64,000 nucleotides of DNA, taken from NCBI RefSeq assembly GCF_036971445.1, contig NC_091475.1:33232001-33296000 (forward strand), given 5' to 3'. The position numbers and the translations under genes were made by a program. The notes under the pieces are model-generated. The model was not told where the DNA came from and searched no databases. It saw nothing but the letters and a program-made list of their open reading frames with translations. Of this stretch, positions 1-64,000 are shown piece by piece; the stretch's first letter is position 1, and every line of letters starts with the position of its first letter. This DNA comes from Narcine bancroftii. Lineage: Eukaryota.

Positions 1-3000
1 GAATGCTGGGTGGTATATTGTCCTTGGTTGTGATAAGTCTGTATACCAGTTGCTACCACCGGTAGTATTAAGTCTGGTGTGACTGGGTTGTACTGTGCTT
101 GTGAGAGTGTAAGCAGTTACTGGCATTGGTAGTGTTAAATCCAATGTGACTGTTTGCACTGTGTTGGATGATTGAGAATACTTGTGTGTGTTATCCCCAT
201 CACAATCTCCTTGTGTTTCAATAAAGATTATTTCTGCATTCAGCCTGTGTCCAGAGCAGCTATTCTTTGGACCCACTGAACTTTTCCCTTTTGATACAAC
301 AATTGGCAGTGCGAGCAGGGTTCAAGGAGTTGAGGCTGGACATGTGCGGTCACAATGTTTGAAGTGATACTAACTAGCATGTGCGTGAGTCTCTTGTCAC
401 GTGTGTGATTTATGGCATACTTTGTCGCAAACAAGACCAGCAGGAAGTGCCCCACAGCTAGTAAGGGAGCCTTGGGGCATGAGAGTAGAATTCCCATGTG
501 GACTGATGATAGTGTGGGATTTAGTAGGTTTGCAGGTTTACTGGCAGACCATTGGAGACTGGTAGACTGGGCTGACAGTTTGGACCTGTAGACAGAAAAG
601 ATTGGGTACCACATGGCATCCTTCCTTGAGAACCCAGGATTTTCCGAAACCAAGGGGAGTCATGCCTTTGGCTTATGGCATCTATCCTGAGACACCACTG
701 GGAAATGTCAGGCCTGGGTCATAGATGGCTCCAACTGGTGAAAGAGTGGCAAGCAACTTTGGAAGGCAGCGGCACGACACCCTACCACAGGTAAGACATT
801 TACACAAGATGGGGTGGGGGGGGGGGATAAAAATCAGCTGGTGGAGCTGGTCGCGGAGGCACACCCTCTGAGAAATCGCATGGCCCCATCCTTTTTAAAA
901 AAAAAACACCAATTCCTGAGCAGTGGTAAACAACATGGCTGAATGAATGGCCTAATGGTACTACTCTGGCTGGAAAATTCAGTTACCCATTCTGGGGTCA
1001 GCAGTACTAGTGGTTTATCTCGGAGCAAGCTGGACAGAGTGCTCACTGTGTGGATGCGCACACCAGAGACATGGCAGAGGCTGCACATAATGCTGCCATG
1101 GACAGCACAAATTTGCTCAGCCACCCTGCTCATCAATCACACTGACCTCTGTGCACTGGCAACATAGGCAAGAGCAAGCATCTGGGATCCCACAGCATAC
1201 AGTGACAATAGACAATAGGTGCTGGCTGATCTTTCCCTTTCAAAAACCAATCCTAGCCTTATCCCGATAACCCTCCCCTCAACTCCCCTGCCCACAAGAG
1301 CCTTATCCAACTCTCTCAAATCCATTCAATGAATCTGCCCCCACTACCCTCTGTGGCAATGCATTTCACAGACCCACAACTCTCTGGGTAAAAAAAATTC
1401 TCCTCATTTCTGTGTTAAATGGCCTTCCCTGTATTCTTAAACTATGCCCTCTAGCCTAGTCTCACCCATCACTGGGAACAGGTGCTCTGATTTCACCCTA
1501 TCAAGTCCTTTGTCAATCCTAAATATGTCAGTCATGTCTTCCCTCATCCTTCTAGACTCCATCGCATATAATCCCAGTCTTTCTAACCTATCCGCATATG
1601 ACAATCCTGCCATCCCGGGAACTAACCTCGTAAACCTGTGCTGCACTCCCTCTATAGCAAGTATGTCCTTTCTCAAATATGGGGATCAGAAATGAACGCA
1701 ATACTCCAGGTGAGGTCTCACCAGGACCCTGTACAACTGCAGGAGGCCTTCTCTACTCCTATACTCCAATCCCCCCTTTATGAAAGCCAACATACCGTTC
1801 GCCTTCTTCACCACTTGCTGAACCTGCATGCTAGTTTTCAATGACTGGTGAACAAGTACACCCAGATCCCTTTGCAGTACCCCACTCCCTAGTTTAACTC
1901 CATTTAAATAATATTCTGCTCTCTTGTTTCTGCCTCCAAAATGGACAACCTCGCATTTACTCACATTAAACTTCATCTACCATCTTTCCACCCACTCCCC
2001 TAAACTGTCCAAGTCCCCTTGCAATTTCCTGAACATCCTCCTCACTCTTTACACTACCACCCAGTTTAATGTCATCTGCGAATTTGCATATGCAGATATT
2101 TATCCCCTCGTCCAAATCATTTACATAAATGATAAACAACTGAGGGCCCAACACCGACTCCTGCGGGATCCCACTCATCACATCCTGCCATCCAGAAAAT
2201 GACCCGTTTATCCCAACCCTTTGTTTCCTATTTCTCAACCAATTATCTATCCATGACAGTACCCTATCCCCGATAACATGCTCCTTGATTTTGCAAACTC
2301 GCCTCCTGTGTGGGACTTTATGGAAGGCTTTCTGAAAGTCCAAGAACACCTCATCGACTGGCTCTCTCAAGTCCATCCTCCTTGTTACGTCCTCGAAAAA
2401 TTCCAGGAGATTAGGCATTCACACACAATGAGGATAGAACTGCTGTGAACAACTGCCCCACCTGCTAATAGGTCAAACCATGAGTCTGCAAAGGGGTCCA
2501 GCAGGTCATGTTAGCCACGACTCGGGAGCAGGCCAGATATGGCAGGTCAACTGTCAGGCCGCTCCCATTACAAAATGAAAAACAGTACATCCTCACAATG
2601 GTCAACACACTCGGGTGTCCTGGTGGCAGTGCCCTGCCAGAGGACCGACCAGGATAGTACCAGTAAAGGGCTACAATACCTCTCTTCCATTTATGGAGAA
2701 CCGTGGGAGGTACAGTCCAACCAGGGGACTAACTTCATGGGGACAAAAATACAGAAATGGGTGGTGGAGGCTGGTACCTTGGGACTGCTGCACATCCCCT
2801 TCCACCCACAAGCATTTGGCTTAATAGAACAAATGAATGGTCTACTTAGAGAAAATTTGCACACTGGTGCCCAAACATACATTGCAGGGGTGGCTCAATG
2901 GAATCCAGCAGGCAGTAAACCAGTTAAATTTACGTCACGTTGGACAGGGGGGGTTCTCCACTCTCACGCTACCTGGCATCCTCCAATGGCCCCAAAACTG

Positions 3001-3990
3001 ACATGCAAGACTCAGAGAAGTCCGTTAGTCTGCGTGGTCCAGGTGATGCGTGATGGGTCGCAATACTGGGCAAATCAAACCTTTCACGTTACCACACTGA
3101 CCAACAGAACTCCTAAACCACCCCCACCCCCCACCCAACAGAACAAGACCACCTTTCAAGCGGCTCCCCTTCCAGCCTATGCTGATCGGCTCTGTAGAGC
3201 CCTATGAATACCACACCAGATCGCGGCTGGCACATGCAGCTGAGGGTCTTCCACCTACACCAACCCAGCTTGACAAGAGTAACAGAAGCTTCTTGTATAG
3301 ATGCTTTAATCAGCACTTGTTCAAGTGAACAGTGGGAATGCAAACAGGAACAGCATTTAAAAAATAGCCCAGCTATACAACAATACTGGTGTGCCCTGGA
3401 TGCACACCTGCTGGGCCGTCCCCTGGCTTCACACGGGATAGCCATCTACGATGCATGCCTCCAAATGATGGAACACCCAGATGAATAACCACTGTGGTAG
3501 AGATTCTGGCCAAAGAAAGGGCAGCGGTATTTCGGATTAAGGGAAAGCCAGATGACCTTGCATTACCTGCTCACAGAAGGTACCAGTGCTGTTGTCAGCT
3601 TACTGCACTATACAGTCCACCAAGTGCAGTAGCTCTTTGGCCCTGAGAAGGACAATGCTGGAGGAGTGCTGACAAGGTGTGCTCCACATAGAGATCAGCA
3701 CTGCTGTATTCTTTGTAGTTGCAGATAGTATCTGAGCCATACCCACGTTAGACAAGGAACAGCAGGTAACATATTGTAGTCCTTGGTTGTGATGTCTCTA
3801 AACAGTTGCAAGTATCAGTAATACTAAGTCTGATGTGACTGGATTGTACTGTGCTTCTGAGAGAGTGAATGCTTGCATGTGTTATCCCTGTTGCGATCCT
3901 CTTACGTGTCCATCAAGTAAGATTATTTCTGCACTTAGCCTGAGTCCAGATCCGCTATTCTTTGAACCAAACTTTTTCCTTTCTAACACA
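1..3990 (+). mobile_element. Degenerate endogenous retrovirus (class III/ERV-L/S-like) with two LTRs, interrupted by a CR1
   Basis: Similar LTR sequences at 1-~300 and ~3670-3990. PBS TGGCAGTGCGAGCAGGGT at 304-321 resembles tRNA-Ser(TGA). Integrase remnants at ~2440-2880: CPTC, WQV.., QSNQGTNF, HPQAFGLIEQMNGLL. Confidence 0.75.
1240..2418 (-). mobile_element. CR1 LINE, 3' part (RT), inserted in the ERV
   Basis: ORFs contain FLDFQKAFHKVPH, GIPQESVLGP, KFADD, MKFNVSKC and RPHLEYCV; frameshifted. Confidence 0.9.
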
Positions 3991-4963
3991 TCTATATTTT
4001 TAAAAGTATCCAGGAATATATGAAATATATTTAGTGACAATATCAAAAAAGATACGACTTTAAAATAACCTTGATATTCCAGAAAATGCAGAAATTGGTG
4101 CTCTTATGCTCGTGTTATTCATATGTTGCTGAGGTAGGTGACCTAGTTAAGTAACCTCCATGGCTGGCTGAATTAATTCACCGATTTGTGGAGTAAATTC
4201 TAAATCTCAGGACATTCTGAGGTTAGAAATGTTCTGTACATTTTGCAGAATAAACCCACAAAATAGGTTTCTTTCTAATTGATGAATGTACTGAAGAATA
4301 ACCAAAAAAATAGTCAAATTCTACCTGATGTACAAGCATCGAATCATCCCATATATTTTAATCTAGAAACAATGTTTGAGAAAGGTCATAGATCCTGATG
4401 ATACTAGACTATTTTTCTTATGTTATTGACTGTTTATACAAGTTGAGGGAAGAGAATAAGGGGAGAGGTGGTTAAAAAAATTACTGGACTCTGTAAATTA
4501 TATTGCGTAACAAGAAAATGTTCTATATTGTTCATCTGGACTTACATGAGTCTTGAAAATAAAATATTCAAAAAAGGAAACAATGTTTAGTTTCAAATGG
4601 TTACAGGCAGTACTTTGAAAGGAAGAGAAAAAGATGTCACATCCAGTATCTTTAGTCGCTACCATTTTACTACAGCAAGCAATGAAAATACAGTTTAAAA
4701 TCAGTTCAAGATGAAGAACATGAAAAAACAAGCTTTCTTTGTGATGCTTTACATTATTAAGATACTTAAGCTTTTACTTGGATAGTACAACACCAGGCTT
4801 CTTCTTTACCCCAAGCTGATACACTTCTTAAAACAAAAGTTCAGCTAAGTACAATTATACAAGTCTTAACGAACATTTATCTTACCCAGGCACTAATTCT
4901 TACAATATGTGGTTGAATATCAGCAGGCAATGTACCTTCTGGTACAGATCATTACAAAGGACT

Positions 4964-5037
4964 TTAAAAAGAATCCTTACAGACTGTTTCCCTTTCCGAG
5001 GTGATTGCAACACAAAGCGACTTGGGTTCTTCCTGGT
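4964..5037 (-). CDS. ARL13B: Candidate ARL13B terminal coding exon (DQEEPKSLCVAITSERETVCKDSF*), or an internal exon 4981-5037 if the GTAAGG donor is used
   Basis: Phase-compatible acceptor (tatgcag) 312 nt after exon 8. It would give a 1200-nt CDS (399 aa). No clear homology to the usual C-terminus. Confidence 0.4.
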
Positions 5038-5349
5038 CTGCATACATTTGAACCAACATTATTGAATATAAACAAATAGAAGTCAGTTTATTGTTTTGGA
5101 GATGGAGGGAGAGTCTGTAGAGCTGAATTAACCAATCTTATTAATAAATAAAAACAATAATAATTTAATTTCACCAACTGCAATGTATTATTTAGTTTAA
5201 TATGAACATACTATTTAAATCGGTTTGCAATACCCAAAGGTGGTGGAGAAACTCAGCAGGTCATGCAGCATTTGTTCCTTTGGTGACTACTTCAAACAAT
5301 ACATTTTCTTAGGGATTTGTCAGAACAAAAGGATTTTTTTTAAACTTAC

Positions 5350-5451
5350 CAGTCAAAGGAGATGGACTTGAATTTTCAGAATCGTCATCAGTACTGATAG
5401 GTTCAACCTTATTCTTTCGCTTCATTCGAATCTTCTTGATCTTTTTCTTCC
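5350..5451 (-). CDS. ARL13B: ARL13B coding exon 8 (KKKIKKIRMKRKNKVEP..., ciliary targeting VxP region)
   Basis: 102 nt; corresponds to human KKKTKKLRMKRNHRVEP; donor GTAAGT. Confidence 0.92.
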
Positions 5452-5709
5452 CTGTCATTGTATTAAATAAGTCATTTTAAACACAGAACAAAAATATGAA
5501 CATTTTTAATGAACACTAAATAATGTCAATTCCAATTAAAACATAGTTGCTGCCCAAGAATATTGCAATGTATTCATATTTTTAAAAAGCAAACGTTCCA
5601 TTATGGTCACGTAATACTACATTTAGAATGTAACATACGGGAAATTCTTTAACTTTGTCTACCATAAGAAAGACAGAGTGTACATTATCCCGCACCCCTC
5701 ACAGAAATG

Positions 5710-5781
5710 AGGTCCCACCGAGGAACAAACTCTCAATCCCTGGTTTGTAAGACCAGAGCTCTACCACTGAGCTATGGAGCC
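5710..5781 (-). pseudogene. tRNA pseudogene with a Thr(TGT)-type body and anticodon TAC
   Basis: GGCTCCATAGCTCAGTGGTAGAGCTCTGGTCTTACAAACCAGGGATTGAGAGTTTGTTCCTCGGTGGGACCT. The A-box is intact and the B-box is decayed. Confidence 0.8.
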
Positions 5782-5806
5782 AAAACAACTTTATTAGCTT
5801 AATTAC

Positions 5807-6023
5807 CAGAGCCTGGAATTTTCCGGTCATGTCCAGTTTCTTCTTCTCGCTGCTTAGTTGATGCTTCTGCATTGGCATCTGATTTAACTTGGTCAGCATT
5901 CTGAATATCATCTCCAATACCTTCTTCCATCTTGGGTGCTTCCTTATCGACAATGTTTTGCAGGTGTTCTTCATTAGATTTTATTTGGTTCTTTTCCTTC
6001 TGCCTTCTGATTTTCTCTTCATT
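5807..6023 (-). CDS. ARL13B: ARL13B coding exon 7 (NEEKIRRQKEK... charged linker)
   Basis: 217 nt open in frame, starts NE as in the orthologous exon, bounded by CAG and GTAATT. Confidence 0.85.
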
Positions 6024-6545
6024 CTGAGATCAACAACAGTAAAAATACTTTTAATGTGCAGCTGACAGAAATATCAGTAGATCACAAAATTGATAAAAGT
6101 AAAACATAAGATTAGATGTATGAACATAAAATTGACCGTAAGAAAAAAAGTACTAGCACAGGCAAATGTGGACCCCTTACAGGTGGAGAAAGGAGAATTT
6201 AAAATGGAGAATAAAGGAAATGGCAGAGGAATTAAACTATTGCTATATATCAGTCATAAAAGAAGATTAACATAAAAAGTTGCCAGATGTAGAAGAGAAC
6301 AAAAAAGTCCAGCAAGAATGAGGAATAGAAGAAACTGAGGACTAAACAATAAAACTGTGAGAAATGTTGGCAGACTTTACTGTAAACCTGTAATTACATT
6401 ATATCAGATAGTTATTTTAGAATAATCAAATTACATTATGATTAACCTCAAACTTCAGTTTAGATCTTAGTGTGAATGATAAAATCCAATATTTAAATGA
6501 CATACCATTTAATAAAAGACAATCTTTAGGCAGATCAATACTTAC

Positions 6546-6663
6546 CACAGAAATAACCTTGGATATAGGTTGAAAGGGATTTATTTGAGGATTTGGTTCA
6601 TCATCGGCAAACTGATTTAAAGAGTTATCGTCTTTTTCAGTACCTTCCCTTTCTTTCTGCTCT
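6546..6663 (-). CDS. ARL13B: ARL13B coding exon 6 (...NPFQPISKVISV)
   Basis: 118 nt, conserved NPFQPI motif, tttccag acceptor and GTAAGT donor, frame consistent. Confidence 0.92.
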
Positions 6664-6773
6664 CTGGAAAAATACAATTTTAATCACATTTCCCTGTGAA
6701 TTGTCATTGTCTTGAGCCATAAGATTTGGAAAAAAAATTCTCAGTAAGTGCTTATGATGGTTATTGTCTAGGG

Positions 6774-7027
6774 CAGCCATTCTAAATGGGGGCTTCAAAA
6801 ACCCTCCCCCCACGCCCTCAAGGGGGGTTGGGGGGGCGGCATAGCACATTTAAGAGGGCCATAAACTGAATTTATAAAATAATTTTTTTTACACATTTTA
6901 CATAGTCAGTAGGAGAGAAGTATAGAAGCAACCAAATAAACATGACTGCTTCACAGGGAAGGGGGCCTATAAACTTTGAGCAGAGTCCTAAGGAGGCCAT
7001 AACCAAAAAAATGGTCGAGAATGGCTG
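6774..7027. mobile_element. hAT (Charlie-like) MITE
   Basis: TIR CAGCCATTCT...AGAATGGCTG with an 8-bp TSD gtctaggg/gtctagag; a related copy lies at ~28206-28365. Confidence 0.75.
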
Positions 7028-7578
7028 GTCTAGAGCGATTAGATACAACTGTGGTCTTACATGATAGCATGGCTTCTGAGCCAACCATATTAGTGTGACA
7101 TTTATAGGCCAGTCTAGTAAATAGGGTAGGTTTCCCTCCAGAAAGAAACATCCATCTGTGAATGTTAGATTTAGATGAGATTCTGACAACTTTATTTCTT
7201 CAAACTTTTGAATTCTCGAAACATTATGAAATTATGAACAAAATAACATCCACTAACAACCTGAATTCTTGTGCTCAGATTTATTAGTGTGGTAACTCTC
7301 TTGAGCAGTGCTTGCACTTTAGTAAAATATATGTCTTTTATAATGACAGGATCACGTGCAAAGGTGTTAAAATAAGGATTGACAAAAAATCTGGAGAGAT
7401 CTGTTCATGTGAATCAGAGTCTTTATGTATTTATACTGGTAAATGTTATTTTATCTTGCTCAAGGTATAACATTTACACATAGTGATAGAATTTTTCTCA
7501 TTTTGAAGATTAAATTTTAACATCTTAACACAATGGGAGAGCAAAGGGGGCTGCCAATTAGCAGAGCAGCTTTTAATG

Positions 7579-7944
7579 CAGTGGTTCTCAACCTTTTTCT
7601 TTCCACTCACATACCACTTTAAGTATTCCCTATGCCATAGGTGCTCTATGATCAGTAAGGGATTGATTAAGGTGGTATGTGGGTGAAAGAAAAAGTTTGA
7701 AAACTACTGTCTTAATCGTACCTAATGGACTCATTATGTGCACGGTTTGAAAACTCCAAAGGAAATGGACCAATGACAATTTTTCTCAAGCAAAATATTT
7801 CAGTAACAATTGGGTCTAGAGCAGTGATTCTCAACCTTCCCTCCCTCTCACGTACCACCTTAAGCAATCCCTTGCAGAGCATCGATGGCATCGGGAATAT
7901 TTCAAGTGGTATGTGAATGGAAAGAAAAAGGTTGAGAACCACTG
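7579..7944. mobile_element. Composite hAT-Charlie-like MITE (two inverted ~125-bp units around a spacer)
   Basis: TIR CAGTGGTTCTCAACCTT...AAGGTTGAGAACCACTG with TSD ttttaatg/ttttaagg. Confidence 0.8.
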
Positions 7945-8739
7945 TTTTAAGGCAATCACAGCACAAACATATTACTTTCATCTTTCCCAATGGATGTGGT
8001 GAAAATACACATGATTCAAGTTCAGCTTCAATAGTTAAAGGGACAATGCAATCATGATACTCAGGGATTTTATATTTGGCTGTACAACACAAGGGAGGAA
8101 GAGTATAACTACAGCTGAATCCAGTCTGCTTCAGAATGTAACAACTCCTTTCTGGACACTGTAAAGGACCTCCGGGGATATCAAATTCCTTTCTAGTGAG
8201 AGGAATTTTACCAGTAAACTATGGCATCATTCACTTGATGACTCATACATTACATAAAAGCAAGAAATTATGATAAATGCTCCGATCCAACATCAGAGGA
8301 CCCAAGAACTCATCATGCAGAGAAATGGAAAATTCCATCCTGATTTGTGGTTGGCAGAGGTGCCAAGCTCCAAATTCTTTTCCAAAGTTTTTCCACGTTC
8401 CTTTCCTTGAAGGCCCCTCCTAAAACCTTCCCAATTAACCAAGAGAATCTGCTTTAATTACTCCTCGTAATTTAGAATAAACTTTTTTGATAATGTTCCC
8501 ATGAAGCAGCTTATAATGGTTACTATATTAAAAGATACAATAAAAGTTCAATGCATTAGATTTTAAAACATGTGAATATACCATTACTTGTTTACAAATA
8601 TAGCTTGCATCATGAAGGAACACAAATAGGAATTACTCTGCATTCATATCACAGGGAGGAAAGAAATTTCTCAAAAGGTCATAGTGTTCGAAGATCAGAA
8701 ATAATTTAAATTGATCAAGTGTGATGGCATGTCCTTTAC

Positions 8740-8942
8740 CTTTCCTCACGTATTTTTCGTACTCTTTCTGCACGTTCTTGCTTCTCTTGTTCTTCCTGTG
8801 CCTTCTGCTCCATTGTATCGTTTTGAACCCGATCTTGAAGGCCATCATAATCTTTTGCTATGGTGGTTAAAAGCCAAGTAAGGCCTTTCTTAATAGCTTG
8901 GTCCACGTTTTTTCCATATCCCCAAACAGCACAACATGGTTT
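8740..8942 (-). CDS. ARL13B: ARL13B coding exon 5 (end of G domain, coiled coil)
   Basis: 203 nt encoding [25 protein letters not shown]...[18 protein letters not shown]; canonical splice sites. Confidence 0.95.
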
Positions 8943-9383
8943 CTATTGGTACAAATGGGGAATAAAAATATGAGCAATGGCAATGGCAACTTCTGCTTTA
9001 CTTCATAGTTTAACTATCTCTAGTTTCATTGGCAGATTAAATTCAACAAATGTCAAAAATTGGTCCCAGTTTTTCAAAATCATCCTCAGGATATCAAATT
9101 CTGTTACTCAGTCACATGTCTATGACGTCCATAGACAAGGTTTCCATTTTTGATGTATACTCCTGCTATTTTTCTCCCAAACTAGGTTCATGCTCAAGTG
9201 GTTGACCACAGACCCAGAACATTGGTCAACACATATGATATTCCCTTTGCTGTATCTTAGTTTAGGAAAACTGTCAAGACAGTAGAGGGGGCCAAAGATT
9301 TACTTTGGTAACATGCAGGATTTAATAATGAGGAGAAAAGAAAGGAGTTTTTCATTTAAGTAGTTGAATATATTGGTACTTAC

Positions 9384-9489
9384 TATTAGGCAGCGACATT
9401 TATTTGCATTGACTAAGTTCTCCAACTTAAGGATTTCTATGATACAAGCCTCTGATAGAGCTCCATCACAGTCTTGTTTGTTTGCCAAT
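9384..9489 (-). CDS. ARL13B: ARL13B coding exon 4 (LANKQD...CRCLI)
   Basis: 106 nt, G4 motif NKQD, bounded by AG and GTAAGT. Confidence 0.96.
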
Positions 9490-12400
9490 CTAAAATAAAC
9501 ACATTATCTGATTATTTTTGGTTAAATTATCTGGTCATTTTCAAGATGGGTCCAACTGTTTGACCCCGTGCAGTCTTTTATTTTCTCACAATTTTTTTTT
9601 CAGGAAGTGAAACACAAAAGTCTGTAGATGCTTGATTGTCGTAAAAACCAAGAATCCTGGAGGAATTCAGCAGGTTACACAACAGGCATGGGAGGTAGAG
9701 ATATACCACTATAACCAACATTTAATGCCTAAGCCCTTCTGCCCTGAAACATTGGTTTCTTATGGACACTGCATGACTGACCTGCTGAATTCCTCTACCA
9801 GTTTTGTATTTTTACTTCTTTCAGGAAGATTGTTTATTAATTATTGTTGTCAGTTCAGATACAAACTATCTGGTATGTTCTTGCATCTTTAGTTTATCTG
9901 TGTAAAAAAATTAATTCCTTTGCTTCATCAGGTTTGGAAGCACTAGTTAGTTCTATTATTTGTAACTCAAACTGCAACTCAGATTTTTCAGAAGTGCTGT
10001 TTTTATTTTCCTTTAAAAGATTTCAGAATTACTATTAAGTCCCTGCTTTTTAATATTCTTGACTATAATTCATTGAAAACAGGAGGCTGAATATAACAAC
10101 GTTTAAATAAATTTCCATTTATAAAGGAAAATAGAAATCAATGGAACTTATATTTGTCATTATAAAATCAACCGAGAGTTTTTTTTGCCATCTCTTTCAG
10201 CCTAGAAACAACTACTACAGTAGAAATAATGAACTCCGATATCCATATCTGAGGCCGCTCAGTGAAAAGGTTGTTCAGACAGGAATTTCCAAGATGAGAT
10301 ATAACATGCCAAATTAGTTTGCACTATTTAAATACATTACATTATCCAAGTTGATTGTTTCTCAATGTATTTGGAACTTATAAACAATGAATTTGTAGGC
10401 ACTGCCTTATATTTATTACCCCAATAATTATGGAATTGTTTTTAAAAGCATCAAGCTACAGGTCATGCCAAGTATATTCCTCTGAAGAGATGCAGACAGA
10501 ACCAGCTTCCCAGACCAAAAAAAAACAAGAACATCTCTCATTCTTGACTTCATTAGGACAAGCTAAATCATTTGGATCCATCTTTTGGAAGCTTGCCAAA
10601 TTCAAACAGTTGAAAGTTGTTTTTACAAGATGGAGTTATTTTGAATAAAAGCCACAGATTATGAGCTACAACATTCTTCAAGTTTGAAACGCTCTGTTGA
10701 AGTTGCTGTTCATGCGTACTTCATTTTTTAAAAATATATCCTGGGAGCCAGAGTTCCAGCTAAGATTGAAAACAGGTACTGTATAAATCTCAGCTACATT
10801 TTATGAAAATATCAGTGGCAAAAATCTACTTATTGTGAACAAAGACAGTATTAAGTTTTTCTACAGCTGTTATACCGAGCAAAAGATCACAACTGTATTG
10901 CCCTGTTTTTAAATATTGCACTATTAATTACTTTATGAATTTTAAGTACTCAAAATCCTTTATACTATGACAAAATTAACAGGAGTAGTACATTTAATAA
11001 GCTGAAAGCACCTTTAGTATTTTGAATATTTTGGAAACTGACTTTCGCTCAGGCTTCCAAAATCTTTGAAGAGACAGAAATGAGATTTAAAAGAGTAAAG
11101 CAAATAAGGGGAGAAATCCAAAAGCGGTAAAAGGAGTACTCAAACTGGAAAAACAAAGTGACAGAGGTATTGCTGTGCAGAGTAAGACCAGGTAAATAAC
11201 AGTATTATAATGATGAAGACTTTATTGTCATACACCCAAGTGTAAGGTACATTTGTACCAAAATTCTTATTTGCTGCACACAAACAGGTTCATTTGTTTT
11301 AAAAACATATAATCATAAGGCTCTCAGGGACCACCAAAAAAAATTCTGCCTTACTGAAACATCACATTTTTTATTTATTTATTTTTTTTTTTTTTAAAAA
11401 CACCATCTGAAACTGAGAATATTTATCTTTTTATATTTATCATATTTTTTTTGCCTCATGGTGCCTTGTGGTAATTTAATTTAGACTGTTGTTGCTGTGT
11501 CTTGCTTAACGGTATGGCTGCACCAAGTAAGGACATAAAATGTACAATGCAAGAATATTGTGCTTGAGTAAATGACAATAAACTCTCATATCATACATCA
11601 GTTTTGTCAAATTATGTTCCAGTAAAATTCAGATATTTTATTACATTAAAGAGAATCTCTCATTGAAATGTTTGATGGAACAACACAGGGAATGGTAGAG
11701 CAGTTTAGAGTCAGAATGTTTTAGTAACAATTATGGTGAAATGTAACATAAAATTTATGGTGGAAAGGAAAAGTGATAATGTTCAGCTTTTGAAACTGAT
11801 TTTGAAAGAGCCAAAGATACTGGGAAATATTGAAGTGGTTCATGTTTTGAAATTCGACACAAATGCAGAGCATATACATATCTTTAGGGAAAAAGATTTT
11901 GATATAAAATAACATTTTTTGTGGGAATAAAAGCAAGAAAGAGTTTATTTCTAAAATATAAAGGTGTGAGAGATAGATACAAAAAGATTAAATCAAACCA
12001 ATTGAATTCTTATCTTTTTTCATGGGTGCTTTTTTTCCCCCATTAGTCTCTCTGGCAGTATTATTGCAATCAAGAGAGAAAGAAACTTATAAATGATATC
12101 GAAATGCATGCTTGTTTCAGCCTCCAAGACCACATATATTTTGTTTTATTAAGGAGATAAACAAAAATCCATAATTCTGTCATCTTTTCCAAGTTAATTT
12201 CTGCTATGAGTAGAGGACTTTTGCAAAAGATTTGTGTTGGCCATTTTCCAGTTTTTTCCCCCCCTCATCTGTACAAGGGTTAGGTTCACCAGTTAATGCA
12301 AGTTTACAAGGAAAGTTGTACTCAAGGGAATTTGTAAATTAATATTACAGGAATAATTTTCTAAAAGTGGTTTTCATTTTCTCACATTTATGACATATAC

Positions 12401-13765
12401 ATTGAATTTGCAACAACTGTTTGAATGTTCTTGATGACAAACATTGGAATGCAAATTGCTTCAGAAATCCTATTTCTTAATTTTAGGGCAAAGCACAAGT
12501 CCAAGTTGAAAACTGAGATTTTTCCTCAATTGAGTCATGTATCAAAGGATAGCTGGAGTTAATAATAAAAACACAAACCAATAGATTAAAACATACACCA
12601 GAATAAAACCAAAAAAAATCAACCAAATAGATATTTTCAACATCAACTTCTACATTAAAATTACGATTTAAAGAATGTGCAAATTACAGTGAAATTTGTT
12701 AAATGTCTCCAGAAGTTTTCTCAAATAAAATGTAGATAGTCATACCAGAATTCACACAACAATGGCCTCCTATTGGGAAATAAGGTAGGGCAAGTGACTG
12801 AAATGTCAGTAGGAAAGCATTTTGGGATGAGTGACCGTAATTGATTTTAAAACAATGATGGTAAAAGATAGAACCGCTCCACAATTAAAGCCTTAAACTG
12901 AGGCAAGGATCATTTTGAAAGGGATCGAGAAGAACTTGTAAAGATTGATTGGAGGTGGGGGGAGGGGTGGGGTGCTCTGTGCAAATACAGCAACATCTGG
13001 CAAGTGGGAGGCTTTTAAAAGTTCAATGACAGCATATACCTGTTTCAGTGAATGTCAAGGTTGGCAGGATTAAGGAACCCTCATTATAGCCATGTCAGCC
13101 CTTCGAGTCCGCACCAGTTCACTTGAACAACTCCACTAGCTCAACCCTCCCGCTCTCCGCCCATAACTCTCCAACCCCCTCCATGTACACAAACAACCTT
13201 CTCTTAAATGATAGAAGGGACCCTTCCTCCCTGTGAGAGTTTTCTCCAGGTTCATCAGCTTTCTCCTACCCTTAAAAATGTACGGGTTTCAAGGGCAGGA
13301 AGGGCATGTGACTGTGCTGTATCATTAAAGAATGGGCATTGTGGGAAGCGAGGGATGGAATTGTGAGAGCCATGACAGAGGTATTTGCCTCATCACTGAG
13401 CTCAGGTGACATGCTGGTAGACTGGAGTTTTTATCTGAGAAAGGCTGCAAGAAGTCTGGAACTACACAGCAGTGAGTCAAACATCAGTTCATTATTGGAG
13501 GAGATTCTAAAAATCAAGATCTCTCAGCATTTGAAAAGGCAAGAAGGACTACTTAAGGATAGTCCGAGTGGAAAATGATGTCTCCAAATATACGAATATT
13601 GAAAATCTGCTCAGAAAAGATATGGAGGTGTATGTCAGATATAGGCAGCTATATCAGGACCAAAACATTTGCAAAATAAAGAACACTGCATGAACTGCTA
13701 AGTTTCTCCAGCATTTTTGTGTATTGAATGACAATTACATCATCTTTTGACTTTCCTGTTTAACT

Positions 13766-13962
13766 TCTTCTTTGGCTTGGCTTGGCGGACGAAGATTTAT
13801 GGAGGGGTAATGTCCACGTCAGCTGCAGGCTCGTTTGTGGCTGACAAGTCCGATGCGGGACAGGCAGACACGGTTGCAGTGGTTACAAGGTAAAATTGGT
13901 TGGTTGGGGTTGGGTGTTGGGTTTTTCCTCCTTTGTCTTTTGTCAGTGAGGTGGGCTCTGCG
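13766..13962 (-). mobile_element. 5'-truncated RTE LINE, 3' end
   Basis: Closely matches 48163-48366, with a (GAA)n tail and TSD gtttaact at 13758 and 13963. Confidence 0.85.
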
Positions 13963-14161
13963 GTTTAACTAGATTGATTGTTCCCCCCCCCCCACCGATG
14001 CATAGAAAACTAAGGGATGACTTTAAAAGAGGATTATAAATTGAGGAGGAGTATGGATAAGGTAAATGGTCACAAGTATTTCTCTCGCCCCCCCCTCCCA
14101 GGTAAGGGATTCTAAAAGTAGAGGGCAAGGGTTTAAAGTGAGAGGGGAACATTTAAAAGGT

Positions 14162-14337
14162 NNNNNNNNNNNNNNNNNNNNNNNNNNNNNNNNNNNNNNN
14201 NNNNNNNNNNNNNNNNNNNNNNNNNNNNNNNNNNNNNNNNNNNNNNNNNNNNNNNNNNNNNNNNNNNNNNNNNNNNNNNNNNNNNNNNNNNNNNNNNNNN
14301 NNNNNNNNNNNNNNNNNNNNNNNNNNNNNNNNNNNNN
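14162..14337. other. Assembly gap (176 N) inside a CR1 3' fragment
   Basis: Run of N. Confidence 1.
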
Positions 14338-15959
14338 AGTATTTAAAAGACACGTAGGGCCAAATGCAGGTAAATGGGAGTAGATGAGGTGGAAAGCTTG
14401 GTCAAGGTGGACAAAATGGGCTGAAGAACCAGTTTCTGTGCTGTGTAACTTAAGACTCCAAATTAAATTATCTACAACTGTACCATTGTGCATCTTTTAG
14501 AGTGGCTGCCACACAACACAAATCCAGGTTAAACCGTGATCTCCAGTGCTGTCTCTAAAGGCCACATAGGTTTCCACTCGGATATCCAGTTTTTCTCCCC
14601 CACATCTCAAAAATGTATGAATTGGTAGGTTAATTGGCCACTATAAATTGTTCCTACTGTACAGCGGAGAAATAGAATCTGGTGTGGAAGTTGATGGAAG
14701 AGGAAACCAAAATATTGTAAAAAAGGATTTTTGATGTTCAATATAGACTTAGTACATCAATAGTTTCTGTGTTGTATCTCTCCATCAACAGAATGCTCCT
14801 CACGAATATTCACAATATCTGAAGAATTTAAATTTTGTGTAGAAAGTACTATTTATCTTTTATGTTAAATGTACAAAAATTGGTTATTCCCACAGTGTTA
14901 CGCAATTGCAATCATGTTACACTATTCTGAAAAATATGACCTAATACTTCACCAATAATGAAACAGCAGTAATAATGATTTTCACTTGCCTTCCTTGGGT
15001 TTTAAAAATGAATCCTCTTCAAACTAATTTGGACCCCGAGCCTGGGGTTGGAGGGCGGTGGCTACACTCAAAGTAGCATTAAAGAGCATAGAACAGTGCA
15101 GCACAGGAACAGGCCATTCAGCTCGTCTTGTGCCAAACATGATGTTCAAATCAAACAAAAATATCTGCTTCCTGCACCCGTTGGACACTGTTCCATCTAG
15201 AATCCTTTTGATTCCTACTTTTGTATCGGTGTTCACCACTCCTCCTGGCAGCCCTTTTACTTGTCTGTGTAAAATATTTGTCCTGCACATTTCCTACATT
15301 TTTTTTTGGTTGCCTATTTTCCCACTCTCCAGCTGCTCTCCAGACAACCTGGTTTACAGCTTTACTCCCTTGGTCATCCAATTTTACTCCATCATAGTCA
15401 TACCCCTCCCCCACCCATGCGGCACTTTAATAAGTTGCTCTTCTTCGGCTTCCCAAAGAATCTCAACCCTGAAACTTTAACTGCTTCTCTGCCCAGAGAT
15501 GTGGCCTGACCAAATGTCTTAATTGTATTCTAAAACAATTGTTAACATTTTAAACAGGACTAAATTAGCATTTTGATGTTAAGGCACATTTCAAAATGCA
15601 TTACAACATTGTATTCTCATGAAAAGATCATCTCCATCAAGAAATAGAAACTTTCCTTAATTTTTAAAGAAAATCAATGTGATCCTAAGAAAGTTGCTAA
15701 AGAAATATTCAAATGATTTACATTTTAACTTACAAAAGTTTCTTTTCTCAGACTTGAAACCTGATGCAAGTTCTCAATCTGAAATGTCAGCAATTCCTTC
15801 CCTTCTCCCCTACTGATTCTACTCCACCCTTTGAGTCCCTCCAGCAATTCGTTTTGTTGATCAAAAAAATGTGTAATGATTCAAAGACCAGCAATCTGAA
15901 GAGAACACAGTAGTTCTAATGGGAGCTAAACCTTCCCACAATTAACCACAGGAAGCAAA

Positions 15960-16844
15960 ATGAGAGACCGACTTCGAGAGCTTAGGCAATGGGCAAAAGA
16001 GACTGAACTTTCAACAGACAATGCAAGAGGAAAAACAAAGCAAAATGAAGTTAATGTGACCTTTAAACAGCAAGTCATCATTTTTGAAAATGAACCAGTC
16101 ATACTGAATTTCTTAGCTTATACACAAGGAATTCAAAATGACATTAATGAACTTAAAAACTATATAAAGAAACTATGTGATCAAAGCACTGCCACAGTGC
16201 TTTTCACAAGACGGTTCAGTATTATAAAAAAGGACAGTTCCAATCTTATTAAAGGTCTCAAGGTCCGCGCTGAGTCCATCCACAAGCAATTAAATTCTTT
16301 ATCAAAAGATGCCAAAGAGTCAGAGGAAGAGTGTGGCAAAGATGCAGTTGTTTCAAGAATTAAGAAAGCACAATATTCAATGCTGTTTAAGCAATATCAG
16401 ATGGCCATGTTAGAATTCAACACAGTTTTAACTAATAAACAAGAAATATGCAAAAAATTCATGCAACGTCAGCTTGAAGTTATTGGCAAAGAAACATCCG
16501 AAGAGGAGCTAAACAACATGGTTGAACATAACAAGTGGTACGTTTTCAATGAAAACTTCCTCAGTGATATCAAAATTACTAAACAACACGTGTCTGAAAT
16601 CGAATTCTGCCATAAAGAGCTAATAAGCCTTGAGAATCAGATCAAAGAGCTGCAAGATCTCTTTGTGCAGATTTCACTTTTGGTGAAAGAGCAAAGTGAC
16701 TCTCTAAACAACATTGAAAGAGCAATGTTGAACACAAAAGAATACACAGAGGAAAGCAAGGATGTAATCAACCAAGCAAGAAAATATGCAAAACAAAGTC
16801 TCTGCACAAAGTTATGTTGTTGGTGTTTCACTTGTTGCATCTAA
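15960..16844 (+). CDS. STX19: Syntaxin-19 (Qa-SNARE, no transmembrane domain, Cys-rich C-terminus)
   Basis: 294-aa single-exon ORF with an MRDRL N-peptide, Habc and SNARE domains, and the C-terminal LCCWCFTCCI. An acceptor (ccacag) lies 9 nt upstream of the ATG. Nested antisense in an ARL13B intron, as known in other vertebrates. Confidence 0.93.
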   Translation: MRDRLRELRQWAKETELSTDNARGKTKQNEVNVTFKQQVIIFENEPVILNFLAYTQGIQNDINELKNYIKKLCDQSTATVLFTRRFSIIKKDSSNLIKGLKVRAESIHKQLNSLSKDAKESEEECGKDAVVSRIKKAQYSMLFKQYQMAMLEFNTVLTNKQEICKKFMQRQLEVIGKETSEEELNNMVEHNKWYVFNENFLSDIKITKQHVSEIEFCHKELISLENQIKELQDLFVQISLLVKEQSDSLNNIERAMLNTKEYTEESKDVINQARKYAKQSLCTKLCCWCFTCCI

Positions 16845-17339
16845 CTTCCTGTAATTAGATGTAATTCACATGAATACTTATTCATCTAAAAGCACATCAG
16901 GGGAGAAACATCAGAAAGAAAGACAATAAAAGCAGCTAAAAATAAATTATTTCAACTGAAGATAACATTTGAGAAAACATTAAAATACCATTTAAGACCA
17001 TAAGACGAAAAAGCAGAAATGGGCTAAATTAAGCCCATCAAGTCTGCCCCGCCACTTAATCGTGAGCTGATCCATTTTCACACTCAGCACCACTCCCCAG
17101 CCTTTTCCCCCATAACCTTTAATGCTTGGCTAAGCAAGAACCTACCAATCTCTATCTTAAATAAATTCAATAATTTAGACTCCACAATCGCCTGTGGTAA
17201 CAAATTCCACAGATTTACCACCCTCTAGCTAAAGAAATTTCTATGTATTTCCGTTCTAAGCAGATGCCCTTCAATCCTGAATTTGTGCCCTCTTTGTCCT
17301 AGACTCTCCCATCATGAGAAAGAACCTTCATACATCTAT

Positions 17340-19900
17340 GTGTTCAACTTGACCTATAGTTTTCAATAGACTCTTTGTACTTCTTACTTGAAGACGGCTT
17401 ATTCATTAGCCCCACAGTACAAATGGCGCAAAAAATGCACAAGTACGTACTATGGCACTTCCTTGACCTGCACAGAGACTAAGTTTTGGGCTCAGTAAGA
17501 CCACTTGTCAATACTGAAACTTCAGCACCGTTTTTATTGTTGTTTGTCCCTTTTCTATATTCTTCTTTTCCCTAAGGAAATGTAGTATCTTAGGGTGTTT
17601 TTGACTGCATATGGTGCAGCTGAGTTGCTTTTTGCAGTTTTTGCTGGTGTGTCCTTTACACAGACAGCCAAAATGTACTCCATTTTCATTCAAAAAAATT
17701 ATTTTCTCACTACGCATCTTCTTTTCCATCTGTACACACTTTTCCCAAATCGTGCTTATCATTACAGAACAAACAAAAGGCAAACTTTCATTTTTCTTAA
17801 TTTCTTTATCCGCCACTGTCAGAGATGGCAAATGTACTTTTCTTCAACTTTGGTTGAGGATACAATCTGGACTTCAGCTCCTTTACTCACTGTTTGAGTA
17901 CCTTTAATTCCATACACTGGATCTGTGATAACGTCTATTTGCCCTTCAATGAACTCCACCAAATCCTTAAAAGTAGCTGACACGGTTTCTTTTTTGGAAT
18001 TCAACAACTTGACCTCCATAACCATATTATGAAGTTATGTCAAACTCTCAAAGATGGCCAATCTCCCTCATGACTTTGCAACATCCTCTTAGAAAGAGGG
18101 AGCAAGCTTGTAAACCTTTCATGTCCTCTGGTCTTATTAATGACAATGAAAGAACCTTCTATAAATAAGCTGTAGAAATTCTATACTTGTCGCCAGAATG
18201 CTTCTCTAATAGTAACCATTTAAGCCGGTTTGAATCCTAGGAATCCTAATTATATGTTGACAACTCTTTACAAGATTTTTTGGTGGTTCTCTCATGAACT
18301 CCTGAAAATAATGTTATCAATCCTCCTGGGTTTGACAGCTAATTTTAATACTGCATTCAAAGTTTTTATAAACAATTGGAATTCAAAGGGTGGGGAGGGG
18401 TCACCATCAAAAAGTGGAGTCTCTCTCTTGGGCAGAGAGAGTCTGTAACTACATTAATGATGCAGCTATCTCATCTTGTCTTGTTGTGCCTCGGCGTATG
18501 TTACTTTGTTCACCCAGATTTCTAATACTTGCTGGAATGCCTGGTATGACCCTCCATAAAAAGGCATTTGGCTCCCATTTCTGATTAATGTGGCCATCAT
18601 GTGTTTGAGATCTGGCTCCTTGCAACAACCCAATTAATTCAGGATCTTGCATCCACGGCACTGGTTCAGCCCCATGCCCTAACCTGCCTGATTCATGGCC
18701 AAGCATGTCCTGTGATTCTATCACTGGCTCAGGACCAAGCACGTATTGTGGTGGTAGCACTGGCTCAGCTTTGGTGTTTCATATTTTCTTTTTCTGAAGT
18801 CTTTCCTCAAAATGTTTTGCTTTTGATCATTTACTTCAAGCACAAAATATCACCATCTTCTAGTGCCTGTGTCCTGGCCTCATTAACAGTATTTTTTCGA
18901 CCAGTTCCAGTTGCTCCTTTTGCCTTTTTAGCTGCATTTCCTCCATTCTTAGCTGCTCCTCCTGTAGCTCCTTTTCCATCCACAGCTGCTCCTCTTCTCT
19001 CGGTCGCTGCTTTTCCATCCGCAGTTGATGCACATTCACCACCACGTCCATGTCAATTAATCCTCTCCTCTTTATCTTCTATGTTCAATTTAAACTGAAG
19101 CATTGCTTTTTCCACTTTAAGCCTGCCGCATCATTCTGAATCTTTACATGTGTAGATGCAGTACTTGTTATACTGGAGTTTGATCTAAAACTTCTCTTGC
19201 TCCTAGCAGTCAACACACTATCCTTAGGTCCTTTTAGGTCTTGTACATCAGACATTGCCTTAATATCTGACCATCTCCATTTTGGACACTTCATCCTCCT
19301 CACCACCATCTTGTGGCACAGCTTCAGACATGTCCTTGTGGCTGATCTTAATTTTTATTACTGGAATCTGCAGTAATTCTGTGAGATTTGTATCCCCAGC
19401 AACTGTAACCTTATCTATATTCTCTCTCAGTCTTGCTTGAAGAGTCGCTTTGTTTCCATCTGTCTCTAATTGCCAATTTCACAATTCTTCTACAAGTTCA
19501 TAAATTTTAATCTTCGCGGCACATACTTCTTTAGCAGCTACCACAGCGGCTTCCTCCATTCACTCGATTGTCGCCCTCAGAAACCAAATATGCACAACAA
19601 TCTTTTCAAAGCCATAACAAGTGGAAATTTCACCAAACTGTTTTCTAATTTAATAAACACACAGAAGGCTTAATGTTCTTCATTGGTCTTGGTGCTGTTG
19701 ATGTTTGTACCTCCTTTATCGATCTGCTCAATGCCCAATTGATCCATTCTTCTCTTCCAAATCCAATTTCCAACTTTCTATGTCTTCAAATCCGTCTTCT
19801 ATTGATGAACGAATCAATAGTCCAAATTTTTTGGACTAAATAGTTTTCTTTTGACTTACGATTCAATAGTCAGAATCCTTTTGACTAAATTGTGGGCTCT
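17340..19900 (-). mobile_element. BEL/Pao LTR retrotransposon, gag remnant
   Basis: Triple zinc-knuckle-like HFGCLCKGHTSKNCKKQLSCTICSQKHPKILH, TFKDLVEFIE...DPVYG, and an Glu-rich coiled coil; many stops. Flanked on both sides by CR1 pieces. Confidence 0.75.
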
Positions 19901-19909
19901 AAAACGCCA

Positions 19910-21530
19910 TCTCATAAGCATTTTACAAATTTTCTCTCAAGATTCCGTCCCAACCTGTTTTTCCCCCAATCTATTTGCATGTTAAAACCCCGTGTCTACC
20001 ATAACATTGCCCTTCTGATGCAACTTTTCTATTTGCTGTTTTAATTTGTTGTTCACATCCCAGCTACTGTTTGGTCTGTATATAACTGCAACAGTGTCTT
20101 TTTACCCTTGCCATTTCTTAACTCAACCCACAATGATCCTGTATCTTCTAATCCTACGTTATCTCTAATGATTTGATGTTATTCCTTCCCAAGAGAGTCA
20201 CACAACCCCTCTGCTTATCTGCCTGTCCTTTCTATACACTGTGTATCCTTGGACATTCAGCTCCCAATGACATCCATCCTTTAACCACGACTTCATGATG
20301 GCCACAACATCATACCTGCCAAACCGTAGCTATACTACAAGGTCAACCACATTATTTATTATGCTGCGTGCATTTATATATTTGCCCTGTATTTGTCACT
20401 TTTCTTTTTAAACTCCATTTCCCTGTTGCATTACAACTCATTTCACTGACTGCAATTTTGCCCTATCTGCCTGTCCTTCCACACAAACTTCCTATCAGCT
20501 GTCTCTGCTTGTATACCTTCCTCTGCCTCTTCACTTTGATTCCTACCACCCCGTTAATCTATTTTAACCACCCTCCCACCAGAATTAGCAAACCTCCCAG
20601 CCAGGATATTGATTCTTCTCCAGTTCAGGTCACCCCTTCCCAAGAAAAGGTTCCAATGATCTAAGAGCCTGAAACCCTGCCCCATCTCTTCAGCCACTCA
20701 TTTGTCTGCATTTCCTTCCCGTTCTGACCTTCCTTATCTCGAAACACTTGGAGTAATCCTGAGATTACCACCTTGGAGGTCCTGCTCTTCACCCTCTTTC
20801 TTAACTCACTTTGCATGACCTCCACCCCACCCCAGGCTCGGGGTCCAAATTAGTTTGAAGAGGATTCATTTGTACCAAAATGTACGACAACTTCTAGCTG
20901 CTCACACTCCTTTGAAGAATACTCAGCAGGCCAACATCCTGGACCCAGGAGGCAACAAACTATCCTAGTGTCTCTTTCGTGGCTGCAAAGTCTCCTATCT
21001 GTTCCCCTAAATATCGCGTCCCCTTTGACTCTAGCTCTACCCAAGTTCATCCTTCCCTTCTGAGGCTCAGAGCCGACCACAGTGCTTTGCTCTGGCTGCT
21101 CACTTGCTCAGATAGATCATTCCCCCTTGGCAGTATCCAAAGGGGTACTTTTTTTTTTAAATATAATTTTACTGAAATTGTGATCCCTGTCAGTAACAAT
21201 ATATACAGATATTCAAAGGGGTACTTGAGGAGAATGGTCACAGGGGTACCCTGCACTGCCTGCCTGTTCCCTTTCCTCTCCTGACTCTCACCCTGCTACC
21301 TTCCTCCTGCCTTCTAGGTGTGATCACATCTCTGTAACTCCTATTCATCACCCCTTCAGCCTCCTGAATGATCCAGTTCGTCCAAATCTAGCTCCAATTC
21401 CCTAACATGGTTTGTAAGGAGCTGTGGTTGGATGCATCTCTTGCAAATATAGTCATTGGGGATATGTTTGCTTCCGTGACTATCCAAATTCTTCAAGAGG
21501 AACATTCCTTGCCCTGGCAGCCATTCCCAT
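19910..21530 (-). mobile_element. CR1 LINE, 5' part (ORF1 esterase and start of ORF2), fragmented
   Basis: GDAIFRGTDRRLC..RDTRIVCCLLG and VVVHFGTN resemble the SGNH-esterase ORF1 of CR1. A 3'-tail piece lies at ~17000-17340. Confidence 0.7.
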
Positions 21531-22559
21531 TGTCTATTAAATAAGTTTTTTTAAAAAACTGTCTTTTCTAGACTTCAACTCCTGCACCACTACCGAAGCC
21601 TCTACTCACTGAAGCCTCTAGACCCAGACTCAAATTTCCACTCCTACACTGGGCCACTCACACAATGACCACTCTGCTTGAGCTATCCTTCCATTCAATA
21701 TCCATTAGTGAAGTGCCTGTGCTCATCACTGAGCTCAAAAGAACCATGGGGAGCACTGTACAGGCTAGTATCACTTTTTCTGAAATTGTTGTTCTCTATT
21801 GACAATAGCATTCTCTTATACTTACCAACACAAGATACGAAACAAACTAGTTGAGTTGAGGAGAATTGGCGTAGCAGTTAGTACAATGCTATCACAGCAC
21901 CAGCAACCCGGGTTCAAATCTGGCACTCTTTGCAAGGAAATTGTACGTTCTTCCTGTCTCCACACAAGTTTCCTCCCATGATCCAAAGACATATGGGGTA
22001 GTAGGATCATTGGTCACACGAGTGCATTTGAGTGCATGGGCTTGTGGGCTGGAAGGGCTTATTACTGTGTTGTATCACTAAAGGTTTAAAACAAATTCTC
22101 ATACAGCCAACCAAAAAGTAATTTTTCACAATTGTTTTACAGAGTGGAACAAATGGATTAAAATATAGGCAGAAGTTGCATATTAATCACAGACATACAA
22201 ATTTAGCTTTGAGGAGACATTGAAGTTCATAACATCATTTTATGGTTTAACATGCTAATAAAAACTAATCAATAAATACTAAGTTTTATACTCAATGCAA
22301 CTATAAAGTCAGGACCATTTTTATGAAAGTGTGATGCTATTTATTTTATTATTTTAAAGTCACAATTTTAAATGCTGAAAATAAGATTTGCCATTTCAAA
22401 TTGGCAACAAAAGATTTCTATGGAGGATAAGGGTGACTTTTGAGGTTTTGAAAATCATGAGCGAGAGAAGGTTCATCTCACAAGCAGTCCAACAAGTCAA
22501 CTCTAACATTCATACAGTAATATAAAAGTAGAAGGGCAAGAGCACATTACAGTGTGTAG

Positions 22560-23500
22560 TATTACAGTGAAAGGATTAATTAGTACGTAGTTAGGGCAGC
22601 ACGAGATCACTATTAGGAGGTTCACTTAGGAGCTTGATGGCTGGAGGGAAGAAATGGTCTTTGAATCTGTTGTTGCATGATCTCACACTTTTGATCCTTC
22701 TCCCTGATAGGGGGGAGGGGAGAATGTGGCGGCCATGGTTGGAAGGATTCTTCCGCGTGCATGCCTTTCCAATAAAGTGGGAGGTGCAGATGGAGGAGAG
22801 GTAGATTTGTAAGATGTTCTGATGTGAATTTTCTGCATCTGCACTTCTTCTGCACTTGGCTCTCAAATCCTTCCTGTATTCCATCATTTGAACCTGGCCT
22901 ACATGTTTGGTGTTGTCAGTGAATCAAGATGGAGTTGGCTATGCAGTCATGGATATGGAGGGAGGATGGCTGACTGAGCACTCATTCTTATGGACACCAA
23001 TTTTGAATATGATTGGGAAGGAGGCAATCTGTTAGACTGGAAGTCAAGGATCCAGTTACAGAGGGAAGGTGCTGAAGCCAAGGTCTCAGTTTGGGGATGA
23101 CTTTACTAGGGGCTATGGTATTAAAGATTCAGTTAATAAACAGTTAAACATAAGTGACCTTGGAAACCAGGGCCAGGTAGAGAGTCAGAGACACAATGAC
23201 TGCCATGAACCCCATAGATGGCAATCAAATTGAAGTGGGCCAAGATTGGCCAAGAGGTGAGAAATTATATCAAAACATTTCATGACGACGTGGATATCAG
23301 AGCCACGGGTCGATAGTCATTTATGATGCATTTCTTCAGGATTGGTCATGATAGTTCCGGTGTGAGAGATTAAATATATGTGGAATCAGCCACCAGCTGA
23401 TCTGCACAGGCTTGCAAGACACATCCAGGGACTCCATTGGACCACTCGCATTCCACACGTTCCAGAATGACAATCTGATGTCACCACCACTGACAATGGG
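22560..23500 (-). mobile_element. Rex1/Babar-like LINE fragments
   Basis: 3' ORF remnant HILPSPLSGRRIKSVRSCNNRFKDHFFPPAIKLL. Confidence 0.6.
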
Positions 23501-25238
23501 TGCAGTAGTGCACGAGGTATAGAGATATTCAAAGGTAACTTGAGGGGTGAATGTTTCACAGAGGGTGATGGGTATTAGGAAAGAGTTTCCAGAGGTAGTG
23601 ATAGTGATAAAAAATGAATAATGTCACAGTTCCATTATAATTACTTTACATTTGAAACTTTTTACCAAATGAAGGTTTTCCCCTCAGCAAATCATATTTT
23701 ATTCCTTCACCAATGTAGCTAATTAAGAATTTTAAATCCTGGAACAAGTTAGGTGATAAATTTGTACATCAGCCGGGACCAATGCCTGAAGAAGGCGTAC
23801 AAAATCAGTGAACCGGTGCGGACTCGAAAGGCCAACATGGCCTGTTTCCGCTCCATAAATGGTTATATGATTATGGTTAATGTTTTTTGCTGCAAACCAA
23901 AAGACCACAAAGTGACAAGTGCCAAATACTGCTGGAAGCTGGTACCATTCTTCTGCAAGGTAAGAAAAATGAATGGACAATAGGGCATTAGAATAGACCA
24001 GCTTGGGTCACTAAGCCATTGTATTCTAAAAATGATTCCCAAAGTTACTTCCTAATTGACAAAGTTCTCACAGTTCAGGTCCTTCCTGCTATAAAGAACA
24101 GATCCTGTCCTCGTATCTGAAGACATTTCTTTTTGTGAAAGTCTCTGGCATTCATATACATTGAAAACTAATCAAAATCTATAAAATGATTAACAAGTAA
24201 ATTTTTGAAATCAATGAAGAAAATCTTGAAAACATTTAAATAGAATAGTAATGAATGCAGTTTCAACCTTGAGTTTTAAAAATAAATTGGATAAATACAT
24301 GGATAGGCAAGGTCTAGAGGGTTATGGAATGAGAGCAGGTCAGTGGGACTAGCTAGTTTTATTGGTCGGCCCTGACCAAAAGGGTCAAATGGCCCGTTTC
24401 CTGTGCTGCAACATTCTATGGTTCTAATTAATTTTTAAATGGTTTGTAATTTGTTTCTTTCAGAAACATTGTTCTCCACTGAAATGACTGGAGTCACGAA
24501 GCTTGGCAAAAGATTCTGCTGGAAAGTTTACAATTGTAACTGTTGGTAAATGGTAGGACACTGGAGCCCTGTCATTGGACTGCCTGAGAAAGTTCAATTA
24601 TCAGAGTGTAGTCAAAACGTCAGGGCAAGAAACTCTCAGGAGGTTCATGATTCCTGTGATCATCTTTCAGAGGCATTTTAGTTTTTATTCTTGTTCTCCT
24701 TGCCATAAATAAAATTGATACAATTGTTAGGACTTCATCCATTAATCCTGGAGATATTTTGACAGTCAGTCAGGTATTCCATCATAATCATGAACACTAG
24801 AGCACAGAAACAGGCCCCTCAGTCTACTTAGACCATTCCAAACTATTATTCTGCCTCGTCCCATTGACCTGCACCCAAACCATGGCCCTCTATACCGCTC
24901 CCCCCCCATCCTTAATCATCAAGAAAAAAATCATGACATTTTAATTATGAGTGGAAAGGTTTACTTTACCTGCAGAAAATTACATGATCCAGTTTCCTCT
25001 TGAGCTTGGATTTTTAAAGCTGACATATTAATACAATACACCAAACATTTTGATTCTGTCCTACCTATAACTGCACAGAAAATTTGAGCCTTGTGTGCAC
25101 AGAAGCAGAATGCATATTAACCCTGGTGTTTAGCTACTGGAGGCCCATGTTCCTACTATTATTTTTTCTTAAACCAAGAATTGGAGGAAATAAATACAAC
25201 TGCATGTGCTTTGTTCTCTATTCAGTCAAGATACTTAC

Positions 25239-25488
25239 ACGAGGACAGGTTTTCCAGCAACCTTTGGATGCCTCAAGACATTGGCCACAGTATCTTTAAC
25301 TTCTTCCATTCGATCAATATCACTGGAGTCCAAAACAAAAATAACACCAAAGGATTCTGCATAATAGTTCTTCCAAATATCTCGGATTTTTTTACCTCCT
25401 CCTAAGTCATAAATGGTGACTTCAAATGTTTCTTGTTTTAAATCAATTCTTGAAAACCCCACTGTGGGAGCCACATCCTCTGGGGATT
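25239..25488 (-). CDS. ARL13B: ARL13B coding exon 3 (switch I/II)
   Basis: 250 nt encoding [13 protein letters not shown]...[19 protein letters not shown]...GKPVLV. DLGGG lacks the catalytic Gln, which is typical of ARL13. Donor GTAAGT. Confidence 0.97.
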
Positions 25489-26178
25489 CTGTAAAACAAA
25501 CAAAAAATATACAAAATGCCAGAAATTTGAAATAAAAACACTTTAGATATTTAAGGACAGGCAGTATCTAATGTTTCATTTACCTCTGGTTTCCTCACAT
25601 ATCCCAAAGACTTGTAGGTTGGTAAGTCACCTGACCATTGTAAATTGATAATAAGTGGGGAGAGCTGATGAGAATGCAGTGAGACTATGAGATATCCAGA
25701 TGTCAACATAACTCAAAATTAAGTCCATTTATCCAGAGTTTCAGATCTGAACTACTCAATTTTAAAACTCTCATCACTAGTTCACTTGTTCAGTTTTCTA
25801 TTCCTTCTCCAGCCATGTACATCTATCTCAGCATGTATATTTATAATTATTGCACATTCCAAATGTAAACATGACAGCTGTGCCTTCAACTGCTAAAGTG
25901 CCATAAATTCCCCCCTCCTTACACCACATCAATTTCCTAACTCTTCCCATCGAGAGCACAATACTTAAAGCCTCCATTTGATTGAACTTTTGGTCCTGTG
26001 CTCCAATTCAAAAGCAGCTCAATGTCAATTTTCCATTTGATAGCATTCCACCCTTCTCGTATGTTTATACTAAATGAAAGTGTTCCATAACCTAGCCAAG
26101 CCATCCCAATACAGTTACAATACTGGCATTTCCCCAACGATGTAGGGAAAAAAAACTAATACCATTCTGAATACAGTA

Positions 26179-26386
26179 CAGTCGTGCATCTACTTGTGCC
26201 TGCATTACATTCTGGAAGTGGGGACGCAAATAGATTTGGGCATGTCAATTATAGGTGAAGTACACTGTACAACAAAAGATACCATGACACATACATATTT
26301 ACCTAAACCTCTATATTTTACATGGTGACTTCGGACATGTTTCCGATCGGTCATTGCCTGATCGAGTGTAAGTCAACGTATGGCTG
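26179..26386. mobile_element. Tc1/mariner (Tigger-like) MITE
   Basis: TA|CAGTCG...GGCTG|TA termini with imperfect TIRs. Confidence 0.5.
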
Positions 26387-27029
26387 TACAATAAGCAGGA
26401 TCTTCAATTCAGACCTCAATCATCAATGAAGTGCTGGAAGGTGCCATCAATACCTGTACACCCACTTGTGGATGTCCAGTTTGGATTTTACTAGAACCAC
26501 TTGGGTTCAGATTTCATTTTGGATGAAACAGAAGAGCCAAGTTTCAGAGGTGACAAAAAAAAAATGATGGCCCATAACAAAAACATTTGTGCAAATATAT
26601 CAAGGAGCCCTGATACAAGTGAAAGAAATGGTTATTAAGTAGAATAACTTCAGTGGGTGCTTTTAGTTGTAAGTTCATTGTCCCATCTCTACTTCATCAC
26701 TGCATACCTCAGAACAGTAGGCTAAGTCTGATTGACCATCTTCAGCTTCATCATTAACCATACTTCCAGTAGATCAGAAGTAAGGTTCATTGGAAATGTT
26801 TAACCCAATATACAGCTACATGCAGCAAGACCTGGACAACATTCAACCTGTAAGTGGTTATCTGGATATATGGAAAGTCAAGTCACACGGTAAAGACGAG
26901 ATAGCATTTCTCCAGGTCCACAAAGCATATTTACATAAATATAACTTAGAACAGAAGTTAAACACATTTCAAATATTAAAAGACGTATACAGTAACAGTC
27001 TACGGTACTCTATCGACAAATGTTTTGAG

Positions 27030-27530
27030 AATTCAGAAGCCTGATGGTTTGGGAGAAAAAGCTGTTGCCTGATCTGGACATAACCGTCTGTGTACTGCAG
27101 AACCTCTTACCAAGAAAAGGGAGGACAATTTACTTGATAGGTGTGTAGAGTCCTTCACAATGTTTACTGCCTTTCGCCTCCATCGAGTGTTGTAGATGTC
27201 CCTAATGGTAGGACGAGAGCCCCCAATGATCTTTTCCACTGACTTCACTATCCTCTGCAGAGTCTTACAGTCTGAGGAGGTACAACTTCCAAACCAGGCA
27301 GTGATGAAGTTGGACAGGATGCTCTCAATACATCCTCTGTAGAATGTAGTGAGGTTGGAAGGTGGGAGACGAACTTTACTCAGCCTTCACAGGAAGTAGA
27401 GGTGCTGCTGGGCTTTCTTGGGTATGGAGCTGCTGTTAAGTGACCAGGTGAGATTCTCTGCCAAGTGCATGCCAAGAAACTTGATATTCTTGACGACCTC
27501 AACTGTGGATTGTCAATGGTCAATGTGGTG
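27030..27530 (-). mobile_element. Rex1/Babar-like LINE, 3' fragment
   Basis: KSVEKIIGGSRPTIRDIYNTRWRRKAVNIVKDSTH. Confidence 0.7.
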
Positions 27531-29301
27531 TAGTTTCTCTTTTCTCTCTCCCCCCCCCCCCACCCCCCCCACCCCCAAACTGGGCCCTATATAAAAACCT
27601 GGACAATACAAGAGATGCAAATGGTTTTAAGAATCACGTTTGGATGGAAAGGACAGCAAAGATCAAAATAGAAGTTCCACAATAGAGCAAAAGGCAGGAG
27701 GAATTATGGTAAATATATATTGCAGAATGATAATTGGGGCAAGAAAAAAGGGTCCAAATGAGTTGTAAATCTCAAATGCAAATGTCTTACAAAAAAAAGT
27801 CAAAGTAATTGTGATCTGGAGCTCAAAAGACTAGTGTAAAAGGATAGAAAGTTACCAACTTAATCATTAGGCGCTTCCCTCAAGCTACATTGAAACAGTA
27901 TAGGAGGCAAAAGGTCAAAGTAAGAAATTTTAAAGTTCAAGTTAACGTTCCTATTGCAGTCAAAAAAAAATTGTAATCCAAAATTCAATCTGAATGTAAT
28001 ATTTTCAGTGTAGAGGTGTTTTACAGCACCTACCAAAAATCTATGCAAAACACCACGGTAATGCACAGAGCAAGGAAAAGGGGCTTACTAGACTTAAAAT
28101 ATCACCTTTATATCAAGAGCAGCAGGACCTAAACACCACAGAACTGGCATAGTTAGAGTATCAGCGAATGAATAAATGTAGTCATTAGAATCCATCTTAA
28201 AAAAGCAGCCATTTTCAATGTGGGCCGCACAGTGCATTTAAGGAGGGCCATGGACTGAAATCCTAATTTTTTTTTTAGTCAGTTGGAGAGAAGTACAGAA
28301 GAAACCAACCAAACTTACCCAGAAAGGGAAGGGGGCTATAGCCGAAAGGAGGTCGAGAATGGCTGCCTTAAAACATTCTAACCAGCTGTACTTCCTCAAT
28401 TTCCAGCTGACACACAACCAAAAATCAATGATGTATAATGTGAATCTACTTGCCAGACAGCACCCACCTGCAAACAATCAAATTACACTTCTTGGATTTC
28501 TGGCAAGAGTGGCAATCTGCTGAAATACAACTTGCCAGAGATTAGATTTTCTAAAATGTTAGGTTGGTAAATGAATGTTTGGTTAGTAAATTCAAGAAAT
28601 ATAGTGGCATTGGATAACCCAGCAAATCCCATCCCTGCCACAGCATATGCATTGAAAGGGAAAGAGGATCAATTTTTGGAAGAATGCTCTACCAGGACCT
28701 CCTCTGCTGTATTGTTAAGTCTGTGGGCAACCACGAAAGACAACACCAGAAAAATTTTGAAAATTATTTTCAAAGCTTATTTTGAGTTGAAAGACATTAA
28801 ATACATTTCAAAGAGCCAATGGACCATCAAATGCTTTTTGGCTCTAAAAATTGCAAGCTGCCACTTAACACTGCCAGTGATATTTAAATAGGTTCCATCA
28901 ATCAAACAGATCCAGGAAATTGAAAAATGTTTCCCCACAACAGAAAACTTTTTTTTTACTATTTTTACCTATCTGTTGCTGAGTTTATAAAAAAAAACAT
29001 ATACTGACCACAAGCTGAAAAGTATGTGTATGGCTACTCAATAAAAATATTCTAATCACATCCTCATCAAATATTGGAAACTTCAAATGTGGGTTTCTTC
29101 TGTGCAAGTACCAAGCCTTCTTGGCTAAAAAAAAAATGCCACTTGTGCAATATAATTAAATGACTAAAATGATTCTAAATAAATTCTGAGTATTAAAATC
29201 AAGAGGAGCCACAACATCCTGATAAACAAAAATCAAGTTACATTTAGTGTTTTGAGGCAGACTTAGCTTAAAAACTCAATGTATTTCCAGAGGTTCCTTA
29301 C

Positions 29302-29372
29302 CTCCTTGAATCCCTTTTAAAGCTGCAGTTTTTCCCGCATTATCCAATCCCACCATCACTAGAGTGACTTTC
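29302..29372 (-). CDS. ARL13B: ARL13B coding exon 2 (KVTLVMVGLDNAGKTAALKGIQG), P-loop
   Basis: 71 nt, AG/GT bounded, G1 motif GLDNAGKT; phases match the adjacent exons. Confidence 0.96.
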
Positions 29373-29699
29373 CTGTGAAATAAACATTTTGCATTAATTA
29401 TGAACACTTCTTTCATTCTCCAGACTAGAAAAATAAACAATTTTAAAATGTGTGACCCAGAAATATAAATCATTGATATATTGTTTACCAATAAAATCAC
29501 TTTTTTCAGAATTATATTACCACCACAACAATAATGCTCTTGCATGTTCCAGCAAAATAAGCAAAGGATATGGATCCTCAGGCACATTTCAGGGAGCAAT
29601 TAACGTGGAAAGCTGAAAGAACAAAACCTTGCAGTGATTTATCAATAATTTTAAGGGTCTGTGAGTAAATGAAGTTCAAAGTAATCAGAAATATGTGAG

Positions 29700-32600
29700 G
29701 AGGGGGCATGACAAGATGGCATAGAAGAAAGATGTGTATTCCACCTTTCCCCAGCTGGATCGCTAAATACCTGGTTTTTAAAAAGCATAAAAGTGGTTAA
29801 AAATAATATTTACAGTTGTTTAAATAACAGTGATTTATGATGGCATCCAATGTGAAAAAAGTTAAACCTCAACTTCAGAAAAAATTACCATACAAAAGTG
29901 CGGAAGAATTGAGGCCTACCTGCATAGCTGAATCCATGGAATCGTCGTTGGGAGTCTCCAAGCCTCAGAGGACTCCAACCCGTTCGAATTTGACTCCGGC
30001 GCCGATCCTGCCTCCGCAAGATGGCGCCGACACCTTGGTGAGCTCTGCCGTTGCCGACCCGCTTTCAAGTGAAGCCGTGCGTGCGGGCGGCACAGCCGAC
30101 AAGGGGACCCGCGAACCCGCTGGGCGGCCGGTAGCGCGCAGTGTATGGTCAGAGGACGCTCCTGCGCGTCTGACGGCTTTGCCTGGCCTGCGTGGGGCAT
30201 CCTGGGGTCGAGAATTGCTAGATAAAGTATGGGCTGTGGGGGAGCCCAAACGCCGGCGTCCCGAAGAGGTTGGGGCGCCGGCGTCGAGTGTCCAGATCCG
30301 CAGCCGTTCAGCCAAAGGACCTACGATGACTGAGGAAGAAGAGGAACTTACCTTATTGGAATTTGTCCAGGAGGAGGAGCCTGTAGTTAAAGGAGGTAGA
30401 TCTCAAAAAGTGGAAGTGAAATCTGGAATGGATTCAGTGTTTACTGTTTTGGAGGGGATTGCTTGTCAAATGCATAATATGTCAAAACAAATATCAACTC
30501 AAGTGAATCAAGGATTTATGAAGATAAAAATGAATACCCTGTGTGATGAAATGACAATTGTGAAACAGGAAATGACTGTAGTTGAGACTGAAATTAATAG
30601 ATGTATAAAATCAGTTGATACTGTGCAAGATAATTTTAAGAAAATTGAAACAGCCTTTTCTGAGTGTCAAAATCAAGTGGAACATAATAAAGAAAAAAAA
30701 TGGAAAAAGTGGAAGTTTCTTTTGTAGATTGGGGAATTCAAAAAATGGGATTTAATGAAGAAGATTGATTCGTTGGAAAATCAAAGCCGAAGGAATAATG
30801 TGAAAATAGTTGGTCTTCCAGAGGGCATTGAAGGTGCTGATCCTATAAAATTTTTTAAGCACTGGATTCCAGAGGTGCTGGGTAAAGAGCTTTTTCTTGA
30901 AGGCTTGGAACTGGATAGGGCTCACAGAGCTCTGAGAAGAAAACCACTTCCAGGACAAACACCGAGGGCAGTCTTGGTTCGTTGTTTAAAAATCCAAGAT
31001 AGAGAAATTATTTTACGTATGGCAGTACAGAAAGCACTGCAGAATCAGTCTCCATTAATGGTTCAAAATAATAGTATTCTTTTATGCCGATTTGCCAAGA
31101 GGTTATTAGAAGACAACGAGAATTTAATACGGCCAAAGATGTTTTGTGGTGAAAAGGCTATAAGTTTGCTTTTCATTATCCTGCAATTTTGAAGGTTTTT
31201 TTATGGAAATTTTCAATCTCAATTCTTTGAGAATGATCATGATATTTTGGTTTTTACTAATTCTTTGCCGGAATTGTGAAGAAATGGGTGTTCTCCTCCG
31301 TTGCCTCCTAAGAGGAGGGTAAATGGAAATGGAAAGTATGGAAAGAAAGAAGAGTTGACACAAAGTCTTCTTGATGTTGAAGATCCGGAGCAGTCGTTGG
31401 GCTTGGAATCATTGGGCTTAATATATGCACTATCTTTTATTGTGTTTGATTAAATAATAAATATGTATCTGGCTGGGGGGGGGGGGGGGGGGTGGGATAA
31501 CACTGAAAACTTTGATAGTCATCTGCCGCTAGTAGGTTTAACACACCCAGATTTTTACGGTATTACTACCTTTGGGTGGTTTTTTTTGTATTTTTCTGTA
31601 ATTTTTGGGAGGAATTATAGAGGGAACATTTTATAGTGTGCAAATATACAAGTAGTTTAAAAAGATGTCGAAATTGAATTTTTCAACTTTTAATGTTCAG
31701 GGATTAAATCATCCAATTAAGAGAAAGAGAATATTGTCTTATATATATCAAAAAATTAAAATTGATACTGTTTTTTTTTTAAAAAAGAAACACATTTGAC
31801 TGAAAAAGGACATTTGAAATTGAAAAGAGGTTGGGTTGGTCATGTTTTTTCTTCTTTTAATTCTAAGGCAAGAGGAGTAGCAATTTTGATACATAAAAAT
31901 TTACCCTTTGAATTGGAATCTTCAGAGGGGAATGCTGCCAGATTTATTTTTGGTATCAGCACATTTACAAGGTAGAGTATTAAGAGCTGAATATAAAAGT
32001 AGAGTTATATCAGATCATTCATTATTACTTTTTTCTTGTGAAAGTTCGGAGGTAGTACGTCCGTCGTTTAGATGGAGGTTTAATGCAATGTTATTGAAAA
32101 AACCTGAGTTTGTTACTTTTGTTAAAGAACATATTTCTTTATTTTTGACCGAGAATGTTAATTCTGTGGATAGTCATTTTGTAATATGGGATACTTTAAA
32201 AGCTTATTTGAGGGGGCAGATTATTAGTTATTCTACGAAAGTTAAGAAACAATATGGCAGAAAGTTTAGAGTTAGAAAATAAGATTGCTGAGTTAGAGAA
32301 AGATTTTCAGAAAGATGTAACAGAAGATAAATAAGTCATATTAGCGAGGTTGAAATTACGTTATAATACTTTACAAACTTATCAGTTTGAGCGTTTAATT
32401 AATCAATCTAAACAACATTATTATGAGTTGAGGGAAAGAGCTCATAAGGTACTTGCTTGGCAATTGAAAGCTGAACAGACATCTCGGATTATTAATGCTG
32501 TTAATAAGAATTCAAAAGTTACATAAACCTCAGGAAATTAATGACCAGTTTTATTCATTTTATTCCAAAAAAAATAGAGATCCATTAAAAGTGTCTTCAT

Positions 32601-34958
32601 ATAGACCTATTTCTTTATTAAATGTAGATTATAAAATTATAGTGAAAGCATTAGCTAACAGACGATAAATATTTACCTAAATTGGTACATATTGATCAAA
32701 CAGGTTTTATTAAGATTAGAAATGCATCAGGCAATACATTTTGATTAATTACTTTGGTTAGCGTATATTAAAAGCAACCTAACCATCCTATGGTAGTTGC
32801 ATTAGATGAAGAAAAAGCTTTTGATAGGGTTGAGTGGAATGTTTTATTTAAAGTGTTAGAGAAATTTAAATTCAGCCCTTCTTTTATTGGTTGGGTTAAG
32901 GCTTTATATACGAACCCAAATGCTAGGGTGGTGACAAATGGACAGATTTCTTTACCATTTAAATTGACTCGTTCAACTCGACAGGGCTGCCCGTTGTCAC
33001 AAGCCTTATTTGCGTCGGTTATTGAACCGTTAGCTCAGGCTATTAGACAAAATGAAGAAATTAGAGGGATGAGGGTTAAGAATGAAGAATATAAAATTAA
33101 CTTATTTGCGGATGATGTGTTGGTATATTTGACCGAAACGGAACAGTCATTGAAACAATTGCAAGAGTGTTTGTTAAAATTTGGAGAATTATTGGGATAT
33201 AAAGTTAATTGAAATAAAAGTGAAATTTTACCGTTTTGGAGTGGGAGATTATTCTGAATTTAAAACAATTACAAAATTAAGGTGGACAAGTAAAATTAAA
33301 TATTTAGGTGCGTTTATGGATACGAATTATCAATCATATCAATTAAATTATGTACCTATATTAAGATGGATTAAAGCAAATTTGAATGTGGAAAGATCTT
33401 CCATTAACTTTGATTGGTCGGGTTAATTGTATTAAAATGAATATTTTCCCTCAAATTCAATAATTATTTCAGTCATTACCTTGTTTACTCTCTAAGGGCT
33501 TTTTTCAAGATTTGAATAAAGCAGTGCGAGAGTTTTTATGGAAAGGTAAATTAGCTCGAGTGGCGTTGCATAAACTTACATGAAAGTATACATTGGGCAG
33601 ACTACAATTACCACATTTTCAAAGCTATTATGAAGTGGCCCAGTTGAAGTTTATTAGTAGATTGATGGATTTAGATCAGCCTCCCATCTGGGCTAAAGTG
33701 GAGATAGCGTGTATTTCTAGGGTTGAAATACATGAATTTATATTTCGTTGGAATTTGATTTTGTTACAGCAATATGATATGCGGATATTGAAACATTTGT
33801 GAAAGATTTGGTTAAAAAAAAACAGGGTGTTAGGGTCGAAAGATAAATGATCAATTTTAACTCCATTATATAATCAGCTTATTTCTTTTTCAATGTTTAA
33901 TAATTATTTAAATATTTGGGATTCTAAAGGTATAAAGACAATACAAGATTGTTTTGTAAAGGGGCAATTTCTTTCTTTAAATCAATTGAGAGAAAGATTT
34001 GATATACCTGTAAATTCTTTGTTTGCGTATTATCAACTTAGAGCTTTGATAAAAGATAATTACGGTAGAGAGATGATTTTACCTACTTTGTCGAGATTTG
34101 AATCTTTGATTTCCTCTATTCTGAAAAAGGGTTATATTTCAGTTATGTATAATTTGTTACAAGATAGTATGGATAAGACAGATTGGGAGAAATCTAAACT
34201 TAAATGGGAGAATGATTTAGTATTTATTTTTCCCGAAAATGATTGGGCGAATACGTGTCAGGACAATGTAATTAAATTGACTAATGTAAGATATGGAATG
34301 GTTAATTATAATTTTTTACATCAATTATATTTGACCCCGGAAAAGTTTAAAAAAAACATGGGTTTAGTAATTCGGATTCTTGATTTAGATGTGGCTCATA
34401 TATTGGAACTTTTCTACATCCTGTTTGGACTTGTGTTAAAGTTCAATCATTTTGGCAAGGAATTAAAGTAGTTTTGGAGAAATTATATAATTTTATATTA
34501 CCGTTAGATCCAAGGATTTTTTTTGTTGGGAAATTTGTATTCGTTAAGGGGAATGGGATTGGATAAAATTCAAATTGCTTTTGTATGTTTGGTGTTATCA
34601 GTAGCGCATAAATGTGTTGCTAGTACTTGGAAAGATGATACTGAGATTAATATATCACATTGGCATAATGAATTGAAAGCATGTATTGTTATGGAAAAAA
34701 TTACTTATAATTTACATGATAATTCTTCTTTTGTTAGTAAGTGGTCTCAGTATTTGAAATATATGCATTTAGATATACTTTGAAATGTTATTAACATTTA
34801 GATTATATTTATATTTAAAAATTATATTTTTTTTGCTCCCCTTAAGGAGCTGTAGGGGTGGGAGGGTGGGATGGGTGTTAATGCAAAATCTGTTTTTTTT
34901 ATTATTTCTATACTGTATGTAATGTTTTTATTATCTTTTAAATAAAGTTTGAAAAAAA
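29700..34958 (+). mobile_element. 5'-complete but degenerate L1-clade LINE (ORF1 ~29837-31400, ORF2 ~31665-34783)
   Basis: 13-bp TSD agaaatatgtgag at 29687 and 34959. The 5' end is GAGGGGGC..CAAGATGGC. ORF1 has LENQSRRNNVKIVGLPE. ORF2 has FNVQGLN, SDH, SYRPISLLN, TRQGCPLS and LFADD. AATAAA plus an A-rich tail at the 3' end. Confidence 0.93.
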
Positions 34959-35324
34959 AGAAATATGTGAGTAAATTAGTCAAGAACATTTCCTGCAGCA
35001 AAGACGGCCACAGTTCAGACCCCACAAGAGGATCTTGAGCAATTTAGGGGTTGGGAGAAGGGAAGAATAGAATAGGGGAATGAAAATAAGTTTTGTGGAT
35101 GTGATGATAATATCCTTAAAGAAGAAAGTGGAAAATCATTCAATTCAAACAAAGTCCAATAACAATTTTGGGGACATGAAGTAAACAATGAAACACCAGA
35201 GTGCCTATAGTACCTTCTTTTATCAACTCTTTCTTCTAAACTCTTCTGCTTATTACATTTAAGTTCTTGGGTCTGGCGACACCAGTTAGATAGAAATCAC
35301 TGTACTCAACCATTGGCTTAGGGT

Positions 35325-35545
35325 AGCAAGGTTGGCATAGCCTTTACAGCGCTAGCAACTGGAACCAGACCAGGGTTCAAGACTGCACTGTGCCTCTGTA
35401 CGTTCTCCCCGTGTCTGCGAGGGTTTTCCCCGGAGTTCCAGTTTCCTCCACTGTTCAAAATGTACTGGGGGCTGTAGGTTAATGGGGTGTAAATTGGGTG
35501 GCACGGACTCGTGGGCTTAAATGGCCTATTACCATGCTGTAATTA
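35325..35545 (+). mobile_element. V-SINE (HE1-like, tRNA-derived)
   Basis: Central domain gttctccccgtgtctgcg..ggttttccccgg..tccagtttcctcc. Other copies at ~21865-22075, ~56083-56310, ~14500-14660 and ~41370-41540 (-). Confidence 0.75.
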
Positions 35546-36914
35546 AATTAATCCTCTCTGTCAGTGTCAGATTCAGTTCCACCATATTTTAGATTTCAAG
35601 CAGTGTGCTCTTTTGCACGTGCATGTGTATTTTAAATGATTTTTTCAAGAGGCAACCAAGCTGTAGCTCTGTAGTATTCATTTTAACAAAAACAAAACTG
35701 CAAATGAAAAATTGCTATGTCCTAATATCCATTTTAATTTTCAAAAGCACAAATTAACTGAATATTAATTGTAATACTCCAAATATTACCAACAATATTA
35801 AGATTGTGATCTTGAACCTCAGAGGAGCCCGAGGAAATGGGCTGAAGTGTTTTTAAAAGTACAAATGAATATTAGAGGCACATTGCACTGGAATTCCCCA
35901 GCACTACAATGGGGAAAATCAACCAAACCTGCTGTTGGTGGAAAGACCCATAAATCTGAATGGAGATTCCTATCCTAGAACTAAAATTAGATTTTGTGTT
36001 GTTTATTTCTACTTTTTAAAATTAAGAATTCTAATAGTTTTAACAATCATACAAATATATAAAGTCTTATAGACTTCAATAGGAAACAAAACTGATGGAA
36101 TCTTACTTTCTGTCAAAGGTTGTTGCGACATTTGAGGGACATGGTCTCAGCACTACATTGGATGTGGTCAAGGCCACACTAAAGTATTGCGACACATTTC
36201 TGGAATAAAGGCAACCCAGGACAATTGGACTAGTGAACCTGAAGCAAGTTAGTACTCATGAGAATGTACTCAATTTGGCTTGAGTGAAGGAAGGAAGACA
36301 AGCTGTGGTACTTAATTCACAGTAAATGGTTTATTTTCCTCTCATCGCAATCACAAATGTGCAAGAAATTAAGGTATTCCATGCAACAAAACAAAAATTA
36401 AGTGTTAAACAAGTATGAAAATGCAAGAACACAAATCATTTTACCAGCATCCACAGTACTTTTTAAAAATATCTTTGCTAGATTAATCTCAACCAAATTT
36501 ATATTGTTATCAAATAAATAAAATCACTGAAGCTATTGAAGCACAAACGGAATATGAAGTAAATATTTAATGTTGGAAATGATTAAATCCTTTCATTTGA
36601 TAGTTTTGTTTCCCAAGATGGTACTGGGAAGAGGCTACACATTGCAAGCAGCAGAGCAGAGAAACCTACCCCTTTTGCTACAATATTCGTGTTTAAACGT
36701 TCTAAAGCTAAGGTAAACAGCACAGAACATCACTGTTACAGACAGGCTTAATTTAAACCAGTTAAAGGAACTAACCATTCTACGATTTCAGTGTACCAAG
36801 CCAAGTCATCAATGTTTGGAATGTTGTTGTCATGGTCGCGTACTTACCTTCGTCAAGAGAAGGGTGAGAGCATCAGGATCACCCTGTGCGGCAGTGAACC
36901 AATGACAAGGTCAG

Positions 36915-37895
36915 AAGAGAAAAAACACACAAATACTGGAGAAATTCAGCAGGTCAAACAATGTCTTTATGTTGAAAAGGTAAAGACACATCAATCACCA
37001 ATGTTTCAGGCTTGAGCCCTTCATCAAGTCGTGGGGGAACATGAGAGATGTCTGAACAAAAGGGGGAGGGGAAGTGGTGAGGGTAGGAGATGATAGTGGG
37101 AAGGGGGGGCAGGGGGGAGAACTGCAGGAAGGTGGAGAAACTCAGCAGGTCAGAGGAGTTTAGCTGGGAGGTGTTTAGCTGGGAGGTGTTTGGGGACTTG
37201 AAGAATGTAATGTGTCTAGAGAATAATAAAAGAAAGTTGACTTCTTAGAGTGGTGTATACTTTTAGTTTTTTGTAAGCTATGTTAAATCGGTGCTGTTAC
37301 AAAGTCAAACTATGGACAAAGCCAAAAATAAAACATTGAAAAACACTCAAATGCTAGAGACACTCGGCAGGTCAAAAAGTGCCTTTACGGAGGAAAGATA
37401 AAGATGCATCATCAACTGAGTCACACTCTCAAGCTCACTTGTCTGTCCACGGCCTTTCACGCTACCCTAACCGAACCGCCCGCAGAATGGAGGAACAACA
37501 CCTCATTTTTCATCTGGGCACTCTCCAACCCCAGGACATGAACAACGAACTCACTATATTCCACTAATTAGCTTGCCTCCCCCACCCCCATTAACTAGTT
37601 ATTTTCCACTTCCTACTTCCTTTCTCTTTCCACCTAGCCTAGACTCCTCCCCCCCCACTTCCTGCAGTCTTCCCCCTCCCCTCCACCTATTATCTCCCAA
37701 CCTCACCATCCCCTCCTTCCCCCTTTTGTTTGGACATCTCTCATGTTCTCCTATACCTTAATGAAGGGCTCAAGTCTGAAATATTGGTGATGTATCTTTA
37801 TCTTTGCTAATAAAGGCACTGTTTGACCTGCTGAGTTTCTCCAGCATTTGTTTTTTTTCACTTAACCACTGTGTCAACAGAATTCCGTGTTTTAC
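36915..37895. mobile_element. Penelope-like element 3' ends and pseudo-LTRs in inverted arrangement
   Basis: GIY-YIG C-terminal remnant HLSVHGL...EEQHLIFHLGTLQPQDMN at ~37420-37567, flanked by oppositely oriented tails (tgctggagaaa(c/t)tcagcaggtca). Confidence 0.7.
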
Positions 37896-38129
37896 CAAAA
37901 ATAAAACATTGCTCAGACTAACATGGTTTGAAGTCATTTAAATGAGCTACTAGTCACAAGGTCAGTAAAAACAGATCCTGCAAGCATTGCCTTCAGAAAT
38001 GTGGCCATTGGAGTGGGCTCCATGTAAAACTGAAGCTCAGGGGCATGTGCCCTTCCCCCCAGCATCCTGTGCCCCATCCCTAGTATCCTTCTGGCTAATG
38101 TATAATGTTTGGAAAATAAAAATGAGGGC

Positions 38130-39150
38130 TAAATGGAAAGACTGCTGTACCACAAGAACATGAGGAATTGCAGTGTATTCTGCTTCACAAGGACATGGCT
38201 CAAACCCTCACCCCACAGTCTGGACTACTTCCTCAGGTAAAGAAAAAAGTGGCAGTGTATGCTTCATGATAAACTCTACATAGTGTTTAGACATACCAAT
38301 CTTGTGCCAGGGCTGCTCCCCTGGTGCTGAAGTGTTGACCCCTCCACCTCCTGAGGAAATTCACCTTTGTTGTCCTGATTACAGTCTGTACCCTTCACTA
38401 GGCAGATACTAAGCTAGAACTGGACGATCTACACACAATGATCAACAAACATCATACGGTGCATCCTAATATCTTCTTAATCTTCATCAGAAACTTCAAC
38501 GAGGCCAGCTTACTGAAGGCCCAAGCCCAAAATACTGATTATCCTTTACTTCCCGTGGATGATGCACAACATGCTGCGTTTCTCCAGCACTTAAAGAAGG
38601 TACTCCATACCACATCTCCTACAAAACCAGGGTATTAAACACTCTCAATCACTACTACACCACCATCAAGGATGCATACCACTTCAGTCTACACCCACAC
38701 TTTGGAAAGTCAGACCACCTAGCTGTGGTCCTCCTTCCTGCATACAGGCAGAAGGTGAAGAGTACAGAGAAAGTAGTGAAAACTGGACAGAGATGGTCTG
38801 GGAAGGCAGAAGAGTGGCTTCATGATTAGTGGACTAGGCCATGTTCAAGGACTTGATGGCAGATCTAAATGAATATGCCACAGTGGTTACCAACTTTATA
38901 AGGAAATCCACTGATGAGTGTGTTCCCAACTAAAAACATTGGGTATACACTAACCAGAAGTCATGAATGAATCAACAGACCCATAAATTTTAGAATATCA
39001 GGTTTCTAGGTTTCAGATCAGGAGATTCAAGAATATACAGAAAGATCTGGTACAACCTCCTGAAGGCCATTAACAATGCAAAGAGACAATTCCAGAACAG
39101 AATGTCTAAGTTTAAGAACAGTTTCTTTCCAACAGCTATCAGGTTCTTGT
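38130..39150 (+). mobile_element. Rex1/Babar-like LINE, endonuclease region, internally deleted
   Basis: NFNEASL and YTTIKDAY..PHFGKSDHLAVVLLP motifs. Confidence 0.65.
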
Positions 39151-39156
39151 AAAAAC

Positions 39157-39960
39157 TTAGTGAAGACAACTAAGAATAAGAAGGTGATTAGGAAAGAAAA
39201 GATAAATTATGAAAGGGGCTATGCAAATAATATCAAAAAGGATACAGAAAGTTTTTTTAAATATAGAAAGTAAAAGAATGTTCGAAGTAGACATCGAATC
39301 GATAGAAAACTGTAATGGGAGACAAGGAGATGGCAGAGGAATTGAATGAATAATTTGGATCACTGTGGAAGACATTAGTAGCATATCAGACTCTCATGGC
39401 TCTCTCAGAAGTGAAGTGAGTGCAGTCAAGATCACAAATGAGAAGGTATTTGGAAAGCTAAATGGTGTAAGGGAAGATAAGTCTCCTGGATGGGATGGAA
39501 TGCACCCTCTGAATGAAGTAGCTGCAGAGATTGTGGAAGCATTGGTAATGATCTTCCAGGAATCAATGGATTCTGGCATGCTTCCGGAGGACTGGAGGAT
39601 CGCAAATGTCACTCCACTGTTTAAGAAAGGAGCAAAGCAGCAGAAAGGAAATTATATCTGTGGTTGGGAAGCTGTAGGGAGTCGATTGGTAAGGATGAGG
39701 TTACAGAATACCTGGAGATGCATGAAAAGATAGGCCCAAGTCAACATGGTTTCCTTAAAGGAAAATCATGCCTGACAAATCTATTGCAATTTTGTGAAGA
39801 GATCACAAGTAGGATAGACATGGCAGATGCAGAGGATGCTGTGTATTTGGACTTTCAAATAGCCTTCAACAAGGTGCCACACACAAGGGTGCTAAACAAG
39901 ATGCTGAGAGCCCTTGGAATTACAGGAAGGATACTAGCATGGGTAGAGCAATGGTTGATA
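39157..39960 (+). mobile_element. CR1 LINE, RT fragment
   Basis: KSPGWDGMHP, PEDWRIANVTPLFKKG, QHGFLKGKSCLTNL and YLDFQIAFNKVPH. Confidence 0.9.
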
Positions 39961-40292
39961 GTCTATTTTTAATTTAATGTATACTATTGCAGTTTTATTT
40001 TCCTCATGTAATAATTCTGGAAAATACACACTAAACAATGTATATAACAATAAACATGATCATTCTAATTTAAATTACTGTCTAACATACAGGAAACACA
40101 TCTTTGCAAACTTTTGAAAACCCATACTTGCCAGTTTGTGAGAATTGGTTTTGGAAATATCCTTGGCTCTAGTACACTGATATCTACATTGTCATGCAAG
40201 GTGACTTTCATATCAAATTCAGTTGCATGCAAACCTATCATGTAGAACTTCATCGTTAATAGCTAGTCCAAAGTAAACGTTTAAAATCATAC

Positions 40293-40351
40293 CGGATGGG
40301 TTCTCGCCAACGTTTTAGCCATAAGCAGCAGTTCGCCATGAGCCTAAACAT
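40293..40351 (-). CDS. ARL13B: ARL13B coding exon 1 (MFRLMANCCLWLKRWREPIR)
   Basis: ATG at 40351 and 59 coding nt ending at a GTATGA donor. The N-terminal amphipathic helix has the Cys8-Cys9 palmitoylation pair, as in vertebrate ARL13B. A strong acceptor (ctttcttcattccattacag) at 40400 implies the exon spans 40293-40399 including 5'UTR. Confidence 0.93.
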
Positions 40352-42264
40352 TTCTTCGCTGAAAACCTGGAGGATCAAACTTCAGTGAAGAAACAATATC
40401 TGTAATGGAATGAAGAAAGCTTGCATCAAGCAGTTTACAAGTAGGTACTTTCAAACTTATCAAAAACAATGTTATACCATGAAAATAAAAGGATTAACTA
40501 TTTTGAATACTTGTACCGTACTAAACAAGTATGAAGATGATACAAATTGTTATTTTATTACTGATGTCAATAGCCAGGTTCTTTCTACCCAGATGAATAG
40601 ATAAGCAAACACAAAACACTGGATGGAGAAACTCAGTAGGTCAGAGTGCATCAGTGAAAAAAGAAACAGATCACCAATGCTACCTTACCTGCTGAGCCTT
40701 TCCAACATTTATGTTTTTGTTTCATATTTCCAGAATTTCAAGTCACTTTTCCTCATTCATATTCTACATGTTGAGTTTAGAACTGTGCAGTTGAATGCAG
40801 TGATAAAAAATGATTCCTATTAACATTGAGAATTAGTTTTACTAAATTAAATCAAAAACATGACGTGTGTTATGTTTACACCATATGGATACAAAATTCT
40901 TATATCATCAGATTTACTAGGGCGAAAGGAAAAAGTACATGAACAAGGAACAGAGGAAAGAAAGAAAAGAGTTTTAATTAGCATGGGTAGAAGGATGTTC
41001 AACTGTAAATGTTACATTAATGCCAGTGATGACCATCCAAAGTTTTGCTCACAAATCACGTTATGCTTCATTTCTGTACTGAGGAAAGTGCATCATTGAG
41101 GGGGAAGGTTGGACACAAATTGGGAATAAATTGGCAACACCTAATGAATCCCAATTTAAAAAAATGCTTTCCTCAAATGCACGTTTGGCCTCATCCTGAC
41201 AATTAATAAAACATATCTATGTAGGAATTATAGGAGAGTTGAAATGATTGGCCACAGAATGTTCAATCCCACAACCACAAACTCAGAGCATAGGTAGTCA
41301 CAAAGTTGTCATCAAATCTGAATTTGGTCTCATCAATATAGAGGAATAAATATAGTCATACAGCATGGTAACAGCATGGTAACAGGCCCTTCCAGCTCAA
41401 AGGCCCTTATGCTGCACAAATACACCAATTAACCTAGTAACCTGAAGGGTGGTATAAAACCAGAGCATCCGAAGGAAACCCATGCAAACACTGACAGAAT
41501 GTACAAACTCCCTCTAGACAGCATTCGATTTGAATGCTAACAACACTGCCTCGGTAAAACTGAATGTGGTAGAACAGGTTAGATAATGTGCACGTAAAGC
41601 TCTGCTTCATCTGGAAGGTCTATTCACAGCCTTGGATGAAGGTGGGGAAGGCGGCGTGAGAGATGTTGTCTACTTTCTACAATCACAGAAGGAAGTGCCT
41701 AAGGGATGGAAGGGATAGGGAGAGAAGAGCAGCCCAGAGAGTCTTTGAGAGTCTTCCCTGTGAAAAATAGATAGGGATGCTGAGAAGATGTGGTTGCTAG
41801 AGAGATTGTGCTGAAGTTGGAGGTGTTGGAGGATACTCTGTCAGATTTAGAGGCTGGTGGAAAGGAGTGTGAGGACCAAAGGGAACAGCACATCATATTC
41901 CCCCTGGATATCCTCAAACATAATGGCATGAACATCTACTTTTCTAACTGTAGGTAACTCTTGCAGCAATCTGCTTCCACTCTTTCCATTCTTTACCTCA
42001 GCCTGTCAACAGCTTTTATGCCCCTTAATGTCACCCCAAACGATTGAAACCAAAAACATTGACTGAACATTTCTACCCATGGATGCTGCCCAACTTGCTG
42101 AGTTCTTTTGTGTTTTACTTAAACCACGATGTCCAAAGAATTCTGTGTTTTACCTGATTAATTCTTCCAGGTCATAGCTTTCTCAAGATTCCAGTATCTG
42201 TAGATTTTGTGTTTCTCTGACCTGCATAAAAGCTTCTTTTGTCTAATTCACAGATATAACAAAG

Positions 42265-43440
42265 TGCTTTTATGTTGGAATTGATTATTTCAGACCTTTT
42301 GAAGTTAAAAGAGGAAGAAGTATTGTGAAATGTTATAGTGTGATTTTCACTGGTTTAGCTATAAGAGCAATTCATTTAAAAGTTGCCACATCTTTTATCA
42401 GTGGTCCTCAGCAAATTATAGCCAGACGTGGTCAAGTGAAAGAATTAAGATATGATCATGGTATCAATTTTGTTGGAGCACAACTGGAGTTGAAGGAAGC
42501 GATTAAATATTGGAAGCAGAATCAAATTCATGATGTAATGCTTCAAAAGAGTATTAATTGGATTTTCCACCCTCCTACTGGATCGCATCATAGAGGTATA
42601 TGGAAAAAGTAATTTGTTCAGTAAGAAAAATTCTAAATTCTATATTAAAAATAAAAAATCTTGAAGAAGGTCTTCAAACAGTTTTGTGTGAAATTGTTAC
42701 TCTCAATAGCCGTCCAATTACCAAGGCTTCAACAAATCCAAATGATCTTGAAGTTCTTACTCCAAATCATCTTCTACTTCTTAAGACTAAGCCTTCGATG
42801 CCACCTGGACAATTTTGAAAGGAAGATATATATTCTCGCCACAAGTAGAAGCAGATCGAATTTATGTCAGATTTGTTTTGGAAAAAATGTGTAAAAGAAT
42901 ATCTTCCTATGTTAGGAGAACGACATAAATGGTTTACAAAGCGTAGTTTCTCACCTCATGATATGGTGATCATTATGGATGATTCAGCTCCTCGGAGTTT
43001 ATGGTTGATTGGGAAAATTATTGATACTTTTCAAGACAATCGAAAGTTTGTTCATCAAGTTCAGATCAAAGCTAAAACATTTTTTTTTGGATTCGGGTGA
43101 TTACCAAAATTTGTCTTTTGCTGGATATTGAGAAATCTTACAATTCTAATAATTGATTTGTTACCATGTATTCTTTTTTGGTTTTTCATTTTTGTTTTGG
43201 TAATTATTATTTTAATCATAATAATTAGGGGCCAGATTGTAGGAACCAAAATGATAGAATTACTGTATTAGTATATTTACAGGACTGCTTATTTCATATT
43301 TTTGCTGTATTCTGTGAAAGTCATAGACTAGGAGCTTTTTTTGAGAATTGGAGAAGGGGTCAGTTTTTCCCGGTGGATCAAGCAAGAAGTCTTGTTTGAT
43401 GGTCAGTAAGTAAAATGCTTCGATAATGTTTTGTTGACCT
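42265..43440 (+). mobile_element. BEL/Pao integrase C-terminal region, PPT and partial 3' LTR
   Basis: RAIHLKV, ARRG, INFVGA, PPTGSHHRGIW, LNSRPI, LTPNHLL and FWKK..EYLP; gggccagat|TGT at ~43238. Confidence 0.8.
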
Positions 43441-43589
43441 CAAGCTATCTCAAGCAAGTAATTTCGTGAATTGCAATTGTAATTATTACCAGATCAAATA
43501 ACCATATGTTTATCTGTTTCTGAATAGCCACCAATGGTACAAAACCAAAATCAAAAAAGTTAGTCTGAAGATAAAATGTAGTCACATAA

Positions 43590-44380
43590 ACTGCATGCTG
43601 AGTATTTCTAGCATTTTCCATTTTTATTTCATACTTCCAATATACATCAAAGTGCAAAGTTCAGATATATTGTCAGAGTACAAACCTGACATGGCACCCA
43701 AAATTCTTTCTCCTGCAGGCCATGAAGAATGTCCACTTACCAATAGTGCAAAAAATTGTACTCAGGAAAGGAGATGGATACAAAAGAGAGAAATGTAAAC
43801 AAGGAAAAAAAATCTAAATAAACTGACTGTGTAATGCAGAAAAATAAATTCAATAATAAATAAAGTGCAAAGTAATTGAGTTTGTTGTTCAGGAGTCTAA
43901 TGGTGGAGGGGTAGCAACTGTTCCTGAACCAAGTGGTATGTGTCATATGGCATCTACATCTCTTTCCTGATGGCAGCAGCAAGAACAGAGCATGTCCTGG
44001 GTGGTGCAGATCTTAGATGATTTGTGCTGCTCTCCAAAGGCAGCGTTCCATACAGATTTTCAGAAAGGTGGGGAAAGTTGAATACATTTGTCAAGTTGGT
44101 CAACACAGGTTTTCAGTACTCGGCTAGGTAATCCAACCAGACCGGATCCTTTCCTTGGACTCACTCTCCAGAAGGCAGTCCACACATCATCCTCGGATAC
44201 TGACAATAGAGGATCAATAAAACACATGGGGGTGCGCAGTAGTTCTTCCTTGTTCTGGTGTCAAATTGGGCATAAAAGGTATCGAGTTCATCTGGGAGAG
44301 AAGCTTTGCTGTCTTCTACTGCATCGGATTTGATTTTGTTGCAGATTAGGTCATTTATGCCCTGCTACAGCTGACAGGTA
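43590..44380 (-). mobile_element. Rex1/Babar-like LINE fragments with 3' tail
   Basis: LLPSGKRCRCHMTHTTWFRNSCYPSTIRLLN. Confidence 0.65.
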
Positions 44381-45879
44381 ACAAATGTTGCCCAACTTTC
44401 GCTCCTTTTTCTGCACTTCCTACCTGGGCAGGAAAATGAACTATAGCTCATTTAATTTACAAAAATGCCAAATACAATTCCATGGCCACCAGTTGTTCAA
44501 CACTTGAGTAAATAAATGGATTCTACTCCAATTATTTAGTTACGATTAATAGCCCACAAAGTAACACTGGCTAAATTTCAGCAAAAATACTCCAAAATAC
44601 TTCAAAAACAAAAAATCTAAAACAAAAACTGAAACTGCTGGAAATGCCCTTCAAGTCAGTTGAAAACTGCATAGAGGAAAAGTAGGTAACATTTCATTTT
44701 GTGCAAATGACCTTTCATCATAAGTGAAGGGGGAAAGATAACATCATTGTGAAACTCAACAAGAACAAATGTTAGAAATATTTTACAGGTCAGTCATATC
44801 TATACAGAAAATAATAGATCATCCAACAAACCACCCTATGACAATGAAGATCTCTCCCCTTCTCAGTGAAGAGCAAAGCACTGGAAATTGTTGGAGTTTT
44901 GTGAAGATGCAAAGCCATCATGAACTTTTCAGCTTCATTTGCAAATGGCCTACCTAACTTGCTGCAAAGAAGTGGGATTAACAAAGTACTATATTTAATG
45001 GCACATAGGACCCCACCTCCCCAGACAAAAAAAAAACTTAAAAATCCACCCTTGGTCCTATACGGAAAGTGACATTTTGGTGCTGCCATTTTTGGCATCA
45101 AAATACAAACGTAGTGGAGACTTACCTCCACAAAATGGTGACAGGGGGAAAATGCTCTAACTACTCACTCAGCTTCAAGAAACCTGCAAAGGTGATGCGG
45201 ATGTCCAGAAAGCAGGCCAGCAGCTTGGCAGACCACCTTTCCTCTGGGTGGTCCGTGCTTTCTGGAGTCACCACCGCTGCTCACTTCCCCCAGTGAGAAG
45301 GGGGGAAGGGAGGGAGGGGGGGAAGGGAGGGGAGGGGGGGGAAGGGAGGGAGGAGGAAAATGACAGTGTATATTCGAGGGAAATGTTTATGTGTATTTTG
45401 GTCAATATGGTTCATAGTGTGAAAAATATTTTTTTTTTAAAAAACAAGCAATTAATCAGTTGCCCCTTGATATGGTCCTGCATCATTCCTGTTGCACTGG
45501 GTTCCCTCCCTCCCGCCCCCGTTTGTATGGTGAAGGGGAAGCAGAATGAGTCTCAGCGTGCAGCAGACAGGATTTTATCGTGTGTGAGGAGGCTTCGGTG
45601 AGTTAAGGTAAATATACTAAAACAAATTTTTTCTGAAATCTCACACTAAAAATGGGAGGGTCTGGTATGCCATCAAATAAAGTACTGTTTCAATGCTATT
45701 CACTCCCATGAGGATCTTAAACATGCCAGATGGAAATGATGATTTACTCCTACACCAAAAAATATCCGGGAAAAAGCAACTAAAGGGATAGGCCATTGGT
45801 TCCTTAAACTGTACTATCAATCAATAACATTGTAGATATGGTCTCAACCGCTTTCCTGTTTCCTGGAGGGGGGGTGGGG

Positions 45880-46830
45880 AATGCAGTTGTTTAGGTTGGG
45901 TGGTGTAATGTAAAGCTGTCTCGCCTACAAGATCTGTTTTTGTCCCCGGATGGAGATGAAGGAGATGTAGTAAAAAGCTTTATACTTTCTGCAATTACAG
46001 CAGGAAGTGCCTAAGGGGGTGGAAGAGTGGCTGAGAAGGGAAGAGCAGGCAAGGCAGTCTCAGAGAGACTTATCCCTACAAAAAATGGATAGGGGTAGAA
46101 AGGGGAAAGATGGGATCACACTGAAGTTGGCAGAAATTGTTGGAGGATAATGTGTCAGATGTGGAGGCTGCTGGGATGGAAAGTTAGGAAGAGAGGAATC
46201 CTGTCTTGTTCCGCCTGGAGAACAGGTAGGTTGAGGGCAGAAGTACAAGAGATACGGTCATGGGCTTTATCAATAATAGGAGGGGAGAATCCACTTTTAT
46301 TAAAGAAAGAGGTAATTTCAGATGAGCTGAAGAGGATGGCATAATCTAATAACACATACAGAGGAATTGTGAGAAATGGATGGCATCCTTACAAGAGAAA
46401 GGGCAGAAAGAGTTAAAATTTAAGTCGCTGTGAGAGGCCATGGTTTTGTCATAGATGTCCATGCACAGTTTGTCTCGAGATGGAGATAGAGAGGTCAAGC
46501 AAGGGGAGAGAGGTGTCAAACAATTGAGATAAACTTAATAGCCAGATGGAAGTTGGTAGAAAAACTAAGAAATTGTCAAGTTCTGCACAGGTACAGGAGG
46601 TAGCAGCAAAACTGTCACCAATGTAGTGGAGGAAGAGTTGGGGATTATTATCTGAGTAGGATTAGAACAGGTACTCTTCCACATACCCAATCAAAAGGAA
46701 GACATAGCTTGAGCTGATTATGTGTGCCTAAGGCTACATCTGGGATCAGGTACAATTGAGAGGTATCCAAGGACAAGTTGTTAAGGCTGAGGACAAGCTC
46801 CACCAAGCAGTGAGTGTTAATCAATGGGGA
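45880..46830 (-). mobile_element. Penelope-like element, RT fragment
   Basis: Minus-strand remnants PQLFLHYIGD, SSEITSFFNKSGFSPPIIDKA and RIPLFLTFHP; a related piece lies at ~41560-41950. Confidence 0.7.
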
Positions 46831-47107
46831 CTAAAAGCCTGTGTTCAGGAAAGCTGAGTGCCGTTAAAGTAATGGGCTTTCTGGTTTAGAATGGTGTTGA
46901 TTAATACATCAAATACATTAACACATTAACCAAAATATCAATGCATAAATATAACTTAGTTAATACTAATGTTGGTTCAGTTACATATAACTAAGGACAG
47001 TGTGGAGACAGAGGATGTGTATGGCCTGGCAACGACAGCCCTAACATTGGACAGCAAGAGATTCTGCAATGTTGGTGTCCTGGTAACAACAATGATTTGA
47101 TGAATTT

Positions 47108-48366
47108 CACGAAAACCAACAAGGTCGGGTCAGATACAGCAATGAGCTCTCTGAACCCTTCTCCATTAACAATGGCGTGAAGCAAGGCTGTGTTCTCGCA
47201 CCAACCCTCTTTTCAATCTTCTTCAGCATGATGCTGAACCAAGCCATGAAAGACCCCAACAATGAAGACGCTGTTTACATCCGGTACCGCACGGATGGCA
47301 GTCTCTTCAATCTGAGGCGCCTGCAAGCTCACACCAAGACACAAGAGAAACTTGTCCGTGAACTACTCTTTGCAGACGATGCCGCTTTAGTTGCCCATTC
47401 AGAGCCAGCTCTTCAGCACTTGACGTCCTGCTTTGCGGAAACTGCCAAAATGTTTGGCCTGGAACTCAGCCTGAAGAAAACTGAGGTTCTCCATCAGCCA
47501 GCTCCCCACCATGACTACCAGCCCCCCCACATCTCCATCGGGCACACAAAACTCAAAACGGTCAACCAGTTTACCTATCTCGGCTGCACCATTTCATCTG
47601 ATACAAGGATCGACAATAAGATAGACAACAGACTCGCCAAGGCAAATAGCACCTTTGGAAGACTACACAAAAGAGTCTGGAAAAACAACCAACTGAAAAA
47701 CCTCACAAAGATAAGCGTATACAGAGCCGTTGTCATACCCACACTCCTGTTCGGCTCCGAATCATGGGTCCTCTACCGGCATCACCTACGGCTCCTAGAA
47801 CGCTTCCACCAGCGTTGTCTCCGCTCCATCCTCAACATCCATTGGAGCGCTTTCATCCCTAACGTCGAAGTACTCGAGATGGCAGAGGTCGACAGCATCG
47901 AGTCCACGCTGCTGAAGATCCAGCTGCGCTGGGTGGGTCACGTCTCCAGAATGGAGGACCATCGCCTTCCCAAGATCGTGTTATATGACAAGCTCTCCAC
48001 TGGCCACCGTGACAGAGGTGCACCAAAGAAAAGGTACAAGGACTGCCTAAAGAAATCTCTTGGTGCCTGCCACATTGACCACCGCCAGTGGGCTGATATC
48101 GCCTCAAACTGTGCATCTTGGCGCCTCACAGTTTGGCGGGCAGCAACCTCCTTTGAAGAAGACCGCAGAGCCCACCTCACTGACAAAAGGCAAAGGAGGA
48201 AAAATCCAACACCCAACCCCAACCAACCAATTTTCCCCTGCAGCCGCTGCAACCGTGTCTGCCTGTCCCGCATCGGACTTGTCAGCCACAAACGAGCCTG
48301 CAGCTGACGTGGACTTTTACCCCCTCCATAAATCTTCGTCCGCGAAGCCAAGCCAAAGAAGAAGAG
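47108..48366 (+). mobile_element. Young 5'-truncated RTE (BovB-like) LINE with an open RT C-terminal ORF at 47177-48307
   Basis: KQGCVLAP, LLFADD, QLRWVGHV and a C-terminal CxxC...H finger; short 3'UTR, (GAA)n tail, CpGs retained. Confidence 0.92.
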
Positions 48367-49379
48367 AGATGTTCTTCAGCACAAGGGGAGGGGAGAGGGG
48401 TTAAGAGAAAGAAAGGGAGGAAACAAGGAAGGGTGAAACAAGTGGAAAATGTGGGATTGGAGAGGTTTGTAGGAAGGCAGGATATCACTTCCTTCCCTTC
48501 ATTCTTGATGAAGAATTCCAACCCAAACCATTTCTGACCATAATATCTGACCTAGTGAGTTCCTCCAGCAATTCTTTGCTCAAGATTCCAGCCTTTACAG
48601 CTTTTGTGGGGTTTTTTTTCTGCCTTGAATTTGACAATGACCCTTCTCAGCTCTCAGGGATACATATATCAAATGATTCATGACCTTCTGAGGAAGAAAG
48701 TCATCTGCATCTGAAATGGGCAGCAACTTCTTCTGAAACTAAGTACACTAATTTTGGATAACATTATATCGACAAGCAGTGCCTGACGTTATCAGTTCGA
48801 CTACAATGCAATTGAATTACAGCTTACTCAGTTGGAGCTCTCTGGAACAGATTTTGTCCAAAATCTCAATTATTTTTGTTTTGCCAAAAACAAAAGTAAT
48901 TCAATAAGATTTACAAAAAAAGAACATTTTCTAGTGTTGGAAAGCTCCAACCAGTGGCATCATTCAGGTTGGTGTCACCCAGTGTGCTGACTGACCCCTC
49001 CCCATGGACTGAGTAACTGAGCCAATTTGTCATTTTTTTTCCCTCCTCCTTTTCCTTTAATTATTACTTCATGCCCAAAAAAGTTATCGATATAGGTTCA
49101 CAAATACCAATGGCCACAATATTGTCGCTAAAAAAACCCAAAAAATTTGACAAAAGCAGCAACTATAGAAACACCAGCAGCAACAAAAACAACAGCTCAT
49201 GCTTGTAGCAAGTGCAGATGAAGCCAGGATTCAAAGCATCATTGTAATTAGGTAATAAATAGAATGATTAGAGGCTCAATAAGTAAATTAGCATAGAATT
49301 TTAGCCTTGTTAGCTGAGCTTCCAAAAAATACAGGTATATTTATATATAAATAAATTTCTGCTGAAACAATGCTCAAAG

Positions 49380-50260
49380 ATTTATTTTCTAGACAGTCAT
49401 TTTGGGGGTCTCCCCCGAAATGACGCCAGTGGCTCCATGTCCAAGCCCTGCCCGGCCCTCCAGGCGCGCACAGACACACAACCCAAGCCGACGTCTTCGG
49501 GGTCTCCCAGTTCCTTGCCCAAGTGCGGATGAAAGATCGCGGCAACACAGGGCGCCAAACAAGACCGCGCCGCAAATCTCAGCCATTCCCTCCGGCAGCA
49601 GCGCCGGGGCTCGCCAATCACCGCTCGTTACCCAGCAAACAAGGCGGGAGGCGGTGTCCGGGAGGGAGAGAGAGACGCGCCGCGGGCCGGGCCTGCTCTC
49701 CTTGCAAAGCCCAGGCCGGCCGATCGGAGCCCCATCCCAGGTGTACTCACCACGCCAGCCCCTTATCCGAAACTGCGGTCCCTTCTGTTTATGTCTACGG
49801 TTGCCACGCGGGTCCCCGGGTTCGACCGTCGTCCTGGTGACGAGGCCTGCATGGCCAGGTGGTCTGTGACGTCACAGCCCTCGGTGCCGCTCGCTCCATC
49901 CCTGGATCCGCGGTCCGGGGGGTAGCGCAGCAGCGGGGGGTCTGTGACGTCACGGCCCTCGGTGCTGCTCGCTCCATCCCTGGATCCGCGGTCCGGGGGT
50001 TAGCGCAGCAGCGGCGGTCTATGACGTCACGGCCCTCGGTGCTGCTCGCTCCATCCCTGGATCCGCGGTCCGGGGGGTAGCGCAGCAGCGGCGGTCTATG
50101 ACGTCACGGCCCTCGGTGCTGCTCGCTCCAACCCTGGATCCGCGGTCCGGGGGGTAGCGCAGCAGCGGCGGTCTATGACGTCACGGCCCTCGGTGCTGCT
50201 CGCTCCAACCCTGGATCCGCGGTCCGGGGGGTAGCGCAGCAGCGACTCCCCGATTAGCAG
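49380..50260 (-). promoter_or_regulatory. CpG island and probable ARL13B promoter, with a non-coding exon 1 ending at 49751
   Basis: Very CpG/GC-rich compared with the flanks. Minus-strand donor G|GTGAGT at 49751/49750, CCAAT at 49614, and X-box-like GTTACCCAGCAAAC (49627-49640) and GTCGTCCTGGTGAC (49828-49841). Confidence 0.7.
49861..50244. repeat. GC-rich minisatellite, 5 x 77-78 bp, one TGACGTCA per unit
   Basis: TGACGTCA starts at 49867, 49945, 50022, 50099 and 50176; the units are nearly identical. Confidence 0.97.
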
Positions 50261-50664
50261 CAAAGGACGAAAAGTCTGCAAACACCGTGAGTGAAGTAAA
50301 ACCACAATGCGGGAGAAACCCACGCTTCAAACTCCCAGTTTTATTTTAAACCCCCCCCCCACAGTTTAGTTTGTCTTCAGATTATGGTGGTGGCAAGTCA
50401 AAGGGCCGGAATGTGTGGTCTCTGACTGCACACCAGAGGTTCAACTGATCCACCCCTTAGGGTGTTTAGATCGCAGGCATTGTCACGGCACCATCAGCGA
50501 CATTTACCGTTACACGGGCAGTCTAAAAAGGAAAAGGAAAGTCATTTCCTGCACGGCGATTTATCCTGCAGGAAACCCTCAGTCTAAATCGCATGACATA
50601 ACCCACTTCATGAATTCGACGTCCAGCTGATGACTCAGACTGTCCACGTCAAAGCACCGGGACT

Positions 50665-52011
50665 CTTCTTTCTTCTTCTTTGGCTTGGCTTCGCGGACGA
50701 AGATTTATGGAGGGGGTAAAAAGTCCACATCTGCTGCAGGCTCGTTTGTGGCTGACAAGTCCGATGCGGGACAGGCAGGCACGGTTGCAGCAGTTGCAAG
50801 GGAAAATTGGTGGGTTGGGGTTGGGTTTTTCCTCCTTTGTCTTTTGTCAGTGAGGTGGGCTCTGCGGTCTTCTCAAGGAGGTTGCTGCCCGCCGAACTGT
50901 GAGGCGCCAAGATGCACGGTTGGAGGCGAGATCAGCCCACTGGCGGGGGTCAATGTGGCAGACACCAAGAGGTTTCTTTAAGCAGTCCTTGTACCTCTTC
51001 TTTGGTGCACCTCTGTCTCGGTGGCCAGTGGAGAGCTCGCCCTAGAACATGATCTTGCGAAGGCGATGGTCCTCCATCCTGGAGACGTGACCCACCCAGC
51101 GCAGTTGGGTCTTCAGCAGCATGGATTCGATGCTTGCGGACTCTGCCAGTTCGAGTACTTCGATGTTGGTGATGAAGTCATTCCAATGAATATTGAGGAT
51201 GGAGCAGAGACAGCAGGAAAGGGCTTTGGCAAATACTAGAGCGCCTCGGATGCCCCCCCCCCACCAAGTTCCTCAACATGGTTATCCAACTGCACGAAAA
51301 CCAACAAGGTTGGGTCAGATACAGCAATGAGCTCTCCGAACCCTTCTCCATTGAGAACAGCGTGAAGCAAGGCTGCGTCCTCGCACCAACCCTCTTTACT
51401 ATCTTCTTCAGCATGATGCTGAAACAAGCCAATAAAGACCTCAACAATGAAGACGATGTTTACATCCGGTTCCACACGGATGGCAGTCTCTTCAATCTGA
51501 GGCGCCTGCAAGCTCACACCAAGACACAAGAGAAACTTGTCCATGAACTACTCTTTGCAGACAATGCCGCTTTAGTTGTCCATTCAGAGCCAGCTCTCCA
51601 GCGCATGACGTTCTGTTTTACGGAAACTGCCAAAATGTTTGGCCTGGAACTCAGCCTGAAGAAAACTGAGGTTCTCCATCAGCCAGTTCCCCACCATGAC
51701 CACCAGTCCCCCCACATTTCCATCGGGCACACTGAACTCAAAACGGTCAACCAGTTGACCTACCTCGACTGCACCATTTCATCTGATGCAAGGATCGACA
51801 AAGAGATAGACAATGGATTCGCCAAGGCAAATAGCGCCTTTGGAAGACTACACAAAAGAGTCTGGAAAAACAACCACCTGAAGAAACACACAAAGATCAG
51901 CGTGTACAGAGCCGTTGTCATACTCACGCTCCTGTTCGGCTTCGAATCATGGGTCCTCTACCGGCATCACCTACGGCTCCTAGAATGCTTCCATCAGCGC
52001 TTCCATCCTCA
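50665..52011 (-). mobile_element. RTE LINE with a 5' inversion
   Basis: The 3' part is on the minus strand (50665-~51213) and the upstream part is on the plus strand (~51214-52011). 9-bp TSD accgggact at 50656 and 52012. Confidence 0.88.
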
Positions 52012-53074
52012 ACCGGGACTAACACCCACTTAAACGACCACAAGGTGAGTCATTGTGTTAATTTTTTTTCTCACAGATTTTCCAACATTGTTGTCTAAAA
52101 AACACTACTATGGACCCCAGAGAGAGACAACTTCAGTTGTCTGGACATGTGTCTTTTCTAAGAATCTGTAAACAGACATTGAGACAACCCAGAGCCTTCT
52201 TACACACATGAAAGAAATCCAACATTCCAAGAGAGCAGAACATAACTGAATGTTAAAACATGCAAGTAAGGGAAACGATGTAATTTCCACTGAACCTCAG
52301 AGATTGCGTATGCCCTGAAGGACATCAAGACCACTGATTCACCTCCGACTCAGTGGATGCCCCTTGCACTATTTCCAGACATGCTGGCACATTCAAAGAA
52401 GCAGGAGAAAGGTGAACAGCCCCACCACACGAGTGATGTTCAAACTGATATTTTAGTTGTCCTAGACATTTGGAAATGTACGCTTACTCTAAAAGCTTGC
52501 AATGCATAATGCCTGCATTCGCAACCTTTTATTCTCTTGATTTACGAGCCCTCATGGCACCTCTTGGTAATACTGTGAGTGACAGCTACTATGAAAGAAA
52601 GTTCAGTGTAAGTGTGATCTTTCCACCTACTGCTTACACATGAACTTGTTCGTAAGCCTTGTGCCCACAGTACACTCCTGAGTGAAATAAAAGCAGGAAT
52701 CATCAATAGAGCTCCTCTTATCCACCTTAAGATGCTGGAAATTTGAAATTTAAAAGATGGAAAATAATGGAAATGTTCAGCATCTCACTCAGTGAGAGAA
52801 AGAACACTGATGTGATGCCTTTCATTTAAGCATTCACATTGAAGAATACATATTACCCTCTTGAGAAACATGGTAAGATAAATGGGAAACAAGCAGACAA
52901 TACAAACATTATTTAGAAGATAGCCTCAAAGATCATTTTAAAGGATGAAAATTAGTAAATCAGTCAATATGAATGTCATCAATGGTATGCACTGGGTGCC
53001 ATTAAGTGATCTACCGAGGAATGTTTGATAACAAAAAATGCTGGAGAAACTCAGTAGGTTACACAGCATTTATA

Positions 53075-53853
53075 CAGTGGCGGATTAACCATTAGGCTGA
53101 GTAGGCCGAAACCTAGGGGCCTGGAAGGTAAAGGGACCCATTTAAACCACTGATACACCACTTGTCAATGTGGCCTCACGTTAGTCTTGGGTCCACTCGA
53201 TCAATCAAGGCTCCAAAATGCCAAACCAACCTGGGGCACTAGACTTTTGAAAAGTGACGGGGCAAACATCACAGAACACCAAACAGCGCAGCGGCCAGTT
53301 TCATGGCTACCAGAAATACCCAGAAACCCCATGACAAGAATGGACCTTATCTCTGCTGAAGGAGCCAAGGGCACAGTCACAACATGAAAGTGACTTAAGG
53401 AGCATGCACGGTGTTTTCCAACAGCCCGAATGGGAGCAATGGGAGCGGAGCTGCAAGGCAGGGAGTCTGCACTGGTCTCATCAACGTGGAGGTGGGGATC
53501 TTCATCCCAAAGAACAACCGCCAGCTGGGAGAGAGGAATGGGGTGATCTCCGAGGAATTGCACGGTCGACTGCATGATCCTGTGATCTGCCCTTCGCACA
53601 TGCAAAGTTTTGTGCCAAAGGCTTGGCCTGTGGGTTGGTGGGGGGACACAATCACTCATTTTGGGGGAGCTTGGCCCGCGAATCCCCCCACCCATTACAC
53701 TGGCCATGAACCTGTGTATTCCCTGCACCTACCCAGTGGATAAATTTAGAATATGTGAGGGCATCATGCACAATGAAACAAGGGAGCAAAGTTGGTGTGG
53801 TGGGGCCTTACTAAAGCTCATCCTTATCTCAGGTGATAGTTAATCTACCACTG
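53075..53853. mobile_element. Non-autonomous hAT-like element
   Basis: TIR CAGTGGCGGATTAAC...GTTAATCTACCACTG with degenerate TSD catttata/catcttta; it splits a Penelope-type tail. Confidence 0.7.
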
Positions 53854-54048
53854 CATCTTTAGGAAGAAAAGGGTAACTTTATTCCTGTTTAACTCTAAAG
53901 AATGTTTGTTGTTTTAATGCACCAACAATGCACAATTCATGTTGATGAGATGGCACTGATGGAAAATGAAACAAATATTGCCAAATAGGTCTGTCATTAG
54001 TTTTGGCAGGCACATCATGTGGTTAATGGATATGTTAAAACAAAGGAT

Positions 54049-54262
54049 TGTAGCAGCGGCTGCACTGCTAACTGAAGGATCGCACAACCAGACGGGTTGA
54101 GTTCAGTGAGCAAAACTGATTTATTGCAGGCTGCCTGGCTGGTCTTATACTCCCAGCCCGGACCTGGCTGAGAACCGCACTGGGGGGGCCCCAAAGTCAC
54201 CGGGACGTCACGTGGGTCGCCAAGTGCGGGCTGGTTCACCTACCTAATGGCGTATCTCCACA
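54049..54262 (-). mobile_element. Solo LTR (Gypsy-like)
   Basis: TGT...ACA termini, 4-bp TSD ggat, and minus-strand TATAA and AATAAA. Confidence 0.75.
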
Positions 54263-54901
54263 GGATGTTTCTTAAATTAGTCTATTTGAATCACTTCCTA
54301 AATATAAAACAAGACTAAATTGTTGTTTTTGTGAGTGAATTAAAGCAACGCACTATCTACTCCACAGAGACAAAATGTTCCAGAAAATCCAGACAAATGA
54401 AATTACATACTACTTATGAGTGTTTGGTGAGTCAGTAACTTAAAACTACTCACTACAGTTGTTCCAAGCAATAACACATTATTGTATCAAAGAGAATTTA
54501 TGTCAAATATTCAAGATTCTAGATTAAAGATTCAATTTATTGCCATGTAATAAAGACAGTGCAATTTTTCACAAAATTTGTTTCTGTCTGCCATTGGCAA
54601 AAATTGCCTGAAGTGCTTCTTATAGTCAGAGAAAGAAAAGCAAAAGAGAGTCCCCTTAGAGACACATGGATTCGCCTCCTGCACTCCTGCAACCTCTGCA
54701 GTCACATCGAGTCTATTCCAAACCATCAGCAGCCCGAACCCCTTATCAGAACCTCCAGCATGATCACGAATCCTTCAGGACTCTTAACACCCTCACGCAT
54801 CCCAGTTCCGACACCAGGTACCCCTTCAGCCAGCTTTGAGCCAGTCCTGGCAGTCTGCAGCCTGCTGTGAATCCCTCGACTACAGTCACCAGCAGCCCAC
54901 A

Positions 54902-55515
54902 CACTAGTGGATTAACTATCCTAGGCTGAGATTTAGTAAGGCCCCCCCAACCTTGTCCCACCCAAGGGTCCAGGCTACCCTGCTGCCCCTCGCTCTCTGC
55001 CACAGCCCAGGCTGCCCCTGCCAACCCTCACTCCCCAGCGAGGGCCTGGCCACCCAGATGCCACTTGCTATGGCCTCACATTTAGCAATACCAGCCACCA
55101 GTCAGACACCGCTGGCTGTGCACCCCTCCCATGGCTCACTTATTACCACAGGTGACAGGCTGGACAGGCTGAGTCCCCTCCTCACACATGCCGCAAATCT
55201 TCATGCTACCGCAGCCAGCTCCCAGAAACCACTGCATGCGTCACCCCGGCAATGACGCGACACTGACCCTGGCCCACAGTCACCGGTTTCACCCACACAA
55301 GAAGTGTGAAATGATAAACCAAGACAAGGCTACCCTTTACTTCATAGAGTGTGACCTGCTCCAGCACATTTGTGTATTGCCCTACAATCTGCAGTCATGG
55401 ACATGGTAAACATAATAAATGCAAAAGCACAGAAATATCTCAGGTGGCTTGTCCTCCCTTACCCTCCAGACCCCTAGGCTTCAGCCAACTCAGCCTAATG
55501 GTTAATCCACCACTG
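54902..55515. mobile_element. Non-autonomous hAT-like element with the same termini as 53075-53853, in opposite orientation
   Basis: Perfect 8-bp TSD agcccaca; the end reads GCCTAATGGTTAATCCACCACTG. Confidence 0.78.
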
Positions 55516-56001
55516 AGCCCACAGCCTGCATGGATTCCTTGCCTCGAGTTGACTACAGCCCACAACCTGTGTGTTCTTCAGCTGCAGAACCTCTCACTGG
55601 TCCTCTGCTGTGGTCACCATCCCATGGGCCATCTCCTCTGCTGCTCCTCAAATGGGAGGATGGTCTCCCCATTTTCTGGTGCCCTGCACCAGTCCTCTGC
55701 TTCCCCAGAATCTGCAACCCCTGGTGCCTGCTGCCAATCATAGGCACCGCCATCTTGGATCAGACCCTACAGTTGCAGGATTTTCAAATAAAACCACCAC
55801 CAGCTCCATTAACAGCCCATTTAAAGCTTGAACAGAGATGGCGGCATCGGACTGGGTGGACAGACCCCGCAAGAATGCTGTGAGCTCACTCCCTGCTCTG
55901 TGCAGATCCGTAGCAGCTGACAAGAAACGAAAAAAATCCTAAAAATGTTAGCTTTTTAGGTGACATTCTTAGCAATATATTGATTTACTTATATAGGAAT
56001 A

Positions 56002-56074
56002 GCCCATTGAGCTCATTTGATAGAGCATGGGACTTTTAATGCGAGGGTCATGGGTTTAAGCCCCACTCTGGCCG
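56002..56074 (+). pseudogene. tRNA-Lys pseudogene (CTT-type body, anticodon now TTT)
   Basis: GCCCATTGAGCTCATTTGATAGAGCATGGGACTTTTAATGCGAGGGTCATGGGTTTAAGCCCCACTCTGGCCG; stem mismatches and CpG decay. Confidence 0.75.
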
Positions 56075-57081
56075 TTAGTTTTAGGGGTGGCATGGATAGC
56101 GTAATGGTTTAACGCAATGCTGTTGCAGCACCAGCAATCAGGACTTGGGTTTGAATCCCACGTAAGGAGTTTGTCCATTCTCCCCATGTCTGCATGGGTT
56201 TTCCCTGGGGGCTCCAGTTTCCTCCCACTGTTCAAAATGCACCACGGATTGTGATATAATTGGGCAGCAAGAGCTCATGGGCTGAAGGGCTGTTACTGTG
56301 CTGTATGTCTATATTCTTTTTTTAATTTAAAATGTATTTCTTATTCAGGATCATAACAGTACTTGCAAGACAGATAGTTTTGCTCATCTCTTAATTGTCC
56401 TTGAGAGGGTGGGTGGTTGTGAACTGCCTTCTTGAGTTGCTCCAAACCTCCCAGTGAAGGTACCCATAAAATGTGGAGCACCAGAATTTGGAGTTAGCAA
56501 TGATGAAAGAATGACAAAATACTTCTACCTCAAGATGTTATGTGACCTGAAAGAAAACATGCAAGGAGTGGAATTCCCTTTACCTAAAGCCTTTGTTCCT
56601 GATGGGATAAAGATCATATATAAGAAGCTACTTACGCAAGTAAATGTATTTTATAGGAAATACATGTTGGAACACTGTACACTGGTGATGGAGAGAATAA
56701 CTTAAAGATAAATAAATATATGTATGAATAAATTATAGAGTTTATTGTCATGGACATAAGTCCTATGTTCAGATGAAGTCTTACTTGTTGCAGCTTTCCA
56801 ATTGTAAACACACTAACAATAATTTATTTCCAATTAAAGGCCATGAGTAGAACAGACAATAAATATTAAAGGAAAAGAAATGTTGGGGTCACAGTCTCCA
56901 GGAAATTACATTAAAAAAAAATTTCATAATAAACTTTATTTACAATTATAAATATATATACAGTGCAAAATCTTTCCATATTCATAGTATCATATTCATT
57001 TGCATATTCAGTTATTGTACCATAACCATTTATAGGACCATTTTCATTAATTTGTGCATGACAACAAGAAAAAAACTCAGG

Positions 57082-59837
57082 TGACTTCCAAAGTGGAGGC
57101 ACTGTGGAGGGGTGGGGGGGTGTGTGGCATATCTGAGCCAAGTGCATTAGTACTGGGAGAACCTCGCACCTGATCACTAGGTACTTCCCTGCAATTGAGA
57201 GGAAGCACCACTCAGGTAGTCCCAATTTCTGGCAGACCTTTGGCATCTGCTCAACCCAAATTTTCTGCAGGGCTCCGAGCCAGATCCCCAGCACATTCAA
57301 GTAGTCAGACCTGACTGTGAAGGGGATAGTGGACAGGTTAAATCTGAAAGCATTGCCTCCCTCTTCTTCTGGTTAATGCTGGTTGTGCCAGATTATGTTA
57401 TATTTTATATTTTAGATATGTTTTATAGGAGATAAATTGTGGCAGGTTTTTTTAGTGTAGGCCAGGACTTGAAGTTTGCAGATCAATTTTGAGGGGATGA
57501 TAGTTTTGAATGCCGAACTGTAGTCGATAAAGAGCATCCTGATTTATGCATTTTTGCTGTCTAGGTGTTCCAGGGCTTTGTGTTTAGCCAGTGAGATGGC
57601 CTTTGTCATAGACCTATTCTGCAGTAATCAAATGAGAATGGATCCATATTGCCATTCAGACAGGAGCTAGTATACTTCATCACCAGCCTCGCAAAACACT
57701 GCATCATCACTCTAGATGTGAGTGCCACTAGTTGGTAGGCAGTCTTCTTGGACACCACCGATACAATCGAAGCCTCTTGAAAACAGGTGGAATAAGATGT
57801 TGAAGATATCCATGAAAGCATTTGCCAGTTGGTCAACACAGGTTTTCAGTACTCAGCTGGGTATTCCTTCTGGACTCTTTAATGCCACATTCAGTCAAAT
57901 GCCTAATTTATGCAGTTAGCTCATATTCCTTCTATTCCCCTCCCACTCCCATTACCCCCTCCCCCCACAACTTCACTGCTCACCATGAACACACTTTTGT
58001 ACTTTTCCTACATTGAACCCCTGAGATATATTAAGATAAGCATTCAGTTCACATAAGGACAAACACACTGTGCCAATACATCTGATATCCACTAGCCAAG
58101 ATCCTGACACCATTCACATTTTAAGGATCCAAGCATAAAGGATGGAAGGAGCAAACCATGGATATTCAGAGATAGATTTTTGTTCTTAAGCAGTTGAGGA
58201 AGACTTGTTTCTGCTCCATATCTGTGGGTTCTGAGGTGGTTGATGGTAACATCTGACTCTGCCACAGGTTGTATGACAGAGTAGATAAATGGTATGGGTG
58301 CAGATCTATTTTCATTTATGTTGGGCTGGCCTACGACTGCATAGAATAGCCAAGAGGTTTTCAAGGCCATCCTGGTGTTTATTTTCCATTTTGAGTGCAC
58401 CATGAGTGGGAAGATGAGGGCTTGTCTGGAACTGAATGAGTGTGATCTAAGCCCAATGGCATTTGCCATTACCAGCTGGGGTACTTTGTGAAGAAAGGGA
58501 TTACAGGATGGGTTGGGGAGCTTGGCAACTTGTTCTGCAAGTTCCGTTAAAGTGCACCTTCAAACACTACTCTGATCTTAAATCAGAGACCCTTTATTCA
58601 CTGCAGCTATTCATGTTACTTTCATGTTTAAGTTGCCAACATCCTGGTTTCCAAAGGTTGTGCCTTCCTACATCCTCACTGTGTTTACCATGAATTTTTT
58701 CACAGTATCAGAATCCTTGGATCTGCTTGTCACTCACTTCTCCTAAAGTCCACACTCTCCCTGTCTTGCCTCTGCCCTGGCAATATCCAGCCTCAGAAGA
58801 TAATCTGGATAATGTTTTACATTTCTCACTAGTTATACCCAAGTCTCTAAGAGAGATTGACAGGGTTTATTTAGGGGCAGTTTAAGGCTACAGAATTGTA
58901 ACCATAAGCGATCAAGATGAGGGTTTTCATGGGAATAATCTATCATCCAAAAATGTTGCCCTGGGCTGTCAGTAATTTTATCATACACTGAATAGGCTGG
59001 GTTTGTAGTGTAAGCCACATGAGGCAGAGTGTTCTTTGTCATAAGAACACAAGAAACAGGAGCAGGAGTCATCCATCTGGCCCATCACATCTGCTCCGCC
59101 ATTCAAAAGAAAATTTTAAAAAAACAAGTGCAAAAGAAAGAGTCCTTAAATGAGTCTCTGATTGAGTTTGTTGTGGGGGAGTCTGATGGTGGAGGGGCAG
59201 CAGCTGTTCCTGAACCTGGTGGTGTGAGTCTTGTGGCACCTACACCTCTTTCCTGATGGCAGCAGCGAGAACAGAGCGTGTGCTGGGTGATGTGGATCCT
59301 TGAGGATTGCCGCTGTTTTCTGTAGAAGTTCTCAATGGTGGAAAGCCCTGGAACACCTAGACAGCAAAAATGCATAAATCAGGATGCTCTTTATCGACTA
59401 CAGTTCGGCATTCAAAACTATCATCCCCTCAAAATTGATCTGCAAACTTCAAGTCCTGCCCTACACTAAAAAAACCTGCCACAATTTATCTCCTATAAAA
59501 CATATCTAAAATATAAAATATAACATAATCTGGCACAAACAGCATTAACCAGAAGAAGAGGGAGGCAATGCTTTCAGATTTAACCAGTCCACTATCTCCT
59601 TCACAGTCAGGTCTGACTACTTGAATGTGCTGGGGATCTGGCTCGGAGGGGATGAGCCCTGCAGAAAATTTGGGTTGAATGGATGCCAAAGGTCTGCCAG
59701 AAATTGGGACTACCTGAGTGGTGCTCCCTCTCAATTACAGGGAAGTACCTAGTGATCAGGTGCAAGGTTCTCCCAGTACTGATGCACTTGGCTCATATAT
59801 GCCACACACCCCCACAGTGCCTCCACCTTGGAAGTCA
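57082..59837. repeat. Inverted repeat pair of ~500 bp (57082-57579 and 59342-59837)
   Basis: Near-identical reverse-complement match with few substitutions and short indels. Confidence 0.92.
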
Positions 59838-60140
59838 TTTGCCTGTGATGTCTTGAGCTGTGTTCACTACCTTTCGGAGGGCTTGACGCTAGCCTCAGGA
59901 AGATTGGTGTCCCCACAGACCGTGATGTATCTGGTCAGCACACCTTCCAACACACAACTGTCAAAATTTGCCAGGGTTTTTAATGTCATACCAAACCTCC
60001 ACAAAATCTTGCCAAAATAGTGACTTCCACCCTCTCCACCTCTGAGCCCTCAACGATCACTAGATGCAACTCTGATTTTCCCTTCTTGAAGTCTTGTACA
60101 TGAAATTCTTTAACTTTCTAGATGAAAGCACCCCTCACAG

Positions 60141-60267
60141 AAACCTACAACACCTCGTTGCTTTTATCCTAGTTGGTCTCCCCTCCAAGTACTAACCAGG
60201 CCTGAGCCTATTTAGCTTCTGAGATCCAACAATCTTAGGTATATTCAGGCTATATAGTAAGGTAGTT
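60141..60267 (-). pseudogene. 5S rRNA pseudogene (or 5S-derived SINE head)
   Basis: The plus strand reads ggtctcccctccaagtactaaccaggcc...tagcttctgagatc, the reverse complement of vertebrate 5S including the A/IE/C boxes; ~127 nt and degenerate. Confidence 0.85.
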
Positions 60268-60277
60268 CTAGACACAT

Positions 60278-60556
60278 TGTAGCAGCTACTATGGTAGATG
60301 CACACAAAGGTAGTCAATTCAAGACTGGTTTATTGCAGACATACACAGACCTTTTATTCCCTGCCTGTTAATGAGCTCATTAGTGAACAGCTGCTGGTCC
60401 ACAGGATCAGCAGGTTAAAGCTATGAGCCATTAGCACCCTGTCCCTTTAGGCAGGGGCTTCATCTGATCCATTCACTGTACTTTGGCACCCAGCACTGCT
60501 AGCCTGCGATGTGTCAGGTAAGTCTGAACTGACGGTGGCGGTGTGCACCCACTACA
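60278..60556 (-). mobile_element. Solo LTR related to 54049-54262
   Basis: TGTAG...CTACA termini, the shared motif actg(g/a)tttattgcag, and TSD acat/tcat. Confidence 0.6.
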
Positions 60557-60999
60557 TCATGAATACACAGAACCTAGAGGGATGCGGATCATGAATAAGC
60601 TGCAGAGTTTTAATTTAATATGGGATTTATGTTTGATGCCGTCATTGTGGGCTGAAGTACTGTCTTATGTTCTATGTTCAGACACATTCATTCATCGATA
60701 GATATATTTCAGTGTATTGAGTGCTGAAGACTAGGTTTATATGAGCAATTGGTTTCTATGCTGAAGATTCATCAAATGGAGTGATTACTTTAAAGCCTTC
60801 AGAAATGCAGTGGCACACTGTATATATCCAAAGAGCTAGTGATTTATTTACTTGGTAGATGCATTAAGGTGGCAGAATGTGACAATGGAAAACTGTTGCA
60901 ATGAAGCTACACAAACATGCCTCTCCTGTACATTCAGCATCACATATGCGGAACGGGAACAAATAGTATGTTGAAGCTTAACTGCAGGTGCTAGAATTT

Positions 61000-62670
61000 T
61001 TTTTAAACTTTATTTAATATTTTCAAAACAGAAACTTTTACAAAGTCTGTAATATAAAAATGAAAATTACAATTACCCCCCCCCCCCCACCCACCCTCAG
61101 CAAACTCCACAAGGGAAGCATTAAGAAAATAAAAGAAACACATACAACAATTTAAGATATTACTAAATTCATACATTTCAAATAAGGCAACCACATCTTA
61201 ACAAAAAAGTCGTAATTATGATGCGTTTATGTTATTTTCTCCATATAAATACAGAACCGCAACTCATTATGCCAACGATTTACATATATCTCAACCTTGT
61301 CTTTCCATGAAATCGCAACACATTTACATGCTAAAGCCAATGCTAAACGCAGAAATGCTGTCTGAAACTTATCCAACCCCAAATCCATAAATGGGGTAGT
61401 ACAACCCAACAAACATTTTTTGGGATCTAACAAAAATTAAATCTTAAACAAATTTTGAAGAAATTCCCTAATTTTATGCCAAAATGATTGAACCTTATCA
61501 CAAAATCAAAATTAATGTAAAAATGTTCCTACACATAATCCACATATAAAACACAACTCTGAATTACTAAATCCATATTTTTTCAATTTCTCAGGGGTTA
61601 GATATAACTGGTGCAAAAAATTATTATTAATCATACTATATCTTACATTAAGCAATTTAGTCACACCGTCAAAACACATAGTCTCCCAATCGGCCTGATT
61701 AATATCACAAATTAAATCATTTTCCCATTTAATCCTAGATTTATCTAAATTTATTTTATCCATAGTGTCTTGCAACAATGCATACATCTCAGAAATAAAC
61801 CCTTCATTTAATAAATGAGAAATCATAAACTCAAATTTTGTTAACTTGGGAATTTTCATTTCTCTTCCAAAATTATCTTTCACTAACATTCTAATTTGAT
61901 AATACACAAACAAAGAATTCACTGGAATTCCAAATTTCACTCCAAGTTGATTAAATGATAAAAATTTACCCTCTTCAAAACAATCCTGCAACGACTTTAT
62001 TCCATTAATCTGCCATTCCTTTAAAAATCTATTATTCAATGAAAAAGGAATCAATTTATTTTGATATATTGGAGCTTGAGCCGATATTTTACCTTTCATA
62101 CCTATCAATAAATTCCTTTTAGTCCAAATCTCTAACAAATGTTTTAAAATTGGTACATTATATCTCTGTAATGAAAAAGAATTCCACTTAAATACAAATT
62201 GATGTGAATAAGGTTCAGAAATACCAGCCAATCCTACTAAGGTAGGCTCTATCCCCTAACTCATAATAACGTTGCTTAGATCTTTGAATCAAACATTCAA
62301 ATTGATATGTTTGTAATGTATTAAATCATAACTTCAATTTAGTTAAAACTGCCTTATTATCCTCTGTATAATTCCTCTGAAATTCTTTTTCCAAATCAGC
62401 TATCTTTTTTCAATAACTGACTCTCCGCCAAAAATTTCTTTTTTCTTTTGACCACATAAAAACGCCTTCAAACCATAAAGTAAAATTACTCTGAACTGTA
62501 TTCCTATTCAAATCCAGAAAAGAAGCAATTTGATCCTTAATGAATTTTACAAATTCCGGTTTTTTTCAATAACATTGGACTAAACCTCCACTGAAGAGTT
62601 GATTGAGTAACTTTCAGCCCAACAGAAAAAATAAACAACAATGAATGGTCAGAAATTATTCTACTCTTCT
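61000..62670 (-). mobile_element. Truncated, internally deleted L1 related to the 29.7-35.0 kb element
   Basis: ORF2 C-terminal NFLHQLYLTPEK, CFICGLCVGTFLH and WHNEL..MEKIT; endonuclease-linker remnants at 62280-62670. Confidence 0.88.
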
Positions 62671-63659
62671 ATTTATTTATTTGGAAATTTTTATTTAAGA
62701 AGAGCTTCTAAATTCACAATAAAAATATCACTACAATGTATATAATGCAATATGTGGAGAACAGGATATATGCTATATTCAGTTTTCTATTTTAGATATA
62801 AATGAATTTTCAACAGAACTAATTTCACATGGTAATAATAAGCAAATAAAAATATTGTTCCGTTTGTGGATAACATTAGCTGTTTAAAAGTAATTCACTA
62901 ATGCTAACATTATGTCAAAGGAATTTTATTTGAACTGTGTAAACATATAATTGCAATGTGCTACTGTGTATTATTTCATTCAAACTCTCTGGCAATCCTA
63001 TAAAGGAACTCCATCAACACATATGTAGAATCAGCAACTTCTGTGCTTAGTTTCAGTTCTTGCAAATCTTGTTTTGAAGTCAAAGTGCTTGCAATGAATT
63101 TATCAGAAACACAAAAGTTGCAGGTGCTGGAATCTTAAGCAGATGAAGAATTGCTGAAGGAACTCAGCAGATTAGACAGTATCCATGGGTAGAAATGGTC
63201 AGTCAACATTTTGGGTCTGACCCCTTTATCAAGACTCAAATAGAATAGATAAAATTAAAGAAATAAAGGGGGAAAGAAACTGGGAGAGGGACCCAGAGGT
63301 GATAGAGTATTGGATAAAAGGTGCGGTAGGTGAAGAGACAAATAGAGGGAGAAACCATCAAGAAGATTGGGGGGGGGGGGGTGGTTGGGGGATATTCTTT
63401 GTCTGCTTGAATTTTCTAATTTTCTTCATTTAAAGAGCTTTTGTCGAATAAGGTGCCTTAACCTCCAAATAAGGTCCAATCTAAGAAAAGAAAAGTCATA
63501 TTTTAAATTAATACAAGTGACTAAAATGCAAAAGATACTGTCATTTTATTAAGCAATGTAACATTTGGAAGAATATGTCTGTGTTTATGTTTCGGCCAGA
63601 ACCCTAAAATCCACCATGTGTTGATAACTTCACTAGCTTAACTAGGAGTGAGCCTTTGA

Positions 63660-64000
63660 AGCTATAAGAAGCAGGAACAGAAGTGGGCTATCTGCCATTC
63701 AGTAAAGACAGAGCTGATCTAACATTCCTAGTGTCCACTTACCTGCACAAGACCCAAAGCCCTCAGATCCTTTACTGAGTTTTAAATATATTCCAGAATT
63801 CAACCACCATTACTTTCTGACTCACAACACTTTGGGAGAAAAAAAAATCTTTCCTCATATCAGATTGAGGTTAAATGAGACCATGTCCTCTGTCCTTGAT
63901 ATCCAACAAAGAGAAAAATCCCCATAATAGTTATCATATCCAGCCCTCTAAGAATTATGTTTCATGCAGATCATCCTTCATTCTTTTAAACTCCATTTAG
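63660..64000 (-). mobile_element. CR1 LINE, 3' end
   Basis: Resembles the CR1 tails at ~17000-17340 and ~1240-1560. Confidence 0.6.

Follow-up and report, generated by a model that had tools for sequence, protein, structure and literature searches.

A young five-copy CRE minisatellite straddles the transcript start of ARL13B in Narcine bancroftii

A minisatellite of five 77-bp units, each bearing one full CRE (TGACGTCA), straddles the start of the ARL13B transcript in Narcine bancroftii and forms part of its 5' UTR. The array is real, young and not unique in its genome. Our best explanation, to which we give slightly better than an even chance (about 0.52), is that the unit came to stand five times across the ARL13B start through recent CpG-island instability and that constitutive CREB/ATF binding modestly raises basal output, rather than tuning it to cAMP. 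A single ancestral 77-bp CRE-bearing unit would have been expanded recently by slippage or unequal exchange, reflecting an instability of repeats that affects the CpG islands of this genome in general. Starts near unit 2 (~49975-50010) would leave CREs 3-5 roughly 25-200 bp upstream, and CREB/ATF would occupy the CREs constitutively, the extra sites lifting basal transcription to a modest degree, as the analogy with TRIB3 suggests for output. The account builds on what was observed directly: the array in its CpG island, the splice between exons 1 and 2, a transcribed unit 1, a promoter that lacks a TATA box, and the similar arrays at other islands. Positions are those of the window, the whole 64,000-nucleotide stretch that was analysed.

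Tandem Repeats Finder delimits the array at 49861-50244, with a period of 77, 5.0 head-to-tail copies and 97% matches, as the sole long-period array in the 64-kb window. This confirms the five-copy array that a sequence-only reading of the same DNA had described, as well as its claim of a full CRE palindrome in every unit, since TGACGTCA begins at 49867, 49945, 50022, 50099 and 50176 and occurs nowhere else in the window.

49861..50244, unstranded: minisatellite, 5.0 copies of the 77-bp unit, first spacing 78
49867..49874, unstranded: CRE 1, within a 12-bp palindrome (TGTGACGTCACA), inside exon 1
49945..49952, unstranded: CRE 2, probably downstream of some starts, judging from 39 further letters in a contig of run X7 (record 16)
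50022..50029, unstranded: CRE 3, in the context ATGACGTCAC
50099..50106, unstranded: CRE 4
50176..50183, unstranded: CRE 5

Over their 75 shared bases the units vary at 5 positions, with 0-4 differences between any two and none between units 4 and 5; the variants are graded in order from unit 1 to unit 5. Such low divergence, together with the gradient, indicates that the array is young or homogenised. Local tandem amplification of a unit that is not a dispersed repeat, as had been supposed, also holds, because across the 3.33-Gb genome the unit matches only its own five copies at ARL13B, in a search that gives a lower bound on matches. The region 48501-50456 has no matches in 364 kb of DNA from the same genome, the nearest repeat beginning at 50457. 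A transposon-derived array of monomers, which calls for a dispersed unit or dispersed flanks, was rejected on the same lower-bound search. No look-alike of the array was found in the other scanned genomes. Repeats do lie in and around ARL13B, namely an L1-like element, broken and CpG-rich in its 5' part (29837-34471), and two RTE-like LINE fragments (47228-48307 and 50666-52033); one of the RTE-like fragments is ~420 bp upstream of the array. The GC hairpin-prone segment that had been read into each unit found no support, since units 1 and 3 fold within the range of shuffles (z = -1.65 and -0.48, with 14/200 and 57/200 shuffles folding as well), and the hairpin was rejected as a functional element.

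Shuffled windows contain a mean of 0.28 copies of TGACGTCA against the 5 observed, a null that assumes independent copies and so overstates the surprise, as one CRE was copied and the genome holds 35,920 CREs. Since the copies are not independent, we rejected the shuffle test as a test of selection. Indeed, five intact CREs are expected without selection: with 5 of 75 columns variable, the chance of sparing an 8-bp CRE is ~0.56 by hand arithmetic. This lack of a sign of selection fits a neutral passenger, an unlikely reading though one that deserves serious weight, in which the array is a by-product of CpG-island instability at a housekeeping-type promoter already saturated by one CRE, an RFX-like site and a CCAAT motif. 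However, the array sits on the start itself, and among human VNTRs those at promoters are enriched for effects on expression (PMC8096271; bioRxiv 2020.12.16.423078).

The position of the array with respect to the transcript comes from spliced contigs. Nine sequencing runs, none recorded as RNA, cover the stretch, and four were mapped on 39800-49938, an interval that takes in unit 1 only. Contigs of two of these four runs, X6 (record 9, 49751-49929) and X7 (record 16, 49751-49936), are spliced to 40399 without extra letters across a GT..AG intron; the RNA status of both runs is a guess from these contigs, which cannot map a start. The spliced contigs extend 69-76 bases into unit 1, beyond CRE 1, so that the repeat unit is present in the spliced leader, the array straddles the start and part of it is 5' UTR. 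Probably exon 1 takes in part of the second unit as well. Hence the sequence-only reading was right to propose a non-coding exon 1, whose donor the contigs put at 49751, and a promoter location for the array, but wrong to place the array immediately upstream of that exon, which contains unit 1 with its CRE.

49751..49936, minus strand: ARL13B non-coding exon 1, minimum extent, donor GTG/GTGAGT at 49751/49750, 5' end at or beyond 49930
40293..40399, minus strand: second ARL13B exon, carrying the start codon (40351) and spliced to exon 1 over a 9.35-kb intron
25241..25488, minus strand: ARL13B coding exon, Arf domain, used for gene identification
15960..16844, plus strand: intact intronless syntaxin ORF of 294 aa, in an ARL13B intron

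An unspliced contig of run X5 (49368-49918, depth 168) leaves exon 2 uncovered, and the run thus behaves like a DNA or chromatin library. The share of sequence words held by each run was rejected as a map of starts, as even the DNA runs contain just 0.83 of these words, and run X8 ('organism B') was rejected as an orthologue or outgroup, its listed pieces (49466-49732 and 40089-40346) showing 0 differences at a depth below 3. In three runs the unspliced contigs (stretch 49368-49633) start at 49368-49374, which puts them 7-13 bases beyond the AATAAA that the minus strand bears at 49386-49381; they possibly reflect a boundary in chromatin or a short transcript that ended prematurely.

The assumed identity of the gene, a minus-strand ARL13B, is borne out by the minus-strand exons at 40351, 29350 and 25241-25488, which encode an Arf-family GTPase (Arf Pfam match) whose best PDB matches are ARL13 proteins, and the exon at 40293-40399 opens at a splice acceptor. 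The nested syntaxin ORF, probably STX19 by the ARL13B/STX19 layout in human, supports this identity. PROS1, presumably the head-to-head partner if human synteny applies, left no Gla, EGF or LamG motif in a weak test with short regular expressions over the window and the next 200 kb. The ARL13B start codon sits in exon 2, behind the 9.35-kb intron, and the human ARL13B start codon lies in exon 1.

To compare the ends of the contigs with possible arrays, we traced the unbranched 31-mer paths that the reference, and a set of model alleles, would produce. The reference array reproduces the X5 end at 49918 exactly, since a multi-unit array forces the 31-mer graph to branch there, and a model with a single unit overshoots to 49935 and into the flank. 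Only models with further unit types yield the X5 end, which indicates that several unit types are present in a sample that is not S1. It is most improbable, then, that a single unit was expanded in assembly: the units bear ordered variants and the X5 end speaks against a lone unit, even though the count of five comes from the assembly, the read contigs having been compared across unit 1 only. X7 departs from the reference at 49937, the junction of units 1 and 2, and none of the ten reference-allele end points that were tried reproduces it. Its contig, with 39 further letters beyond 49936 that could be adapter, is reproduced if the two-letter junction that separates later units also comes after unit 1 and the 5' ends fall at columns 38 to ~58 of the second unit. 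The X6 end fits a plain 5' end at 49929, or a shorter allele lacking the types of units 2 and 3. These models suggest that starts may lie near unit 2, at ~49975-50010, and that more than one array allele may exist, subject to the pruning of tips and bubbles by the public assembler.

The promoter is that of a CpG-island gene by the thresholds of GC above 0.55 and CpG obs/exp above 0.65 over more than 500 bp at the first exon. Within the array itself the CpG obs/exp is 0.98. A TATA box is absent from both strands of 49400-50500, where exon 1 contains a lone minus-strand CATAAA (49788), and the first 150 bp of intron 1 contain a CCAAT and a GC-box-like motif. The X-box-like motif that had been noted next to the array does occur, as a 14-mer 26 bp from CRE 1, the call resting on a degenerate pattern of our own.

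49400..50300, unstranded: CpG island of ~900 bp, GC 0.53-0.72 and CpG obs/exp 0.79-1.05 in 200-bp windows
49828..49841, unstranded: X-box-like near-palindrome GTCGTCCTGGTGAC, a predicted RFX site in exon 1

It is conceivable, though improbable, that the multimerised CREs make ARL13B inducible by cAMP according to copy number, with ciliary signalling feeding back on a cilia gene. All five full CREs lie within ~250 bp of the probable start, and the promoter thus has a full CRE between -500 and +300 of the start, as defined in the accessible text of PMC5740062, and resembles in its proximal full CREs the cAMP-inducible CRE/TATA promoters of c-fos and Nr4a1 described there. The nearby X-box-like site keeps the idea alive, as CREB binding is promoted by RFX3 where the two share a promoter in human neurons (bioRxiv 2025.02.27.640588). 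Unlike c-fos and Nr4a1, however, ARL13B has a CpG-island promoter that lacks the TATA box of the inducible class, and the same text on neurons describes CRE/TATA-less promoters as bound by CREB and not efficiently induced (PMC5740062). The missing TATA box argues against strong cAMP induction, which we therefore disfavour. Moreover, one or two CREs are downstream of the start, and a five-unit CRE array also precedes exon 1 of RAB12, so that nothing in the arrangement is specific to cilia. Of the tuning by copy number that the sequence-only reading had put forward, the five CREs near the start stand, whereas the lack of a TATA box and the recurrence of CRE arrays at unrelated islands leave the tuning itself doubtful. 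The preferred reading, constitutive binding with a modest gain in basal output, has its own difficulties: CREs downstream of the start might do nothing or repress, and the accessible text of a paper on the human ARL13B promoter names C/EBP-beta and ZEB1 and has 0 occurrences of CREB (PMC13562529).

Since part of the array is transcribed, it could instead act through the mRNA leader, the choice of start or the number of units altering the length and uORF load of the 5' UTR, as proposed for TYMS. An upstream ATG is common to units 1-3 and lacking from units 4-5.

49897..49899, minus strand: upstream ATG in unit 1, with G at both -3 and +4; its uORF has 34 codons and stops 92 nt short of the main ATG
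49850..49852, minus strand: second upstream ATG, outside the array, with a 29-codon uORF

The transcribed ATG of unit 1 speaks for such an effect, and unit 2, if transcribed, is predicted to add a 60-codon uORF. We nevertheless regard a leader effect as hardly probable, because the unit folds no better than shuffles, the second uORF is there regardless of the array, and the clinical associations of the TYMS repeat are inconsistent, at least in the accessible text of PMC3320636.

Whatever its effect, the array is a promoter repeat of the TRIB3/TYMS kind with a putative function, a class already known in humans: its copies stand head to tail at a promoter, with the consensus site in all five units. 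TYMS carries a repeat that reportedly binds USF-1, to go by the title of a cited paper. The closest likeness is to the human TRIB3 33-bp VNTR, which has up to five tandem promoter copies, each with a bZIP (ATF-family) site near the start, and on which reporter activity climbs from 1 to 5 copies of the ATF-site repeat (PMC7425993, accessible text). The TRIB3 site is a C/EBP-ATF composite, and the accessible text of the same paper treats polymorphism, single-copy orthologues and a dose effect as established; the ARL13B array, in contrast, has a full CRE, a 77-bp unit and at least one transcribed unit, and its contigs give a hint of polymorphism. Like the human TYMS 28-bp VNTR in the 5' UTR, it is a GC-rich repeat with a factor site in the transcribed leader of a CpG-island gene, but just 13 bp lie between the TYMS repeat and its start codon, whereas a 9.35-kb intron and ~150 nt of leader separate the ARL13B array from its own, and the ARL13B unit contains an upstream ATG (PMC3320636, in the portion available). 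It also resembles the human minisatellite VNTRs that are enriched at starts and CpG islands and carry factor sites, a subset of which are expression QTLs (PMC8096271 and bioRxiv 2020.12.16.423078); that evidence is drawn from human population data. We found no report of a CRE repeat at ARL13B or of promoter minisatellites in electric rays, in a literature coverage that takes in few subscription journals. Taken alone, the ARL13B array adds another example to a kind of promoter repeat that is well known from humans. If its copy number varies and shifts the dose of ARL13B, a cartilaginous fish would offer natural variation in a core cilia gene.

Similar arrays recur in the same genome. A genome-wide search for three CREs at a spacing of 63-93 bp gave 179 matches, and at least 10 loci on two contigs among the 50 matches listed; a tighter spacing gave 47 matches in 8 loci, one of them shared with the first set. 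CRE arrays thus occupy at least 17 loci including ARL13B, against 6 loci for the E-box TCACGTGA (27 matches, all listed). Among the other controls, TGTCGACA gave 0 matches and AGACGTCT gave 68, with at least 6 loci among the 50 matches listed; CpG-free reversed patterns yield more triples (446, 270, 346 and 80). Single sites, counted for the CRE and TCACGTGA only, are about equally numerous (35,920 vs 37,166). The 17 vs 6 loci correspond to a one-sided binomial p of 0.017, or 0.032 when related loci are merged (14 vs 5), values for a motif picked after the fact that leave the enrichment of CREs in CpG islands uncorrected. A CpG-island-like flank accompanies 11 of the 17 loci, compared with 8 of 528 background bins (the ARL13B island itself included in that background), and a second, CRE-free minisatellite lies within 2 kb in 6 of the 7 other island cases outside transposons, against five such arrays in all in a 264-kb background.

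L038:4868-5203 (G000:C5:355659267-355659602): RAB12 array, 66-bp unit x 5.1, five CREs, just before the first coding exon
L034:4916-5098 (G000:C5:211181515-211181697): 80-bp unit x 2.2, three CREs, upstream of the first exon of a mitochondrial-carrier gene (Mito_carr)
L039:7497-10000 and L046:1-9028 (G000:C5:359720496-359732027): 11.5-kb array built on a 31-bp unit and containing 213 full CREs besides GC-box-like motifs
L033, L042, L043 and L044: CRE arrays at CpG-island edges, with units of 93, 37, 27 and 78 bp
L030:4860-5016, L041:4665-5449, L031:4742-5139 and L032:4896-5119: CRE arrays that lie within copies of Gypsy-type LTR retrotransposons, of two families

The RAB12 array, which ends ~60 bp ahead of an ATG whose frame matches RAB12, is the closest parallel to that of ARL13B: in both, a factor site at a gene start has recently been copied in tandem, but their units differ and their origins are independent. 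The carrier gene is probably SLC25A32-like, and its CRE array adjoins a 3.4-kb pyrimidine-rich array; a CpG-rich stretch comes after the 213-CRE array, and then a 17-bp GC-rich array.

The CRE-free minisatellites beside the CRE arrays point to repeat growth that is independent of the motif, so that the CpG islands of this genome seem prone to such growth whatever motif they carry. The same neighbours favour the neutral passenger, as does the growth of CRE arrays within retrotransposon copies, whereas the excess of CRE over E-box arrays at equal single-site counts speaks against it. That excess could also mean that the genome preferentially amplifies CREs at CpG-island promoters, bound ATF/CREB seeding recombination or repeat growth, with ARL13B one of a polymorphic set tuned by copy number. 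Such seeding has a parallel in the fission-yeast M26/Atf1 hotspot, where bound factor is said to seed local recombination. We lend this idea little credence; if it is true, a vertebrate would offer a natural titration series for CREB sites. The wider pattern, which is of more consequence than the ARL13B array, merits a study of its own, as recurrent amplification of factor sites at gene starts would offer a test of CpG-island mutation bias against bound factor and selection.

Transposable elements account for part of the 17 loci, four of which lie in Gypsy-type elements and two of which have common flanks of another repeat. The Gypsy-type arrays are of two builds: in one, an ETS-CRE-like composite sits in a 24/25-bp unit (6.5 and 31 copies), and the other has an 18-bp unit (22 and 12 copies).
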